IMG/VR virus record: IMGVR_UViG_3300041964_000068
Coordinates: 14,515 to 78,514 of that record
Length of the DNA: 64,000 nucleotides
Reading direction: 5' to 3' (one strand)
From: a virus
Position numbers and translations under genes: made by a program. This document shows, piece by piece, positions 1 to 64,000 of this stretch (positions are counted from its first letter, which is position 1; every line of letters starts with the position of its first letter). The notes under the pieces are model-generated. The model did no database searches and was not told the origin of the DNA. It saw only the letters and a program-made list of their open reading frames with translations.

Positions 1-226
1 TGATATCAGCTTTCTCGGAAGTCGCGAGGTTAGCCTTCTGACTTTTTGTCAGCGATCCACCGCGCTTGGAACGAGCGGGAGCGTTTTGAGCCTTGAAATG
101 CTCGACCAACAGATCGATCGTGTCTTTCGTGATTTCGCTGAGGTCAACGCCTGCACTTCTGATTTCTTGTTCGTTGGCTGTGACGTCCTGCTCTCGCAGG
201 TGGTCTTGAATTTGCTTGATGTTCAT
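1..226 (-). CDS. Hypothetical protein, runs off the window edge (MNIKQIQDHLREQ...)
   Basis: Open frame from ATG at 226 to position 1; ATGA overlap with the stop of the upstream ORF. Confidence 0.65.
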   Translation of the reverse strand, partial: MNIKQIQDHLREQDVTANEQEIRSAGVDLSEITKDTIDLLVEHFKAQNAPARSKRGGSLTKSQKANLATSEKADI

Positions 227-759
227 GCGGATTGCACCTGTCTGAATAGATTGCGACTTTTGGCGCGGGCGCGACCATTCTCAATCTGTCGTGCCCTGAT
301 TTGAAGGTAGTGCCGCAGCAGGGCTGTAACCTCGCTGCCAACGAACCGATCGCTACGGCTGTAACGTCCGGCTCCAAGCTGCTTCTGCACCCACGCCTTC
401 ACTGTGTTTTCTGCGGGGCGATACCCCGTTCGGCTTTCGATTACATGGGGTAACTCCTTCCCGGTACAGGAGAACGATTCGGGCAGGGTAGCTGAGGACA
501 TTGGGACAAAACCGGGGAGGAACTTCAGCGGATCGTTTCCGTGTCGCCGCAAAAAGACCTTGACAGCGAGCGGGGTTGCTTTTTGGCGCTTTCGTCGCAA
601 CGCGGCACAAGCGCAGAGTGCAATCCACTGATCCTGATCGCAGTTGTGAGCATAACGATCGATGCCGACCGCTATCCGCCACTGCTTCCAGGTTTCGTTG
701 CAGATCGTCCCGCCGGGAACAATCGCCTTCAAGTCCTCCCTGATTTCTCGCAGTTTCAT
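223..759 (-). CDS. Basic hypothetical protein, possible tandem HTH-like DNA-binding protein
   Basis: ORF 223..837, likely ATG at 759. Two similar segments (ICNETWKQWR; PAENTVKAWV). Divergent from 1037..1444. Confidence 0.55.
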   Translation of the reverse strand: MKLREIREDLKAIVPGGTICNETWKQWRIAVGIDRYAHNCDQDQWIALCACAALRRKRQKATPLAVKVFLRRHGNDPLKFLPGFVPMSSATLPESFSCTGKELPHVIESRTGYRPAENTVKAWVQKQLGAGRYSRSDRFVGSEVTALLRHYLQIRARQIENGRARAKSRNLFRQVQSA

Positions 760-838
760 CAGCCCCACCCTTAAACCAACTTCAATGTAACTTACATCTA
801 AATTAGTTCTACCACGCAAAACAGCAGATCGCAACAAA

Positions 839-955
839 CTGCGAAAATGTTCTAGTCGAAAATACGAAAAACGTTGCAGTCTCTAGAACACAGGCTCGCA
901 ACTTCTAGAAAAGCTGCGAAAAAATGTTCTAGGCGAAAAGCTAGAACACTGCGAA
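839..955. promoter_or_regulatory. Operator-like array of TGTTCTAG/CTAGAACA half-sites between divergent genes
   Basis: TGTTCTAG at 848 and 925, CTAGAACA at 883 and 941 (925-948 is an inverted repeat with an 8-bp spacer). Longer direct repeat CTGCGAAAA(AA)TGTTCTAGNCGAAAA occurs twice. Confidence 0.6.
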
Positions 956-1036
956 CTGTGGGGATTTCGGGCATTTAGAGGATTGAAAAGCAGTTTTTTG
1001 CGGTAAAAATGGTAAGAACACATTGTTTTTAAGGGC

Positions 1037-1444
1037 ATGGCGAAACAAATGCTTTTCTCTCCCTCTCCGGGAGAACGGCGACTTATCTCCCTGCTGGCGA
1101 AAGGCTGGCAGCGATCGGAGGCGGACATCTGCCTTGACGCCTTTCGCCGGGGATTTAAGCCAGTCGCAGAAGATTTCGAGCTTTTCTGCAAGCTCGATCA
1201 GGTTTCGCCTGCCCTGTATGATTCGCTTGCCCAGGCTATTGCCCTGAACTGGGACGCCTTGACAGGGAGCCGCATTTCGCCGGAAAGATTAATCGCGCTC
1301 AAATCAGGCGAAACCCCAACAGAGCTAGAGCAGGTAAGGCTGGCACTCGCCCTGAACTTACCCGAAAGCGCGATCGAAAAGTTAGTCGCACCCGAAACCC
1401 ATGACACTACCCTTGCTACAACTCCCTCAGCTACTTCCGAGTAA
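1037..1444 (+). CDS. Putative transcriptional regulator (RHH-like N-terminus, XRE-HTH-like C-terminus)
   Basis: C-terminal SRISPERLIALKSGETPTELEQVRLALALNL resembles an XRE HTH; located next to the operator array. Confidence 0.5.
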   Translation: MAKQMLFSPSPGERRLISLLAKGWQRSEADICLDAFRRGFKPVAEDFELFCKLDQVSPALYDSLAQAIALNWDALTGSRISPERLIALKSGETPTELEQVRLALALNLPESAIEKLVAPETHDTTLATTPSATSE

Positions 1445-2126
1445 GTGGCGAGCGGTTCCACAGGCCAACGCCATTCGCTTGATTTCTCCCAGCCGCGACG
1501 AAGCCGTGCGCTTTTACGAAGGCTCGAAGAATCAGCTAAAAGCTGCCGCCGATCGCATTCCCGCCAATATTGAAATTTGGGCAGATACCAGCAATCGCGC
1601 GATTCGGGTGATCCGTGCCTCGCAATCACCGCCGTCACAGCCGGAAGAGTCCGCGCCCGCTCAGCCTGTCGTCAACAGCTACGCACCGAGCGTCATTCGC
1701 CCGGATGCAGGCTATGAAGCGGTGATGGATTTTATCGCCGGGAAAAGACAGGAAGGGCTAATCTGCACGGTCACGAGCATGAACACTGACAGGTGCTTGC
1801 AGGTGAATGACCTTCAGGTGATCGAACGGGGCGGCGGCTGGACGGTTGAGGATTGGGTTGGCTTGAATTTTCTGCACTTGTGGCGGGATTCGTTTAAGCC
1901 GGGGAACCGCAACTACTACGGCGAGCTAATCCAAACGCTGCTCAGACGTGAACCCTTCGACTTCCTCTACCGCATCCGGCGACCGAGCGGAGCGATGGGG
2001 GAGTATCTGAGCCGTTATTTTTTGGTGGAGAGGTTCGGCGGCGTTCCGGTTCGTATCGCTGTTTCCAGCCCCGCTGACGTGCGAATCGTGGAAGACGCAC
2101 CCAACGGTAGCGAGGTTGTCACATAA
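1401..2126 (+). CDS. Protein with C-terminal PAS-like domain
   Basis: CTVTSMNTDRCLQVND...GWTVEDWVGLNFLHLW...FLYRIRRPSG follows the PAS pattern (G-x-T-x-E-x-x-G; R-R-x-x-G). Confidence 0.55.
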   Translation: MTLPLLQLPQLLPSKWRAVPQANAIRLISPSRDEAVRFYEGSKNQLKAAADRIPANIEIWADTSNRAIRVIRASQSPPSQPEESAPAQPVVNSYAPSVIRPDAGYEAVMDFIAGKRQEGLICTVTSMNTDRCLQVNDLQVIERGGGWTVEDWVGLNFLHLWRDSFKPGNRNYYGELIQTLLRREPFDFLYRIRRPSGAMGEYLSRYFLVERFGGVPVRIAVSSPADVRIVEDAPNGSEVVT

Positions 2127-2173
2127 AAAAGCGCCCCTTGATTGGGACGCTTGCTGTAGGGATCCAAGATAAC

Positions 2174-2434
2174 TTAAGTCGCTTCACCTCGCAGGGCGGC
2201 GGCAAAATACCCCATCAATGCGTAATCCTCAACGGTGTCATAGTCATCTTCTGGGTCGAACTCTTCGGGGTCGCCGTTGTATTCGTGATATCTCCGCATC
2301 AAGTCACGGCGCTCTTGCGGGTCAGGTAGTAGCTCAGCCAGATCGAAATCATTGCAGTTGCAATTGGCGACTCTATCAAAGGCCAGGTCAAGAAGACTGG
2401 CGATTACCTTTGCTTGCTGCTCGTTAAGTTGCAT
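2174..2434 (-). CDS. Hypothetical acidic protein
   Basis: ORF with ATG at 2434 in the leftward early cluster. Confidence 0.6.
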   Translation of the reverse strand: MQLNEQQAKVIASLLDLAFDRVANCNCNDFDLAELLPDPQERRDLMRRYHEYNGDPEEFDPEDDYDTVEDYALMGYFAAALRGEAT

Positions 2435-2477
2435 GGTAGTTCTCAGTAGAAAAAAACAATTTCTTGATATTTGGTGT

Positions 2478-2831
2478 TTACCCAAGCTTTGCGTTGCTAT
2501 ATTTACTCAGAATTTCAGCGTGTTCAGAATTAGTAGGCTCTACGTGAATCTCTACGTCAAACCGCTCTAGATCGCTGGTACTCCAAGCTCTACCCGTCAC
2601 AACCCAAAGAGTTTCAATGTACTCAGAGCCGTCGAAGATATAAATAGACACCATATCCCCTACGCTAGGTAGCCCCGCCAACTGAACTACACCCTCTCGT
2701 CCGCTTTGGTCTACATCTGCGCTACTAACACCCGGAGCCTTGAACCAAAAGATAGTTTTCACTTGTTTCCCGTTTTTAACTTGATTCTTACTTGACACTT
2801 TCAGCTCAAGAAACTTACGCGAAAGTGTCAA
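2478..2831 (-). CDS. Hypothetical protein (true start probably downstream of the promoter at 2803-2831)
   Basis: ORF in the leftward early cluster. Confidence 0.5.
   Translation of the reverse strand: MTLSRKFLELKVSSKNQVKNGKQVKTIFWFKAPGVSSADVDQSGREGVVQLAGLPSVGDMVSIYIFDGSEYIETLWVVTGRAWSTSDLERFDVEIHVEPTNSEHAEILSKYSNAKLG
2803..2831 (-). promoter_or_regulatory. Phage promoter motif TTGACRCTT-N4-GTAAG, copy 1
   Basis: Reverse strand TTGACACTTTCGCGTAAG; lies within the inverted repeat CTTGACACTTTC...GAAAGTGTCAAG (2791-2832). Confidence 0.6.
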
Positions 2832-2848
2832 GTAATTTCAGCGAGACT

Positions 2849-3079
2849 CTACAGCTTATCCTCAGCCTCAGCCGCATTGATTAGCTGAAGCTGCTTTTCT
2901 GCTTCTCGGTCAATGTAGGTTATCTCTTCAAGCCAAACTTCAGCCATCATCGCATCGCCGTCTTCAACGGCTTGATTATGCCGTTCAACGGCTTCATCTC
3001 GTTCCTGCTGAAACTCCTCCATTTCTCGAAAAACATTGGTGTACTCGTATCTCCGATCGGCAACAGCTTGTAGTGCCAT
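2849..3079 (-). CDS. Hypothetical coiled-coil protein
   Basis: ORF with GGGGGAG RBS upstream. Confidence 0.65.
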   Translation of the reverse strand: MALQAVADRRYEYTNVFREMEEFQQERDEAVERHNQAVEDGDAMMAEVWLEEITYIDREAEKQLQLINAAEAEDKL

Positions 3080-3133
3080 AACTCCCCCTAGAACTTACCT
3101 GAAAGTACAATCAGCACCATCTTCGCTCTGAGG

Positions 3134-3427
3134 TTACGCGTCCCCCGTCCCCTGAGTGCTGGTAGGCGGCGGCGTCTGCGGCGGGTAGTAGGGCTTTGTC
3201 GCCTCCCGCTGCTCCGGGTCTGACGTAATAATGCACTCCGGCGCTCCGGTCGGTCGTGGGGTGGGACATCTCCGCAGGCCACGACCGCTGGCACGGTGAG
3301 GCGGCTTGGTGGTCGAGGTGACAACCGGATCGCTCGTTCCCTGCGTTTGTGCTATCGCCGCGAGGTCAGGCGCACTCATGAGCAGCGGAAAGCAAACTAG
3401 ACCAGCGATGCCGAGGCGGGTTAGCAT
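3134..3427 (-). CDS. Small secreted protein with PatX/PatS-like motif (PPHRASGR)
   Basis: N-terminal signal peptide (MLTRLGIAGLVCFPLLMS...AIA|Q), AGGAG RBS. HRASGR differs by one residue from the HRGSGR of PatX. Confidence 0.6.
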   Translation of the reverse strand: MLTRLGIAGLVCFPLLMSAPDLAAIAQTQGTSDPVVTSTTKPPHRASGRGLRRCPTPRPTGAPECIITSDPEQREATKPYYPPQTPPPTSTQGTGDA

Positions 3428-3529
3428 GAAGATTCTCCTATGGGTTATGGGGAAAGACGGGTGCTGTTTGCAATGGAAGGCGGCAGCACTCGTTTTAATG
3501 TTGCAAAGGCGATCAGGAAATAACTTGCT

Positions 3530-3790
3530 TTACCAGGCGTCTTCCTCCTTGCCTGTTATGACCTCGCCAATATGCAAACCTTCTGCGCGATCGATTTGGT
3601 AGTTGTGTTCACCATACTGATGAGCGATCGTCACCCTTTTATTAGCGGCCTTAGACGTGAAATCTTCGCCGTCTGAGTTTGCGCTGTCATCACCCAGAAT
3701 CACAACAGGTTCGCCATTGTTGACGGCGCTATTAAGCGCTTCGCTGTCAGCGTCAGACATTCCGCCGATGTTAATGCTGTACTTGGTCAT
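3530..3790 (-). CDS. Small acidic protein with short beta-repeat-like motifs
   Basis: AGGAG RBS; motifs KYSINIG and NYQIDRAEGLHIGE. Confidence 0.6.
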   Translation of the reverse strand: MTKYSINIGGMSDADSEALNSAVNNGEPVVILGDDSANSDGEDFTSKAANKRVTIAHQYGEHNYQIDRAEGLHIGEVITGKEEDAW

Positions 3791-3888
3791 GATTTCTCCT
3801 TTGATGAAAGTTTGCGTCCCCCGACCTGGCGCTGTGGGGTATGGCGCGGGATTGCTTTAAGCGTCTTCGCCATAGCGAGCGATGATTG

Positions 3889-4119
3889 CTAGTTGGGCAA
3901 AAAAAGAGGGTTTTGCGCGAGTACAGCAGCATCAAAGACGACTGTTTTCTGCTGTTCAATCTTGACAAGTTGACTCTTAAGAGCCTCAACAACCAATCGA
4001 TCTGAAGGTTCTATCTCGTCAAGAAGGGCTGCAATTTTTTGCGCTTTCGACTCAAGCGCTCTTGTCATTTGATCTGCTGTGATAGAACCTAGCGTTTCAA
4101 GATTGTAGTTGTAAGACAT
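3889..4119 (-). CDS. Hypothetical protein
   Basis: ORF in the tightly packed leftward cluster. Confidence 0.6.
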   Translation of the reverse strand: MSYNYNLETLGSITADQMTRALESKAQKIAALLDEIEPSDRLVVEALKSQLVKIEQQKTVVFDAAVLAQNPLFLPN

Positions 4120-4139
4120 TTGAAATATTCAAAATAGAT

Positions 4140-4364
4140 CTATCGCTTATTGTCTAGTGGAAGTTTCTTAGAGTAGATTCCTTCGTCTTCAAGAATTTCC
4201 TTGAGATCTTGAAGACCAATTTCAAGCTCAAATCCTTTACTTGGCACGTCGATCTTTAGTGCAGATTTTTCACCTTTTATGACAGTAACGATCCCTTCAC
4301 AAGCGCCAAAGTTTGAGTCAGTACGAACGAAAAGATCTTGAACTACAAACTGTTTCTTCGCCAT
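4140..4364 (-). CDS. Hypothetical protein (MAKKQFVVQ...)
   Basis: ATG at 4364 with AGGAG RBS. Confidence 0.6.
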   Translation of the reverse strand: MAKKQFVVQDLFVRTDSNFGACEGIVTVIKGEKSALKIDVPSKGFELEIGLQDLKEILEDEGIYSKKLPLDNKR

Positions 4365-4369
4365 GAATT

Positions 4370-4956
4370 TTACTCCTGCAACATATCTAGAGGTTTGGCT
4401 GCTCGCAATTTGTTGAAAGCGTCCATCAGGCAGACGAGCAGGTTTTCGGTACGCACATTCGTAGCGTCGAAACGAAAACCGAAAGCCCTGACATGCCAGC
4501 ACTGATCTTGAAAGTGAATCCGCACTGGATAGCCGTTTACCTGGAATTTCACCAGAAGGTTGTTGTCGGAATTCTTTTCAAACTCCATCATTAATCCGGT
4601 ACGCAGATTTGCAGGAATGGCTTCATCAAACGTCTTTCGCTGCATAGCGAGATAAACTTCTACCATCGCTGCTTTGCGCTGATCTTCCTCTCTGACGTAT
4701 GTGTTGCTCGCCAGATCGAAATCACCTTCTTGTCCCGGAGGCACATCAGCTAACGAATTCAGCCGTCCGTCTTGACTGATCAGCCGCGCCTTACCTGAGC
4801 GCAACAAGTCTTCGATGATTTTGTTGGAGATTCCCTCTTGAATGGCGGTGAGCTAGCGCCGCCGCCACAGATGATATTGAGGTAGGACTCTAAATCATCT
4901 GCATCTGTCACCACACCCAGGCAGGCGTCAACAAATTTGCGATAGGGGTTAGTCAT
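4370..4956 (-). CDS. Hypothetical protein, apparent frameshift near 4800-4860
   Basis: Overlapping ORFs 4780..5079 and 4370..4807; ATG at 4956. Confidence 0.5.
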
Positions 4957-5149
4957 CGTTTTCTTCCTCGTCCAGTTTTCTGCTGTCGTTAATACCGTGA
5001 CGAACCCCGCACTTAAACGACTTTCGGTAGTCGGCTCTCTGGCTTTCGGGTAAGTCGGACTCTCGAAAAACTCGCTCACCGTGGCCTGTTGAAAGTCCGT
5101 GCTGATACCCCAACAATTCAGGCCGATCGGTGATAATTCGCTTTGTCAC
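4949..5149 (-). CDS. Hypothetical protein
   Basis: GTG start with AGGAG RBS; overlaps the next gene. Confidence 0.55.
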   Translation of the reverse strand: MTKRIITDRPELLGYQHGLSTGHGERVFRESDLPESQRADYRKSFKCGVRHGINDSRKLDEEENDD

Positions 5150-5207
5150 ACCCCTACTCCTTTCAAGTAAGTGAATCAGGGGCGATATTCTCGCCCCAAC
5201 CGCATAC

Positions 5208-6259
5208 CTACACCTGCCGCTCTAGCTGCTTGGCGGACGCTTCGAGCGCTTCCAGCATCACACCCTCGTCTTGCGCGAGTAGCTTGATCACAGCCCGGAG
5301 AGTGTCACCGCTCGCACCGTCAAGCAGCCGCTTCACCTGGGCGGGCAGCACTTTTTCATCCTTGAGCGAAGCGGCAAGCGCCGACTCGATCGTTTCTTGC
5401 GCCTTCTCCCTCCGCTCTTTCAATTGGGCGCTCACTTCGGGGTTGGCCTGAGCTTGCTCTGTAATTCCTTATGCTTAAGCTGCTTGGCGAGAGTGCTTGT
5501 CGCTTTTTGTCCGCTCGCCTTAGCCGTATTTGCCAGAGTGATGACGCGGGTCAGTCGCTTTTTGGAAGCCTTTACAGGGTTGGAGTTTTTCCCGCTGCTC
5601 CTCTTTGATGATCTCGATCGCCACACCCGCAGCAACCTCGCCGTTCTTGACGATTTCTTGCGCTTCGGGCAGCAGGTTCGGCAGGTTGAGGAGTTCCCCG
5701 ATCGCCTCAGCGCTGATGCCGAGGATTCCCGGCAAATCCTCTTTCCGTGCCCCCAAACTCAGCATCCGCTGAACATTCAGCGCCTTCTCCATTTTGCTGT
5801 AGTCTTTGCGGCCTGAGTTCTCAACCCATGGCGAAACACAAAATCGAGCGGGTTGCCGCCTTTTTCCAAGTCTGTCGGCGCTTCGAGGATATTCGCGCCG
5901 AATACCTTGATCGCGATGTTGGCGGCGGTTGTACGGCGGTTGCCCGCTGTCACTGTGAACGTCTCAGCTTCGCCGTCCCAGTAGCCTCGTAGCGGCTCCT
6001 GAATGCCAAAGCGAGTTACTGAGTTCACAAGCCAGCGCATTGATTTGTCATCGTCGGGGCTAGCCTGATCTAAAATCCGCTCAATCTCAAGCTTGTCTTC
6101 TTCTGTCAGTTCGTAGCCGGGATCGCAAACGCGCTGCGCCCACTCTAGCGGGAAGTCCCCGAAGTCTTTACGATCGTTTTCTGGGTTGAGACGGAGTAGT
6201 GAAATTGCTGCCCAACCACCAGAACGCTTACGGGTAAGAGAGTGTGCTTCAAATTTCAT
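5208..6259 (-). CDS. ParB/Srx-like protein with HTH, split by several frameshifts
   Basis: GIQEPLRGY...VTAGNRRTTAA is a ParB N-terminal motif; continues in ORFs 5520..5792, 5432..5635 and 5208..5435. Confidence 0.7.
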
Positions 6260-6300
6260 CTTCTTGCTCCTGCTAACTTGTTTTATCCCCTACGCTTTTA

Positions 6301-6329
6301 AGCTTAGGTGACTTACGAAAAAGTGTCAA
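6301..6329 (-). promoter_or_regulatory. Phage promoter motif copy 2 (TTGACA-17-TAAGCT)
   Basis: Reverse strand TTGACACTTTTTCGTAAGTCACCTAAGCT upstream of the ParB-like gene. Confidence 0.65.
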
Positions 6330-6380
6330 GAGTATTTCAAAAAATCTTCTATACTGAGAGGCGCAACAAGAGGAGTAGCT

Positions 6381-6578
6381 ATGGATATCAACGAAGTAAG
6401 GCAGCGGAAACTCGCTTTGGAGCAATCAATTAAAGCGGCAATTCTTCAGTTTGAGGACGAAACTGGAGGCGCGGTAGATCAGGTCTTCATCTACCGAGAA
6501 AACATCACGAGCTTCCTGAGAACTGGTAATACCGCTTCAACGCTATGCGAAGTCGGAGTAAGCGTAAGGATAGAGTAG
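6381..6578 (+). CDS. Small hypothetical phage protein
   Basis: GAGGAG RBS, clean ORF. Confidence 0.7.
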   Translation: MDINEVRQRKLALEQSIKAAILQFEDETGGAVDQVFIYRENITSFLRTGNTASTLCEVGVSVRIE

Positions 6579-6643
6579 CCCTGTAGCTACACGAATTTCT
6601 GACTTTTCCGTAAGCCGCCCTCAGCTTAAGCGTAAGTTGGGAG

Positions 6644-9600
6644 ATGGCCCAACCTCCTATTCTCGTCCTTACCCCGGCCTGGAGCCTCCAGGAAAAGCAC
6701 AAGACCGAAAACTACGCGACCCCGCTCGGAGATGGCTACGCTCAGCGGGCGATCGGCGGCATGAGTTCGGCCTTGGTTGAATGGGAGGTGAGCCGAACGG
6801 GACTCACCGAGGCGCAAGTAAATGCGCTGTTTGCTGAGCTTGAACTATACACAGGAGTTACAGGCTTCCAATGGCGTCCCGACCCCACGATCGGCTATCA
6901 GGTCTATACCTGCGAGCGGTGGAACAAGACACCGATGGGCGGAATGTATGGCAAATTAGCGCCACGTTTACCGAAGACGTTTCAGGCCAGTGTGTTGCCG
7001 CTCTTGACGAACTCGACACAACTGAGGTGACAGCTGGCTGAGCGCGGCGAATACCTGGATGGCGACCTTCTCGCGCAACACTCAGCCGATGATCGCCAAC
7101 ACGGTAGCAGGCAAGCCCTACTTACTTGTCAATGCCTTTCACGATGTTCTTGGGCGCGGGCGGTTACTTTCCCGCATCCGCAGGGACGACTGAGGGGCAG
7201 TTCTTGATGATCCGCGCCTGTCTCGCGGTCTTCGCCAGACCGGAGTACAGGCTTGGCGGCAACGCGCGATTGACATGGCGGAACCGCTTGAACCTGTACT
7301 CTATCGCGGCGTCACCGTCCCTACAAACACGAATACCGTCTGGTTGCCGCACTGGGTTTTTAACGTCAAGTCCAGCTTTACCGCCAAGGGTAAGGTCAAC
7401 GCTGACCGCTGGCCTATGGATACTTTGACGTGCTAGTGAGCTTTACTAATGGCGTCGGGCAAATCTCTACAGGCTCTCCCAACGATGGGGACAGCTCAGT
7501 GATGTTTTTTCGGTCTACGCCACAGGTGCAAAACTACTCTGGCAAAACGTCTACGCTCCGGTTGTTTTCGGCACGAGCTACGCGATCGAGTACTGGGTTG
7601 CAAACTTCATGCTGGCGGGGCAGAACTACCGCATCTACCCCACGACAGCGGCTAGTAACGGCACACCCCCAATTCCAACGAACGAAGCCGCAGGCACAAT
7701 CAAGCTGACGACAAGCTTTACAGGACAGCTAAAAACTTGCTATGCCGCCTACACCGGGGGGACGATCGGCGTCAATCAGGTTTTCGATCCTACCCAATGT
7801 GGAGAAGCTTGCTAACGGGAGAAATCAACAGCGCTACTGACGTGCATTGGTGGGCGTGGGAAGCTTACGAACTCCTGTACACCTATACCGGGAACGAGAA
7901 GTGGAAGCGAGCGGCTGACACCACGAAGTACAGCACGGTAATTACCTCGGTCGTCGAGAATCCGACGCACTGGTACAAGCAGGAAAACAATCCTGATCCG
8001 TTCGCCTATCCCGGAACGCAAGTTGTTCAAGCGAACAACACGAACGGCTACACCGCCAGCCGTGTAACCAGCGGCACGTTTCTAAATTTCATTCAGCTTG
8101 CCGTCAACGCTGCACCCAACGGGACATTTCCGAGTATCGAGGTGCAGAAATTTCGCGGTGCAGGCCAAGATCGAAGAGAACGTTACCGTGTCGGCGCAGG
8201 CGGGACGATCGATCGCCGGACTCATTGAGGCCGCGCTTTCAACTTCCACAGATCCCTTTGACCTCACCAAAACCTATACGGCAAATTGGGCAATCACCGC
8301 CAACGCCATCAACACCCGAACTTTTCTACCTGGGGAATTTATTCTCTGGAGTACAAGCTATTTGGTTTGGTATCCGACGATTGCGGAAACACCAATTTAC
8401 ACCTACTCAGGCGGTGGGGGTACAGCGTCCGGCATTTTCTACGGACATTCAGACGTGCCCGAAGATGGCCTAAATTATCGACCTGTTATTGCTCAGCTAG
8501 CCCTAAATGCGGGTTCAGGCGGCTTTGCAGTGCGGGCTTAGTCCTAATCGGCAAAGCAATTCGTAGACCTCCCTACCTACACTATCGGTTTAAACGGTAC
8601 GGCGGTTTTGCGGATCACGGACGCTAGCGGATTCAAATGGGATTGCACCCTTGCTCAAACTTCGTCAAACGCCAAACACAGGCGGATGGACGAAGCGACA
8701 ATTTTCAGTGGGGAGACTTCAACTTTTCAAGCACAAACAGCGGCACGATCCCGGTTCACCCGACAATCAAGGAGCAATTACCGCGATCGAAGTTAATGGG
8801 ATTGCAGGACAAGGGCAATGCACTTTCGGGATTTACTGGGCTGCGAAAACGCCAGAAAAGAGCCGGAAAGACTACCGTTTCCTTGCGTTGTTTACAAGGG
8901 AGCGCTTGTCTCTCGCGCTAAAACAAGCCACAACTTTTTTGTAGGGAATTTCCGGCCTGTTGGCAGCACTTCAGACGCCTTACTGTATAATCCCGGCGTC
9001 TGTGCCGTTTACCGTAAACATTGTCAACAACATCGTAGATGCGTGGCGCGGAATTCCCTACGTAGGATATCAAGACCCAATCTGGTATGACTGGGGCTAT
9101 CCCGATCGCGGCGATCAAGTGCTGGAATTTCTCGCGGCCTCACAAGCTGCCTACACCCTTTCGACCGGAGTCGTGGGTGGATTTGCCCCTGCTTTTTAGC
9201 TGGGGATACTGGGATGCTTCCGACTATCTCGCCAACGGCCTCAATCAGTTTGGCTGGGCGGGCGCTGATCCGAACACCAGTTGGGGACAGTATGGCTATC
9301 GACCGCTGGAAGCGACGGCGAAGACTTGGTATAAAAATCCTCGCAACACTAAAGCGCGAGAGATTGTGATGCGGTTTCTGAGCATGATGGATTCGCATTA
9401 CATTCGCAACAACACGAATATGCCGTTCACAGATTTCAAGCCCGCTGCTCCGCCTTTTGTCGGCTATCACGATCCGGCAGCTTCAGCCCTAATCGGGCGG
9501 GCGGCGATCTACGCCAATCTTGCGGGCGGCAGTCCGGCTGTCACCTATCGGGTACTCACCCGCACCTATCGACACCTCAAATCTCAGTACGTCAGTAGCG

Positions 9601-9765
9601 GCACGATGGCGGGAACCTGGAGCGCTGGGCAGCCCACATTCAGCAGCGGCGGAACACCTATCGCGAATGGTTTGGATTCTGGCAGGGGAGATTTTAGAAT
9701 TCTTGGCGCTGCTGCTGTCCAAGCGAAATGAGCTAACTCTGCCGCCCTGTGGAACTTTAATCTAA
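6644..9765 (+). CDS. Tail protein: lambda gpM-like N-terminal domain fused to a ~900 aa GH8-like region; many frameshifts
   Basis: N-terminus LGDGYAQRAIGG...FQWRP...YTCERW is gpM-like. GTTEGQ (7186-7200) and NSATD..WWAWEAY (7827-7870) echo GH8 motifs. Contiguous + strand fragments run to 9765. Confidence 0.6.
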
Positions 9766-9767
9766 GT

Positions 9768-9800
9768 GAAAACGCCAGCCCCGAAGAGACTGGCGTTTTC
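9768..9800. terminator. Bidirectional intrinsic terminator
   Basis: GAAAACGCCAG-ccccgaagaga-CTGGCGTTTTC between convergent tail genes. Confidence 0.75.
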
Positions 9801-9949
9801 TGGATCGACCCGTAGCTGTGCGTTTAGCGGAGGGTATGGTGTCAGGGGTCAGAATTGCACTGACTGATTTTCAGGGTATGAACCTGCTGAGCCGCTGTTG
9901 CTCCATCCCTGCAAGTAATATCAATGCTACATCAAGCAATCAAAAAGTG

Positions 9950-10623
9950 TCAAACCCTAAAGCTCATCCCGTTAAGACTTGCAATTTGGCTGCGGGTGTA
10001 GTTCCACCTGCGAAAAACTGCACATCTCCTGTACTGGCAACAATAATCACAGGATCAGATCCAGTCATTTGAAAAGCATCACAAGCGAATCGAAGGTTGG
10101 CACTAGGTCTAAACCCAGTCGGTAAGTTTGTAATCACCATTCCTGCCGTATAAGTCCCTGTGCGAGTTACTGATCCTCGTAGTAGAACTTCATTGAGAAA
10201 TTTGGTGTACTCGCAGTTCTGAGTAGCCCCGCCTAAGTTAGCAAAGCTGTTTGAAAAGTGAACGATGTCCAGACAGGAGCGCCGTTCGTATCTTCAAGCT
10301 GCCAGAATCCCCCCAGGTTGTATAAACGTCGCCGAACTGATGTAGAACCGATCGCCAGTGTGCCCTGAAGGGAAATGCCGTTGCCGTCGAACAAAGTGAT
10401 CGTGTGTGAGCCGTTGTTTTGAATTGTGACGCGCTGACCGTTTGAACCTGTGCCGATTTGCGGGTTTGAGGTGAGCGTGATGGCGGCGGCGGACGTGACT
10501 GGACAGATCTGACTGGCGACACTCGCAGTAATTGCAATCGTGCTGGTAGCGGTAATCGCCTGCGAGGAATTGACGAGCGGGGGCGCTGCTGCCTCCCGCT
10601 GCGGGCTTGACGGCTCCAAGCAT
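9950..10623 (-). CDS. Tail fibre / receptor-binding-like protein (frameshifted)
   Basis: MLGAVKPAAGG..., beta-rich GQRVTIQNNGSHTITL, C-terminal VLLRGSV...ITNLPTGFRPS motif typical of fibre tips. Confidence 0.65.
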
Positions 10624-11261
10624 TATGATCCTCCCCAAAGTAGCTGTAGCGTGGTGTTGGTGCGGCAGAGGCGCGAATCCGGATCGCTTGGGCGAAGAAA
10701 TCGCGCAAGTCAAACGCCAGGATCACCTTTCCGGTCGTGGCGGCAAGCAGGGTCGGATCAACGTTTGAGCCGTTTGTGTCACCACTCAAGCGCAAAATCG
10801 AGTTAGCGAAGGCGCGGTTTAAAATGCGTTCCGGTGTTCAAATGAATCTGCATATCGCTGTCTGCATGAGCGCGAGTCGCGATTTCAAGACCTGTGAGCG
10901 GGTTGCCTCCGGTGTTGTTGATTTGAATCCGAAAGCGGGTAAAACCCTCGGTGACGATCGTCTGCCCAGCGCTAGCCGTCAACGCCACGCCCCCCGTCAC
11001 CGTCAATGTCGCGGTTGTGCGTAGGTCGCGTTGGCAATAGTATTAACCGCTAGCCGCCCCGAAACCAGATTCGCAGGGAGCCTGTTCTCGGTATCAACCA
11101 AGTTGCGTTATCGTTACGAGGTTGGTGTTGACGGTATCGAGCTTGGCGTTTGCGCCGGGGTCAATTCTGATGAAATCATCCCCAGCGCCGCCATTGTCCT
11201 CGACTCGCGTTGAGCGCGGCGTGTTGACTCCATCGATATACGGTCGTGTAACAATTGCCAT
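10624..11261 (-). CDS. Putative minor tail / structural protein (frameshifted)
   Basis: ATG at 11261 (MAIVTRPYIDG...); fragments 10803..11006 and 10238..10795; directly downstream of J. Confidence 0.5.
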
Positions 11262-11276
11262 AATTTCAACCTATGC

Positions 11277-13956
11277 CTAAATCAATACAAGTGCCTGTGA
11301 ACGAGTCAAATTCAGGCTTCCGTTCGCCGCCGTCACGACAGGAGAACTCACCCGCCAATCTGATATCTTGCCGTTGAGGTCGATCGCCGCCACGCGAATA
11401 AAATAAGTACCCTGGCTGACACCTTCAAAGCGCGTTTCATAGCTCCCCTTAATCACCGTGCGCGTATCCTGCCAGGTGATTCCGTCGCGAGAGTATTCCA
11501 CGTACACGGCTTTAATCAAAGCGGCAGTCGCGGCGTTCAGCGTCCAGCCCGCCACGAGGGGTGTAATCGATCGTCGTATTCCTATCACCGCAATAGCGCC
11601 AGCCGTCACAGCAGCAGGCGGCGTGACAACGGTGGGGATTGAGAATCGCGTCGGCGCGGCCTCAACTTCGACCTGGCTTTCGATCGCGGCGTACTTGCTG
11701 GGGTTGTACTCGATCGCGTTAATTTCAACCCGCGTCGGATCTCCGGCCTTGGGTGCAACGCTCACCACGCGAAAGGTCTGAGGCTGCACATTAGGGTCAC
11801 GGACAATCCAGTTGGACTCCGCGAGCGGAACTTCCGAGAAAGCTGCTGTAACAGCAATTACGCTGGCGACACCTGTCCCTGAAATCGTGCGGGTTTGCAG
11901 CGCACCGGACGGCAGCATAACCGTGATCGTGAAACCCGCGCCAACCACGACCGGAGAATCGAGGGTGACAGTCGTAGCGGTGGCGGCGGCAATCAAACCG
12001 CCGTAGCGAATATTGGCAAATTCATCGTCTGCAACTTGAATCACCTCGCCGGGGCGGCAGTAAGCGGCGAAGCTACGAGCGGTAAACGAAACACTGCGAG
12101 TTTCATAACGGCTCGAATACAGCGCCCAGCGCCCTACCCGAATTGCCAGCGCCCGCGACGTACAGCCGAAGGCGGCGATTTCGATTTCGCGAATGCCGTA
12201 CTTGTTAATCCCAACAACATCCTCAACCGTCTCAACCGCTCGCTGGTACTCGTCTTCGGGGTCGTTCCAGGTCACACGCGCAACCGTGTGACGAGCGCGA
12301 ATCGCCGTGCTGGAGTAGGTAAACCTGCCTGAAATATCCGCCTGGGTGAACTGCCGCACCGGAGTAGCGGGGCGATCTTGCCAGAATTTAACAATCCCGC
12401 CGCTCCAGTACGGCTTCATGTGGCAAGCGCTGCAAAATGCGTTAATCACCTCCCACGCTTTTTCTCCCGACTGCAACTGCGTGTTACAGCTATACCGCCG
12501 TTCGCTATAGCCAAGTCCAGTGGGGAGCATCTGATTGTTGTAGACCGAGCATTCGTACAAGTTCCATTTATCAATCAGCGAATCCTCGATCGAGCGCCCC
12601 AGGCCGTAGCGATTATTCGTGAGCAGATCAAATAAATGCCACACCGGATCGGCGCAGGCTTTCGAGGGAACGTAAAACGTGCCGTTCCAGGCTCCCGAAA
12701 AGTTCAGCCCGCGATCGGCGGCAACGGTGGCGTTAGAGGGAATCCGCACTCGCCGCCCCGCAATCTTGTACTGTCGCTGCGGGATAGAGGAGAACTGCTC
12801 AGGCTGAAAATCAAGCAGGACGTAGGCGGTGTAGGGATAGTTGAGCTTGTTTTGGATGACCTCGGTGTAGCTTGACCACTGGAGTTTTTGGACTTTTTTC
12901 TGTGAGGTTGAGTCGCTAGAAATCTTGGTGATCCTGACCTGAACGTATCAACCGTGCCGCCTTGGTTGTTCACCTTGAAGGCGTACTCAAGCTCGGTGGG
13001 GCTGGAGAATTTGCCTTGCAGGTTTTTCTGATAGCGCGTCTGCCAAGCCGCTCCGCCCTGCTTCACCTCAATGCGGTACTCGATATCCGTGCCCGAAACG
13101 TCGCCATCGTCTTCATATTTGACAAGCGTTACCGCAATCCGCACCCGGATCAGGTCAAGCTCGCTATTAACGATCGATCGGGTTGTTGCGCCCAGTGAGT
13201 TTTTCACCTCGACGTTGACGCTTGTTTCTGAGGCGATTTCTTCGCCATCGCCTGCAATAATGCTTTGCCCCGGCGAACCCCGGCGCAATTTGTACTTGAA
13301 GCCCTTAAAGTTGAGCGAACCGTCTGCGTTTTGTACCGGGGTCTTATCGAGCAAGATACCTTTACGAGCGCCAACTAGCCCCTCAATCTGCCCCTCAGAA
13401 ATTGCCTCAAGCACATAGGCTCTACTGGTCGATCGGCCTGTGTCGTCGGCCTCTTGCGGCGATCCAGCGCTCTTGCCGCCGCCCATGTTGCTAACGCGAA
13501 TACCGTGTTCGCCTACTAGGTAGGTGTGAGTGTATGCAACCGTGATGTTGTAGACCGTCTCGGTGCTGCGATAGCGCCACCCTAAGAGCTTGCGGGCAAG
13601 ATTCGCGCCATCATAAAGCAGATCTCCCGGCGACAGCTTTCCGACTTCCTCGAAAGCTGTCTCACCGCCTAAGTAGCCTGCGACAAACCAGTGATTCGGC
13701 GTGGCGGGAATCATCCCGCCCTCATAGTCGTACTCCCAGACACCGTGCCCTTCGTGGATATGGGTTTCGGTAACGTAGGAGCTAACCACGTTGCCGCGCT
13801 TGTCAAAGCAGTAAACGTAATCTCCGACATCTAGCTCGCAAATTGGCCTCAAGCCGAGCGGCGTCTGCACACAGACATCCGCCGGAAAGCAGCCGCCGAA
13901 GCTGCCGGAAAGAAGGGGAGGGCGTTCTCGGTCTTCGCAGGGTTAGCTGTCTTCAT
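11277..13956 (-). CDS. Tail tip / host-specificity protein J (TipJ) with N-terminal Hint domain; frameshifts near 13905, 12950 and 12750
   Basis: ISEGQIEGL...KTPVQNADGSLNF, WNGTF...DPVWHLFDLLTNNRYGLG and FGCTSRALAIRVGRW are lambda J motifs; FN3-like C-terminus. Confidence 0.9.
13487..13891 (-). other. Hint (intein-like, BIL-type) domain, 135 aa, no endonuclease
   Basis: Begins CFPADVCVQTPLG; block B ATPNHWF; block F VYNITVAYTHTYLV; ends GIRVSN followed by Met. Confidence 0.85.
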
Positions 13957-14060
13957 CAGACTTACCCCGTCTTAAGCTTAAGCTTGATAAAATAGAGACG
14001 AAAACACCCCGCGATGCTGGACACATCCGGGGAACGGAACGCCTAACAGGAGTAGGGTTC

Positions 14061-14733
14061 ATGAATATTCTACCGATTTCTGTCGAAGAGTTTTCGATTG
14101 CAGAAATTGAGCGGTTTTGGGATAAGGTCGATCGCAGCGCGGGTGATGATGGTTGCTGGCTGTGGACGGGTAGACTTGACAGAGGTGGATACGGCTCGGT
14201 CTGGCGAGGCAGGAAAAAAAGAGCTACACCTGCACACAAATTTTCATTCACATCTTTGCGCGGAGAAGTCCCAAAAGATCTGCAAGTTCTGCATCGCTGC
14301 GATGTAAGGAATTGCGTCAATCCAAAACATCTTTTCTTGGGGACAATTGCCGACAACATGGCTGACAAAACAGCGAAAGGTCGGCAGTTGAAAGGAGAGA
14401 AGATTAAAGCTTCAAAATTAACTGAGGCTTGATGTTTTGCAAATCAAAGAATCAATGGTTTCTGTTTGTCCGAGCGAGCTAGCAAAGCGGTTCAACGTAG
14501 CTCCAAGAACCATTCGAGACATCCTCAATGGACTCACCTGGAAGCACGTTGGCGAAGACACGAAAGGCGTCGAGCGATTCAGGCTTAGGAAAAGACTGTC
14601 AGACGACGAAGTGCGGCAGCTTAGAACACTTGCCAAGCAGACTTCAACCAAAGCAGCGGCAATTGCATACGGAATTCCGTATATTTCTGCGTGGCAAATC
14701 GTGATCGGGAAAAACAGAAAGAATGTCATCTAG
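14061..14733 (+). CDS. Free-standing HNH homing endonuclease with C-terminal HTH repeats (frameshift near 14430)
   Basis: CWLWTG...GYG...AHK...VLHRCDVRNCVNPKHLFLGTIADNMAD; continues in 14437..14733. Opposite strand to the tail operon. Confidence 0.88.
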
Positions 14734-15357
14734 CCGTCCTCGTCCAGACTTTCGTCGTCCACCAGCCATGAACGGATTGAAGCGCTGAGGACTTGTGAAC
14801 CCACGAGCATCCCGTCATCGAAAACGCCGGATTTGTAGCCGCAGCCTCCGTAGACCAGAGGAAGCCTGCCACCTTGGGCGGTCGTATTTTGACCACCATT
14901 GAATATGAGGCTGGGCTTCTTCTCGTCGTCGTTTGGATTGGGCGCGGCAGGCTGATTAAACAGCCCCAGGATGCCTGAGAGCGCCATCGTTCCGCCAACC
15001 AGGGCAAGAGTCGAAGACGAAAGGCCGAGAATCCCCACACCCGCCAAACCCAGACCCAGTAAAGCCGACGCCGAGAATAATCTTGCCGAAGTTCCCCGCC
15101 CCCATCAGCACAGGAGCAATGGTGATCGACTGCTGTCCGGTGGGGTAGTGAAGATGCTTCTCCTCAATATTCCAGTCCCCGACATACACCTCATAGGCGT
15201 AGCCCCGCTCGTGCGATCGAGCCAGATGCGAGCGAAAGGCGGGGAAGTTCGCCTCCATGCAGGACACGGCCTCACGTACCGAGTTCACATCCGCCACAAG
15301 CTCGCCCACAAACAAATCGGCTAGCTCGTCTTTGAGAATGATTTTCGTTTTCGGCAC
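14730..15357 (-). CDS. Tail assembly protein I (lambda gpI-like), frameshifted near 15050
   Basis: Ubiquitin-like N-terminus, APVLMGAG, hydrophobic segment, NTTAQGGRLPLVYG...VGSQVLSA. Confidence 0.88.
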
Positions 15358-16163
15358 TACATCAACTCCTTCCAGCGCAACCGCTGCACCGTGACATCAC
15401 GCCAATACGCCCCATAGACCCGCTTTTCAGAAACTCGTGGCGGCTGGAGATGGTGAAGGATTTCGGGCTTGTGAATATCGGTGATGATGCCGCAGTGATG
15501 CGCGACTTCCCCTTCCATCGTCATCAACACCAGATCATGCTGCTGTAGCGGCGAATCGAGATCGACCGGAACAAACCCGATCGAGGGCATCGCCTCAGTA
15601 AACCGATCCCAGCTTCCCGTTATCTGCTCTCCCGGCGTTGGGGCGCGATCGAAGTCGGGCAAGTCCAGCCCCAACATTCCCCGGTAGTAATACAGCGCCA
15701 CCGTCCAGCAATCCGACCGTCCCCACACCCAAGGCCAGCCGAGATAGAACTCCACGACTTGAGGCGTTCCGCTCCGTTCTTGCAGCGGGAAAGGGTTGAG
15801 GCTTGCCGGATCGAAGTAGTCCCAGGTTTTATCTGTGGCGTGAAACAGCAGGTAGGGTAGCTTTGAGCGCTTGCTCTGCCGGATATCCTCGAAGCTGAGA
15901 TAGCCGGGATGATCGTCGGCAAAATGGCTGTGATAGAGCGCTAAGATTTCGTACTTTTCCGAAAGCTGATCGAAATACTTGCGATCGATCACGAATCCGG
16001 CCTTTGGGTCAGGCGCAAGATTATCAGACTCCAGGACATCTATCGCGTCTGTTTCACGGTCGCGCCCAATCATGCCGCAGACTTCTTGATCTGGGAAGAT
16101 CTCAGCGTGGGTTTGAATGCGAACTAAAACCGTCTCATCAAACGGGGGAAGTAAATCAGGCAC
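15357..16163 (-). CDS. Tail assembly protein K (JAB/MPN plus NlpC/P60)
   Basis: EVCG...YHSH...SFED; WVWGRSDCWT...HCGI...ILHH. Confidence 0.92.
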   Translation of the reverse strand: MPDLLPPFDETVLVRIQTHAEIFPDQEVCGMIGRDRETDAIDVLESDNLAPDPKAGFVIDRKYFDQLSEKYEILALYHSHFADDHPGYLSFEDIRQSKRSKLPYLLFHATDKTWDYFDPASLNPFPLQERSGTPQVVEFYLGWPWVWGRSDCWTVALYYYRGMLGLDLPDFDRAPTPGEQITGSWDRFTEAMPSIGFVPVDLDSPLQQHDLVLMTMEGEVAHHCGIITDIHKPEILHHLQPPRVSEKRVYGAYWRDVTVQRLRWKELM

Positions 16164-16248
16164 GGCGACTTAAGCTTAGGCGTAATTCCTACGAGCTTAG
16201 CTGCCAGATCTACCGCAAGGGTGAGAATGATGGAAAATCGCGTTGGGC

Positions 16249-17064
16249 TTATCTCGAATCGCTTTCCACATAGGGAGTAAAACGATTGTTCTTTGCCATG
16301 TTTTCTTTCGCTGTCAGGATTTGCAGATTTTCAGGAACGTGCAAACCTTGCACCAGTGGATGAATTAGCGGAATGATGTGATCTACTTCGTGCTTGATTC
16401 CCGTCTCTTCCGTAAGCTGAGCCGCTTTTTGGTAGACAGCTTCGATCGCCTTGAAGTCAGCCCAGGCCGGAGTTGCTTGCAGCTTGGCAGCGCGGCGCTT
16501 GTTTGCCCACGCCAGCACTTTTACTTTGTTCTGCCGTTTGTAGCGACGATTGTCTTCGCCGTGACAGGACTTGCACCACGAAGAAAGGCCGGAACTTCCA
16601 GCTACAAACGCTTTGAAGTGGGACGAGTCAAGCATTTGCTTGCATCTTGTGCAAATCTTCTGCTCAACCAAAGTTTTGGCCGGATCAAGTTTAAGCTTTT
16701 CGTATCGGGCTTTTTTCTGCTTTGAAGCGCAGCTTTTACATTGAGATTCCCTACCGCAAGGTTCCTTTTTGCTTCGGTAGAAAGACTCCATCGGCAAAAT
16801 AACGCTGCATTTCGAGCAGGGCTTTTCAGTAGGCGGAGTATATGGAATCGGGGGATTTAGCTCAAGTTCTTTCTTGCGCCTTTCTCTCTTCGTCTGTACG
16901 TTGATCTGTATCAGGCAAGATTTGCATTTGGAGCCATGCCGTCTCCCGCGAAATGTGTAATAGTCGCCTTCCGGTTTGGGAACAGAGCAAACAGTGCAGA
17001 CGATCGTTTTATCGCTAGAAGGTTTCTCGCAGTCAAGGCCGAGTGAAAGCTGTACAATATTCAT
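16249..17064 (-). CDS. HNH endonuclease with three N-terminal CxxC zinc-ribbon repeats
   Basis: HEVDHIIPL...VQGLHVPENLQILTAKENMAKNN; repeated CxxC...CKSC units. Confidence 0.88.
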   Translation of the reverse strand: MNIVQLSLGLDCEKPSSDKTIVCTVCSVPKPEGDYYTFRGRRHGSKCKSCLIQINVQTKRERRKKELELNPPIPYTPPTEKPCSKCSVILPMESFYRSKKEPCGRESQCKSCASKQKKARYEKLKLDPAKTLVEQKICTRCKQMLDSSHFKAFVAGSSGLSSWCKSCHGEDNRRYKRQNKVKVLAWANKRRAAKLQATPAWADFKAIEAVYQKAAQLTEETGIKHEVDHIIPLIHPLVQGLHVPENLQILTAKENMAKNNRFTPYVESDSR

Positions 17065-17171
17065 GGCTGAACCTACTGATACTAGGCTTGGCGTCGAACC
17101 CTTGAGATTGGCCTCTCAAGGGTTCATTCGTGCTTATTGTAACATAAGCCATACGTAATTGTTAAGAAATG

Positions 17172-17833
17172 TCAAAAACGGCGAAGGCCGGGCATACCGC
17201 CAAACGGAAGCACCGCATTCCTGCCAAAACGCTTCGTGCAGGCGGTGAGGGTCTTGGCGCACACATCCTGAGCCGGATCAAGGGTGCGCCGATTGTCGAT
17301 CGTGTATCTTGCCGCCCCTGAGTAAGAACACTCAGCCCCGCGATAAATCCAAGGGCAATTCGGTAGGGCGTGTCGTGCGGGAACTGACTCCTCCACGAAA
17401 TCAATCGGCGCGGCAAGTTCAAACTCGATCGCCTGTCCGGGAATCTCCTGAGTCCGCTGAGAGACAGTAAAGCTGTCCATCGCCTTGATCGCGGTTGGAT
17501 CAGCGGTGGGCTGTCCGTCGAGGTATCGCTTGAGGGTAGAGCGCAAGGTGAGCTTCGCGCCCTCAATCCCGCCGTAGAAGTAGACAAGGCCGGAGATAAT
17601 TTTGCTCGTGTCTCCTACCGTCAGCCGAGGCCGGGGCAACGAACCTTCCCCGGTGTACTGCAAGCCTTCAATACCGCACTCGATCGGAATATAGGAGACA
17701 CCGCCGAAGCTGACGCCCAGGTTATTGCAGAAACTAAACGTCTCGTAGGGCGATGCGGGGTTATACCGGATAACTCAAACAGGATAATCTCAGCATCATG
17801 CGCGAGAGATTGCAGATCGGCAATAATCGGCAT
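17172..17833 (-). CDS. Minor tail protein L (frameshifted near 17750)
   Basis: LPRPRLTV, CPWIYRGAECSY, DVCAKTLTACTKRF, LPFGGMPG. Confidence 0.92.
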
Positions 17834-17835
17834 GA

Positions 17836-18171
17836 CTAACCTACCCCCAGGCGAAACACCTGCTCAAACTTGGCCTGAAAGCTCCAGCCGTTCACGCCCA
17901 GCCATGTCCAATTCCAGCTTTCACAGATATAAGCCACGGCTGAACCCTGCACCGTGAACGGCTCGATTCCTTTTCGCGCTTGCAAGAAAGCTTCAACTGT
18001 GGCGCGATCGGTAACGTTGACCGCGACATCCCAAGCCTGCGAAACCGAGTTAATCCCGTCCCGCGCTCTGCCCTCAACGCCACCTTTGCCAATTTTGTTG
18101 CGAAAGTTGGCGGCGGTGAAGCTGATTGAGTTCCCCCAGGTTGGCATCAAAGGAATTACGGGCAAAGGCAT
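17836..18171 (-). CDS. Minor tail protein M (lambda gpM-like)
   Basis: DGINS...W...VEAFLQARKGIEPF...YICESW...FQAKFEQVF. Confidence 0.8.
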   Translation of the reverse strand: MPLPVIPLMPTWGNSISFTAANFRNKIGKGGVEGRARDGINSVSQAWDVAVNVTDRATVEAFLQARKGIEPFTVQGSAVAYICESWNWTWLGVNGWSFQAKFEQVFRLGVG

Positions 18172-18243
18172 GAGTTCGGGTTGACTTGCGCTTAAGCTGA
18201 AGCTAAGCAAAGTCTAGTATCCTGCGGCAGAAGGAAGGACGGA

Positions 18244-18624
18244 ATGACGGAAAATCGTGAGCAGGAGCAAATTCGGGTACTCGAAGAGAGACTTGGGGAA
18301 CTAGAAAGAATCACCCTAGAAGATCGAGAAGCAAGGTTTCAGGGCATCGAGCGCAACCTGCGAACGGTTCAGCGGCAGGAGCGGCGACAACAAGGCTTAC
18401 TCCTGAGCTTGGCGGTGGCGACACTGGTCGGGCTGGCGGGGATGAAATATCAGGACGGCAAGTTCTCCTGGTTGTTGGACACAGAAAAAACGCGAGAGCT
18501 AGTTGAGCTTCTCGCGCCAATTGTTTCTACGTTAGGCGTGGGGGCGGGTTTGACGATGGCGGTTCGATCGACCAAAGACCCGAAGCCTTCAGCACCCGAA
18601 CCCGCCGAAGACCCAGAAGCCTAA
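18244..18624 (+). CDS. Membrane protein with coiled-coil N-terminus, holin-like
   Basis: Two hydrophobic segments; AAGGA RBS. Confidence 0.5.
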   Translation: MTENREQEQIRVLEERLGELERITLEDREARFQGIERNLRTVQRQERRQQGLLLSLAVATLVGLAGMKYQDGKFSWLLDTEKTRELVELLAPIVSTLGVGAGLTMAVRSTKDPKPSAPEPAEDPEA

Positions 18625-18929
18625 ACCGACATCTTGGCGGGAGATGCCGGGACAACCTTCCACCCCTGCTTGAAAAGATACTGATAGGCGGCGTACCCCA
18701 AAGAATGCGATGCCAGGTTGTCAGTCTGCGGGATCACTCCGGTCTTGGCAATCAGATCAATTTGCAGCGCAGATCTTTCATTGACTCCCTGCTTCTCCGC
18801 TTCCACCGCTCCGGGATGCGTCCAAAACGGCTCCCATTCGTAGGCAGGATCTAGTCGCCAGTGCAGAATCTTGCGCGAGTCGGTGTTTTCGTATCCCTTC
18901 AACGGCTTCCAGCAAAGTTGTCCAGGCAT
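18621..18929 (-). CDS. Hypothetical protein
   Basis: GGAG RBS, clean ORF. Confidence 0.65.
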   Translation of the reverse strand: MPGQLCWKPLKGYENTDSRKILHWRLDPAYEWEPFWTHPGAVEAEKQGVNERSALQIDLIAKTGVIPQTDNLASHSLGYAAYQYLFKQGWKVVPASPAKMSV

Positions 18930-18980
18930 ACTTTCTCCTAAGCTTAGGTTTAGGCCAACAGCGAATAAAAAAAACGGGGT

Positions 18981-19247
18981 CTAGAATTCGTCTTCAGGTG
19001 TGGTTTCCGGCTCCCAGACTTCCAGTAGCTTGCAACCTTGAAACCGAGCGTTGGCAAGCTCTTGAATCTGCTCTACCCAGCTTTCGCGATCAACAAGTAG
19101 CCGGATCTTGATCTGATGGGCGTCGTCTTTGTGTTGCAGCTTAGCATACACAATTCGGGTCAACTCGTCAGGAATCCCCTCGGTGCTGGGGTGAACAAAG
19201 ATGATTTGGTGATAGCGGCAGTCGAACGTCTTGATTGCTGTAAACAT
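18981..19247 (-). CDS. Hypothetical protein
   Basis: Clean ORF in the leftward operon. Confidence 0.6.
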   Translation of the reverse strand: MFTAIKTFDCRYHQIIFVHPSTEGIPDELTRIVYAKLQHKDDAHQIKIRLLVDRESWVEQIQELANARFQGCKLLEVWEPETTPEDEF

Positions 19248-19278
19248 TTGGTGTTCAAATCCTACTGTTGATGTTGCG

Positions 19279-19638
19279 TTACAAAGAATCTGGAGCTAGC
19301 TCAATCTCTTCCGATGCTTCAGCTAGCTCCTCAATCAAAATCGAAATCCAAACTAGGGGATCTAAATTCTGAGGCATACCAAACCTTACATCCTGCCTAA
19401 TCCGTTCTTGCTTGATCTCCTGTTCAATCTCAAGATTTACGTCCACCTCAGACCGCCCCTGCGAAAGCCGAAGATCAGTCAGCGCGGCGATTGCAGATGC
19501 CGCTACCTGAATCAATTCTGTTTCGTAGTTTGCCGAAGTTTGCCGCTGGTAGTGCAAATTCAAGTCCGGGGAATCTCGCACTTCTCTAGCAGCTTGTCCT
19601 AACTCTGAGAGTTGCTTGCTCAATTCTTCAATCTCCAT
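19279..19638 (-). CDS. MazG-like all-alpha nucleotide pyrophosphohydrolase, apparently circularly permuted
   Basis: NYETELIQVAASAIA precedes ERIRQDVRFG-PQNLDPLVWISILIEELAE, the reverse of the usual order. Confidence 0.7.
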   Translation of the reverse strand: MEIEELSKQLSELGQAAREVRDSPDLNLHYQRQTSANYETELIQVAASAIAALTDLRLSQGRSEVDVNLEIEQEIKQERIRQDVRFGMPQNLDPLVWISILIEELAEASEEIELAPDSL

Positions 19639-20005
19639 CAGACCTCCAAGAAAATATCAATGTACTGAGCTTCTTTTGTCGGCGCTTTTTCCCAAGCCGA
19701 TTCGATGTGCTGAATTACGGTCAGGTTGTCATCGCGCATAATCCCGGCCTTGACCATTGCATCCTCAACCGCTTTGAACAAATTGGAGAGGTCATAGCGC
19801 CTGTCCCACCCGTAGAACTGCATTGAGAGCTTCTTGATCCACTGAAGGGTTTCTTTCCAGTCCAGGCCGCTCCGCATTCTTGAGCAGCTTGTCTTTTCCA
19901 GTTTCGATAGGCGGGCTTGTAGTAGGCCACGCCCCGGCTCACCTGCGCCCGCTGGCAGGGATAAGGAGGTAGATGCAACCGGATGTGAATGCGATCGTCA
20001 GGCAT
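19638..20005 (-). CDS. rusA: RusA-family Holliday junction resolvase (frameshift near 19860)
   Basis: PYPCQRAQV...YRNWK and YDLSNLFKAVEDAM...IMRDDN catalytic motif. Confidence 0.85.
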
Positions 20006-20772
20006 TTAGTTTGAACGGGATCTCTCTGCAATGATTTGCTTGGCGTAGATAAGAGCCTCAATCTTGCGATTAAGCTCGATGCGCTGCTTTTTCAAGGCTT
20101 CAATTTCAGCATCCAGCACACTATCAGCACTTAAAACAGATTCGATCGAGTTTTCAACTTCCTCGAAAGCTTCAGTGTCAGAATCATCAGAAGCAGATTT
20201 TTTGATGACGGGTTTATTGATTTCTATTCCAGCCATCGCAAAAATAGCCGTGTGATGTGTCGCCTTGATTCTGATCTCATTATTAGATCTCCAGCGATAT
20301 CTTTGCTTCCTAGCAGCAAAAACACAATCGCTTGAGGAGGCCAAAGCGCAACAACCGAGGTTCGCTGAACTTCAAGATGCTCTGAGATTCTTTTGAGATG
20401 ATCCTTGTCTGTGATTAACTCTACGCCCAGCTTTTCAAAATAGTCTCTCAAAAAAGTCTGATAGCTAGACACCCACTTCCGATCGAGACTGAACACGGTA
20501 GCAAGTAGCCCAGGAGTAGTGCAAGGCCGACCTTTGTGAACGATCGTCTTGAGGCCATCACCGCCCACCGCCCGCAGGATATGACGGGCATACGCAGTTG
20601 ATTCCTCGTCCATACGAGCCAACTTTACCAGCTTGCCGTTTGGAGGCAGATCGCTATTCATTTGAGGCTGAGAAGATTCTTGAATAGTGATCTGCCGCCC
20701 GTTGCCGTTTGTTGTTTTCTCTTCTGGCTTCAAGAGACTGGAGAGAGACTGCAAGCCTTTGTAGTTGCTCAT
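20006..20772 (-). CDS. Hypothetical protein, probably one gene split by a frameshift near 20260
   Basis: Overlapping ORFs 20224..20772 and 20006..20344. Confidence 0.5.
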
Positions 20773-21115
20773 AATTTAATTCTGTGAATGGTGTTTTTTG
20801 CTTCTTGACCCACTTTATGATCGACTCGTGCTTCCAACTCATTCCCAACAAAAGCAGCATCGAATTAACGATAACCCGCTGATTTTGAGTAGCCAGCGGC
20901 AAGCTTTCCCAACGCGATTCAAGAGTATCGTGCAACTCTTGAAGTTGCTCATCCTCGAACAAGCTCAAGCTTTCAGGAAAGTTTTTGCTACGACAAAGAG
21001 ACTGGAAGAAAATATCTTCTTGCGTCACTCCGAAACAGGTCATGTAGATCTGAATCTCGGCAAGCAAATTGATATTTTGTTGAGCTTTGTTGGAAGCTTT
21101 GACTGTGAGTGTCAT
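20654..21115 (-). CDS. Hypothetical protein
   Basis: ORF downstream of a TTGACA-17-TAGGTT promoter-like site at about 21121-21149. Confidence 0.55.
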   Translation of the reverse strand: MTLTVKASNKAQQNINLLAEIQIYMTCFGVTQEDIFFQSLCRSKNFPESLSLFEDEQLQELHDTLESRWESLPLATQNQRVIVNSMLLLLGMSWKHESIIKWVKKQKTPFTELNYEQLQRLAVSLQSLEARRENNKRQRAADHYSRIFSASNE

Positions 21116-21190
21116 GATGTAAACCTAGCGAAACTACTTGATTTTGTCAAGACAAATCTAGAGACAAGCTTAGGAGTAAGCTGCTAAAGG

Positions 21191-22708
21191 TTAAAAATCT
21201 TCATCGTCTTCAAACAGAGCAGCGTTAATCTCCTCGTCAGACAGCGGTAGCGGGGCTGTGTCTTCTTCTCCCAATACCGTCACCTCGACAGGAACAGTAA
21301 TCTCCTCTACCAGTGCGGGCGCAGGCTGAGGACGCGATTGCAGTCGATCGCTCCACTCTGGGCGAGAGCTTTGAGCGAGGTTCCTGAACCTGCCAAACTG
21401 CGGCTCAAACAGTAAGCGTACGGTTCCGGTTTCGCCTGAGCGGTTCTTGAGGTTGATCAGTTCGGCAATGCCGCGATCGGTCGTCTCAGGGTTGTAGTAT
21501 TCATCTCGGTACAGCGCCCAAATGTGATGAGCGTCTTCTTCCACCAGTCCAGACTGTCTGCCGTCAGACATCAGCGGACGCTTGTCGTTGCGTGTTTCAA
21601 CGTTACGGTTAAGCTGCTGAAGCAGGATGACATGAATTTTGAGTTCACGAGCCAGCGCTACCAAGCCTTTCGTGATCTTGCCTGAATCCCTGGTCGGGTC
21701 ATCAGAGGACTGGAGCATATACTGCAAGTGATCGATGATCAGCACGCTCAAGCCGTTCTCTTCACGCGCCAACTTACGAGCCTTGGCACGGATGATTTCG
21801 ATCGTTGAGAACCTATCCGTCACATACAGCGGCAAGCTGGTAATGCGATCGAGGGAAACTAAGATGCGCTCCAGTTCGGGGGGCGGTACGTTGCCGGATT
21901 CGATTTGCTTCGAGTTGATCTGAGCTTCGGTAGAAACCAGTCGGGTGAAGATATCTTCTTCTGGCATCTCCAGCGAGAAGAATGCGGCTGTCTTTCTCGA
22001 AAGTCGAGCGGCGTTCTTCAAGATGTTGAGCGCCAATGCGGTTTTGCCTTGTCCCGGTCGTCCCATCAAAATCGTCAGGCGTCCCGACATCAAGCCATTC
22101 GTCATGGCGTCCAGGTCGTAGAAGTCGGTCGGTGTTGCCGCAACACTCTCACCGTTAATTCTCTCTTCAAGCTGTGCATACCAGCGGGTTGCCAATCCCC
22201 CGATCATCTCGTCTTCGGCAGCTTCTTGCTGAGTGCAAAGCTGATGCACTTTTGCGTCAGCCAAGTTGAGCGCTTCCTCCAGGTCATCGGCCTGATAGCC
22301 CAGTTGCACCAATTCGTTGCCGACGCGAATCATCTCTCGGAATCGGAAAAGTTTGGCGATAATTTTGGCGTGGAGGTCAACGTTGACCGTACTGAGACAG
22401 CGCTCGTGCAGCATTGCAAGCTTTGATCGCCCGCCGACGCGATCCAGTTTCCCGATCGCTTCTAGATGCCTGGAGGCAGTGATCAAGTCGATCACCTCAT
22501 CCCGGCTATACATGCCCAAGAGTTCGCGATAGATCTCCTGATGGGCACTGATGTAAAAGTGCTGCGGCTGCAGCACTTCGACCACGCGATCGAAGCAGTC
22601 CGACTGAAATAACAGCGCACCCAGAACGCTTTCCTCAGCCTCGATGTTTTGCGGTGGCAGGCGTTCTTCGGTAGCTCGTGAAAATGGAACAACAGCAGCG
22701 GAGTTCAT
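21191..22708 (-). CDS. dnaB: Replicative DNA helicase DnaB
   Basis: LPPQNIEAEESVLG; Walker A GRPGQGKT; FFSLEM; IIDHLQ; QLNR...KRP; KNRSGETG. Confidence 0.97.
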   Translation of the reverse strand: MNSAAVVPFSRATEERLPPQNIEAEESVLGALLFQSDCFDRVVEVLQPQHFYISAHQEIYRELLGMYSRDEVIDLITASRHLEAIGKLDRVGGRSKLAMLHERCLSTVNVDLHAKIIAKLFRFREMIRVGNELVQLGYQADDLEEALNLADAKVHQLCTQQEAAEDEMIGGLATRWYAQLEERINGESVAATPTDFYDLDAMTNGLMSGRLTILMGRPGQGKTALALNILKNAARLSRKTAAFFSLEMPEEDIFTRLVSTEAQINSKQIESGNVPPPELERILVSLDRITSLPLYVTDRFSTIEIIRAKARKLAREENGLSVLIIDHLQYMLQSSDDPTRDSGKITKGLVALARELKIHVILLQQLNRNVETRNDKRPLMSDGRQSGLVEEDAHHIWALYRDEYYNPETTDRGIAELINLKNRSGETGTVRLLFEPQFGRFRNLAQSSRPEWSDRLQSRPQPAPALVEEITVPVEVTVLGEEDTAPLPLSDEEINAALFEDDEDF

Positions 22709-22793
22709 GTGAGAGGTCGAAGTAACGGAACTGATCTCGTCTTAATCGTAATCCGAAAAAATGTCAAGACTAAATCAAGATGGCGGCGGTCGG

Positions 22794-24029
22794 TTATTTC
22801 TTCGGGGCGAACTTAGCTCTAAAATCCTTTCCAAACGACGCTAGCCGTTGTTTCGTCTCTTCCGACACGACACGCTCCGCAGGCGGCTCAGCGGGCGATT
22901 CTGACGGGGTAGGGGCGATGGCTTGAGCGGCGAGGCGTTGTTGAGTCTCAGCGGCCTTACGCTTAAGCTCAAGACCTCTATCCCAACGAAGTTCGATCGC
23001 TCTCCAGTCGTGCTTATTGATGTACCCGCCAATGCTGTTTTTCGCGTCACCTTCTTCGTGGGGAAGGTTGTACTTCTTCAGATGCTCAATCTGAGCTTTC
23101 ACTACCCAAGGATCAAAGTCGTTTCGCTTCTGACCCACCCAAACTTGACCGTACCCCGCCGCTACCAAGTCTGGGTAAGGATGACCGGGAGTTGATGTTC
23201 TCGTCTTAAACCTGTCCTCGAATCGAGCCGCAGAACTGTAGCGAGAATCGTAACTTGTAGTCGGAGTGACTTCGTTTTTCGCCGCCGCGCCCTTTTGATC
23301 ACCACAGACAGCCTTTGAACTTGACACGAGAGGAGGTGTTTGTGTGTTGTCGGGTGGGGGAGTATCTTTCGCATTCGGTTCCGGTGGCTGTTGTTCTGGC
23401 TGTTCCAGTTCGGTTGGAGAAAACGGCTGTTCGCTTCTTTCTTTCTTTATTGGAGAACCTTCAGAATGGAGAACCTTAAGAGGGAGTACCTTTGGGTTAT
23501 CCCCGTTAACCCCCCCGGTTATCCCCGTTAACCCCCCCCGGTTATCCCCGTTAACCGTCTCAGTGTCGATCGGAGGGTTATCCCCGTTAACCCCCCCGGT
23601 TATCCCCGTTAACCGCTTCTTCCGTTCCTTGCCAGGATTGCCTTTACGAACGTTGCAGTTTTCGAGCGGAGTTTCGGGTTTATTCCAGCCTGACTCGGTT
23701 AGGTGATAGATGTTGACGTGATTCGTGCCGTCTTCTCTCTTGCGAGTTTCTTTGTAAATCAGCCCAAAAGCGATTAGCTCATTAATCGCTGCAATCGCCT
23801 TGGCCTTGAGCGAAGCCGCAGAGGAGTTCGGGTAGGAACCTCTGAAGCACTGCTCGCCAATGCTGGCGTAGCTGGGGAAAGCGGTGTTGTTTGTTCCGGC
23901 TCTCCTCGCCAGATGCCCGTAGACCCGGAACGCTTCGATCGTCAAATTCAGATCGTCAATATCTGACTTGAGGAAAATGGGAACCTTGCGCGATTCCTGA
24001 AGGCGATCGTTCCCGTTTTGCTCTGACAT
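22794..24029 (-). CDS. Phage replication initiator (lambda O-like, N-terminal wHTH)
   Basis: AFRVYGHLARRAG...AFPSYASIG...INELIAFGLI...NIYHL; internal iterons; immediately upstream of dnaB. Confidence 0.85.
   Translation of the reverse strand: MSEQNGNDRLQESRKVPIFLKSDIDDLNLTIEAFRVYGHLARRAGTNNTAFPSYASIGEQCFRGSYPNSSAASLKAKAIAAINELIAFGLIYKETRKREDGTNHVNIYHLTESGWNKPETPLENCNVRKGNPGKERKKRLTGITGGVNGDNPPIDTETVNGDNRGGLTGITGGVNGDNPKVLPLKVLHSEGSPIKKERSEQPFSPTELEQPEQQPPEPNAKDTPPPDNTQTPPLVSSSKAVCGDQKGAAAKNEVTPTTSYDSRYSSAARFEDRFKTRTSTPGHPYPDLVAAGYGQVWVGQKRNDFDPWVVKAQIEHLKKYNLPHEEGDAKNSIGGYINKHDWRAIELRWDRGLELKRKAAETQQRLAAQAIAPTPSESPAEPPAERVVSEETKQRLASFGKDFRAKFAPKK
23495..23614. repeat. Replication origin: five 17-bp iterons GGTTATCCCCGTTAACC inside the initiator gene
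   Basis: Copies start at 23495, 23517, 23540, 23576 and 23598; T-rich tract at about 23436-23451. Confidence 0.88.
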
Positions 24030-24124
24030 GATTTACTCCTGTTAACTTACTCGTAAGCTGAACAACGCTCGAAAGACTTCTTTTCTTGCTTGCGCCTAGA
24101 CAGATTAAGCGCTAAAATAAACGA

Positions 24125-24285
24125 ATCGGAGGCACCACACGCTTCAACAACCAGGCGAGTAGCTTAATTGCTCAGATGCCTTGATTGCTCGGAGGTGCTG
24201 GACTTCTGGGATTGGTGGTAGTTGACTTGCTTTGTAAAAAGGGCGTCGTGACTGTGAGAGGTCAAACAACGGCGCTCTTTTTGTT
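24125..24285 (+). ncRNA. Candidate antisense RNA over the rep-dnaB leader
   Basis: TTGCGC-17-TAAAAT at 24090-24118; hairpin AAAAAGGGCGTCGT...ACGGCGCTCTTTTT at 24236-24281; no ORF seen. Confidence 0.4.
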
Positions 24286-24379
24286 TGGCTGTTTTCGCGC
24301 TTACCTGTCTTTCGAGCTACCCTGATTCTACCCGACAGATTAAGATTAAGCTAGTCGTCACGGAATGCTTAATTTTGAC

Positions 24380-24559
24380 ATGGGAAAACGCAAAACTCCT
24401 ATTGCAGCCCTGATTGAAACTGCCGATAATTTCGATCGCTACGGCACGAGCTACCCAGATCAAGAAGCGATCCGCAACAGGCGAAGACACGAAAAGCAGA
24501 GCAGAGATGCAGGGCTAGACTCGGAACTCGATCGAGATCACCTGCCCATCGCGAATTAA
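24380..24559 (+). CDS. Small basic protein overlapping the integrase 3' end; candidate directionality factor
   Basis: 59 aa ORF convergent with and overlapping the integrase; function inferred from position only. Confidence 0.4.
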   Translation: MGKRKTPIAALIETADNFDRYGTSYPDQEAIRNRRRHEKQSRDAGLDSELDRDHLPIAN

Positions 24560-25912
24560 GATTTTTGAGATATACAGCCGAAAGGCCATTTGCAAATCGG
24601 TGGGGCTAAGCTGCTTCCAGTACTCTTCTTTCCGCCCCACCCGAATCAGCATTTCCCGCAATTCAGTATTTTCGGGTATCGCTTGAGTCTTCTTGATTTG
24701 AGTGCGTAGCTGGGTAATCTTGCGGGCAAATAGCCCGTCCTCATCGCCCATCTGCGCGATCATGTTTTGGAGGCTGGCGATGTGCTGCTCCAAGAGTAGC
24801 TTTTCGGGGTTCACGTACTCCGCACTGTTGAGGGCGAGAGCGTAATCCGCTAGCTCGATCGACTTTTCACAAAGCTGGCGGATGACCTCTGCTTCAACTT
24901 CGGGCAGTTTAATCCCCTTGGCGTCACGCTGATAGCAAGGAAAGCTCTCGATCAAGCTTTGCTGTGTGCGGCAGTAGGCGTAAAAATAGTGCTTCCCTTT
25001 GTATGTACTTCTTGCGAGGGTCATGCGATAGCCGCACCTCTCGCAAATCAGCAGGCTCCGCAGCGGATAGACCACGTTCTGATCGGCCTTACTGGTTTGG
25101 CGGTTCGTGCCCAAAGAAAGCGCGATTTGCTTCTGCTGCGCGTCACTCAGCAGCTTTTCGTCCGAATGAGTGTGGTAGATAATCTCTCGCCACTGCGCGG
25201 CCTTGTTCTTGTAGCTCAGCCGCCCGTAGGGAGTGTGCCCACACAGGACGGGTGAAAGTACCCACCGTGTCAACCCCGCAGGCGTCCAGCGCTTACCAAG
25301 CTCCCTGTCAATAACGCGACAAGCCTCGGTCGCATTTCGGGTTTCTTGCAAAATCTCGATCGTCCGAATCGCATCATCGAGCGTGTCAGGGTTGCGGCGA
25401 TACTGATTTTCTATCCGCACATATCCCCAAGGAATCGAGGCGTTCGCGTGTTTCTGATAGCGGGCATATTCGACGCTTGCTCGAATGCGCTGAGATAGCT
25501 CCCGCGATTCTCCCTCGCTGCGAACGCTGGCGTTGGCGAACTCGCTCCAATCATTCGGGTTGCGAAAGTCGAACGGTCGGCCTTTCCTGAGTTCGTATAG
25601 CTCTATCCCGGTGCGCTCGAATAGCTTCGCCAGCCAGCCGTTCATTTGCAGATCTCGCGAGATCCGGTCAACCCGCAGGATATACAGGCGATCGATTTGG
25701 TTGGCCTCGATCAGTGCTAAGAGCTTCTGAAATTCGGGACGATCGTCCTCGCGTCCCGACTGGATATCGATAAATAGCAGATCATCATCCGGCTCAAACC
25801 CGTCAGCCACTACCGCCCGCTCCAGTAGAAAAAGCTGCCGAGTTAGGGCATCCTTATCCTTAGCCTGCTCTTTCTTGCTGACTCGCCCATATCTGGCTAC
25901 GCGCTTTCTCAT
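24515..25912 (-). CDS. Large serine integrase (XisF-like recombinase)
   Basis: YGRVSKKEQ catalytic Ser; DIQSG...RPEFQKL; RVDRISR; recombinase domain; CERCG...YCR zinc ribbon; coiled coil. Confidence 0.95.
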   Translation of the reverse strand: MRKRVARYGRVSKKEQAKDKDALTRQLFLLERAVVADGFEPDDDLLFIDIQSGREDDRPEFQKLLALIEANQIDRLYILRVDRISRDLQMNGWLAKLFERTGIELYELRKGRPFDFRNPNDWSEFANASVRSEGESRELSQRIRASVEYARYQKHANASIPWGYVRIENQYRRNPDTLDDAIRTIEILQETRNATEACRVIDRELGKRWTPAGLTRWVLSPVLCGHTPYGRLSYKNKAAQWREIIYHTHSDEKLLSDAQQKQIALSLGTNRQTSKADQNVVYPLRSLLICERCGYRMTLARSTYKGKHYFYAYCRTQQSLIESFPCYQRDAKGIKLPEVEAEVIRQLCEKSIELADYALALNSAEYVNPEKLLLEQHIASLQNMIAQMGDEDGLFARKITQLRTQIKKTQAIPENTELREMLIRVGRKEEYWKQLSPTDLQMAFRLYISKILIRDGQVISIEFRV

Positions 25913-26018
25913 AAGCTGTAAGCGGAACGGCTCTAGTATTTTATGCTAATTGAGCTTCCCAAGGCCGGGTATCACTACTCAGAAAAAATAGTGCAAATTT
26001 GTACTGAGTAAACTAAGA

Positions 26019-27011
26019 TTGGCTTATATTTTCCCAGTTCAGCAAATGACTTCTCTGCTCTCCACCACTAAAATGCCTGCATCAAGGCCGAGCAACGTCA
26101 CTCGATCGCCCGCGCCTGCTCCTTATAGGCTGACCGTCTATCGCATCGTCGAACTTCTCTGTGACCCTACGAATCGCGACCAGCTATACAAAGATCACAA
26201 AACCAATACTCGCTATAGAGTTGGGTCGATGACCCGCCTCGCGGATCTCTCAGGCGTAGCTAAGAGCGCCTTCGAGCATCTGTTTCGGAGAAGAGAAGAA
26301 GGCGTATGGGTCGAGTTGAACCGCCGTACCCTGATCCGATTGACCGCGTTTGTCAACGAGCTTGACCCCCCGCTCGTTGATCCCCTTGACCCGGAACGCC
26401 GTCCGATTCGCTTCGATCCGATCGAAGTAGACGGCGAACTTTACGCAGGGTGGGAACGGCTCTCGCATCTTCACGCGGAACTGGCTCCGCCCGAAGAAAC
26501 GCTGTTGCCCGATCGCCTGCAAAAAAAGCCCGCCGCATCGACGGAAGCCGAGTCGTTTCTGTCACAGTTCCCGCTGTCCCCACAGGAGCGATCTCGCGTT
26601 CTCGATTTTATCCGCCAACAATCTTCGCCCGCTCAACCTGTCCAGAGTGCATCTCAGCCCATCTTAGAGCGAGTTCCTAGCCGGGAGGATGCAATGCGTT
26701 TAAGTAAACTATCCTCGCTGGTTATTCAGCACATGGACTCTGAGCAGACCGTCTCTGTTGAGGACTATGTTGCGAAACTCCTCAACGAACGAGGCCATTC
26801 GACGCCGCAAGAGAAAAAAACGATAATTTCTGGCCTTGAAGATATTCTTTTCAAAAATAAACTCCCCCAAAAAAGCCCGCTCTTAACCTTAAGCCTGCTA
26901 GCTGAATTCTTATCAACCGCAGAAGGTGAGCCGTTCGGGGGAGATGTGGATTCGTTGCTAGCGTATTGCGATCTGCCCACTCAGGTCAGACACTCAAACA
27001 ACCACGCTTAG
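26019..27011 (+). CDS. HTH-containing regulator, candidate immunity repressor
   Basis: SMTRLADLSGVAKSAFEHL is XRE-HTH-like; divergent from the integrase across palindromic sites. Confidence 0.55.
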   Translation: MAYIFPVQQMTSLLSTTKMPASRPSNVTRSPAPAPYRLTVYRIVELLCDPTNRDQLYKDHKTNTRYRVGSMTRLADLSGVAKSAFEHLFRRREEGVWVELNRRTLIRLTAFVNELDPPLVDPLDPERRPIRFDPIEVDGELYAGWERLSHLHAELAPPEETLLPDRLQKKPAASTEAESFLSQFPLSPQERSRVLDFIRQQSSPAQPVQSASQPILERVPSREDAMRLSKLSSLVIQHMDSEQTVSVEDYVAKLLNERGHSTPQEKKTIISGLEDILFKNKLPQKSPLLTLSLLAEFLSTAEGEPFGGDVDSLLAYCDLPTQVRHSNNHA

Positions 27012-27754
27012 ACCATCGCTCTTGGGGGTGCAACCAGCTTGACAAGTCGCCAAAGCTCGCCGCAAAACGACACAAGGCGAGCTTCGACCTGTCGCTCGCA
27101 CATCACCCCATCGCTGACCCGCCTCGCTTTGTAATTGATTCGTGCCAGTTTCCCTTGAGCGTCTAAGATCGCCCCGGAAAATCGGCAGAGTTCATCACTT
27201 GGAAAGTAGATCCCGTTATTGGTGACGGAGATCATTTCCTGTTTGCAAACTCCCGACGACATTTCAATGCCGTCTGAGAACAAGTAGGGACGATTGTCCC
27301 GCATCCGGGTGAAGCTCCCGCTAAGGCCAAATTCAGAAGTATGTCGTCTCAGTTCCGCAAGAACTTGCTCCTCGGAAGTGACTTCAACAAAGCTTGTGAG
27401 CGGCATTTTTAGACCTCTTAACTCAAGATTAAGCGGCAGGACTAGTACTCTGTCACCGTACACTAGCCGTACCTTCTTAATCTTGGGATAAAAATCCCCA
27501 AGATTGCAAGGGCTGGACGCACTTAAGCGATCGTCTTGTTCAAATAAATAAAAATCGCGATTCATTGCGTATAAATGTTCACGCGAGCGAGCATTTACGA
27601 TCAGTGTCTCGTCAAATATACTGAGATCGGCTCCTGCGAGTAACCTCTGTAAATCTCTGCTCAAAGATTGCCTTAAAAAGCTGGCTTCGAGCTTGCGGCG
27701 GAACTGTAAATTTTTCATGCGAAGCGAAAGGTAAAATTCCCGAACCCGAATCAA
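27008..27754 (-). CDS. Protein with C-terminal PAS-like domain (second copy)
   Basis: SFTRMRDNRPYLFSD...SGVCKQEMI...YKARRVSDG...VEARLV...WRLV parallels 1401..2126. Confidence 0.5.
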   Translation of the reverse strand: MIRVREFYLSLRMKNLQFRRKLEASFLRQSLSRDLQRLLAGADLSIFDETLIVNARSREHLYAMNRDFYLFEQDDRLSASSPCNLGDFYPKIKKVRLVYGDRVLVLPLNLELRGLKMPLTSFVEVTSEEQVLAELRRHTSEFGLSGSFTRMRDNRPYLFSDGIEMSSGVCKQEMISVTNNGIYFPSDELCRFSGAILDAQGKLARINYKARRVSDGVMCERQVEARLVSFCGELWRLVKLVAPPRAMV

Positions 27755-27813
27755 GTGTAAGCACGGAGAGGCACAAGGGGAAACACTTCCCCGATTATAG
27801 GTGCAACTCTTAA

Positions 27814-28440
27814 TCAGTTTCGGCTAAATCCTAAAGTTTTAGTCCGCTCTGCCTTCGGGTAGATGACAGGGCTTAACAGCGGCTTCTTCTGTTGCTGCTT
27901 ACGCTTTCTCTCTTCATATTGCGCCTGAATACGAAGCTGGGCTTCATAAAAGTTTAGAAGCTCCTCCGTCCTTTTACGGATATAACCAATGTCGGCATCG
28001 AACTTAGCTGTCAGCACTTGGCCTTGGTCGATCATCTCAAGGATCTGTTTGGCAAGTGTCGCCATCTCCTGAAAATTATTGATCCGCTTCGGCCTAAGCC
28101 CCAGCAGCGCCTTGTCTAGATGTAAGGCGGGAAGGTGTTTGATGCCGAAATCATAGCTGCCGTCCGATCGACGATAGCGAATCACTTCCCCACATCCAAC
28201 CATCTGCTCCAAGCGGGTAATCTTTCGTTCCGCTACCTCAACCCCTTCAGGCGGCTTGCCCAAGTAAAGCCAGAGGTGATCGATCCTCCTTGGCTTGTGT
28301 TTGTCGTGTAGGTGTGTAAATGGCTGGATCGCCACGTTCTCAAACAGGAAACGGGTCTGCCCGTTCTCCTGCTCCCACCACGTCTCAACAAATCCTTTGT
28401 ACTGGACTTTGAAGCCCAACCAGTCTTCTAGGGGTCGCAT
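27814..28440 (-). CDS. Hypothetical protein
   Basis: GAGG RBS, clean 208 aa ORF. Confidence 0.7.
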   Translation of the reverse strand: MRPLEDWLGFKVQYKGFVETWWEQENGQTRFLFENVAIQPFTHLHDKHKPRRIDHLWLYLGKPPEGVEVAERKITRLEQMVGCGEVIRYRRSDGSYDFGIKHLPALHLDKALLGLRPKRINNFQEMATLAKQILEMIDQGQVLTAKFDADIGYIRKRTEELLNFYEAQLRIQAQYEERKRKQQQKKPLLSPVIYPKAERTKTLGFSRN

Positions 28441-28625
28441 ATATTGTTACCTCAACTAACTTAAGCTTATTCTTGACGTAATCACCTAAAAACGTCAAGA
28501 TGAAATCAAGATTAGATCAAGATTAGATACAAAAAACGCCCCAGGGCAAAGGGGCGAGAAAGTGTAGTCGCAGGTCTAATCTATCACACAGTAGCTTACG
28601 CCTAAGCTCAGGAGGAAAAACCGTC

Positions 28626-29168
28626 ATGCCCAAGTCAATCACAAGCGGATCGAAGGAAAGAACCCCCGGTCAGCAAGCCAATATCACCGGAGCTTGGTTC
28701 GCCGCTGAGGTGGCGAGATTTATTGAAGGGTGCGGATTCCAGGCTGAAGTCGCCTATCAGACGGAGATGCGCCGACGCGACAATAAGCGCATCGTCCTGT
28801 CAGTGTTTATCCGCCCTTGCCCGCTATTCCCGTCCGGGCTGGGCATTGATGCTACCGATCAGCAGGGCGCAGGCAGCGGAGCCGACAAAATTCATGGCAA
28901 GGTCTACCACATCTGTACGGGGTGGACTTGTCCCGGCGTCATGATTATTGAGGGCGACAACCGCGACATTACCCCTGCTCGACAGTGGGCAAAAGAACGG
29001 GTCGGAGACGATTGGCTCAACCCCAAACATGGGGACAGCAAAAATCTTCTGGGTGTGTTCACGCTGAAGGAATTCAAGCTCTGGCTGATAGACGCCAAGA
29101 CTTCCGAGAAAGTCAAACCTGCGGTGTTTGAACCGGAATTCGCATACGAACAGGCAACACTTCTTTAG
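28626..29168 (+). CDS. PD-(D/E)XK nuclease-like protein with degenerate active-site motif
   Basis: ANITG...FPSGLGIDATDQQGAGSGADK resembles the IECKWQQxxGSVDEK nuclease family. Confidence 0.55.
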   Translation: MPKSITSGSKERTPGQQANITGAWFAAEVARFIEGCGFQAEVAYQTEMRRRDNKRIVLSVFIRPCPLFPSGLGIDATDQQGAGSGADKIHGKVYHICTGWTCPGVMIIEGDNRDITPARQWAKERVGDDWLNPKHGDSKNLLGVFTLKEFKLWLIDAKTSEKVKPAVFEPEFAYEQATLL

Positions 29169-29198
29169 CCGATTTACTCACAGCTACTTAAGGAAAAG

Positions 29199-29435
29199 AT
29201 GATGACTACTCAAGATAGATTTGACGAATTCAAGCAGCTAATCACGTCAGACATCCGTAATTCTGACGCCCCGCAGTCCGACTTACTTCGCTCGTTCTTG
29301 CTGTTCGGGCTTTTGTTTGAAAAAGGAACTTCGCAAGAACTAGCCGAAGCTAAAGCCTTGATCTCCCAGAACGCCAATCGGTTGCTATGCGTGGAGCCAT
29401 CAAGCACCGCTGAAGAGAGCTTTCGAGAAGGCTGA
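29199..29435 (+). CDS. Hypothetical protein
   Basis: AAGGA RBS, within operon. Confidence 0.6.
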   Translation: MMTTQDRFDEFKQLITSDIRNSDAPQSDLLRSFLLFGLLFEKGTSQELAEAKALISQNANRLLCVEPSSTAEESFREG

Positions 29436-29679
29436 AAGCAAGTTATGAGCGGAAAAACAATTCCCCTCTCTCAACTCTGGGAGCCAGATTAATGAAGCAT
29501 CCGATCGAAATAGAACTGGCTTGGCAAGTCCGACCATTCCCGAAACTTTTCCCCAATCTTGGCTATGAAGGTGAGCCGTTCTTGGGATACCGAGAAATCT
29601 ACTATGACGGCAAGCACCGTATGTTTGGTTTTTGGTGGCTCTCTATTCACTGGTACATATAAACATGGCTGAAAATTCA

Positions 29680-30297
29680 ATGAGCGAATACCACAAGATT
29701 CAAAGTGTTTTCAAGCGCGACCCTGCAACGAGAAACAAGCGGTTTGTGATGTGGGATTATTCCCTGCCCGAATTTGAGTATCTTGCTCACAACCCTTGGG
29801 TGGGAACTGAAAAGGTTGACGGGACAAACGTTCGCATTTCCAAGAGCGGTATCTACGGCAAGACTGATAACGCACAAATTCATCAAGGGCTGATTCCTCA
29901 CCTAATCGATGTTAAGGATCGGGTCATCCGGTCAGAGTTGCCGGATGACACTATTTTGTACGGTGAAGGGTACGGAGCAAAGATTCAGTCAGGCGGTCAA
30001 TACCTACCTGACAGACAGGCGTTTGTTTTGTTTGACGCCAACATTTCTGGGAATTTTCAGCCGCGATCGAGCGTTCTAGATATTTCGATAAAGCTAGATC
30101 TTCCCGTCTGCCCAATCCTTGAAACAATGACGCTAGTAGAGTGGGTGGCGGCGATCGAGGCGGGTAAGTTTCGCGAGTCGATTTTGCATCCTGGCGCGAA
30201 AAACGAAGGGGTTGTTTTGCGTCCTGCAACAGAATTAAGAACTCGTGACGGGCATCGCGTTATCACCAAGCTCAAGTTCAAAGATTTTGGCTTGTAA
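29680..30297 (+). CDS. RNA ligase, Rnl2-like adenylation domain
   Basis: TEKVDGTN, LYGEGYGAKIQ, FVLFD, EGVVLRP, ITKLK. Confidence 0.88.
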   Translation: MSEYHKIQSVFKRDPATRNKRFVMWDYSLPEFEYLAHNPWVGTEKVDGTNVRISKSGIYGKTDNAQIHQGLIPHLIDVKDRVIRSELPDDTILYGEGYGAKIQSGGQYLPDRQAFVLFDANISGNFQPRSSVLDISIKLDLPVCPILETMTLVEWVAAIEAGKFRESILHPGAKNEGVVLRPATELRTRDGHRVITKLKFKDFGL

Positions 30298-30530
30298 TGA
30301 AATACACAATCATCCAGCACGACTATAACTACAGCAACAAACCGCCTTACACTAGAGAGTTTTTCTGCACAGGGCATTACTTTGTCTTCGCGGGTAACGC
30401 TGTACTCGCATTTTGCTTTTTCACTCCTAAAGCCTGGAAAAGCATTGGCATAAAAACCGAATGGTTAAACAAAAACAAAACAGCATGGGGACTCAATTTG
30501 TTTTGGGTTCAAATGTCTTGGATGTCTTGA
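30297..30530 (+). CDS. Small hypothetical protein
   Basis: TAATG stop/start overlap with the ligase. Confidence 0.5.
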   Translation: MKYTIIQHDYNYSNKPPYTREFFCTGHYFVFAGNAVLAFCFFTPKAWKSIGIKTEWLNKNKTAWGLNLFWVQMSWMS

Positions 30531-30540
30531 GGACAAAATA

Positions 30541-31422
30541 ATGGGTAAGGATTCAAAGATCGCTTGGACAACGCACACTTTTAACGCCTGGTACGGTTGC
30601 GACGAAGTATCCCCGGCCTGCGATAACTGCTACGCTCGGCTGTTGATGGATGAACGCTATCACAGAGTCAAGTGGGGTAAAGGTCAACCAAGAATTAGAA
30701 CCAGTGAAAAATACTGGAAACAGCCCTACCAGTGGGACACTGAGGCCAAAGCTCAAGGCGTCCGGCATCGTGTGTTCTCGCTGTCGCTGGGAGACTGGCT
30801 GGACGACGAGGTTCCAATCGAGTGGCTAGCCAGTCTCCTTGCTGTTGTCTTCATGACACCTCATCTTGACTGGCTACTGCTTACCAAGCGAATCGAAGAC
30901 TTTGAAAGCCGGATGTACCAAGTTGTTCGCACGATAGAAGAAGGCACTCCGGCCTGGGTTCTGGCTGAGGACTGGAGGAACGGCCTTCCGCCGCAAAATG
31001 TGTGGCTAGGGGTGACAGTTGAGAATCAAGAGATGGCTGACAAGCGTATTCCTTTACTCGCGAATGCTCCTGCCAAAATCCGCTTTTTAAGCTGTGAACC
31101 GCTGCTAGAGGGAATCGACCTGAGTAAATTCTTTAACATTTACTCCAGCGGTGAAGGCACGAACAGCTACGCCTCAGATCAGCCCTTCGATCAGGTCATT
31201 TTTGGCGGAGAGAGCGGCAGCAATGCTCGACCATTCGATCTAAGTGCAACGCGAAAGATGATCCAGCAATGCAACTCAGCGGGTATCGCAGTCTTTGTTA
31301 AGCAACTTGGGCGGCGACCTGTCGAGAATGGGGTGACGCTAAAGCTGAGCGATCGAGAGGGCAAGAACATTGAAGAGTTCCCCGCCGATCTCCAAATTCG
31401 TGCGTTTCCTGATCGCGGCTAA
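30541..31422 (+). CDS. DUF5131 / phage Gp37Gp68 family three-Cys protein
   Basis: SKIAWTTHTFN, GCDEVSPACDNCYA, LLLTKR, NVWLGVTVENQ, RFLSCEPLL, GGESG, FVKQLG. Confidence 0.93.
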   Translation: MGKDSKIAWTTHTFNAWYGCDEVSPACDNCYARLLMDERYHRVKWGKGQPRIRTSEKYWKQPYQWDTEAKAQGVRHRVFSLSLGDWLDDEVPIEWLASLLAVVFMTPHLDWLLLTKRIEDFESRMYQVVRTIEEGTPAWVLAEDWRNGLPPQNVWLGVTVENQEMADKRIPLLANAPAKIRFLSCEPLLEGIDLSKFFNIYSSGEGTNSYASDQPFDQVIFGGESGSNARPFDLSATRKMIQQCNSAGIAVFVKQLGRRPVENGVTLKLSDREGKNIEEFPADLQIRAFPDRG

Positions 31423-31463
31423 ACAATCGCTTAAGCTTAAGCAGACCTATTCTGCTTAAGCCG

Positions 31464-31721
31464 ATGACGATTACCGCGACTAAAATCCCCCTACGCCCCG
31501 GTCAACCGATCGGGCAAAGAACAGACAAGCTTGCGGCGTCTTGGGCGACAACAGCTTACCTACTGTTTGACCAACAAGCCGCTTGTTGGTATGTGGTGCT
31601 GAATAGCAAGGTTCTCTCGGTTCACAACAACGAGACGGCAGGTAAAACCGCGCATAAGAAACTTGTCACCGCTCTGAACGCCCAACTACAGACGGTGATT
31701 CAATCCTTGATTAAGACTTGA
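31464..31721 (+). CDS. Hypothetical protein
   Basis: Clean ORF in operon. Confidence 0.55.
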   Translation: MTITATKIPLRPGQPIGQRTDKLAASWATTAYLLFDQQAACWYVVLNSKVLSVHNNETAGKTAHKKLVTALNAQLQTVIQSLIKT

Positions 31722-31746
31722 CGCTTCCCCGTAAGTCGGATACGAT
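31718..31746 (+). promoter_or_regulatory. Phage promoter motif copy 3 (TTGACG-17-TACGAT)
   Basis: TTGACGCTTCCCCGTAAGTCGGATACGAT upstream of the AAA gene. Confidence 0.7.
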
Positions 31747-31781
31747 CAAAAGCGTAGGTAGTTAATCAAGCGAGTCACACG

Positions 31782-33758
31782 ATGCTTTCACCTTTCGCCA
31801 AGATCACTACGGCCTTCCGTGCTTCACAGTCTGCCTGTTCTTTATCGTTACCCAAACGCTGCATGAGCGTTGAAGCCTTGGACGCGGTTTATCGTAATGT
31901 CGCTACGCCCCTCGGCATGGAGATGATCGTGTTCGATCGTGAGCGCGGCCTGCGCTGCGTCAGCTTCCCGGTCGGGCAAGACGGAACGAGCTTAGACCCG
32001 AATAAAGGCGTGGTGTTTAATTCCCACGTCCGGCTAGGGGTAGTCGTAGGCGAAGAGTTTCACCCGCTTGTGCCTTGCAAGCTTTACTCCGAGTCGAACT
32101 TTGCAAGCATCCCGACCGGAATGCTTAACGCAGGTGAAACACAACAGATTCGCATGATGGACGGAACGACCTTCACCGATCGCCAGGGTGTGACATGGTG
32201 TGAGCTTGACTCAAATCGCTGGGTAGCCGAAACCGTTCCCTTACCCCGATTCGCTGATCCGATGGTCGAAGTGTGGAACTGGATGCGAACCTATCTCTCT
32301 CCGGCAACAGGCGGGCGGGTGTTATTCGTTTTGAACGGAATCCACCCATACCTTGAAGGGCAGTTTGGCGATAGCGATTTCGGGCAGGTTATCAAGCAAG
32401 GTCTGCTCAACGTAGCAGAAGACCTGAAGCTTTCACATAAGCGCGTTCTGATCTTAGGTGAGCAAGTCACACTCGATCGCAGCTTTAACGGAATGGTTGA
32501 ATCGGCCTCACTCTCACTGCCTTCTGTGCGGGAGTTCGCTACGCGCCTGCCGCTAATCTTGAAAGATTTGAATTCCAGCTTTGAGCAAGCGCGACTGCGT
32601 AAAGAGTTTGAAGGCAAGCATGAGGAAGCTCTTGCTCTGACGCTCAAGGTTTCTCTCACACCCGAACAGGAGTTGACCTTGTGCCACAAGGCCAGTGGCC
32701 TCAGCTTGGAAGAATTCGCCTATGTAATTCGGTTAGACGCTACTTCGCGTTACCGCATTGACGAGCAAACAATCAGCTTAATCGAGCAGAAACAGCTTGA
32801 GAGCTTCCGCGCCAACAAGCTTGACGTGATTGACCTGTCAGGTGAAGACGTTCCGGCTGGACTGGAATCTTTCAAGCAATGGGTTGCAGATCGCAAAGAT
32901 CTCTTCTGGGCTTCGGTTGCCGAAGATCGCGATCCTGATGAGATGGACATTCCCGCGCCGAAAGGCTGTCTACTCCTGGGGCTTCCCGGCACAGGTAAAA
33001 GCGCGATGTCGAAGGGACTCGCCCTACTTTGGGGACTGCCTCTCGTGCGGCTGAACCTTCCGGCAATGAAAGATAGTTTCGTAGGCCAAACCACGAAAAA
33101 TATCCGCGCGGCACTGGATGCGGTTGAAGGTGGTGGTACGCCGAAGATTTTGTGGGTTGACGAAATCGACAAGGCCGCTGCCGGAGCCGCCTCCGACTAT
33201 CAGGGCGATAGCGGTACAAGCAAGGAGTTAATAGGGGAGTTCCTGACCTGGATGCAGGAGAAGCAATCGCCTGTCTTTGTGATAATGACGGCGAACGATA
33301 TCTCTAAGCTCGAAGCCGCCCACCCGGAACTGTTTAGAGCCGGACGCCTTGACGCAACCTTCTTTGTTGATCTGCCGAACGCCACCGAGCGCGAAGCGAT
33401 TTTGAGTCTCTACCTGTCAAAGCAAGGCTGCAAGCTCAGCGAAAAAGACATGGCGACGTTGGTGGCGAAGACGGAGACATTCGTCGGCTCTGAAATCGAG
33501 CAGCTAGTTAAGGACGCGATGATCGTCGCCGCTCGGAACGGTCGCCGCAAAAAAGGTGAGCTGCACCTGGGCGATCTGCTCCTCGCTCGCGAAACCATTC
33601 GCCCGATCGCCGCCAAGATGGGCGTCAAAGTTGCCGAGCTACAGAGTTGGGCGAGAGACAACGCAATCAGCGCCTCTCTGCCTGATGTTTCTTTGCCTGC
33701 GAAACAGAGCAGCCGTCAACCTGTCGCCGTTACCGAACCGGACAACCTGCTGCTGTAG
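31782..33758 (+). CDS. Ycf46-like AAA+ ATPase
   Basis: GLESFKQW...PAPKGCLLLGLPGTGKS; ILWVDEIDK; FVIMTAND; PELFRAGRLDATFFVDLP; LQSWA; degenerate N-terminal AAA-like region. Confidence 0.9.
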   Translation: MLSPFAKITTAFRASQSACSLSLPKRCMSVEALDAVYRNVATPLGMEMIVFDRERGLRCVSFPVGQDGTSLDPNKGVVFNSHVRLGVVVGEEFHPLVPCKLYSESNFASIPTGMLNAGETQQIRMMDGTTFTDRQGVTWCELDSNRWVAETVPLPRFADPMVEVWNWMRTYLSPATGGRVLFVLNGIHPYLEGQFGDSDFGQVIKQGLLNVAEDLKLSHKRVLILGEQVTLDRSFNGMVESASLSLPSVREFATRLPLILKDLNSSFEQARLRKEFEGKHEEALALTLKVSLTPEQELTLCHKASGLSLEEFAYVIRLDATSRYRIDEQTISLIEQKQLESFRANKLDVIDLSGEDVPAGLESFKQWVADRKDLFWASVAEDRDPDEMDIPAPKGCLLLGLPGTGKSAMSKGLALLWGLPLVRLNLPAMKDSFVGQTTKNIRAALDAVEGGGTPKILWVDEIDKAAAGAASDYQGDSGTSKELIGEFLTWMQEKQSPVFVIMTANDISKLEAAHPELFRAGRLDATFFVDLPNATEREAILSLYLSKQGCKLSEKDMATLVAKTETFVGSEIEQLVKDAMIVAARNGRRKKGELHLGDLLLARETIRPIAAKMGVKVAELQSWARDNAISASLPDVSLPAKQSSRQPVAVTEPDNLLL

Positions 33759-33822
33759 GTCGAGCGTGTCGGGCAGGGTGCATCTACTTGAAACTCACAT
33801 CATTATCAGGAGATAAAAAAAC

Positions 33823-34284
33823 ATGGCTTTTCCTACCTGCCCTCACTGCGGTAAAAACGATACTCGTGTTATTCAAAGTGTCAGGCTTGAAGGCTGGCGT
33901 CGATTCAAATGTCGGAGCCAAGGCTGTCTAAAGTCTTTCAAGCGAGCGTGGGAATTGGACGGCGATCTAAAAGGCAATAGCAGACTTGCCCTGACACCAA
34001 GACCCGCTAATGCAAAATCTCGCATGAACCAAATTACGGCGTTCCCTAAAGCGCCTCGTTCAGACGGCGATGAGGTGCAGCCAGTTCGCGATCGAATTAT
34101 TTTCGCCTTCCAGCACCAGACTAATTTAACGATGGATCAAATCAAGAAAGCTGTTCCCGCTACCTACAAAGTATTCGATCAAGCTTTTGAGCAACTTCTA
34201 CGCGAGGGTGAAATCAGCCTAGCCAATAAAGGGTTTCCAAAACTTTACCGCTGCAACAATATTCAGTCGCGAAAGTCGAGCTAG
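33823..34284 (+). CDS. Zinc-ribbon (NrdR/Ogr-like) plus wHTH regulator
   Basis: CPHCGKNDTRVIQS...RRFKC...CLKSF and a C-terminal wHTH-like segment. Confidence 0.6.
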   Translation: MAFPTCPHCGKNDTRVIQSVRLEGWRRFKCRSQGCLKSFKRAWELDGDLKGNSRLALTPRPANAKSRMNQITAFPKAPRSDGDEVQPVRDRIIFAFQHQTNLTMDQIKKAVPATYKVFDQAFEQLLREGEISLANKGFPKLYRCNNIQSRKSS

Positions 34285-34286
34285 AT

Positions 34287-34727
34287 ATGGCGCTAGAAAT
34301 TCGCTCAGCTATACGATTCTTGATCCGAGATCTTGTCAAAGCAGACGGAAGGTTTCGCCGTATTCAGCAATGGCTACCTTGCTACTGCTTTCCTCGACTT
34401 GTCGCCTTGATCTGGCTAATTCCCGAAGTCCAGTATTTCCTCGTTGATGAACTGCTGGAAAAGTTTCTCGGCCTGTCTCGCCGCCTGATCCTGGAAAGCG
34501 ATGAAACGGTGGGAGATGAGTTTCAAGCACGGCTCGATCGCACGTTCTCGCAATTAATGCAATTGACGACTAACTTGCGACTGCGAGAGCAAAAGCCCAG
34601 CGTCATCTATGCGGGTGCGGAGCCGTTGTTTATATGGCTTTCAGAACCGCACCCCGAATTCTACCACTACGAACTTTATCATGTTATGGTGAAAGTGTTG
34701 GGGATGAATCAAGTAGAGGACTCATGA
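34287..34727 (+). CDS. Hypothetical protein
   Basis: Tightly coupled ORF. Confidence 0.6.
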   Translation: MALEIRSAIRFLIRDLVKADGRFRRIQQWLPCYCFPRLVALIWLIPEVQYFLVDELLEKFLGLSRRLILESDETVGDEFQARLDRTFSQLMQLTTNLRLREQKPSVIYAGAEPLFIWLSEPHPEFYHYELYHVMVKVLGMNQVEDS

Positions 34728-35308
34728 GCAGCATTAAAAAATGGGGCGGAACAAGGGTCGCCTCTCCGGGCAAAGCGTTAGGCCGTCCACCGATCGGCGG
34801 GCGTGAAATCTGCGTCAGGATCATGCCTTGGCTAATCATGGCATTTAGCTTGAAACAGAAAGATCGCCGCAAACCGGATGCTGCACGAATTAAAGAAGCA
34901 CTGTTCAAAGCAGTCTTGTTCGTCAAGTCCAACCCCGACGACCCGATCGCCAAACTTCAGCCCAGCCGCACGCCCTACGGGGCAAAGCAAAAAGGTTGGC
35001 ATCCGAGCGTGACGATGACAAATATCTGGTTCGCCCCGCATTTACTTGCCGCGCTGGAGTCGGTTCGGCAAAGTTTTGAGGACGGCGAGAAAGAGGATGA
35101 CTCCCACTTGATTAGACGGTTGTTGACTGTTGCCGCCGCGCTCGAAGGAGCGGTAGAAGGTAGCGATCCTCTACCGGAGTTCTCACAGTACGCGAACGCC
35201 GCCCCGGACGACAATGGTGAGGGAGTGGATGATCCGGAGGACGTGAAAATCCTCCAGCGGCGTCACGTCAAGCACAGCACCACCCCTCGCCAACACCGCC
35301 GACAGTAA
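34724..35308 (+). CDS. Hypothetical DNA-binding-like protein (WGG...GRPP N-terminus)
   Basis: ATG at 34724 with GAGGA RBS and ATGA overlap. Confidence 0.6.
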   Translation: MSSIKKWGGTRVASPGKALGRPPIGGREICVRIMPWLIMAFSLKQKDRRKPDAARIKEALFKAVLFVKSNPDDPIAKLQPSRTPYGAKQKGWHPSVTMTNIWFAPHLLAALESVRQSFEDGEKEDDSHLIRRLLTVAAALEGAVEGSDPLPEFSQYANAAPDDNGEGVDDPEDVKILQRRHVKHSTTPRQHRRQ

Positions 35309-35365
35309 CGCCCCACAAGTTTCTCTCCTGCTGCGTCCCCCTACGAAACTAGGGGGATTTTTTTA

Positions 35366-35395
35366 TTGACGCTTTCGCGTAAGCTAGTGTAATAT
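35366..35395 (+). promoter_or_regulatory. Phage promoter motif copy 4 (TTGACG-18-TAATAT)
   Basis: TTGACGCTTTCGCGTAAGCTAGTGTAATAT. Confidence 0.7.
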
Positions 35396-35428
35396 GTAAA
35401 GTATAAATCAAGTTGAAGGAGAACAGCG

Positions 35429-36781
35429 GTGGCTAAGCTCGACATGGCGGACGTGGTAACACTGGCAAGCGCAGAGGGAACGGGGCTAAGCAAAAAACTC
35501 AGCACGGTACTGGTTGAGACGACGATTAGCATCAGGGTAGGCTTCGGCGCAATCAAGCTGCCGAGCAGCGACTTGAAGGGAAGCGAATACCTGTCAAAGG
35601 TGTACGCCGCAAATGGTGTAAAGTCCAACGATTCGATTCAAATCTACGAAGCTCAAGGCATCGACCCCGAAAGCGGTAAGGTTGTCACTTTAAGCCCAGC
35701 CTGGGCAAAGAACAAGCTCACCGCAAGCGCCCAAGAAATACAAGAAGCCTATTCAATCGGCGGCAAGCTCTACTCGCAAGAAGACTTTCCTAAAGTCAAT
35801 CAACAGATCGAGCAGATGATCGAGCGGTCTGAGCGGCTACTTGAAACCCTGCTTCTCCCTGTGAACTGGAATGCCGCTGAAGCGACTTATCAAGAGAAGG
35901 TATCGAACATTTTTGCCGCACTAGCTCAGGAGTCGGCACTGGAGCGCGATCGACTCATCACCGCTGATCCACTTTGCGCGGATGAGGCGCACAGAGCGCA
36001 TGAGGAGCGGCTTGAGGGCTACGACCGTAAGCGCTGTCGGATGCTCAACAAGTTCCCCACGCCCGAAGAGTTCCGCAAGAAATTTAAGGTGTCCAACAGC
36101 GAACCGATTGTGCGCGGTTCTGTGATTGGCGCGGTTTCTCAAAGTGCTGACGCCGTAAAACACTTGGCGGAAATTGAAACCGCTCAAGGTGATTTAGCCT
36201 TTGCTCGTGCAGTTTCAGAGGCGCGAAATCGGGCGCTGGAAGATTTCAAGCAGGCGACACAGGAGCGCATCGAAACCCTGCACGATGAGTTCAGCGAACA
36301 TATCCTCAATGCCCTGAAATCACTAGATGGCCTGGGCGCGAAAGAAATTTCCAACAAGGCCAAGAACGCCCTCGACTTTCAGCTAACCCGCTGCGAAGCG
36401 ATTCTCAACCTGCTTGCCGGACTATCACAGTTTGAACCTGACCTGACCAAGCCGCAAACCGATTCGCAAACGGCGATCGAAGCGATGGCAGGAATTCAGG
36501 ACTTGACGAGCAAGCTGCGGCAGGGCTTCGAGGACTCCAGTAACTCTCGTGAACAATGTCAGGCTCAACTGCAAGCCTTCCGCCGCAGCCTCGCCCAAAC
36601 GATAAATGTCATCCATCAGGGAGAAGGAACACAAGCTCTGGCGGAATGGTGCTTACTTGATCAGGGTGAAGCGCCGATCGTCGCCTCTGCCGCTCCTGCT
36701 CAAGAGGTTCTGATTGATACGCAGACCTCTAACCCCACGCCCGCTGCAACGCCTTCTAGCGCCGTTGAACTCCTGATCTAG
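35429..36781 (+). CDS. Helical protein, possibly DUF3150-like
   Basis: AAGGAG RBS, GTG start; KFPTPEEFRKKF motif; context with the AAA, DUF1257 and DUF2997 genes. Confidence 0.55.
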   Translation: MAKLDMADVVTLASAEGTGLSKKLSTVLVETTISIRVGFGAIKLPSSDLKGSEYLSKVYAANGVKSNDSIQIYEAQGIDPESGKVVTLSPAWAKNKLTASAQEIQEAYSIGGKLYSQEDFPKVNQQIEQMIERSERLLETLLLPVNWNAAEATYQEKVSNIFAALAQESALERDRLITADPLCADEAHRAHEERLEGYDRKRCRMLNKFPTPEEFRKKFKVSNSEPIVRGSVIGAVSQSADAVKHLAEIETAQGDLAFARAVSEARNRALEDFKQATQERIETLHDEFSEHILNALKSLDGLGAKEISNKAKNALDFQLTRCEAILNLLAGLSQFEPDLTKPQTDSQTAIEAMAGIQDLTSKLRQGFEDSSNSREQCQAQLQAFRRSLAQTINVIHQGEGTQALAEWCLLDQGEAPIVASAAPAQEVLIDTQTSNPTPAATPSSAVELLI

Positions 36782-36789
36782 ATTCTTAA

Positions 36790-36834
36790 AAAAATACGAG
36801 GGCGATCGAATCAACCGATCGCCCTCGTATTTTC
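36790..36834. terminator. Bidirectional intrinsic terminator
   Basis: AAAATACGAGGGCGATCG-aatcaac-CGATCGCCCTCGTATTTT perfect stem. Confidence 0.88.
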
Positions 36835-36846
36835 ACCAAGTAGTTT

Positions 36847-37446
36847 TTAGGTGCTTTGGTTGTATATCTGTAGCTGCCTGAATCTTTCTCGAATCGCTTC
36901 GACCACAGTTTTCGCCATATCTGCATCGTACTTGTCTAACATTTGTCTTCCAAACAAGCCGTCTTCTTCTTTCAATAACTGCACGAAAATCTCTTTAGCT
37001 CTTGACCGCGCATCATTAGCTTCAAGTTCGCGCAGGAGAAAAACAATCAGGTACTCTAATGCGTTGATTTCTCTGTTTCTAGATTTAATCTCCTGGTTTT
37101 TCCGCTTCAGCTTCTCATTGAGTTCAATGATGGTATATCCACGAGACTCTTCCTTTTTGGCTCTGAGTTCTTCCTCCCTGGCTTTAGCTTGTTGTGTGCG
37201 CTTCAACCCTTCCAAATAAACAATATTGCGCTCAATTCGAGATCTGGATTCAGCCTCTTTATTGACTTTATATACAGCGTCATCTGTTTCAATGCCCACC
37301 TTACGATTATTTCTAAGCTCACCAAGTCTTGCTTTGATTACTTCGTCCTTGATAGCAAGATCGGCTTGAGCTTGAAATACTTCGGCGTCTGAGGCATGAG
37401 AGTAATAGACTCGACGTTCTTCAATCCAGTCAGCTAAGTTTTTCAT
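36847..37446 (-). CDS. AT-rich coiled-coil protein, moron-like
   Basis: Opposite strand to its neighbours, visibly lower GC, own terminator. Confidence 0.65.
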   Translation of the reverse strand: MKNLADWIEERRVYYSHASDAEVFQAQADLAIKDEVIKARLGELRNNRKVGIETDDAVYKVNKEAESRSRIERNIVYLEGLKRTQQAKAREEELRAKKEESRGYTIIELNEKLKRKNQEIKSRNREINALEYLIVFLLRELEANDARSRAKEIFVQLLKEEDGLFGRQMLDKYDADMAKTVVEAIRERFRQLQIYNQST

Positions 37447-37524
37447 TGTGTGTGCTTTTTCGGTCGTTGCAGCACTGGGACTTGTACTGCTGAAACCAAG
37501 TCTAACACTATTTTCTTATCCGGC

Positions 37525-37553
37525 TTGACACTTATCTGTAAGTCGCTTAAGAT
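37525..37553 (+). promoter_or_regulatory. Phage promoter motif copy 5 (TTGACA-17-TAAGAT)
   Basis: TTGACACTTATCTGTAAGTCGCTTAAGAT upstream of the DUF1257 gene. Confidence 0.7.
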
Positions 37554-37586
37554 AATGTGTAGGTAGTAAATCAAGTGAGGTTTCTG

Positions 37587-38039
37587 ATGTCACACTTCGC
37601 AAAAGTCAAGCTAAAGGCTTCTCTCGAATTGGTTCGCTCCACGCTTAACGCGATGGGATTGAGCTACACAGAGCATCCGCAAGGTAAACAGATGGCTTTT
37701 AACCCTGCCTGGGGCGAGCAAATTCACATCGCTCACCTCATTATTGACCGCGAATCTCTGAGAAGTCGATCGGGTGGGGACTACTACCCCTCAATGGATG
37801 TGGGCTTTGTCAAGAACGAAGACAACACATATTCACCAGTGCTAGACGAGTACGTTCTGCGGGGTCATAACCAGAACTTCGGTCAGCAGTTCGCCCTCAA
37901 GTACACAGAGCTAGCCGCTGAGCAGCAAGGCTATACCGTAGTGCGTGATTCAGCGGGCAATCCTGTATTTCGAGAAGGCAAGAACGGTGAAAGAACGCTG
38001 TCAATCCAGCCCGCCAAGCGAGCCGTAGTGCGCCGATAG
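37587..38039 (+). CDS. DUF1257 / Ycf35-like protein
   Basis: MSHFAKVK..., DVGFVKNEDNTY..VLDEY, KY...AEQQGYTV. Confidence 0.8.
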   Translation: MSHFAKVKLKASLELVRSTLNAMGLSYTEHPQGKQMAFNPAWGEQIHIAHLIIDRESLRSRSGGDYYPSMDVGFVKNEDNTYSPVLDEYVLRGHNQNFGQQFALKYTELAAEQQGYTVVRDSAGNPVFREGKNGERTLSIQPAKRAVVRR

Positions 38040-38096
38040 GTTCTCAGTTCCGCTGTCAATTCAAGAAAACATCTCATTTACGCCAAGGAAAACATC

Positions 38097-38303
38097 ATGT
38101 CAGAGCCAGTAATCGAAATCACGGTCGGGAAAAATGGGGAAATTGTAGTTGACCCGATCGGCTTTCAGGGTAGCGAGTGCGACAAGGCGACCGCTCCTCT
38201 GTACGAGGTGTTGGGTGACATCTCAGACCGGGAAAACAAGCCTGAATATTTCTCGATTGATCCCAACAATCGCAGTTCCGCTCAGGCTCGAATTCGCGCA
38301 TAG
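38097..38303 (+). CDS. DUF2997 family protein
   Basis: IEITVGKNGEI...GFQGSECDKAT...LG...KPEYF. Confidence 0.85.
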   Translation: MSEPVIEITVGKNGEIVVDPIGFQGSECDKATAPLYEVLGDISDRENKPEYFSIDPNNRSSAQARIRA

Positions 38304-38369
38304 GTTCGATGTAATGGGCGGCTGTTGAAGTCGCCCGCAAAACAATCTCAAGCGAAATACTAACGTTCA

Positions 38370-39197
38370 ATGCAGGCGGTCATGCAAACACTTACAACTC
38401 CCAAATCTACGGCGCTTCCGTTCACAGAATCATTTGCATTTCAGCATAACGAGCTAATTGAATTTGACGCCGCCAGCTTTCAAGCTTGGGTTGACGAGAT
38501 GCTACCTCAAGCTGCAAATCTCAAGCCCTGCACTGGCGACAATCCTGACGTAAGCGGTGGCACTGTCGAGCTAGGAAATTTCAAGCTCATGCGGCGAACA
38601 CTGCCAAAGACTTTTATGCAAACGCATAGCTCTCTTGGCGGTTTTTTCCCAAGTCGCCTCAAGAAGCCAATTGAGCGGCGAAGCACTCTCAAGATTTATC
38701 AGGGCGCAAAAGCTGGACAAGTGCAGTTTAGCGACGATGTTCATATTCCTGTCTTGGCGCAACCTCAAGGTGACAGGTGGAAGGTCTGGATGAGCCTCAC
38801 GCCGATGGAGATTGCAACCTGTCGCGGCGGTGTTAGGAAGGCTTTCGGTCGTGTACTGCTTGGTGGTCTAGGTCTGGGGTGGATGGCTCAACGAATTGCC
38901 GAACGAAAGCAGGTTGAGCGAGTGACGATCGTCGAGAGCAATCTTGATGTTCTTCAGTTCTTTGGTCAGCCGCTTGTTGAGAAGTTTGGCGCAAATCGCG
39001 TTCAACTTGTTCACGCTGATGTCTGGAAGTATATTGCCGATCGTAATTACGACTGCTACGACAGCTACATCATGGATGTTTGGAGCAGCTACGGGCAGGC
39101 CGAGTATTACCCGCCTTTCTGCGATCTCAAGGCGGAGTGCCAGAAGGCGGGTAAGAGAGTTTGGGGCTGGGGCGACGTTAAACACCTACCGGAGTAA
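38370..39197 (+). CDS. SAM-dependent methyltransferase / spermidine-synthase-like fold protein
   Basis: WMSLTPME; VLLGGLGLG; VTIVE; VHAD; YIMDVW. Confidence 0.8.
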   Translation: MQAVMQTLTTPKSTALPFTESFAFQHNELIEFDAASFQAWVDEMLPQAANLKPCTGDNPDVSGGTVELGNFKLMRRTLPKTFMQTHSSLGGFFPSRLKKPIERRSTLKIYQGAKAGQVQFSDDVHIPVLAQPQGDRWKVWMSLTPMEIATCRGGVRKAFGRVLLGGLGLGWMAQRIAERKQVERVTIVESNLDVLQFFGQPLVEKFGANRVQLVHADVWKYIADRNYDCYDSYIMDVWSSYGQAEYYPPFCDLKAECQKAGKRVWGWGDVKHLPE

Positions 39198-39241
39198 AAA
39201 TCATGCTGACAGGAAACCATGAAAAAATACCAGAGGGCTAA

Positions 39242-39640
39242 ATGATTCCCAAGCATTTAATTTCTAATCGCTGTCCTATTTGCAAAACACCCAAGTTTGG
39301 AAGCTCATCTCATCGTTGCCCACCCGTCTTCTACGTCTTGCTTCGGTTCAAGGGAGAGAATGAATTCTTGAACGAGCCGGGGAAGGTTTACGCCCTCAAT
39401 CCCGAAGAAGCGCTAGAGCGATTTGTCAAGCAGTTTGACAATGACACTGACTACCAAATTGCTTCAGACAATGAGTTTTTAGATGGGTTTGTTTTTACCG
39501 AGCGCACCTATAACGAAGCGCAAGAAACCGAGGAAGAAATCAACTGGCTGCAAGTGCCTCATGAATTCTTCGAGGTTGAAGGCTGCATGGTTTCTGATTA
39601 CGTAATTACCCAAAAGCAGGTGAGTAATGCCCAGCCGTAA
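39242..39640 (+). CDS. Hypothetical protein with N-terminal CxxC...HxC zinc motif
   Basis: CPICK...SHRCPP. Confidence 0.6.
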   Translation: MIPKHLISNRCPICKTPKFGSSSHRCPPVFYVLLRFKGENEFLNEPGKVYALNPEEALERFVKQFDNDTDYQIASDNEFLDGFVFTERTYNEAQETEEEINWLQVPHEFFEVEGCMVSDYVITQKQVSNAQP

Positions 39641-39929
39641 GCGCGATCTCTCAAAGATGCCCATTCAACCCTCTCCCTGCCGCACCTGCCCGTTCGAGGG
39701 AGAGGAGCCGATCCAACTGGAGCCGGAATCGTTAGCCCGCTATTACAAAAACTTAATAACGTTCCAATCAAGCCATCTTTGCCACAGCGCCAATAACAAC
39801 AAAATCTGTCGCGGTGGGCGCAATATTCAGCTACGAATTATGTGCCGTAAAAACATAATCGAAGCGCCGACAGATGAAGCTTTCACGAAAGCTATGAATG
39901 AATGCAAGGGAGATCAAGACAGTGAGTGA
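39627..39929 (+). CDS. Small Cys/His-rich metal-binding protein
   Basis: PCRTCPF...LCH...ICRG. Confidence 0.6.
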   Translation: MPSRKRDLSKMPIQPSPCRTCPFEGEEPIQLEPESLARYYKNLITFQSSHLCHSANNNKICRGGRNIQLRIMCRKNIIEAPTDEAFTKAMNECKGDQDSE

Positions 39930-40464
39930 CATCGAACCAGTACCGCCGTTTGTGTATGAGCCGATCGATCTGCCTGAAGCCGTTCTCAGAATCTTGCAGA
40001 TGGCGCAGACAGGCGTTTATCGTCCCGATATTATTGACGCCTTGCGCCCGTACTGCTCGAAGCGCGATATCCTTCGGGCAATTCGCCTCGCCAAAGAGTT
40101 CGGCCTGGTTAATATTAGGCAACGTGCCGAAGTCTCGCAGCAGCACGGCTCGTACTATCGGCTTGAGGTTTTCTATATGCCGACTTACGAGGAAGTAAAA
40201 ATCCACTTGCAAATGATGGGCGAAATTCCTCGCAAAGCGTTTAGTGTCCAGAGAGGGGCGCTCACTCCAGAAGAATTCCAGGACTGGGGTAAATTGGGAC
40301 GCCGATCGATTGAAGATTACTATCCGCTGCTGCTGGGAACGGCTGGGATTGTCGCCGGGTTTATCTTCGCATTAACCTCGTTGACGGCGCTCTATTTCAT
40401 TTCCATCGGTGTCGCTGCCGCCTCGTTCAGTATCTATTTCTTCCAGACAAGGAGAGGGCGATGA
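39898..40464 (+). CDS. wHTH-like N-terminus with two C-terminal transmembrane helices
   Basis: Hydrophobic C-terminus; start uncertain (possibly GTG near 39922). Confidence 0.6.
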   Translation: MNAREIKTVSDIEPVPPFVYEPIDLPEAVLRILQMAQTGVYRPDIIDALRPYCSKRDILRAIRLAKEFGLVNIRQRAEVSQQHGSYYRLEVFYMPTYEEVKIHLQMMGEIPRKAFSVQRGALTPEEFQDWGKLGRRSIEDYYPLLLGTAGIVAGFIFALTSLTALYFISIGVAAASFSIYFFQTRRGR

Positions 40465-40643
40465 GGTTAATCTCTTTTGCTGCTTCAGCTTACGCCTGCG
40501 GGGTTGTCGCGAAAATGTGCTGGAACGCAGACACGAATTCAGCTAACGCTCAGCTTGCTTGGGCAACCTCAGCAATTGTTGTGCTTTTGATGATGATTCT
40601 TTTGGTTGTTACTGACGAGCCTAAAAAATAAGAAAAAGCAATA

Positions 40644-40964
40644 ATGAATGTTGAAGTCACGCCACGCGAAGAACTCATTATTCTCGCGCTCTACGATAAA
40701 GAACTCTACGGCCTGGAAATCTCAAAGGCCATAGAACAAGCTAGCAACGAAAAGCTTCGGATGAGCGTTGGCACACTGTACCCTCTCCTACACTCCCTTG
40801 AAGACAAAGGACTTATCAAGCCCCGATGGGGTGATGAAGGCCGGGGAGAGCGGAAAGGCGCGAGGCGTTGCTACTACAAGCTCACAGCTAGCGGCGTGGC
40901 TACCTTCGAGGCTATTCAATCCTTCCGAGCTAATCTCGTCAATTGGCAGCCAGGCGTTAGTTAG
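40644..40964 (+). CDS. PadR-family transcriptional regulator
   Basis: ELYGLEI...GTLYPLLHSLEDKGLI...W...RRCYYKLT. Confidence 0.92.
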   Translation: MNVEVTPREELIILALYDKELYGLEISKAIEQASNEKLRMSVGTLYPLLHSLEDKGLIKPRWGDEGRGERKGARRCYYKLTASGVATFEAIQSFRANLVNWQPGVS

Positions 40965-43900
40965 CTCCTCGACAACGAACCGCCGGGGCGCTTCTCCTTC
41001 TGAATGGTGGCCTGAATCTGCGATTCCATGATTTGTCTGAAGGCCGGGATATCGACACTGGATTCTTCGCCGCTGACGTTGACGGTGACGGGCACGTTGA
41101 CATCGCCGCCCCGCTTGCCGCCCGCCGCCATGCCGCTCGTTTGAATGCGAGGAGCGCTCATGCCCACTGTGCCGCCGGACTTGAAGTTTAGTACATCGTC
41201 CATCCCCAATTCGCGGTAGCGCCGTGCCTGAGCAACCGTTAGAACCTCCTCCCCCGGCGTCAAGGCAGCGAGAACCGCATTGTTCCCTTCTCGCTGCAAC
41301 GCCTCGCTAATTGCGCCGTAGCCCTTGCGATAGCTGGAGTGATTGAGCGCATCCACTTCGCCGCCTTCAGCAAACCCGCCAATCAGCGAAGCCCCGATAT
41401 TCAAAATCGTTCCCGCCAATCCTCCACCCAGGCCGCCACCGCCGCCGCCAACCGCCGCGCCCGCCGCCTGCTGTCCCGCGCCGAAGATGCCGCTCAGAAC
41501 TCCGCCGATCCCGCCGCCGCCCGCCGCTTGTTGCCCCGGCAGGCCACCGCCGCCGCCAAACAGATCCTTCAGCAAGGCGTTGACGGCAAGCTGAGCGAGT
41601 TGCGAGAGGATATTCGAGATTAGATCCTTGAACGCTTCACCCGCCGACTTGGAGCCTGTGAGGATGTCATTAAAGAACTGCCCTAGCGATTCCTGTCCGA
41701 TCGTCTCAAGCGTCTCCCCCAAGTCTTTGAATTGACTGTCGATGTTCTCCAGGTTCAGGGCATTCAGGGTTTCGGCTTCGGATCGAAGTGCTGCAATTTG
41801 CTCAGCCGAAAACTGTGTCGATTCTTCGAGCGCGTCAATGCCCGACATCTGCCGCCCGAATCGCTCGTTCTCCTGCTCAAACGCATACTGCTCTCGCACC
41901 TGCGCTGCGCCGAAGGTGTCCCGATTGTTTTCGAGATAGGTTGCCGAAGCCTCAACTGTGTCTTGCTGAAGCGTATCCTCAAGCTGTTGCCGTACTTGCT
42001 CTAGTCCGGTTTGAGCGATCCGGATTTCGATATCGCGCTGCTGAGTGAGAGCGTCAAGCTGATCGGATAAGTGCGTGGCTTCTTGTTGGGCTAAAGTTAG
42101 CTGCTCCGGGTTGAGGTTCAATCCCTGCCCGTCGATCGCCTCCATGTTGTCGCGGATTCGCTTAAGCTGCTCCTCCAGCGGGCGCATTTGCTCAGCGTAA
42201 CGATCTCCGATGCCCATGATGTCGCCACGAGTCTGAATCACCTGCACCCCAATTTCATTGCCTTCGAGTCCGGCTTGCGCGGCTCGCTCTTGCAGCATCA
42301 GGGCTGCACTTTGGCGTAAGCTCTCCGCTCGTTGAAGTGCCTGCTGCTGTGCATAGGCTTCGGTAGCGATGTCATTCTGACGGTCAAACAAGGTTTGCGC
42401 GTCGTTGAGTACACCCTGGAAGCGGTTTAGCTCGGTCTGGGTGTTGTTGATGAAGCTGTCTAGACCGGGAATAGCCGACAGCATCTCGGTCGCTTGCGCC
42501 TCGATCGTCGCCGGATCAACGCCAAGCTGAGCGGCCTGAGTGCGGAAGTCCTGTACCTGCGTCAGGATTTCGTTCTTCGCTGCTTCTGCTGCGGTAATGG
42601 CTTCTTGGGCATCGCGAACACTACGAATCAGGTCGCGGTTTTGGTCTTGGAACTGCCGCTCGCGCTGAACGCCTGCCCGGATGAACTCGGCTGACTGAGT
42701 ATCGCCCAGCATCTCCAGCGATATATCTTCCTGAGCGCGTTCGTAGTTGAGCGCTTCGTCCTGCATCTCTTCCGCCGATCGCCGCAGTGATGTCATGCGA
42801 TCCTGCACCATGCGGCGAAGGTTGGCGCTACTGGCACTGTTTTGAGCCGCTAGCCGCTGATCGTAGGACTCAAGCTGATCTGTAAGGGCTTGAGAAGCGA
42901 CACCTAAACCTTGGTTGACCTGTGTCTGTCCGAAGCGCAACCCCTGATTAACGCCAGGAGCGCCGGGGTACTGAGTCTGAGAGGCCAAGGCCGTAGTCGC
43001 GGCAGCATTTCCGGTGACGCCGCTATCCCGCAAGAACTGTTGCGCCCGTTCGTAATGATCGCCCGATTGAAATTTGGGTGCAGCATTGCGTACCGTAGTA
43101 CCGTTGGAGTCTCTTCTGTTCCAGTAACGCTCTGAGCGTTGCCCGCTAGCACCGCTGAGTAGGCGTGTCGGATGTCGTGTTGTCCGGGTTGGAATCCTCG
43201 ATCTTGCAGGTAGCGCTCAATCGCGGGCATTTGCTCTGCGATTGACTGATTCCGGCGAATGCCGTAGCGCTGCTGATTGTCCGGCGAAAACTGAATCAAG
43301 CCTTGGTAATCGTTGCCGTCACCGCCCATTACGTTCGGGTTGAATGATCCGCCCGACTCCCAACTCATCAAAGCGGCAAACTGATCGACAGGTAAGCCAA
43401 GGCGCTGAGCAGCCCCCGCCATCGCTGCGGCTCCGGCAGGGTCAGACCGCACTCGTTCGGCGCGGCTGAGTGTCCCGCCGCGAGGCACGTAGCGCTGTCC
43501 TGTTGGTTGAGGCGCGGCTTGAGCGGGTCTAGCAGCTTGCGCGGGAGCAGGCGCAGGCGCAGGTGCAGGAGCTTGCTGAATCGCCTGATTGAAATTAGGC
43601 GCTCCTCTTGCCAGTTCTCGTGCGGTTCGATCGCGCATTCCCAGCGCGGCACGGTTTGTTCTACGGCTATCCGGTGCAAAGAAATCCAGCGAAACGTGCG
43701 CCCCGGTTGTCGATCCGGTTCGCCCCTGCGTACCCAACACCGTGCCGACACCGACTTGTTGACCCACCTGCACGGCAACCCGATCGAGGTGAGCGTAGAG
43801 CATATCAACAAACTCCCCCGTCACCTCATCACGAGCGCGTACAATCACCTGATTGCCGTAGCCTCTGCGTCCGGTGTTGCGGCCTCCCCGCCCCATATTG

Positions 43901-46900
43901 TTTTCCCAGTTCTGATCCGTCACGGTGCGAACCACCGTACCCGCCGCCACCGCGCCGAACTCTGCTCCCCTCCTGCCGTCTGCTACCACATAATCGAGGC
44001 CAGGTTCACCGCTTGCGTCCACTGCTGACGTGACGTGAATCCCCTCAAAGCGGGTCGTTCGCCCTGCCGCCGCCGCTGCGCCCGCTAGAGGAGCGCCCGT
44101 TGCTGGCTGTAAACCGCTGAGAAGCTGTTGCGCCTGCATTGCGGTGTCCGCAAACTGATTGTTCGCCGCGAGGCGATTGCGCTGTGCTTCAAGCAGGTTC
44201 TTCAGCGGCTCAAATAGCTGCTCGACGAGTTCGGTCATGCCGGAAACAAACTCGCCAAAGTATTTATTACCGATTCCGGTAAGGTTCGTGCTGAGCCTTG
44301 TTCGCGCCTGCATCATGACGCGATCGAGGTCGGATTCCTTGATCGACATCGCCACGTCTTGAGCGTTGCGTTCAATGCCCCGGTAGAAGTCGGCTACCTG
44401 AGTCGAGACTTCTTTAAGCTGCTGCTGAGCGTCTACTTGAGCTTGGGCGATTTCACCTTGCAGCGAGGTTACATCAATTTGGCGCTGAGAAAGCTGCTCC
44501 TGAATGTCAGCCGCAATCAAAAGCTGATCCTTCAGATCTCCGTCCGGCCTTGCGGGGTCGTTGGCGTAGGCGCGAATTTGTGCGGCTCCCGTCCCCGGCG
44601 CAATCTCAGCCGTCCTGAGTGCGTTTTGCAGTTCAGCGTTCAGCAGTTGATTTTGCAGCCGCGAAATCTCTTGCTGACTAGCTTGAATCTGTGCGTTCAA
44701 GCGTTCCTGATTCGCTCGGTTCTGACGGTCGCCTGCCTGTACTGTGTTCAGTCCTCCAGCCGCTTGCTGTTGCAAGATTTCGGTTTGGTTGGCGGCGGCT
44801 TCTTGCTGTAGGCGAGTGTTCGTGTCAGCGGTAACCGCTTTATTTGTTCGTACTCTTGAGTGAGCCGCTGAACGCTTGTAACCGACTGCTGAATCAGCTT
44901 GTTTAGGTTCGCCTGTCCTTCCTCAGACGCACCGATCAGATTGTTGACCTGTTCAAGCTGCCGAATTAACGCCTCTTTGTTCTCTGCGTTCTCAGGCGTA
45001 TCGAATGCCCCTGAACCCAGATCGGCCTCAAGCTGGTCACGAATTTGTTTGAAGCTTTCCAGGTTGGCGGAAACAAGCGCCTGCACTTCCGCGATCGGAC
45101 GGCTCGCCGTTTCTCGCGCCTGCACCAGATCGTTGCGCTGAGCTTCAAGCTGTCGGCGCATATCGGTATCAGCGGGCGATAGCGCTTGTCGCTGAAGCGA
45201 ATTCTGGCGTAGTTGAGCATCAATGCGATTAAGGTCTTGGATTTGAGTACCGCCGCGCCCGCCCGCGCCCAGCATCCCGTAAAGACGGCTGAGGGATTCG
45301 TTTCCGCCTGTAATCGCGTTGCCCGACTGAATGATCCGATCTTCGGCTTGTTTCTGCGCGTAGGTTCTCAGAGGAGTTTGCAGCCTTCGCTCTCCCTCTC
45401 CGAGTACCCCTATCCGGCGCAGCCCCGCATCCGCCAATCCACCGAGCGGATCTGACTGAATTCCGCGCTCAATCATACGCGACAACCCCGCCCCGGCCTC
45501 GTCACCCAGCAGCGCCTTGAAGATCCCGCCCGCTGCTGTTTCCTCCATCATCGAAGGAGCTTTGATCGAAGCTAGCGCGTCTTTCGCGTCAGTGAGTGAC
45601 TTGACAAAGCGGTTCGTTTGCTCGGTGCTTTCGCCAACGCTTTCTTTGTAGCGATCGAGGCGTCCATTAATATCAGTCGCCGCCTGTCCAATTGCGCCGG
45701 AAGAATCAGAAATCCCGGTCTTGAATATATGGAACAGGTTGAAGATGGCGGTGATGACAGCGAATTCCAGCGCGACCCGCTTCAGCATCGTCAGCAGTCG
45801 GCCTAGAATTGCCGGAATCTTTGCAAACGCCGCTCCTACCAGTTCGGCAACTGCCGGAATCCCCATCAACATCCCGATTAGCTGAGCGAAGCCCTTGACC
45901 ATGTTGCGAACAATCGCAAAGGTGAGCAGCCCCAATGCCTGGTTGAGGATGTCGGCGTTCTCTCTCACGACCGACATTGCTTCCGCCATCGCATTAAAGC
46001 CCAGGTTGCGAACAGGGAGCGCTAAATCCCCGATCGATTCCTGCAACAGCAAAATTTCGTTGTTAAGGCGATTGGTTGCAGACTGAGCCGTATTCGCTGA
46101 CCCCGCTAATCCTACCGAGGTTTCCGCCGAAAGCTGCTGTGCGAAGCGAGGAATGAACTCCTCTGCTGTCACCTCGCCGCTTTCGACCCGCTTCGAGAAT
46201 TCTTGAGGAGACATCCCGTAGGATCTTGCCGCAACCCCGATCGACGAAGGCAGCGCTTCAGCGAGTTGTCCGCGCAATTCTTCGAGGCTTAGCTGTGACT
46301 TGTCGATCATCTGCTGAAGCGCAACATAAGCATTTTGCTGTCGCTCAGGAGAGACGCCATAAACAGCAGAAGCTTGGTTGACGGCTCCGAAAAGCTGTCG
46401 AATCGATTCTCCTTCGAGGCTAGTTCCTTGCGCTGACGCACCTAGACCCGCGAAACCCTGCAAGTTGGTTTCGATATTGGTTCCCAGGTCAGTAGATTGA
46501 TTTTTGACAAGCGCGATATTTTGAGCGGCTTCGGCGCTGGAGCTACTGGTGAATTTGATCGCCTGTTCCATGCTCTCAAACCGCATCGCCACTTCCATCG
46601 AAGCGGTGATGAACTGATCGAGCAACATCAAAATCGGCTTCAGGACAAGCTCGAAGGAGACAAATCCAACCGCCAAGTTTGTAATCAGGCGCGTGTTCTT
46701 GAGGATGCCGTCTGCGATTCCGGCGAACGCCCGCCCAACCTTGGGCGCAAACGTCGCCATCTCTTTCATCGCATCGAGTGAATCCAGCATGAACGAGATG
46801 CTGCCGCCGATGATCGGGATATTTTCTAGCGGATGCTGAGTGCTGACCTCGAATTCTTGGAACTCACCCAGGTCTTTGCCGAGTTCTTTCAGGCGAGACT

Positions 46901-49900
46901 GAAAAGCTTTCGCGTAAGTAGAAGCTTGTTCCTTCGCCGCCTGCATAATATTTTGCGGGGACAAGCTTTGAATAAGCTGTTTCGCGCCTGCAAACATACT
47001 TGCTCGCGGCGGCGAAGCCATCTTCTCATTGTTAAACGGCTCCAGCCCCGCCCCTTCAAATTCTTGGGGGGAGACGGGATGATTACTGGTTCGCCGCTGT
47101 CCCAAGAACCCAAAGAAACGCTCATGAAAGTCAGGCCGACCCAGATACTCCGACAGCTTGTGATTTTGGCCTGCGCCCGACAGCATTTGCAAGGCGGGAT
47201 CGGGTCTACCAAACTTGCGTACCATTGGGGCGAGCAAGTCCCCTTCTCCCAAGAAAGCTCGAAACTTCTCAGGATCGCTCCCCATCAGGCCGAAGGTTGG
47301 AGTCCCAATTCCAACCGCCTTCGACTCTACCCCCATATGTTGAAGAATTTGCTGAGACTCGCGAGCGACATATCCCCCGGCACTGTAGCCCGCAAAATTA
47401 ACCGGGAGTCCGGTCTGTCGATGTCTCGCAAGACCAACGGCGGCAGCTTCGATCGCGTCGGGGTTGAACGCCTCTAGAACGTTGTGCCTGAACGCTTTGC
47501 CGATTACTTCTGCGATGAATTTCCGCTTTTTCGCGAATGAAACGCTCGTGTCAGTGGCGACATTCTCGATATGTTCGATCAAGAAGTCAGTTCCCGCCAG
47601 CTTGCCGATGCGCTCCGCGACCGACTTTCCGGTTTTCCCGCGCTGCCCTGCGAATCCGCCGGAAACCACCATGATCGACTTCGCTTGACTGGAGTAATCC
47701 CCCATTTGCTTGCCAAGCTCGTTCGCCCGCTTCATCACCATCTCAGCAGATTTCTTTAGCTGAGCCTGCTGCCGTGCCTTCAGCGCCTCGATCGGAGACA
47801 TCATCTTGACGATGTTTTGCAGCCCCGATGAAATGCTGCTGTAGGCGGAAGCAACCGAGCGTTGAGCGGCCTTGGCGGAATTGGCGATCAGTTCCGCTCC
47901 CAACATTCGCGGATCAATTGCGCCCGCCTCGTCGCCATTCAATCCGCCTGGTTTTCTTCTCGCCGCCAGCATTCCGATGAAGCGCTGCTTGAACGAAGCA
48001 TTCCCGCGCAGTGATTGCTCTTGCTGGTAGATTCGCTCTGTGACAGCGCGAGGCTGATTTTCCGGCTTCGGGGAAGTCCACTCTCGCTTAAGCGAGTTCT
48101 CAATTTTGGTGAATTGACCTTTTGCAGCACGAGCAATCGGAGCCTCAAGCCCCTGCTCGATCGCAATTTCGAGCATTGCCCGCCCTTCGGCAATGCCTTC
48201 GATAATTTCTTTGCCGACCGCTTCCGCCTCTCCGGTGAGGCCGTCTGCAATTAACGACTTGAGTCGATCGACCTTGCCTTTAATCTGCCCGCTACGTTCT
48301 CGAACGATGCGGCGAAGCGATTCGGCGTCAGGGTTGGCTGAGGCAGGCGCGAGTCCTGGTGTTTGAGCCTGTAGCCTCGTGAGCCTTTGCGATTCCCGAT
48401 AGGCCGCTTCCGCCTCGGTGATTTGCTTCTTGGGGATGACGGGCGCGGCGGTGGCTGGCGAGGTGGGGGGAGTGGGGGGTTTCTCGATTGACTCGATCGA
48501 GACGGGCATTGCCCCAGGTACACCAAATACTGACTGCAAATTAGCCAGCAGTTGATTTTTAACGATCTTGTAAACTCGCTCTTGATCGGCGTCAGTGAAT
48601 CCAATCGTTTTCTCGCCTTCACCCGCATACTTCGCCCCGAACGGCTCCAGTACACCCTCGACCGCCGACCCGCCCAGCGTCGTATTGACAGCGGCAAGGT
48701 ACTGATATTGTTGTGGGTGAAAAGGAATGGCGGAGTTGTCGAACTGCGGGGCAACCCCAAAGATTTTTTGCAGACTCGCATGAGCCTTGTCGATCTTGGC
48801 GATGTCGATTCGATCTGATCCCTGCAAAGCATCAACGATGTCTTGCATGATCTGCTTGAACGCCTTGCCTTCTTCTAGGGCTTTGCCCTTAATGCGCTTA
48901 CTGACCTCGAATTCTGAAGCGGCATATTCTAGATCGGCCTTCTCCTGAGATTCCCCGTAGGTTTTTCTCAGCTTGCCGTCCTCTGTGACAAAGGCATACT
49001 TCCCGGCCTGTAACTCTGATTGTGCCTGAGTATCCCCCTTCAATACGCCCAGCGTTCGCGTCACTGATTCAAACTGCCCGTACATATCGGCGTACATCTT
49101 GAACGCCGCAGTACCTTCCTTGCCTTGAAACTCTTTCGCAACCGGAGAGGTATGAGTCCCCAGGAATTTGACCAACTCAGCCTGAGTACCCGGATCAGCC
49201 ATGAACTGACCCAGGTGATGCGCGACACCTGCGCCGGGGATTACTGCTGTGTTGCGGCTGGGAGCGAGCAATCCAGTCAGGGCGTCAGCGCCCAGCGGTA
49301 GCTGCTTCAGCGACTCGTCAAGAATTTTTAGCTGGGCTTTGCTGAGCTTTGAGCGATCGATATGCTTCGTTCCGAACGAAGCCATGTACATCGGATCTTG
49401 ATCGCCCACGAACGCCTGAAAGTTTTTAGCGCTGGCGGTCTGGGTTAGCCCGTACAGCCCCAATGTCGCGCCGAATCCCTTCGTGTTGGTCGCGCCACCT
49501 CGTTCCGCAATAGCTGTCGCTTCTTCGGCGGCAACCGTTCCGCCGGACGTACCCGCGAAAACGAATTTCTTTTCTGGGTATTTTTTCTCGTAGGCGAGAC
49601 GAGTTGCCTCTAGCTTAATCGCATCGGGGTTATAGCCGGATTCCACCGCCAAGTTCAGAAGCCGATCGATCGGCATCGCCTTGACATCTTCTTCCTTAAG
49701 CTCCTGCCCTGTCACCTTAGCGGCGAGTTCAGCCAGTCCTTTGCGAAAGGCGTATAGACCGCCTAGCTCGTCAGAATTGGAGTAGGCGTTCGGAACCGGA
49801 ATGGTTGCAGTCTTCTCACCCAGAACGTTCTTGAGGACGTTGCGAGCAAAGTAAGTATTTCGACCTCCTTCTTGAAAATCCACGCCGCCCGACATCAGGG

Positions 49901-51099
49901 CAATCGTCTTGATGTCGTCAGGATTTTCGAGGTCAGGAACTTCAATCTGCTCGGATAGCTGTTTCGCTAGCTCCATTGACTGAGCCAGCATCACCCGCTT
50001 GCGAATCCGAAAGGGCTGAGCGCCCGCCCTTAAGCCGACCCCCGCCATCCGCAAGCCCGCTTCTTTGACGCCTTCTACAGAAGGTTCAAAATACTGCCCA
50101 ATTTTCTCTCTAGCGCGATCGGGTCTGTTGTAGACGTGCAGATCTTCGAGGCTGGAAACGAGGGTGTCTTCAAACTTTTTGATCCCTCTGACAAACTTGC
50201 GCGGATTCAGGAAATCATCAACCGCTTTTTGAACGCGCTGAAAATCTTTCGCAACATCGCGCAATCCGCCGCGATAGCCGAGTGCCGCCGCGCCTACCTC
50301 TCCGAATCCCTGAGCGCGACCATAGCCCCAACGAGCCGTTGAACGCCCTACTCCGTAGAAGCTTTGGCCTGATTTTTTCTCAACATAATCCCCCATCCCT
50401 TTCGCAAAGTCGAAAGAGAAGTGAGTCCCCACCCCTTCAATGAATCCCGTAGTCAGGCCGTCAAAGATTCGACCCGGAACCCCCATGATTTTATCAAGCA
50501 GAGATTCTTTGCTTGAAGTGTGAATGATGCGGCTAATTTTTACCGAATCTTCACTTGAGGATTTCTTGTTGTCTTTAAGCTGCTGGAGAACGGCTTCAAG
50601 CCGATCGACTACCTCCCCGTTGCCGAGTGGAGCTTGTTGCGGCTGTGTAATCGGTTCAGCATAGTAGGCGGGTTCGGGCACTCGGAACGGTGAGGAACGA
50701 GTACGCTGCTGAAGCTCAATATTCTGATAGCAAGACGATCAAGCTCGCTACTGTCGATTTTCAGCGAGATTCCTTCTCTTGACTTGGCTTCAAACCGATC
50801 GTATTCAAGGCTGGCCTGGTCAAGCTCGCGATTGTCAACCTTTGGGCGAAGCGGCTTCGCGGCGAATAGATTATTCACCTGATTGAAGTGCTTCGCCTTT
50901 AGGTCAAGGTGCTTGTTGAGGTTGGTCAGCGCTCGATCGTCAACCGTTGGCGTGAGGTTTAGTCCCCCGGTACGCTTGAAGCTATTCTCAATCTCGTCCC
51001 TACTTGTAAAGCACTACGCCGCGCTTGTTCCAGGTTTATATAAAAGCTGGAGGCGTCTAAACCGAGTTCGAGGACTAATTTGCCCAGGTCAACCGACAT
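40961..51099 (-). CDS. Giant tape measure protein (~3,400 aa when joined) with two alpha/beta-hydrolase, one degenerate M23 and one lysozyme-like domain; at least 4 frameshifts
   Basis: Start MSVDLGKLVLELGLD at 51099; tape-measure repeat ALQQMIDKSQLSLEELRGQLAEALP; C-terminus IQKEKRPGGSL. Fragments 50609..50878, 44748..50681, 42904..44775 and 40961..43033 abut. Confidence 0.9.
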
Positions 51100-51121
51100 A
51101 CTGCTTTACTCCCAAGGCAAA

Positions 51122-51850
51122 TTAATACTTCCAGTACCGCCGCGCCCCCAGTCAATGTGATAGAAATGCTTGCCAGGGGTGGGGTAGCCGAGGCCAATTC
51201 CACCCGCCGAGCTTCCCTTGATCACCCGTAGCAGATCACCAAAGTTGCCGTTGAGCGGATAGGTGTCGAGCGCCCCTGCTTTAGGGTGAAAAGCTGTTCG
51301 GCCTGCCGCCGATCTTGCGATTCAAGGCCGGAGGTCGAAAGGCCGAAGTCACCGCCAAGGCCGAGCCGAATTCCTGCCGAATTTCGCCAAAAATCTTCGC
51401 GATTTTCAGCATATTTTCGATTTGCTGCTCGGTTTCAGGGATGCGAGTACCGCCATGCGTGAACTCAGCGAAGGTGAGATAGCTGTTGGGGAGAATCCAC
51501 TCGTTCAGGTGCTTCTCTCCCAGCTTCGGCAAGCGAATCGTCTCGCCTGTTTTCGAGCCTGCTTGAGGCATCGGTTTCAGGTCAGGATTGAACTTCTGCT
51601 CGGTGACAGGCTGAGGGCGATCGAGGGTGGCTAGCATCTCAATCGTCTGAGCGCCCAGCTTCGTCGGATGCTCAAGATAGACAGCTTCCTTGAAAGTCGC
51701 TAGCGCCTTGAGAGCGCTATCGCCTGCGACCCCGTTTACTTGGTCAAGAGCGAGATAGCCGCCGATCGACAGCATTGATTCAACCCATTGAATCGTTGAG
51801 GCGGGGCACTTGGTCAACTCGGTGGGAGTTAGGATTACGGGTTTTTGCAT
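51122..51850 (-). CDS. Endolysin-like peptidase M15 with PG-binding-like N-terminus (frameshifted near 51290 and 51148)
   Basis: VTSAFRPPALNRKIGG; after the shift NSFH...ALD...GIGLGY...FYHID. Confidence 0.85.
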
Positions 51851-53187
51851 AGCTCATTAATCTCCTCGTCTAGTAAGCGAAACGCGCCAATCACATGAAC
51901 CGGAACGAGGCCGTTGCCCCTGAGCTTCGTGTAAGTCTCTGCCGTGTAGCGGGAAATTCTCGCCTTATCCTTGGATTCAGTCGAAAACGGCAGTAGATCC
52001 TCCCAGTTCATCGCTTTATGCTTTTCCTCTTTTGATAGGAAGCTGTTGAACAAGGCTGACCAACCAATTGCATGAATACGGGTATCAAGGTTGGCCTGCT
52101 CTCTCTGCCGTTTTTCCTGAAACTGAATCATCTCGAAGATCAAGCCAATGGGGCAGTCTCCAAAGTTGTCGGCATGAAAGATGGGGTCGGTGATGCCGTA
52201 GGACTGGATTCGGGCGTAATATTCTCCCCCACTCGATAACGGGGCTGTTGGCGAAGGATTCAAGCTCAGCGGTTTCTCGCTCGAAGTCTCCGCTGCGGGG
52301 GACTTTCCCTCAGCTTCAGCTTCGTCTTCGCCCGCCGCCATACCCAGTTCAGACTGATAGAAGCGGTAGATCGCGTCGATCTGCGGATCTTCGAGTTCGT
52401 CTGTGTCGCTCATCGTCCAGCCCGACTGATCTTCTAGCCAAGACATCAACCGTTGGGCGATTTTCTGAGATTCGTTCCCGTCATAGCCGTACTGCGACAG
52501 ATGACCTGCAAACTCCCGCGCATGATCCATCGAAAGCGTCGGGTTGCGGCTCTCGGTCATGCCGACTTTCTCTTTCCCGGTGTACGGGTCAATCAGGAAG
52601 CCCACGTCTTCAGCGTTAAGCAACTGCGGCAGGGGACGAGTGTAAATCCGCTCATCGCCAATCTCAGCAGGCTCCGTCACGTCGATGCGGTGCTGCCCGA
52701 ACTTAATCACATCTCCGATCGCCAGCGGGAAACGCAACGGCTCAACTGAAATATCGCTAGCTTTCGCGGAAGCTGTTTCGGTGACGGTGACGGCGTAGCC
52801 GAGGCGATGCCGGATGAACAGCGTAGCGGCTTTTTTCTTGGCGCTGCTGGAGGCGGCGAGGGTGTAATACTCCTCTTTTTCCTGCGTCGAAAGCCAGTCT
52901 TCCATCTCCTCTTGAGCCAAGATCTGAACCCCTTCAACCATGCGGGGCGAGAGCCTTGCGACCGCTTCTTTGAAGTCGATGGCCTTGCTTTGAGCGAGGC
53001 GTTTGCCCGCCGTCCGCATCAACACGATTAGCCGTGCCGTGCGCCGATCGGCCTCCTGCAAGTCGGTGGGGTTTTCTTTGGCGACAATCACGCCCCGCTT
53101 CAGCAGGTAGATGATGCCGATCTCTTCGTCGCCAATCGGGACGAACTTGGTAGCAGCGGACTTTCCGAACAGGTTGAATTTTTTCAT
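51835..53187 (-). CDS. Tail assembly chaperone G/GT with -1 slippery site GGGAAAG
   Basis: Between tail tube and TMP; G GGA AAG (Gly-Lys) at 52309-52303, the lambda G-T heptamer. Confidence 0.78.
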   Translation of the reverse strand: MKKFNLFGKSAATKFVPIGDEEIGIIYLLKRGVIVAKENPTDLQEADRRTARLIVLMRTAGKRLAQSKAIDFKEAVARLSPRMVEGVQILAQEEMEDWLSTQEKEEYYTLAASSSAKKKAATLFIRHRLGYAVTVTETASAKASDISVEPLRFPLAIGDVIKFGQHRIDVTEPAEIGDERIYTRPLPQLLNAEDVGFLIDPYTGKEKVGMTESRNPTLSMDHAREFAGHLSQYGYDGNESQKIAQRLMSWLEDQSGWTMSDTDELEDPQIDAIYRFYQSELGMAAGEDEAEAEGKSPAAETSSEKPLSLNPSPTAPLSSGGEYYARIQSYGITDPIFHADNFGDCPIGLIFEMIQFQEKRQREQANLDTRIHAIGWSALFNSFLSKEEKHKAMNWEDLLPFSTESKDKARISRYTAETYTKLRGNGLVPVHVIGAFRLLDEEINELCKNP

Positions 53188-53207
53188 GACTCAAGTAGAA
53201 GGAATTA

Positions 53208-53233
53208 GAAAAACCGGGGAAGCGCTTCCCCGG
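53208..53233 (-). terminator. Intrinsic terminator upstream of the chaperone
   Basis: CCGGGGAAG-cg-CTTCCCCGG hairpin with a T run on the - strand. Confidence 0.65.
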
Positions 53234-53259
53234 CGAAGATGTCAGCTTGCCGGAGGAAG

Positions 53260-53535
53260 TTAGGCTTTCTCGGAAGCTTTCTCAGAAGCTTTTTCGGGTA
53301 CAAGCTCAACGAGTTTGTCCGCAATCAGGCGATCGGCGGTATCTTGATCGACCTCGAATTTTTCATGAGCCTTGTGTGCCTCGACGCACTGGTTAATCTC
53401 GACGAGTGAGGCCATCGCCTTGTCATCGTCGATTGCAAACAGCGAATTGCGAGGATAAACCAAACCACCCTTGAGGTGGTCGGCTACAGGCTGTTCAGCT
53501 TTATAGATTTTTTTGAGCGCTTTTACTTGGGGCAT
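53260..53535 (-). CDS. Small virion-module hypothetical protein
   Basis: Coupled ORF; C-terminal ASEK repeats. Confidence 0.6.
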   Translation of the reverse strand: MPQVKALKKIYKAEQPVADHLKGGLVYPRNSLFAIDDDKAMASLVEINQCVEAHKAHEKFEVDQDTADRLIADKLVELVPEKASEKASEKA

Positions 53536-53789
53536 AGTCTTAGGTCAAACTCCAGATCGTCGTTTTTTGAGAACAGAACAGTGGCGGTTTCAACTTGGCG
53601 GACGCTGGGGGAAATCTTGATCTCTCCGATCAAGCGGCCTAGCGGGTCATAAACTTTCACCCATTCAGCCAGCCCCCCCTGCAAATACGCCAACCCCGTA
53701 AGAATCCGGGGTTTGGCGATTTCAGCCTCTACGTCACAGCCCACGAGGTAAATCTGAGCGGCTTCAGAAGCCACGTAATCAAGCTGCAT
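53523..53789 (-). CDS. Small virion-module hypothetical protein
   Basis: TAATG overlap with the tail tube gene. Confidence 0.6.
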   Translation of the reverse strand: MQLDYVASEAAQIYLVGCDVEAEIAKPRILTGLAYLQGGLAEWVKVYDPLGRLIGEIKISPSVRQVETATVLFSKNDDLEFDLRLCPK

Positions 53790-54709
53790 TAGAAGAAGCG
53801 GAAGGTACTGGGGACGTAAACGTAGGTTGCGCCCTGTACCTGGAAGGTGGCCTGCACCATGCGTTTGTCCTGCAATTCCCCGGATTCGGGGCCAGCAGTA
53901 ACAATCGCCACACCTTCGTGACGCTCGCCGTCAGGCATTCTCACGCGGAAGTAAAGCTCTCGGTTGTACTGCGAGTTGTCGCGAAGAATCGAGAGGATTT
54001 CATCACCGCCCAAGTCACCCGCAATCTGCTCAAAACTCACGGTCATGGTCTGAGACACGCCCGTAATCGCCTGCTCTTTACCGATACCGGAAAGCAAGGT
54101 CGTGGTTTCAATCACCTTGGGTTCAGGAGACGGAACCGGGAACGAAGTACAACCGACCACCGCGAATAGGGCTTCAGTCGTTGCGGTAGTGTTTGGTGCA
54201 ATTATCGCTGTCAGAGGGGAAACCCGAAGCTGGGTAGCGCCTTGAGGAGAGCGACCGGAAACGATGACGGTCTGAGCGCCAAAGGCTAAGCGCGTCCCCA
54301 CGTCGATCGTCGTCGGCAGCGCAGAGACGGGAAGAAGGGTCGAGCCGAGCGACAGAGCGCCGGGGTTGTAGGTGAGAACCGTGCCCGACGAGAGCGAGAA
54401 GTTGAGGGGGAAGATCGTCAGCGAAGTCGCTCCAGAGGCCGCTGCCGCTGACAGCACGACCGCCGCGCTACCCAAGGTGAGAATCGTACCCGAAGCATAG
54501 GCCGCGCCCGTCGCGCCAACGGTGAGCGTCGTTGCGCCGATCGCGGCGTCCGCGCCCAGGGTGATGTTTGCAGCCGAACCTACAGGCGTAACTGCCGTGA
54601 GGGTGTAGGTCAGCGGAGAACGAACCCCCAGCGGCAAGCGCCGAACCGATAGCTCGGTGTTGGTTGTGACCTTTACCTGACCGGGATAGTTGAGAACAGT
54701 GTTTGACAT
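53789..54709 (-). CDS. Major tail tube protein with inserted beta-rich repeats
   Basis: C-terminal ETTTL...LYFRVRMPDG...G.AIVT...ATFQVQG is tail-tube-like; GATxLxV repeats. Confidence 0.75.
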   Translation of the reverse strand: MSNTVLNYPGQVKVTTNTELSVRRLPLGVRSPLTYTLTAVTPVGSAANITLGADAAIGATTLTVGATGAAYASGTILTLGSAAVVLSAAAASGATSLTIFPLNFSLSSGTVLTYNPGALSLGSTLLPVSALPTTIDVGTRLAFGAQTVIVSGRSPQGATQLRVSPLTAIIAPNTTATTEALFAVVGCTSFPVPSPEPKVIETTTLLSGIGKEQAITGVSQTMTVSFEQIAGDLGGDEILSILRDNSQYNRELYFRVRMPDGERHEGVAIVTAGPESGELQDKRMVQATFQVQGATYVYVPSTFRFF

Positions 54710-54731
54710 ATTAGGCTTAAGCTCCAGCTAG

Positions 54732-55127
54732 CTATTGAGAAAAAAGGGGGACAACGAAGCCGTAGGGTGTGCGGTAGACAGGGAGAAGAAAAGAAGCGGT
54801 TAGGGCGGTTTCTTTTCGATACGGCAAAACGGTTTCGCGAGCGTTAGGAAACCTGCGGCGAAGCTTGATAAGCGCTTCTTCAAACAGGGCGCAGCCCGAC
54901 TCGTCTCGGTCAAACTGCACAAGGGTAAGCCGCTGCTGATAGATGGCGTTGGTGAGCTTGGTCGTGTAGCGATCGATATAGAGGTGAATGCCATTACCCC
55001 GTTGCGGAGAATCAGGCGGCAATATCCAGATCGCCTTGTCACCGCCGCGAAACGTGCCAAGCTGATCGCTGAGCAGCATTCCCAAGTCATCACGAAAGAA
55101 GGTGGCGAAGTTTTCACTGGTGTACAT
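54732..55127 (-). CDS. Putative tail terminator
   Basis: Position and size; ATG at 55127. Confidence 0.5.
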   Translation of the reverse strand: MYTSENFATFFRDDLGMLLSDQLGTFRGGDKAIWILPPDSPQRGNGIHLYIDRYTTKLTNAIYQQRLTLVQFDRDESGCALFEEALIKLRRRFPNARETVLPYRKETALTASFLLPVYRTPYGFVVPLFSQ

Positions 55128-55509
55128 AGATCTCCATCGACTGGGAATTACGCAAATCGCCTGAGTCGGTGATCGTGCGCCAAGTCGGAGATCCGGCCTG
55201 ATAGATCTTTTCGCCGCGCCCCTCAAAGCCCCAATCGTGGTTATCAATCACGTCTTGAAACTCAGTCGCCATGTATTCCGCCGTGTTGATAAAGGCGTCA
55301 GGGATGCTCATGCCCTGCCTGACGTTTCCGGCGACAAGCTGCGGCAGATCGTTTCGACCGATCGCGACATCCGTCCAGGGACGCGCCCAGACGATCTGGC
55401 CTCCTGCTGTAACTTCGCCCTCATGCACCGTGACGGCGTGATCGGCGCTGTAGGAATACTGCGCGATGATTTCTTGCGGAATTGCGGGCGGTATCCAGGT
55501 TAGTTTCAT
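55114..55509 (-). CDS. Putative HK97 gp10-like tail completion protein
   Basis: YSADHAVTVHEG...ARPW; ITDSGDLRNS. Confidence 0.65.
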   Translation of the reverse strand: MKLTWIPPAIPQEIIAQYSYSADHAVTVHEGEVTAGGQIVWARPWTDVAIGRNDLPQLVAGNVRQGMSIPDAFINTAEYMATEFQDVIDNHDWGFEGRGEKIYQAGSPTWRTITDSGDLRNSQSMEIYVHQ

Positions 55510-55934
55510 AGCTCACCTACCATCGCCTTGCTGTCCACGAAACGAAACACTCCCCGAATCGGAACGCCAATTGTGGCAAGCGTGTTCTGCAAGGGATGCC
55601 CGATCGTGTCGATCGTGAAATCGCCCTGTACAACCGCTCCGGGCAAGTCTCGCCGTTCAATTTGGGCAACCGCGCCGGGAAGTAGTTCAGCCGGAAGATT
55701 CCCGTTGGGCAGTAAGAAGCCTTCCAGGGTTGCATCCAGTTCGGCTAAGCCGCCGTACATTTTGCTAGAGGGAGTCTGTTTAATCGCTTTGACGAAAGCT
55801 TCAACCGTGACAGCGCGGGTAACGCGAGTGAGGTTGTGCGTGTTGGGGTCGGGAGCGCCGATCGCTTCTTCGACCTGAAACGTCAACGTCGCGTTGCCGG
55901 GAATTGGAATCGGAGGAATGGGCGCGAACATCAT
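55506..55934 (-). CDS. Putative head closure protein
   Basis: Position and beta-rich sequence. Confidence 0.5.
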   Translation of the reverse strand: MMFAPIPPIPIPGNATLTFQVEEAIGAPDPNTHNLTRVTRAVTVEAFVKAIKQTPSSKMYGGLAELDATLEGFLLPNGNLPAELLPGAVAQIERRDLPGAVVQGDFTIDTIGHPLQNTLATIGVPIRGVFRFVDSKAMVGEL

Positions 55935-56623
55935 GCAGCAAACCCCCTCGGTTGATAGGCTCGCAGGACGGTTAGCGAAACCTCAAGCATCGTTTCGCGG
56001 TAGTTGGCGGAAGCGGCAGGTGAATAGCTGACCGAGTACACGCCGTCTACCGTGAATTGCTGTATGCCCTGAGCAAGGCTTGATTGACCTTGCGGCAGGG
56101 CGTGAGCGTTCTGAAAGTTGAGGATGTTGGCGACCGCCTGCTTAATTGCTGTGGCCTCAGTGGAATCGGGTGGGTGAAACGCGAATCCCGAAGAGTAGGT
56201 AATCTTGACTTGAAAGTTGCCCCGGCCTGACTCCATTCCGCTTCTAAGAGCGGGATAGCTGCCAGAAGCCATCCCCGCTAAAACTTGAACTTGCCCCAGG
56301 TTTTCGTCGATCTCGTACTGGTCGGCTGTGAGCGTAGTCCAGCTTGAAGCTGGAATGTCGCGCCCAAAGTTTTGATAGTGCGGTTCGCGAATTTTAATAA
56401 CCGGAGCCGGATCGGTGAGCAAGGGATAGTTGTTCACCATGAACGTGCGATCAGCGCCCGCCGCCGTGTGAGTTTCGCTGAAGCTCCGCACCTCTAGAGG
56501 ACGGTTCGCGCCTTTAGGCGATTCAGCCAGCATTTGAGCCGATCGAATCGCCACGTTCAGCCCTTCCCCCGCGAGTTGCAGCGAGGGAAAGTAAATCTCA
56601 GCATCGGCGTCGGTCAAGATCAT
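55931..56623 (-). CDS. Head-tail adaptor (gp6/gp15-like)
   Basis: VKITYSSGF...AIKQAV...YSVSY...LRAY. Confidence 0.7.
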   Translation of the reverse strand: MILTDADAEIYFPSLQLAGEGLNVAIRSAQMLAESPKGANRPLEVRSFSETHTAAGADRTFMVNNYPLLTDPAPVIKIREPHYQNFGRDIPASSWTTLTADQYEIDENLGQVQVLAGMASGSYPALRSGMESGRGNFQVKITYSSGFAFHPPDSTEATAIKQAVANILNFQNAHALPQGQSSLAQGIQQFTVDGVYSVSYSPAASANYRETMLEVSLTVLRAYQPRGFAA

Positions 56624-56629
56624 CGCGTT

Positions 56630-57130
56630 TTACTTTTTCTGAGGGCAGTCGGAGCGGTTCTCAGGGCAGTTCGGTTCGCCCAGGTCGTTACTCGTTAGCT
56701 GATCGCCGCAAGCCTCACAGAACGGGATGCCGTTGGCTTCAAAGTACGCTGTAGAGTATTTGGGCTTAGCGTCTTCGGGCGTGGCGCTAAAGTCCGTGTG
56801 GACACCCGTTACCTGAAGGCTGGGCTGTATCAGACGGTCGCTCTGGGCGGCGACGAGATCCGTCTGAGCCTGAACTGGGCGGCGACCTTGCTGAAGTTCG
56901 GCATAGACGATATGGGTAGCGGCCTCATCCCAACTCATGCCTTCCGGCTTGACGTAGCCGATCGTATTTGCCGCGACCTGAGCTTTCTTCCAGTGCGATT
57001 TGAGTTCTTCAACGCGAGCATTGAACTCTAGTGAGTGTTCCTGCTCAGCCGAGCGCTCCATGTCTCTGCGGACATCGGCCTGAACGTCAAAACGAGCTTG
57101 ATTTTCTTCTTGTAAAGGCTGGTCGGGCAT
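56630..57130 (-). CDS. Hypothetical protein with C-terminal zinc finger
   Basis: CEACG...CPENRSDC. Confidence 0.6.
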   Translation of the reverse strand: MPDQPLQEENQARFDVQADVRRDMERSAEQEHSLEFNARVEELKSHWKKAQVAANTIGYVKPEGMSWDEAATHIVYAELQQGRRPVQAQTDLVAAQSDRLIQPSLQVTGVHTDFSATPEDAKPKYSTAYFEANGIPFCEACGDQLTSNDLGEPNCPENRSDCPQKK

Positions 57131-57167
57131 AGTTTTAAGGAATTGTGAAACGACTAGAAACGAAACA

Positions 57168-57205
57168 CCTGAAGCGGCTTAGGCGAAAGCTGAGGCCGCT
57201 TCAGG
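57168..57205. terminator. Stable hairpin downstream of the capsid gene
   Basis: CCTGAAGCGGC...GCCGCTTCAGG stem; no clear U tract. Confidence 0.5.
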
Positions 57206-57212
57206 ACAAGTA

Positions 57213-59045
57213 TTAGACTTCAGCGCGAAGGTTGCGGAATTGGATAACCCGAAGCTGCTCGCCAGTACCCGCCGTGTTTTTCACGTCAAGGCGACCGCTG
57301 TTCTCGTGCGAAGTCCAGATCATGCGGGCGCGACGACCGAAGTCGCTCATCTCGTCAAGCCGCACTTCGGGAGCCATCCCGGTACACCAGCAGATCGTGT
57401 CGCGACCGAAAGCGAAGTTCGTGTCGCAGGTTTGAGCGCCGACGCCCGTTCCAAACGTGACGGTTTGCGTTCCGGTTTCGCCGGGAGCGCCCACGCCGTA
57501 AACGTTCTGCTCGAACAGGTGGAACCCATGCCACAAACCGCGATAGCCTGACACCGTGCCGCCGTAATCGTTGCCCGTAGACATCGAGAGCATGGAGGTG
57601 ACGATGTTGTAGTCCGGCTCGATCGTCTTGGTGTTTTGAGTCACCATGAATTGAGCAAGCGAGGTCGGATTAACAATCAGGCCATAGTGCCCGTCCATGT
57701 AGGGCGGAATTTGCAGCGTCTTCATGTACGCCCGCAAGTTGATCAAGAACGTATCGGTGAGTGTTCCTTTGCTACCTGTGACCACATCAGCCGGAGCAGT
57801 TGTAACTCGATCGCCGTTGTTGTAGACGATGCGATCTGTCTCGAACCATCTGGTGTAGAGGTAGAGATCCTTGGTGGCCTGATAGTCACGCCCCAAATTG
57901 CGCTCAATGATTGCCTCCAGGTTCACTAAGCTGTATGCCTGAATGAACGTTGAAAAGCCGAGCGGTGCGTTCGTAGCATCACGACCCAAGCCGAGTTCAA
58001 GCAGCGTGACCGTCGCGTCGAGTTCTGCGACCGGATTGCTGACGGTAACAATGTCTGTTCCCGGCGTTAGCTGGCGATCGGTGAGCGCGGACGGACGAGC
58101 CATGTAGGGGTAGCGAGGCACGGCAATGTTGAGGCCGGGGCGACGACCGAGTTCAACCGCAGTATTAGCGAACTGCCAGTGAATCAAGTCGGGATAGTGC
58201 GACTCGCGAATAAAGGCGCTGAGGTACTGAAAGGCAACGCTCGGAATATCGGAGGCAAGGGTAATCGCCTGAGTATCCGGCGTTCCAAATCCGCCCCGTA
58301 GAAAGCCCTTTTCTTTGAGCGTGGCCTCTAAACCTTCGCGGATTGATTTTTGATTGCGACGAAAATACTCGTCGATCTTGCGCGTGTCCATCTGAGTCGC
58401 CGTTCCCAGCTTGTCAGATGCGACAAGCTGTTTCGGAGCCGAATCGATCAAGTTTTGGAAGTGGCGCATTTCCGCTGAGCCTTCACCCAGAACGGTAAGC
58501 TGCTGTTGAGCCTGACCGCCGCGAGGTTGCCAAGCCGATTCAAGTTGAGTGGTTCTCGACTGAGCTTGAGTAAGCTCTTGTTGAGTCTGGGTAAGCTGCT
58601 GCTGTACTTGCTGTACTTGCGCCTGCGCTTCGGCCTGGGCTTGTGCCTGAGCTTCGGCGGTTTGAGCCTGATAGCGCGATTCAAGACCTTGGACGGCTGA
58701 CTGCACCGAAGATTGAATCAGCATTTGAAGCTGTTCGGGAGACATTGCAACCACCGGAGCCGCAGCAGGCGCAGGCGTGACAGGTGCAGGAGCGGGAGCA
58801 GGCGCTTCCGGCGTGGGTGCTTCAGTTTCCGCTGAGCTTAGCGATCGAACGCCATTAGTAAGAGCGGGGGACGATGCGGCATCGCGAATGCTCTGAGTCG
58901 CGGCGGTGTCTTTCGCGCCAAACCCCAGCCGTTGTAGCTTGGCCTCCGTCGCCTGACGAATCGCATCTGCTTCGCCTACGGGCTTGCTTGACGCCGAATA
59001 TACTTGGACTGCTGGCTTACGCTTATCTGTAGTCCGCTTTGACAT
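57213..59045 (-). CDS. Major capsid protein with long N-terminal scaffold-like extension
   Basis: Pro/Ala linker and Gln-rich coiled coil, then HK97-like motifs (YGLIVNPTSLAQF, GLWHGFHLFE, FAFGRD, DFGR); upstream of the adaptor genes. Confidence 0.85.
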   Translation of the reverse strand: MSKRTTDKRKPAVQVYSASSKPVGEADAIRQATEAKLQRLGFGAKDTAATQSIRDAASSPALTNGVRSLSSAETEAPTPEAPAPAPAPVTPAPAAAPVVAMSPEQLQMLIQSSVQSAVQGLESRYQAQTAEAQAQAQAEAQAQVQQVQQQLTQTQQELTQAQSRTTQLESAWQPRGGQAQQQLTVLGEGSAEMRHFQNLIDSAPKQLVASDKLGTATQMDTRKIDEYFRRNQKSIREGLEATLKEKGFLRGGFGTPDTQAITLASDIPSVAFQYLSAFIRESHYPDLIHWQFANTAVELGRRPGLNIAVPRYPYMARPSALTDRQLTPGTDIVTVSNPVAELDATVTLLELGLGRDATNAPLGFSTFIQAYSLVNLEAIIERNLGRDYQATKDLYLYTRWFETDRIVYNNGDRVTTAPADVVTGSKGTLTDTFLINLRAYMKTLQIPPYMDGHYGLIVNPTSLAQFMVTQNTKTIEPDYNIVTSMLSMSTGNDYGGTVSGYRGLWHGFHLFEQNVYGVGAPGETGTQTVTFGTGVGAQTCDTNFAFGRDTICWCTGMAPEVRLDEMSDFGRRARMIWTSHENSGRLDVKNTAGTGEQLRVIQFRNLRAEV

Positions 59046-59481
59046 AGCAAAAAACCTCGGAATCGACCTAAAGATACAGAAGCCTAATTCTCTGAGCTAA
59101 TTGATTTCGACACTTCGAGGGCGAATCATGATTTCACAAGACAGATTGGGCTTGCTGTGGGGACAATCCGTAATTTACACGGAGCGAGCTACATTATTTG
59201 CCCGAACAACAGCAAATCAAGCCAATTGCGCCCGATCATGTCTACAAAGGCGGTGGGGCGAGTTGTGGAGTCATGGATGAGCAGTTCTGAGCTTTCGTTA
59301 AGCAGGTCAGCGATCGATCGGTATTCCCGACAGGCGATTCCGCAAGTCATTCGAGTCGCAGCGAAAGCTAGACCTGATCGAAGCGCTGATGCTGATCGAA
59401 CTGCTGCAAATTCGCCACAAGATGTTAATCGGACTGCTGCCGAAGCTCAGAAAAAATGCGCGACGATCACATTCGACGAGC

Positions 59482-60200
59482 TTAACCCTCAAGTCCGCGC
59501 GCTCCCGGCAGTCCCGGTGCAACTACGGCGCTGAGTCGATAAAGTCCTTGAATTCCGTGCTTGATGTAGTACGGCGCGATTAATTTTTGGATTTCATGGT
59601 TATCTACGCCACAAAACCAACTCAAGAACGGGAAGGCATGATGTGTAGGGCATGGTCATCGCTAAAGCCGACATACTCACCTTGCGAATCCGTGCAGGTT
59701 GGGCAAAACGTACCCGTCACGACATCATGCAACTGTCGAGCAGCGTCGAATCCGGTTGAACGTCACAGCTTCGACGAAAGCTGAGCCCGCTTGATGCGCG
59801 GTTTCGAGAGTCATAATCATGCCGCCGTTACCGTACGGCGCAAGATATCAATTGTTCTCGACATAGCTACCCGCCGAAGCCCAGACGATCGGGTCAAAGT
59901 CAGAGCCTCCCGCAGTCAGAACAGCGAGATTCGACCTCGACGATGTGCGCCTCGTGCATGTAGCCGTGTGACGCACCCACTTCATCCCAATTGTGATCGA
60001 CGCAAAACGGGATTATCCCGGAGCCATATACGCCATCTCCATCACCGCTCAGGACTCCAGCACCCGCCGCCGTGCTGCATGAGGGAGTGAGACGCTAGCC
60101 AGGATCGTGACGAGTTCGTTGGATTGATAGTTATCCATGCCCTCGGCTTGTAGCGATTAATCATGGCAAGCTGCCTTCACTCGCGGCGTCCCCATTCTCC
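59482..60200 (-). CDS. Error-ridden remnant of a probable prohead protease gene
   Basis: Reverse-strand fragments VDHNWDEVGASHG, FCPTC and IAPYYIKHG...LSAVVAPGLPGA; position upstream of the capsid gene. Confidence 0.4.
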
Positions 60201-60299
60201 AGTTCAACTCGCGGCCTGTCGTGCGGGCGATCGACTGTCAACCTGCGGAAGAAGCTCTCTTCGGGACGGAGAGGTTGAGCTTGCTTTCAACTGGGGCGT

Positions 60300-63200
60300 G
60301 ACGCTGAAGGGACGGCTTAAGAGACATGGGGGGAGAACTCACCCCGCCGCCCTACCCGCCCCCATTGCCCCCCCCGCCCCTGGCCTGCCTCCACCGCCGG
60401 CCCCGTGCCCAGCGCACCGGGACGCAGACCCCCTCGCCTCATTACCCCCTTCGCCGGCCCATCGGCCCCAAGTCCGCCGCTGGCACCCGGGCACTCCGGC
60501 CGCCCCCACCGCGACCCAATCCCCCCCCCACTAAGGGCGGTGCCTACAGCAAAGCACAGGAACAACCACACCATACAAAGACAGCGAAAACCGCAGCGCC
60601 AATACACGGCAGAACACACAGTCCAGCCGGTGACAAACGAACAAGACAAACACCAAAAAACCAGCCACGCAGCCAACAAGGGAAACCAGAGCATGACACA
60701 GAGACCCATTTTATAACCTGCAAACCCAAAACGCAGCACTTAGCACGGGGACCACAGTGCCGCCAACCACCGCGGAAAGCCGCAGCCACGGGCCGCATAA
60801 AGTCAGATGCCACGAGTGCCACAGTCACACACCCAATATAGGCACCCCTGGTTAAAGGAAGAAGGCCCACCCCCGAGCCCAAGCGACAGAAAGACCACGC
60901 CACCAGGGAGGACAATGAGGAGGAGCTCGCGGGAGAGACTAGCAGCCCGGACAGCGCCAGCACAGGGCAACCGCCAGGGGGCCGCGAGCTACCCACACCA
61001 CGGCAGAGCAACCGCCCACCGCCGCCGCGACCGGCCCGCTGATATGCAAGACGCAGCATCCAGCAAGCCGGCCACTATTGGGGCATCCAGCACGCTCCGC
61101 CCACCTCATCACAAACCACAGGAAGACACCCGGTAAGCAAACGTCCCCAGCCCCACAAATACGACGCCCCGATAAAAGACAGCCAACCCAACGCAGACAC
61201 ACACAAAAGAGGACGGAACCAGCAAGGAGGGGAACACCGTAACCAGCACCAACTGAGAGTGACAGAGGGAGAGCCAAAGTAACAGCAGTAACGACCGCAC
61301 GCCATCACCCAGGGGAGCCCGGACACCTAAGACAACATAACAAAGACGAAGGAGAGCGCAAACCCCCTCAACGACCACCGGTAGCAACAAGCAACGCACA
61401 GAGTAAAGAACAAACAGCCAACACCCAGCACAACACGTTACAGAATAAGCCACGGAGGGCAAAGCACTACAGCCAGCCCCCCATAGTCGAACCACCCGCA
61501 GAACATAGCCGCCCAAAGCGCACCCCCCGCCCTGCCCCAGTCCTCCCCTCCAGAGACTCTTTCCGCACACCCATTCCCACAACCCATCCCCCCGTCAGAG
61601 CACCCCGCCCGGGCCGGTCACCCCCCTCCCCTCTAACACAGCACCACTCCTCTCGCTAACAGCACTGGGAGCGCCAACACACACGCACAGCCCAAGAACC
61701 TAGACTAACAGTAGCGATCAGAAACACCACATGTGCGGAGATCGCTCACAGCACAATAGCAGAGAGCAAAGATCCCCCCAAACCAACCAGAAGCAGCAGC
61801 AGGGCAACACAGGTAGAGCAGTAGCACGCGGGTCATAGCACGTGGCCAACCATACATTCGATAACCGCAGACGAGACATAAGACGTAGAACAGCACGCCA
61901 AGCGCCCCCCAAGACCGCAGCCCCGCAGGGCCTGGCCAGTAGGCAACACAGCCAACCCCCGACAAGCCGAGCCCCCCAACAACTCACGACACACCAGCAC
62001 AGCTCCCCTCGCTCCTGCTAATCCAGTCAGGGAGCAGCAGGCCCGGGCCACTTACACAACACAGAGACTATACGCAGACAGCCGGAACCCCGCGGTGTGA
62101 AGTCATGCCCCCCCCGACCAACACCAGGAATAGAAGTCCGCCCCACAGCGAAACCAACAACAATAGGACCCACCACAAGACAGACCGCAGGGCAGTAGCA
62201 TCGCCGGACCCATGGCAAGAGCGAACAACAGTAGAGGACACAAACGCAACCAGCATGAAACCAGACAAAAAGAAAACACAACACCCCGCAGGAACAAACA
62301 AGACAACCTGAGTCAGCCACACACTACATTGATAACAATAGACACACAAACACATGGGAGACAGAACACGACGAATAAGCCTCAGCAACATCATAGCGGC
62401 AGCCAGCGAGAAACCAAACAAGCAGCAGCCCGACACCAGAACAACTACAGAAGGACAGGAAATGACCAGAACAAAATATATCCCACAGCACAAGCAAGAA
62501 ACGGGGAAGGATCAAATGACAAAAAGCGCCGGCCGCAGAAACAACTACACCTAAGCGACCATCATGACATATTCTCACCCCTTCCCACGACGGAGCACCC
62601 GCACTTACGGGTCAATAACCCCAAGCGGACAAAACATCAGGCCAAAGAAAACAACAACAGACCACACCAATAAGAAGATGAAAAAGTAAAACAGATCCAC
62701 CACAAGCCAGAGGCACCAGACAGTTTAAGACCCCCAAGCAACCAAGCAACAAAACAGCCGAATCCACCATAGCGAACACAGGGGACAAGAAACAAGCGCA
62801 GAGGGACAAGCATCATAGAGACGCCACAGACCCACGGAGAAAACAGGACCACGCCCCCCCCCCCTTGCCGGCCCCCCGTAACTACCTCCACCCGACCGCT
62901 CGCGGCACCGCGAGCCGGACTCCTCGCTCGGCCCGGCACCCCCAGAGCCCTCCTACGACCCCCAGCCACCCCTACGAGAACCACCACCCACGCCCCACAA
63001 AAGCAACCTGATGCCCGAGCCGAACCCGCACGAACAGCACCCCCCAACAAACGGATAACACGCACAGACAGAAACCCGCGGAAGCCACCACTATTCGAAA
63101 TCGCCACCGAAAGCCACGACAAATAACGAGAACAACCCACCACACTACTCCCCCCACCCCCCCCCGCACCCCCCCAGCAAGGGCACAGCGCCACCGACAG

Positions 63201-64000
63201 CAGCAGAGACACTAGGAGAGCGACACACAAACCCCGAGGCCAAGACACCTCCCGGATCCCCCCGCCCTAAGCCCCAACCGCTAACGCAAAATCAGCAGCA
63301 ACCCGCCACACACCGCCGCCCCGCAAGCCTAAGCCACCGGACAGGACCCTCTACACAACCAACACAAGTACGAAAAGCCAGAAAAACCAACCCGCACACG
63401 ATCCCAGCAGACGCCAGGAAAACCCACCCCAGCAAACCCCCAAGCACCGCCAACCCAGCCCCTCCACCGTCGGCCCACGCCGCAATAGTCAACGCTCCGC
63501 CCGGCCCCATCGCCCACCCTAGACGGGTTCTACAATCATCCCCGAGCACTACAACCCAACTACGCACAACCCCCACCCCGGGCCATGAGCCCCCCACCCG
63601 TCATCCCCATGGCAGACAACAGGACACGCCCCATCCAGACCGCACACCGCCCGACCCGGCCCCCGGCCAGCGCCAGCTCCGCCCCACCCCCTCCCCCGCC
63701 CGCCACGCCCGACGGCCAGGGACACCCCCGAGCTTCGGCCCCCCCCGCGCCAGGAGCTCGGGTCGGCCCCGGCCAGGCCTGGCCCGGCCCCGCGAACTCC
63801 GCGCTCCCATATCCGCGATGTCTCCCGGCCCACCCCGCACCTCGCAGGCGTATTGTTCCTACGCCCCCAGCGGCGCCTTCCGGCCTGCCTGCGCGAGTCC
63901 CCCGCCGGGCGCCCCCCGCCCGCTGCGACGTTCCCGACGACAACGGCTGACCCATCGCCTCCAGCCGCAACCTCGCGGCCAGCCCAAACAGGCAGCTAAA
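60300..64000. other. Low-quality / artefactual sequence (C/A-rich, T-depleted, long C runs)
   Basis: Abrupt composition change, loss of CGATCG, only low-complexity ORFs; preceded by rising error density. Confidence 0.85.

Follow-up and report, generated by a model that had tools for sequence, protein, structure and literature searches.

A small intein-like (Hint) domain lies near the N-terminus of the tail-tip protein J of an uncultured, cyanophage-like virus; by profile and fold it is nearest to the type-A BIL, then to the ciliate BUBL BIL2, ahead of true inteins. Comparison with related J proteins identifies it as an insertion in the conserved run of glycines at the N-terminus of J itself (h-x-G-S-G-G^G-G-K). 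We describe it here in the window, the whole 64,000-nucleotide stretch analysed (IMG/VR record IMGVR_UViG_3300041964_000068, positions 14,515 to 78,514). Judged from its sequence, self-excision of some kind is likely. The more specific reading that we favour, and hold at roughly even chances, is that a type-A BIL-like (PT-HINT-like) Hint in this glycine run is made as leader-Hint-J and would then remove itself.

The surrounding module is laid out as in phage lambda, with the same gene order (M-L-K-I-J, TipJ positioned after K and I according to Pfam and PHROGs) and the same families, namely gpK with JAB and NlpC domains, gpI of the ubiquitin-like TAPI type, and gpJ (Table 1). The body of J lies above the Pfam threshold for FNIII-A_GpJ (PF24801, 66.8 bits) and Phage-tail_3 (PF13550, 82 bits), matches phrog_31, 'central tail fiber J', at E 7.5e-155, and is 71% identical to protein P0162. 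In gpK, Pfam detects NLPC_P60 at 3.2e-8 and Prok-JAB at 2.4e-4, the latter below its cutoff. Searching GenBank phages with the locus by blastn gave no match, tblastn of the Hint against phages returned nothing beyond weak intein-like matches of 25-32% identity, and a word-based protein search with the Hint region for longer proteins gave no match.

Table 1. Coordinates of the Hint-J locus and its neighbours in the window.
Feature	Position	Strand	Remarks
TipJ (lambda gpJ-like) tail-tip protein, C-extein	11280..13486	-	begins Met-GGGKSAG; Pfam and PHROGs
GGCGGC (Gly-Gly codons), right direct-repeat copy flanking the Hint	13478..13483	-	immediately after Met +1
Met +1	13486-13484	-	in frame after the Hint; GGGKSAG and the J body come next
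Hint (BIL-type mini-intein-like) domain, 135 aa	13487..13891	-	Cys1 13891-13889, terminal Asn 13489-13487
Hint penultimate Ser	13492-13490	-	
Hint block F Asn	13549-13547	-	
Hint block B	Thr 13702-13700, His 13693-13691	-	
GGCGGC (Gly-Gly codons), left direct-repeat copy flanking the Hint	13892..13897	-	immediately before Cys1
N-extein / leader	13892..13956	-	ATG at 13956, ~22 codons ending LLSGSFGG; one base probably missing in the assembly
Free-standing HNH homing-type endonuclease gene	14061..14432	+	between gpI and Hint-J
gpI, tail assembly protein I, ubiquitin-like	14733..15357	-	without Hint here; phrog_32
gpK, with peptidase domains (JAB plus NlpC/P60)	15357..16163	-	Pfam, phrog_30

The Hint domain is real, well beyond chance. 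Blocks A (Cys1), B (T-x-x-H), F and G are all present (C1, TPNH, VYNITV..HTY and VSN) and line up with the invariant columns of 126 relatives, and 1703 representative proteins match the domain at E<=1e-3, the best at 9e-38. Each element read by the first-pass annotation (Cys1, a 135-residue Hint, a V-S-N end with a penultimate Ser, Met at +1 and the following GGGKSAG) was recovered on the minus strand. The AF2 model of the domain (pLDDT 86.8, pTM 0.81) retrieved by Foldseek the type-A BIL of Clostridium thermocellum (2LWY) first, with a TM of 0.89; the top matches listed comprise BILs, inteins and Hedgehog Hog domains, each at a probability of 1.00. A profile of the family searched against the PDB likewise ranked 2LWY first (8.8e-24, 87.7 bits), with the BUBL BIL2 of Tetrahymena thermophila (6TMM, 6Y75), the second-best match by both profile and fold, at 2e-17 and 66.9 bits, and true inteins at 2e-14 (gp41-1 intein, 57.2 bits). 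The window sequence by itself separates these classes by a small margin (2LWY 2.7e-5 versus DnaE 8.8e-5). Against Pfam it scores 23.5 bits for Hint, where the cutoff is 29.7, and finds no match to PT-HINT (PF07591) at E<=0.01, a threshold at which PT-HINT matches 31 of 32 family members (best 2e-14). The suggested likeness to Hints of the mostly cleaving BIL type is thus borne out by profile and by fold.

The arrangement recurs widely. At least 59 of the best 150 among the 1703 representative matches encode leader-Hint-J in one clean open reading frame, as do about 40 viral contigs and Leptolyngbya sp. PCC 7375 (prophage protein EKU98057.1), with the usual junctions GSGGG|C...HN|GGGGK; rather than a cap peculiar to this phage, the Hint is one member of a module found in dozens of other phages. 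Conservation among 126 unique Hint-J N-termini is concentrated in the catalytic positions: Cys1 in 126/126, block B Thr in 125 and His in 124, block F Asn in 125 and the terminal Asn in 125. Gly occupies -1 in 117/126, +1 is mostly Gly, and Lys +5 is invariant in the family. The penultimate residue is His in 107 and Ser in 18, so that the Ser singled out in the window as a departure from His has company. Identity across the Hints is just 30-47%, and the Hint diverges faster than J (40-46% versus 60-82% identity) with its catalytic residues retained. Together with P0164-P0166, which carry Met or Leu at +1 in clean single reading frames, the SN|[M/L] variant makes up a Hint lineage that, diverged to 44-47% identity, remains intact. 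Some proteins contain tandem Hints, and in one subset the Hint is followed by another full leader motif (HN|GGHRERYPVVTGSGGGG...). A search for related loci with P0166 returned Hint-less J genes only, and a scan of genome contigs, for which the search pattern was narrow, found 3 loci.

The same survey decides against a canonical intein. In fold, size and blocks A, B, F and G the domain resembles class-1 mini-inteins (cyanophage-like gp41-1, Npu DnaE, DnaB), and the family shares with them a conserved site and protein, a patchy distribution and intein-free alleles with joined flanks. Unlike them, it has no endonuclease domain and, in the window, a penultimate Ser. Above all, Cys, Ser or Thr stands at +1 in none of 72 proteins chosen irrespective of that residue; the relatives have G, K, A, L or M there. 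With no such nucleophile anywhere in the family, the branched-intermediate route is impossible, and we rejected a canonical intein on this ground. The survey of +1 residues in homologues that the first-pass annotation had suggested therefore upholds its view that Met at +1 closes the class-1 route to this Hint.

Hint-less relatives of J (n=54; 40-53% identity) show what the insertion interrupts, as their leader and Gly-Lys motif are contiguous and the h-x-G-S-G-G...G-K peptide runs through unbroken. Since both the leader and the glycine run recur in these proteins, the leader is the native N-terminus of J and not the foreign cap it had been taken for, and GGGKSAG is, as had been supposed, a normal J start. 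In a J tree built with FastTree we count at least 7 Hint gains or losses, and the element behaves as a vertically inherited insertion, gained or lost repeatedly. It is also found outside J: in TAPI a glycine-rich linker joins the Ubl domain to a C-terminal domain (Iyer et al. 2006, PMC1779556), and whereas here the lambda-type module has its Hint in J, in other phages it sits in the TAPI linker. The same Hint splits the ubiquitin-like gpI of sister phages, with the layout Ubl-polyGly|Hint|GGGGK-TAPI-C in L040-L058 (in L040 and L044, phrog_32 Ubl covers residues 1-115 and PT-HINT 128-250), and in L062 it occupies an internal loop of a J-like protein. The gpI of the window ends its Ubl in APVLMGAGNFGK, similar to the J leader motif. 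The insertion is tolerated at what may be a natural processing site, given that the ubiquitin-like domain of gpI closes with the same motif.

As assembled, the start codon of the leader does not read into the Hint. The ATG lies 65 nt upstream of Cys1, not 66, in a frame different from that of the Hint, and the Hint frame before Cys1 contains a TAA at 13945-13943 and no start codon. Because the ATG is out of frame, a 22-residue leader needs one extra base within 13942-13918, with the CCCTCCCC run as one candidate place. The stretch LLSGSFGG is read in the Hint frame and matches the leaders of relatives (P-Q-LSGSGG...), so of the leader of about 22 residues ending in SGSFGG described by the first-pass annotation the end stands, while its ATG belongs to another frame in this assembly. 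We checked the reading against short-read contigs from four public biocrust metagenome runs. The J frameshift at 12940/12941 and the gpI frameshift at 15063/15064 are private to this assembly, contigs of X1, X2 and X4 having one extra base at 12940/12941 that restores the J frame; both are assembly indels. Because these neighbouring frameshifts are both absent from the biocrust contigs, the leader frameshift is probably an assembly indel too, although the contigs lie outside 13918-14518, the span that holds the ATG and the site of the leader indel together with the HNH gene and part of orf103. Across 13381-13917 an independent contig of X1 is gap-free, differs by three synonymous changes and V22I only, and keeps VSN|M, confirming Met rather than Cys, Ser or Thr at +1. 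A programmed -1 frameshift in the leader was rejected, as the X-XXY-YYZ heptamer is absent and the neighbouring frameshifts are assembly errors.

Expression of the Hint from the window as assembled would hinge on this putative 1-nt correction, which counts against self-removal. It also raises the reading that the frameshift before Cys1 is genuine, perhaps tied to the HNH insertion, leaving a dead Hint reading frame with J starting at Met 13486. The missing start codon, an ATG exactly at +1 where most relatives have Gly, and the HNH gene inserted directly upstream fit this account. However, two of the three local frameshifts are assembly indels, the catalytic residues are all intact and the variant differences synonymous or conservative, Met or Leu at +1 also occurs in the clean frames of P0164-P0166, and no Shine-Dalgarno-like sequence is visible by eye ahead of 13486. 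We regard a dead Hint as improbable.

In the self-removal that we favour, leader-Hint-J would be translated as one chain from which the Hint then removes itself. Cys1 would attack the Gly(-1) carbonyl (N-S acyl shift) to form a thioester, and the terminal Asn would cyclise, so that J would be released starting at Met +1 (in most relatives, Gly +1). Lacking a +1 nucleophile, the protein would form no branched intermediate, so the thioester would be resolved by hydrolysis and the leader discarded; in a fraction of molecules, attack by the freed alpha-amine might instead religate the leader (BIL-type splicing). The C. thermocellum BIL has the same Cys1, block B T-x-x-H, terminal Asn and lack of a +1 nucleophile, and the chemistry expected of both is a thioester and Asn cyclisation, leading to cleavage and, optionally, aminolysis. 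Type-A BILs combine thioester formation and Asn cyclisation, are reported to cleave for the most part, and can also splice by aminolysis (PMC4031507). The earlier suggestion that Asn cyclisation releases J fits this chemistry but is too narrow by itself, as Cys1 and the block B Thr and His are conserved as strongly as the terminal Asn, and the N-terminal junction would therefore be reactive as well. The setting differs from that of described BILs, which lie in variable regions of secreted bacterial proteins and in polymorphic toxins, whereas the window Hint sits in a phage structural protein, at a fixed and conserved N-terminal glycine motif, has poly-Gly on both sides, and ends in Ser-Asn where a BIL has His-Asn. 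With this Ser and a bulkier +1 residue, Met, Asn cyclisation or aminolysis could be slower.

Whether the pieces are kept apart or rejoined divides the readings further. Cleavage products as the main functional outcome, a case that looks evenly balanced to us, are favoured by the duplicated-leader subset and the tandem Hints; ligation as the main outcome appears doubtful. In its strongest form, likewise doubtful, the latter would be obligate BIL-type protein splicing by a true non-canonical intein: once the thioester had formed and Asn had cyclised, the freed +1 alpha-amine would attack the Gly(-1) thioester, rejoining the leader to GGGK... and regaining the native J N-terminus. Lambda J is not known to have such a leader, which suggests that the leader may be dispensable and speaks against a need to rejoin it. 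The N-extein is nonetheless homologous to the N-terminal peptide of Hint-less J, and Cys1 and block B are invariant despite its tiny size; the need for so strict a Cys1 beside a short peptide is not obvious for cleavage alone and would fit ligation or transfer better. Gly at -1 and mostly Gly at +1 form the least hindered pair for aminolysis, although the Met or Leu at +1 of the window lineage is less favourable. Within gpI and the internal loop of the L062 J-like protein, a Hint would split folded proteins unless these were ligated, while duplicated leaders and tandem arrays sit uneasily with ligation. Type-A BILs are documented to splice without a +1 nucleophile, but those tested are reported to yield mainly cleavage products (PMC4031507).

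The relation to BUBL domains suggests a third fate for the thioester, conjugation, which we consider very unlikely. The Gly-ended leader, or the gpI Ubl in sister phages, would be moved from Cys1 to a lysine, with an isopeptide bond on the invariant Lys +5 or on another tail protein and the gpK JAB peptidase as the matching isopeptidase. BUBL BIL2 domains, here the second-best solved relatives, join a flanking ubiquitin-like domain to lysines without E1 or E2 (PMC8616854), and in BUBL, itself a system of ubiquitin-like proteins, a Gly-ended ubiquitin-like module directly precedes the BIL. For the first-pass idea that the Gly-ended leader may be ligated to a partner, BUBL BIL2 offers a precedent, and the Hint placed behind the gpI Ubl of sister phages a parallel. 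Consistent with a parallel are the J leader motif that equals the gpI Ubl tail motif in the same phages, the Hint-split gpI of L040-L058, the invariance of Lys +5 and the JAB domain in the operon (PMC1779556). In the window, however, the N-extein is a peptide of about 22 residues and not a Ubl domain, so that the Ubl-BIL unit is seen only in that sister-phage gpI; the target protein is hypothetical, the Lys is conserved in Hint-less J too and need not be linked to the Hint, and the case is one of analogy throughout. By the same analogy, the Hint at the Ubl-tail-like motif of J and, in sister phages, of gpI (h-h-x-G-S/A-G-G | ... | G-G-G-G-K) could conceivably, though we think this improbable, be a viral counterpart of BUBL; it would then be an ATP- and E1/E2-free device coupling a thioester-held, Gly-ended peptide or Ubl to a lysine of a tail-tip protein, with gpK JAB as isopeptidase. 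If true, the assembly of lambda-type tail tips would include covalent ubiquitin-like tagging.

Twenty years after BIL domains became known, their biological role is still unsettled. The Hint-J family offers a large natural set of them in one defined context, the lambda-type tail-tip assembly genes, found in about 40 viral contigs and in dozens of protein clusters. The Hint sits at one and the same glycine motif throughout, beside a ubiquitin-like protein and a JAB peptidase, for both of which the part played in tail assembly is likewise unexplained. We found no published description of a Hint insertion in J: a literature search for Hint, intein or BIL domains in gpJ, tail fibres or tail proteins brought up no relevant work, and the text of Iyer et al. 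2006 (PMC1779556) contains 'intein' 0 times and 'hint' only as an ordinary word. The family opens the questions whether a Hint with Gly, Met or Lys at +1 can splice, whether the J N-terminal peptide, like the gpI Ubl tail, is normally removed, and whether thioester chemistry is used in phage tail assembly. Automated annotation labels Hint-J genes plain 'phage tail protein', and breaks them up in error-prone assemblies such as the present one.

The HNH gene upstream of the leader matches Pfam HNH_3 at 1.7e-8 and phrog_1872 at 1.8e-29, and a 35% identical HNH occupies the same place and orientation in L011. In most related loci gpI abuts Hint-J. We rejected a split intein forming one mobile unit with the free-standing HNH gene: of about 45 distinct loci just 2 have an HNH gene beside Hint-J, and this gene is more probably a homing element in its own right.

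Taken alone, the Hint sequence of the window is marginal in Pfam, its Hint score of 23.5 bits falling short of the 29.7 cutoff. When 1.84 billion representatives were scanned in full with HMMER, 1703 proteins matched at E≤1e-3 (best 9e-38; 139 below 1e-10). A family alignment of 32 sequences, A2, served as the query for a profile search against solved structures. The best match was the Clostridium thermocellum bacterial intein-like domain (BIL) 2LWY (8.8e-24, 87.7 bits), followed by Tetrahymena BUBL BIL2 (6TMM/6Y75, 2e-17) and 8W20, an 'intein C-terminal splicing domain' protein, with true inteins ranking after these (gp41-1 at 2e-14, DnaE, RecA). Pfam PT-HINT was matched by 31/32 A2 members, and the AlphaFold model of the Hint was confident (pLDDT 86.8, core >90), with 2LWY at the top of the Foldseek order (TM 0.89 on target), BUBL BIL2 next and gp41-1 third. 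Based on these profile and PT-HINT matches and the Foldseek ranking, we assign the Hint to the type-A BIL/PT-HINT domains of the Hint superfamily.

The Hint is located on the minus strand within a lambda-like tail-tip operon, and its frame reads ...LLSGSFGG↓C-F-P-A-D...H-G-I-R-V-S-N↓M-G-G-G-K-S-A-G (arrows, junctions). Translation and coordinates agree with the first-pass annotation of 135 residues from Cys1 to Asn, with Met at +1 and then GGGKSAG. From Met +1 onward the sequence aligns to the opening residues of J families (phrog_2589, phrog_1727; profile positions 9-11 on).

Features of the tail-tip operon and of the Hint-J junctions
Feature	Coordinates	Strand	Basis
gpM	18213-17839	minus	Pfam/PHROGs
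gpL	17774-17175	minus	Pfam/PHROGs
Endonuclease-VII/HNH-like (Lar-like) ORF, between L and K	17115-16252	minus	Pfam/PHROGs
gpK with JAB and NlpC/P60 domains	16163-15357	minus	Pfam/PHROGs
gpI (ubiquitin-like tail assembly protein I)	15357-14733	minus	Pfam/PHROGs
103-aa ORF without matches, convergent with HNH gene	14729-14421	minus	
HNH_3 endonuclease gene, between I and J	14061-14432	plus	Pfam/PHROGs
Hint Cys1	13891-13889	minus	translation of Hint frame
Hint terminal Asn	13489-13487	minus	translation; exactly 135 residues from Cys1
Met +1	13486-13484	minus	translation of Hint frame
J body, directly after Hint	13486-11280	minus	Pfam/PHROGs

An ATG-led leader continuous with the Hint, as first described, is not present in the assembly: ATG 13956 and the Hint are in different frames, and the Hint frame opens past TAA 13945-13943 with no ATG, GTG or TTG ahead of Cys1. 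The assembly changes frame again in J near 12941 and in gpI near 15064. We aligned contigs from four public biocrust metagenome runs (X1-X4; short reads, two independent studies) to 11200-15500, and found one additional base at 12940/12941 in X1, X2 and X4, restoring the J frame through ...DTFQVRITK..., and one base fewer at 15063/15064 in X1, X2 and X3, restoring the gpI frame. Of the three frameshifts in this region, two are therefore 1-nt indels private to the window assembly, and other broken ORFs of the window contig may have the same cause. The third, in the leader, falls in the CCCTCCCCTTCTTTCC stretch, beyond contig cover (the X1 contig ends at 13917), where a putative 1-nt correction is likely. 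The same X1 contig (13381-13917) spans the Hint/J junction without gaps and differs from the window only by three synonymous changes and V22I; the VSN↓M junction is thus not a sequencing error, and the first refuting condition of the first-pass annotation, a polished sequence with Cys, Ser or Thr at +1, does not apply.

The view of the Hint plus leader as a foreign cap had to be abandoned, as a like N-terminal peptide also starts 54 Hint-less J relatives (735-813 aa, 35-53% identity), in which the Gly-Lys motif follows directly (e.g., M..LSGSGGLFGGSPSS.., M..IIQGFGGLGGSKKP.., M..IIGAGGGGKGGGG..). With the Hint cut out in silico, the window J reads ..LLSGSFGG-MGGGKSAGSP.., which is alignable to these starts. 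Because leader and Gly-Lys motif are contiguous in Hint-less J, sequence comparison identifies the Hint as an intein-like insertion inside a conserved glycine run, and the leader as native to J. At the DNA level, a direct repeat GGCGGC on both sides of the Hint (13897-13892 and 13483-13478) would offer a simple path for its exact loss or its transfer between glycine tracts.

Among the best 150 of the 1703 representatives, 72 have just one Hint, located at the very N-terminus behind a 6-45-aa leader, with J-like regions downstream in 59/72 (phmmer) and the common pattern M-x(n)-[I/V/L]-x-G-[S/A]-G-G-G↓C-F-...-[H/S]-N↓G-G-G-G-K-.... The +1 survey proposed in the first-pass annotation found only G, K, A, Y or F at this position in these 72 proteins, which were selected blind to +1; C, S and T did not occur. 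An IMG/VR scan yielded 62 loci, approximately 40 of which encode leader-Hint-J as a single unbroken ORF (890-3188 aa), usually in the gene order M-L-K-I-[Hint-J]; one relative comes from Leptolyngbya sp. PCC 7375, a cyanobacterium in culture (EKU98057.1, annotated 'phage-related protein, tail component'). The closest relatives of the window J, P0161-P0163 (81-83% identity in the J N-terminal part, 68-69% elsewhere), all contain the Hint with an HN↓GGGGK junction, while the junction is SN↓L in P0164 and P0165 and SN↓M in P0166, the same as in the window. Many of the best matches (P0001, P0005, P0007, P0008 and others) have 2-5 tandem Hints joined by short Gly-Lys linkers, and the N-terminus of P0001 is signal-peptide-like in appearance. 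Mid-protein copies are found in very long J-like ORFs (L044, L049, L051, L055, L058; residues ~680-1110) after ..GDVYSCSY.GT↓C, and an Rcc01698-like tail protein (L062:7812-11012) has a Hint in an internal Gly loop (KVGKGGGS↓C...SN↓GGGGKTTSYTY).

The Hint also occurs in gpI. In the viral loci L040-L058, K and J are separated by a gene encoding ~438 aa (e.g., L040:7641-8954, L044:7638-8948): residues 1-115 belong to phrog_32, the family of the window gpI, residues 128-250 are PT-HINT over the Pfam threshold, and the remainder matches a tail-protein family. The resulting layout is ubiquitin-like TAPI domain, poly-Gly, PT-HINT, GGGGK and TAPI C-terminal part, with junctions ..IIPVLEGAGGGGGG↓C...HN↓GGGGKGGGG.... 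According to Iyer et al., gpI (TAPI) consists of a ubiquitin-like (Ubl) domain joined by a glycine-rich linker to a C-terminal domain, and gpK is predicted to cleave, through its JAB domain, behind the final Ubl glycine; Hint domains are not mentioned there (PMC1779556). The L040-L058 Hint splits gpI exactly at this linker, the place of the predicted cut. Moreover, within the same phage, the gpI Ubl tail (P-h-h-x-G-S/A-G-(G)-K) and the J leader (h-h-x-G-S/A-G-G...G-K) share a motif, in the window (gpI 14733-15357, APVLMGAGNFGK; leader 13892-13920, LLSGSFGG..MGGGK) as in L008 (PAIAGSGK; AISGSGG..GGGGK), L024 (PVIEGSSG; IDIEGSGGS), L028, L030 and L042. The sharing extends to Hint-less proteins, and the motif may serve both proteins as a recognition or cleavage site.

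The Ubl-Hint layout of this gpI parallels the Ubl-BIL of ciliate BUBL, whose BIL2, the second-closest solved relative of our family, attaches the preceding ubiquitin-like domain to lysines through a thioester (PMC8616854). This is a precedent for the first-pass idea that the thioester ligates the leader to a partner, but we consider such conjugation by the phage Hint highly improbable. BILs lack a +1 nucleophile and hence form no branched intermediate; in type-A BILs an N-terminal thioester forms and Asn cyclisation cleaves the C-terminus, and splicing is possible via attack of the freed amine on the thioester, although cleavage products dominate (PMC4031507). In the leader-Hint-J precursor, an N-S acyl shift would occur at Gly(-1)-Cys1, a succinimide would form at Asn135 and J would be freed with Met +1 as its N-terminus. 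Self-excision of the Hint is probable. Given self-excision, we put cleavage with loss of the leader at about an even chance of being the main outcome: besides the cleavage dominance reported in tested type-A BILs, a subset carries a second complete leader motif behind the Hint (HN↓GGHRERYPVVTGSGGGG...), P0002 and L059-L061 have Hints in tandem arrays, and the insertion site resembles the predicted protease site. Ligation that rejoins the leader to J is rather unlikely to be the main outcome; speaking for it, Cys1 is invariant despite the tiny N-extein, the native leader is kept, the Gly/Gly junction is unhindered, and the insertions in gpI and L062 would otherwise cut folded proteins.

In a FastTree phylogeny of 77 J bodies, with Hint and leader left out, Hint presence changes at least 7 times, and well-supported branches make 5 of these changes necessary. 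The window J falls in an all-Hint clade of 8 (support 100), Hints are monophyletic within J clades B, C and D, and the window Hint clusters with P0164-P0166, the SN↓[M/L] lineage (support 92). Hints diverge faster than J (40-46% versus 60-82% identity). Among 126 unique Hint-J N-termini, Cys1 (126/126), block B Thr (125/126) and His (124/126) and block F Asn (125/126) are conserved in columns unbiased by the selection pattern; this pattern constrains the last two Hint residues and +1, so that the counts for the terminal Asn (125/126) and the penultimate His (107/126) or Ser (18/126) are biased by it. With catalytic residues kept while the Hint evolves faster than J, the alignment carries the mark of selection for autoprocessing at each of the two junctions.

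The domain kind itself is already known, and automated Pfam annotation tags Hint-J proteins with PF07591 and PF13403; our literature searches turned up no account of a Hint, BIL or intein in gpJ, gpI or tail fibres. New from the window are the N-terminal J version of the module, the evidence showing J's leader to be native, and the gpI (Ubl) version of the insertion.

The free-standing HNH gene between gpI and Hint-J was rejected as part of the Hint element, because gpI adjoins Hint-J without HNH in most loci, and we regard it as an independent homing element. In L011, an HNH gene 35% identical to that of the window has the matching place and orientation; there, the tape-measure gene is directly followed by a separate 164-aa leader-Hint ORF ending in a 12-aa tail, the opposite-strand HNH and the Hint-J gene (L011:6658-7152, 7404-7904). 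This ORF may be a duplicated J 5' end made around the HNH insertion. On the minus strand upstream of the window gpM (18213-20000), no tape-measure-sized ORF was found, only small ORFs including a MazG-like one, so the tail module appears to be rearranged or split. Window positions 60001-64000, where a search for tandem repeats found none, differ from the rest in composition, with strong asymmetry between the strands (AT skew +0.49 to +0.60, GC skew -0.23 to -0.35, GC 61%). Two homing-type endonuclease genes, one on each strand, break up the tail-tip operon.

Follow-up and report, generated by a model that had tools for sequence, protein, structure and literature searches.

The window, that is, the whole 64,000-nt stretch of DNA analyzed here from an IMG/VR virus contig, contains a gene of a siphovirus-type cyanophage for a single tape measure protein (TMP) of 3,380 residues, in which about 1,500 residues are added ahead of the normal tape measure core. 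The added part harbors two duplicated domains of predicted alpha/beta-hydrolase fold, each with a Ser-Asp-His triad. We propose, with a probability of about 0.5, that these domains are virion-delivered serine esterases or lipases that attack the envelope or membranes of the host at entry. The gene and its landmarks outside the hydrolase domains are as follows.

40961..51099, minus strand: whole tape measure gene, a 3,380-aa ORF after addition of four missing single bases
43134, 44841, 50730 and 50995: single-base gaps in the record, each at a frame switch
46035..46598, minus strand: TMP_3 / tape_meas_nterm domain (PF20155, E=9.3e-21, 74.9 bits vs cut-off 41)
45720..45893 and, as a second, 46617-46679, minus strand: hydrophobic stretches in the tape measure core that resemble transmembrane segments (Kyte-Doolittle, 19-residue window >1.6)
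43684..43974, minus strand: Peptidase M23 domain in the C-terminal part (PF01551, E=9.1e-10, 39 bits vs cut-off 28.7)
43135..43443, minus strand: SLT-like lytic transglycosylase region (PF01464, E=0.014, below the Pfam threshold)

The gene appears split because the record lacks four single bases, and the 1,977-aa ORF of the uncorrected record (window:44748-50681:-) is the middle piece alone of the 3,380-aa gene. The pieces, in frames -3, -2, -1, -3 and -2, are colinear with homologues of 3,000-3,250 aa. At each frame switch, independent biocrust metagenome contigs from two studies (runs X1, X3 and X4) have one additional nucleotide, and the bases that they supply are +A, +A, +A and +T; contig cover over the gene was patchy, and these counts are for the covered parts alone. 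The corrected reading is a 3,382-codon open frame, which starts with an ATG at 51099 preceded by GGGAG and stops at 40961. The frame is unbroken between both hydrolase domains and the TMP_3 domain. In four relatives, represented by five records of which two are the same Leptolyngbya provirus, a single open frame of 3,626-5,087 aa contains both hydrolase copies. Because of this shared frame and the single open frames of the relatives, the hydrolase segments are not a separate gene, and their assignment to the TMP in the initial annotation is borne out. It is highly improbable that the segments come from a neighboring gene joined by an assembly or indel error, or that the gene is a decaying pseudogene. 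The four frame breaks in the record would fit such an origin, but none of them falls between the hydrolase domains and TMP_3, all four are single missing bases that the independent contigs of two studies supply, and the frames of the relatives hold both copies uninterrupted. We rejected the pseudogene or mis-join reading, as independent contigs restore one ORF and the relatives are intact.

The TMP_3 match covers ORF residues 1362-1549; the protein also scored 38.9 bits with TIGR02675 (cut-off 21.35) and matched 14 tape measure PHROG families. TMP_3 is the usual N-terminal domain of TMPs, and about 1,500 residues precede it here. On the C-terminal side, the SLT-like region is 66-71% identical to the same region in relatives (tblastn, 70.7% to relative P0003) and matches phrog_21656 and phrog_4928. 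The ORF at 53789-54709 weakly matches major tail protein PHROGs (E about 1e-4), and the gene order of this ORF, two small ORFs, and then the TMP corresponds to the position in a siphovirus-type tail module.

The two hydrolase domains and their catalytic codons, which were read directly, are located as follows.

49152..49961, minus strand: hydrolase domain 1, long form (ORF residues 241-510, that is, 381-650 of the 3,380-aa protein)
47052..47741, minus strand: hydrolase domain 2, short form (ORF residues 981-1210, that is, about 1126-1336 of the 3,380-aa protein)
49545..49547, 49395-49397 and 49218-49220, minus strand: codons of domain 1 for Ser (in AGTSGG), Asp and His
47382..47384, 47238-47240 and 47160-47162, minus strand: codons of domain 2 for Ser (in AGYSAG), Asp and His

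Domain 1 contains the motifs MSGG, NPDAI, AGTSGG, VGDQD and GAGVAHHL (residues 263-490, window 49895-49212), and domain 2 contains VSGG(F), NPDAI, AGYSAG, LGEGD and GAGQNHKL (residues 1006-1176, window 47666-47154). All ten motifs had been called in the initial annotation and were recovered at the same places by translation of window:44748-50681:-. Domain 1 has a helical, cap-like insertion of about 45 aa between Asp and His, which domain 2 lacks. The invariant residues of domain 1 are G25, G26, S139, G141, D189 and H248, and the invariant columns in a four-sequence alignment are SGG, NPDAI, FAGxSxG, AFxGxxD and GxGxxHxL. The two domains align with each other in BLASTP (E=1e-6, 28% identity over 137 aa), and the copies group as orthologues in a tree, in agreement with the earlier claim that they are internal paralogues. 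The tree distance from copy 1 to copy 1 of the relatives is 0.19-0.5 and that from copy 2 to copy 2 is 0.65-0.85, whereas the distance between copies 1 and 2 is 2.06. By these comparisons of sequence, both copies are kept as orthologues and the duplication is ancient. Identity to the closest relatives is 51-55% in the domain 1 region and 40-43% in domain 2 versus 29-35% in the core, so conservation within the protein is highest in the hydrolase regions.

The AlphaFold (AF2) model of domain 1 had a pLDDT of 79.7 and a pTM of 0.81, and that of domain 2 was of moderate confidence (pLDDT 66.9, pTM 0.69). Structure alignments were run on whole short proteins. In VIA-align, the best 50 neighbors of domain 1 (Z 13.7-11.0, 160-190 aa aligned, rmsd 3-4 A) and the best 50 of domain 2 (Z 12.7-10.5) were all alpha/beta-hydrolases. 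Foldseek against pdb gave a best E of 3.4e-5 for domain 2; all 48 of the 48 matches listed were alpha/beta-hydrolases, every one except one at probability 1.00, and they were mainly cutinases, APT1, and a lid-less serine hydrolase. For domain 1, nearly all of the listed matches were alpha/beta-hydrolases, with the best-ranked at probability 1.00. In the model of domain 1, Ser is flanked by strand 132-138 and helix 141-154, with Asp located after strand 181-186 and His after strand 238-241; the corresponding elements in domain 2 are strand 114-119 and helix 122-135, strand 160-165, and strand 184-187. Ser, Asp and His thus occupy the canonical positions after beta5, beta7 and beta8 in the predicted models. 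Together, the predicted models and the motifs show the fold, nucleophile elbow and triad order of the alpha/beta-hydrolase superfamily (Pfam clan CL0028), as had been proposed from the letters of the DNA for both segments.

Searches of PDB chains by sequence with both domains and their profile returned nothing significant, so the link to alpha/beta-hydrolases rests on predicted structure together with sub-threshold Pfam matches. In the Pfam search, no family reached its threshold on the two domains of the window, and hence no subfamily or substrate class can be assigned. Thioesterase (PF00975) scored 19.2 bits on domain 2 (threshold 26.4), with the elbow region alone aligned, and reached 28.1 bits over 38 residues on the relative P0136. 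T6SS_Tle1-like (PF09994) gave 12.2 bits and E=0.11 against a threshold of 27. Cutinase (PF01083, threshold 25.9 bits) had no match to the domains of the window at E<=10 and scored 21.7-22.4 bits, below the threshold, on the relatives P0130, P0136 and P0111. The structural neighbors are equidistant and mixed, comprising thioesterases, cutinases, lipases, dienelactone hydrolases and feruloyl esterases. In the ESM Atlas, the domains fell into unnamed clusters with weak hints of DUF900, Abhydrolase_8 and Thioesterase, which are leads at most.

We analyzed conservation of the triad in 250 domain stretches from 154 proteins (50%-identity cluster representatives and close relatives). The catalytic Ser was kept in 218/223 aligned copies, and the two Gly residues of the nucleophile elbow in 209/223 and 220/223. 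Asp was retained in 161 of the 163 aligned copies, with a Ser-to-Asp spacing of 48-50 in 136/162. His was retained in 60/61, a count that covers the aligned copies and leaves aside the short-form ones that HMMER left unaligned. A G-x(1-3)-H motif follows Asp in 117/162 copies, compared with about 54 expected by shuffling. The domain was found in 311 clusters (50% identity, E<=1e-3), mostly TMPs of 2,000-6,800 aa, and members with names were cyanobacterial. A TMP_3-like region was present in 90/95 family proteins of at least 2,000 aa, and the hydrolase stretch was N-terminal of this region in all 144 of 144 cases. M23-like or SLT-like regions occurred in 34/84 long members, so the hydrolase domain is not strictly tied to wall hydrolases. 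Viral contig scans with domain 1 or the alignment detected three close relatives and nothing else, and the scan with the single sequence of domain 2 gave no match. The scan of genome contigs gave two loci, in Leptolyngbya PCC 7375 and in a cyanobacterial MAG. Among cultured phages, tblastn of domain 1 found no match, and that of domain 2 found the Aphanizomenon siphovirus vB_AphaS-CL131 (MG209611) alone.

In CL131, the hydrolase domain with GHSAG elbows is carried by gp047 and gp048, two proteins annotated as hypothetical whose genes lie immediately upstream of the TMP gene. Among viral proteins, these two match the domains of the window best in structure; gp047 has one copy, and gp048 has two good copies and a degenerate one that lost Ser. 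LC-MS/MS of CsCl-purified CL131 virions detected gp047 with 38% coverage and gp048 (1,811 aa) with 54.6% coverage and 105 peptides (PMC6293099, SI Table 5). The hydrolase domain in these proteins was not recognized in the original paper (PMC6293099). The domain proteins are separate from the TMP in CL131, whereas the domains are fused to the TMP in the phage of the window. No similarity was detected by tblastn of the CL131 tail genes against the window outside the hydrolase domains, and the TMP_3-like family profile did not match CL131 gp049. Because of this dissimilarity of the other tail genes and the unmatched gp049, we take CL131 to be a distant phage that carries the domain rather than a close relative. 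The conversion factor for tape measures is 0.15 nm per residue. At this factor, gp049 (2,131 aa) corresponds to 320 nm and fits by itself the CL131 tail of 361 nm (PMC6293099); thus the hydrolase module is not part of the ruler in CL131.

For the phage of the window, we suggest that both domains may be active as serine carboxylesterases or lipases and would leave the virion with the TMP at infection. The target would be an ester-linked part of the cyanobacterial envelope or membranes; candidate esters are acyl chains of lipids, LPS or lipoproteins, and O-acyl groups on glycans. Their cleavage might help the channel and DNA cross the envelope. Wall hydrolases (M23, SLT-like) and hydrophobic segments reside on the same polypeptide as the hydrolase domains. 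On the model of lambda and T5, the C-terminal end bearing the M23 and SLT hydrolases would exit first and the N-terminal module last. The N-terminal end is expected to be farthest from the tail tip, an odd site for an envelope-breaching enzyme. Six folded domains of 25-30 kDa are too large for a tail lumen of about 4 nm; the number six assumes that the phage, like lambda and T5, has three TMP chains. The domains therefore probably either travel unfolded and regain their fold once ejected, as has been suggested for T7 gp16, or are placed at the neck or head end. We further put forward, tentatively, that the first approximately 1,500 residues, with the copies at about 381-1336, form a distinct ejected module that would bring into the host two serine esterases or phospholipases of diverged function, one of them capped and the other open. 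Such a module would be fused to the TMP in most lineages and free-standing in CL131.

The position of the module could also be read in another way. It is unlikely, though worth weighing, that the N-terminal module serves as an ejected effector whose place of action, once inside the cell, is the cytoplasm, the inner membrane or the thylakoid membrane. Such an effector might be a deacylase, thioesterase or phospholipase with a part in host takeover or counter-defence, and its delivery would come last, immediately before that of the DNA. The invariable location N-terminal of the tape measure core (144/144) and the separability from the ruler in CL131 would suit such an effector, as would the acyl-protein thioesterases and Legionella effectors among the structural neighbors and the weak match to a Tle1-like phospholipase. 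On the other hand, N-termini of siphovirus TMPs are not known to enter the cytoplasm folded and active, we found no signal for a particular cytoplasmic target, and the co-residence with M23 and SLT points to work on the envelope. A role as serine peptidases of the alpha/beta-hydrolase fold, processing the TMP or other tail proteins in assembly or ejection, appears improbable. The S9 and S33 peptidase families use the same triad and fold, the TMPs of lambda and T5 undergo proteolytic processing, and the separate gp047 and gp048 of CL131 could mirror a natural cleavage boundary. Against this role, no peptidase was named among the best 50 structural neighbors of either domain, the domains are minimal, with neither the propeller nor the large cap that peptidases of this kind usually have, and the 54.6% coverage of CL131 gp048 as an 1,811-aa virion protein indicates retention with no sign of processing.

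We consider it very unlikely that the domains have lost catalysis and retain the ancestral fold only as structural or spacer modules, such as a plug or a handle for assembly. Globular domains in TMPs could serve packing or chaperone binding, and degenerate copies exist, as in gp048, but Ser, Asp and His are retained at 98-99% where aligned across proteins less than 50% identical, both copies are orthologously conserved over long divergence, and no part of the protein is better conserved than the hydrolase domains.

TMPs are known to carry peptidoglycan hydrolases, such as M23 and SLT in T5 pb2 and the Rpf-like motifs in mycobacteriophage TM4. In the protein of the window, as in these, the ruler itself includes an enzyme domain, which travels in the virion and presumably attacks the envelope at entry. 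The enzymes of the T5 pb2 and TM4 type cut peptidoglycan and are usually located in the middle or C-terminal part, whereas the extra domains in the window are duplicated serine alpha/beta-hydrolases N-terminal of the tape measure domain. Lysin B, the cutinase-like mycolylarabinogalactan esterase of mycobacteriophages, is likewise a phage-encoded minimal alpha/beta-hydrolase with a GxSxG triad. It cleaves an ester link in the host envelope as a soluble protein of the lysis cassette, from within and late in infection; the domains of the window are instead inside the tape measure gene. BFVD models of LysB showed marginal similarity to them (E 0.05-0.07). The domains share a size of about 190-230 aa, the sheet order and the triad placement with lid-less alpha/beta-hydrolases, namely cutinases (PF01083), XCC1541 (2qjw), XC6422 (2fuk) and acyl-protein thioesterases (Z 12-13.7, Foldseek E about 3e-5). 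Identity to the best 50 structural neighbors is 9-19%, and two motifs, NPD ahead of the elbow helix and SGG in the oxyanion region, distinguish the family of the window from the lid-less hydrolases. T7 gp16, a large internal core protein that is ejected from the virion, offers a precedent: its N-terminal lytic transglycosylase is too big for the channel when folded and therefore has to pass unfolded and refold. This podovirus protein is stored in the capsid, acts on peptidoglycan, and has no homology to the protein of the window. The Tle lipases of T6SS (e.g. Tle1, PF09994) are GxSxG alpha/beta-hydrolases sent by a phage-tail-like machine into the envelope of a target cell to hydrolyze membrane lipids. 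Tle proteins are cargo of contractile systems, whereas the domains of the window are part of the TMP.

According to the initial annotation, esterase domains are not known as a standard feature of TMPs. Consistent with this, our literature search, mostly outside subscription journals, found no TMP with an esterase, lipase, cutinase or alpha/beta-hydrolase domain, and the enzyme type is not previously described for TMPs in the literature searched. With its 311 clusters at 50% identity, the family is a large one, and we found neither a Pfam family nor a published description for it. It would be a source of small, lid-less serine hydrolases, and its occurrence in cultured CL131, with a published virion proteome, makes the idea directly testable.

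To our knowledge, little is understood of the way in which siphoviruses get through the thick, multilayered cyanobacterial envelopes, above all those of filamentous hosts. If our proposal is true, a conserved TMP esterase or lipase would extend the envelope-crossing tools of phages by a new chemical activity, and the domains would represent a new alpha/beta-hydrolase family obliged to refold after passage through the tail. Cleavage of lipids or acyl esters would then be an unrecognized step of envelope crossing by cyanobacterial siphoviruses.

The window is a portion of a 78.5-kb IMG/VR virus record, and the tape measure protein (TMP) gene within it is broken into five frame pieces in the record. 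The features concerned are as follows.

44748–50681, minus strand: open reading frame (ORF) of 1,977 residues
51099–40961, minus strand: corrected TMP ORF (ATG at 51099 preceded by GGGAG; stop at 40961), from metagenome contigs and codon reading
49152–49961, minus strand: hydrolase domain 1 (copy 1)
47052–47741, minus strand: hydrolase domain 2 (copy 2)

The 1,977-residue ORF harbors a tape measure domain at residues 1362–1549 (PF20155 TMP_3, 74.9 bits; cut-off 41), and it also matched TIGR02675 (38.9 bits; cut-off 21.35) and 14 PHROG tape measure families. The region from 51099 to 41069 was colinear with 3,000–3,250-aa relatives that cyanobacterial MAGs list under the name 'tape measure protein'; the match passes through five stretches, which lie in frames -3, -2, -1, -3, and -2. 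Biocrust metagenome contigs, assembled from runs of two studies independent of the record, carried one additional base at 43134, 44841, 50730, and 50995, which coincide exactly with the four frame switches. Addition of these four bases yielded a single ORF of 3,380 codons. The corrected TMP incorporates ORFs formerly taken as downstream; these add an M23 peptidase domain (39 bits; cut-off 28.7), an SLT-like region below the Pfam threshold, and a weak lambda-type C-terminal match. Other overlapping ORF pairs (11277–12749/12704–13870 and 20224–20772/20654–21115) may also be split by missing bases. Biocrust runs of the two studies (2017, 2021) covered window positions 41200–51150 at shares of 0.30–0.52, and this coverage suggests that the host is a soil-crust cyanobacterium.

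The initial annotation assigned two duplicated hydrolase segments to the TMP, and translation recovered all of its motifs at their positions. The six catalytic codons of the two triads were read straight from the window sequence. The segments are indeed internal paralogues (mutual BLASTP, E = 1e-6), and alignment of both with two relatives gave the invariant columns SGG, NPDAI, FAGxSxG, AFxGxxD, and GxGxxHxL. They belong to the TMP rather than to a separate gene, because the frame from the segments to the TMP domain is unbroken in the record and both copies lie in single open frames of 3,626–5,087 aa in four relatives (five records, two being the same Leptolyngbya provirus). Among these relatives are a 139-kb virus that is complete and has terminal repeats, and the Leptolyngbya sp. 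PCC 7375 provirus.

Both segments were predicted to fold as alpha/beta-hydrolases, as had been proposed. The AlphaFold2 model of domain 1, built on a deeper alignment (pLDDT 79.7, pTM 0.81), gave VIA-align Z scores of 13.7–11.0 over 160–190 residues with an rmsd of 3–4 Å; alpha/beta-hydrolases made up all 50 of the 50 best entries, and nearly all top matches listed by Foldseek agreed. For the domain 2 model (pLDDT 66.9, pTM 0.69; VIA-align Z 12.7–10.5), the Foldseek matches listed were only alpha/beta-hydrolases (best E 3.4e-5), namely a lid-less serine hydrolase, cutinases, APT1, and dienelactone hydrolases. The structural neighbors of both domains formed a mixed set in which no subfamily was prominent. 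In both models, the SGG motif comes after the first strand and the elbow Ser is placed at a strand–helix junction; Asp comes after a later strand and His after the last one, which bears out the canonical Ser-Asp-His order. In domain 1, about 45 residues of helical sequence are inserted between Asp and His; domain 2 has no such insertion.

Neither domain reached the threshold of any named Pfam family tested. All sub-threshold matches were to families of the alpha/beta-hydrolase clan. Domain 2 matched Thioesterase and T6SS_Tle1-like, another member of the alignment matched Abhydrolase_3, and relatives matched Cutinase, LIP, PGAP1, and DUF915. We assign the domains to the alpha/beta-hydrolase superfamily only, as a family that no Pfam model represents.

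Searching 1.84 billion cluster representatives with a profile of the domain retrieved 311 proteins at E ≤ 1e-3, mostly of 2,000–6,800 aa; short representatives were fragments from tiny contigs. Where named, the members were 'tape measure (domain-containing) protein' of Cyanobacteria. A set of 154 proteins (50%-identity cluster representatives and close relatives) contained 250 domain stretches, one to four per protein. Of the 95 family proteins with 2,000 aa or more, 90 had a TMP_3-like region, and the hydrolase stretch was N-terminal of it in every case (144/144). A tree of the domain core placed each copy with its counterpart in the relatives (1 with 1, 2 with 2), and the two copies of this phage were 2.06 substitutions per site apart; judged from these sequences, the duplication is old and both copies have been retained.

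Among 50,697 phage records searched, the only match with the domain was Aphanizomenon siphovirus vB_AphaS-CL131 (MG209611). Its gp047 has one copy, and gp048 has two good copies plus one without the nucleophile Ser. This degenerate third copy (residues ~1642–1720 of gp048, encoded at MG209611 10588–16023) reads AHGYGG and keeps the Asp region. Both proteins are annotated as 'hypothetical proteins', and their genes adjoin the tape measure gene gp049 on its upstream side. When the domain 1 model was queried against a viral structure library, gp047 and gp048 were the best matches, and a 'tape measure domain protein' ranked next. Tail length corresponds to 0.15 nm per TMP residue. At this value the 2,131 aa of gp049 alone amount to 320 nm, which fits the 361-nm tail described in the CL131 paper. 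LC-MS/MS of CsCl-purified CL131 virions detected ORF_047 (38% coverage), ORF_048 (54.6%, 105 peptides), and ORF_049 (37.9%) (PMC6293099, SI Table 5); gp047 and gp048 were left without annotation in the CL131 paper. Because gp047 and gp048 are found in virions and gp049 alone fits the tail, the hydrolase module belongs to the virion but probably does not contribute to the ruler.

Upstream of the TMP gene, three further ORFs and the contig end were inspected.

51281–51850, minus strand: M15 ORF, 189 aa (Peptidase_M15_3, 32.2 bits, cut-off 23.2; endolysin PHROG match)
51835–53187, minus strand: 450-aa ORF lying between the M15 gene and ORFs of putative tail-chaperone size
57213–59045, minus strand: 610-aa ORF whose N-terminal part is rich in Ala, Gln, and Pro and whose C-terminal domain is large

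The M15 ORF, immediately upstream of the TMP gene, represents a third wall-hydrolase type of the tail module. The 450-aa ORF had no match in Pfam and PHROG searches; CL131 gp045 at the equivalent position (453 aa) is abundant in the virion (123 PSMs), and tblastn detected no similarity between the two. The sole match of the 610-aa ORF was a weak one to a PHROG tape measure family via its repetitive part, and this ORF may encode a fusion that involves a capsid or scaffold protein. Positions 60000–64000 showed extreme strand asymmetry (GC skew -0.23 to -0.35, AT skew +0.49 to +0.60, GC 61%), no tandem repeats, and ORFs that all resemble low-complexity nonsense; this end of the contig may be foreign DNA or a product of misassembly.

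The TMP thus carries two predicted, catalytically plausible serine-hydrolase domains in its N-terminal extension. That the feature is itself an artefact is hardly credible, with independent metagenome contigs and intact frames in relatives. A dead structural domain is very improbable: among the aligned copies of the 154-protein set, 218 of 223 keep the elbow Ser, 161 of 163 the Asp, and 60 of 61 the His. The Ser-to-Asp distance is 48–50 residues in 136 of 162 copies. Conservation within the TMP also peaks in the hydrolase regions (identity to the closest relatives of 51–55% for the domain 1 region and 40–43% for domain 2, against 29–35% for the TMP core). A self-processing peptidase is improbable; none of the 50 best structural neighbors of either domain bears the name of a peptidase. 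An effector of the cytoplasm or inner membrane is conceivable though unlikely.

We favor, with a probability of about 0.5, putative esterases or lipases that infection would release together with the TMP and whose targets would be acyl-ester components of the envelope or membranes of the cyanobacterium. Difficulties for this reading are the mixed structural neighbors and the position of the module at the TMP end expected to exit the tail last. Because six folded domains of 25–30 kDa are too big for the tail lumen, transit in an unfolded state or storage at the head end is assumed. An unfolded transit state has been proposed for T7 gp16. The same TMP also has wall hydrolases and hydrophobic segments. 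In its way of working, an enzyme domain inside a tape measure protein, the module resembles TMP-embedded peptidoglycan hydrolases, and in chemistry it resembles LysB and the T6SS Tle lipases; in the literature covered, which included few subscription journals, we found no TMP with an alpha/beta-hydrolase-type domain. The family is widespread, and proteins carrying the domain are present in the virions of a cultured phage.
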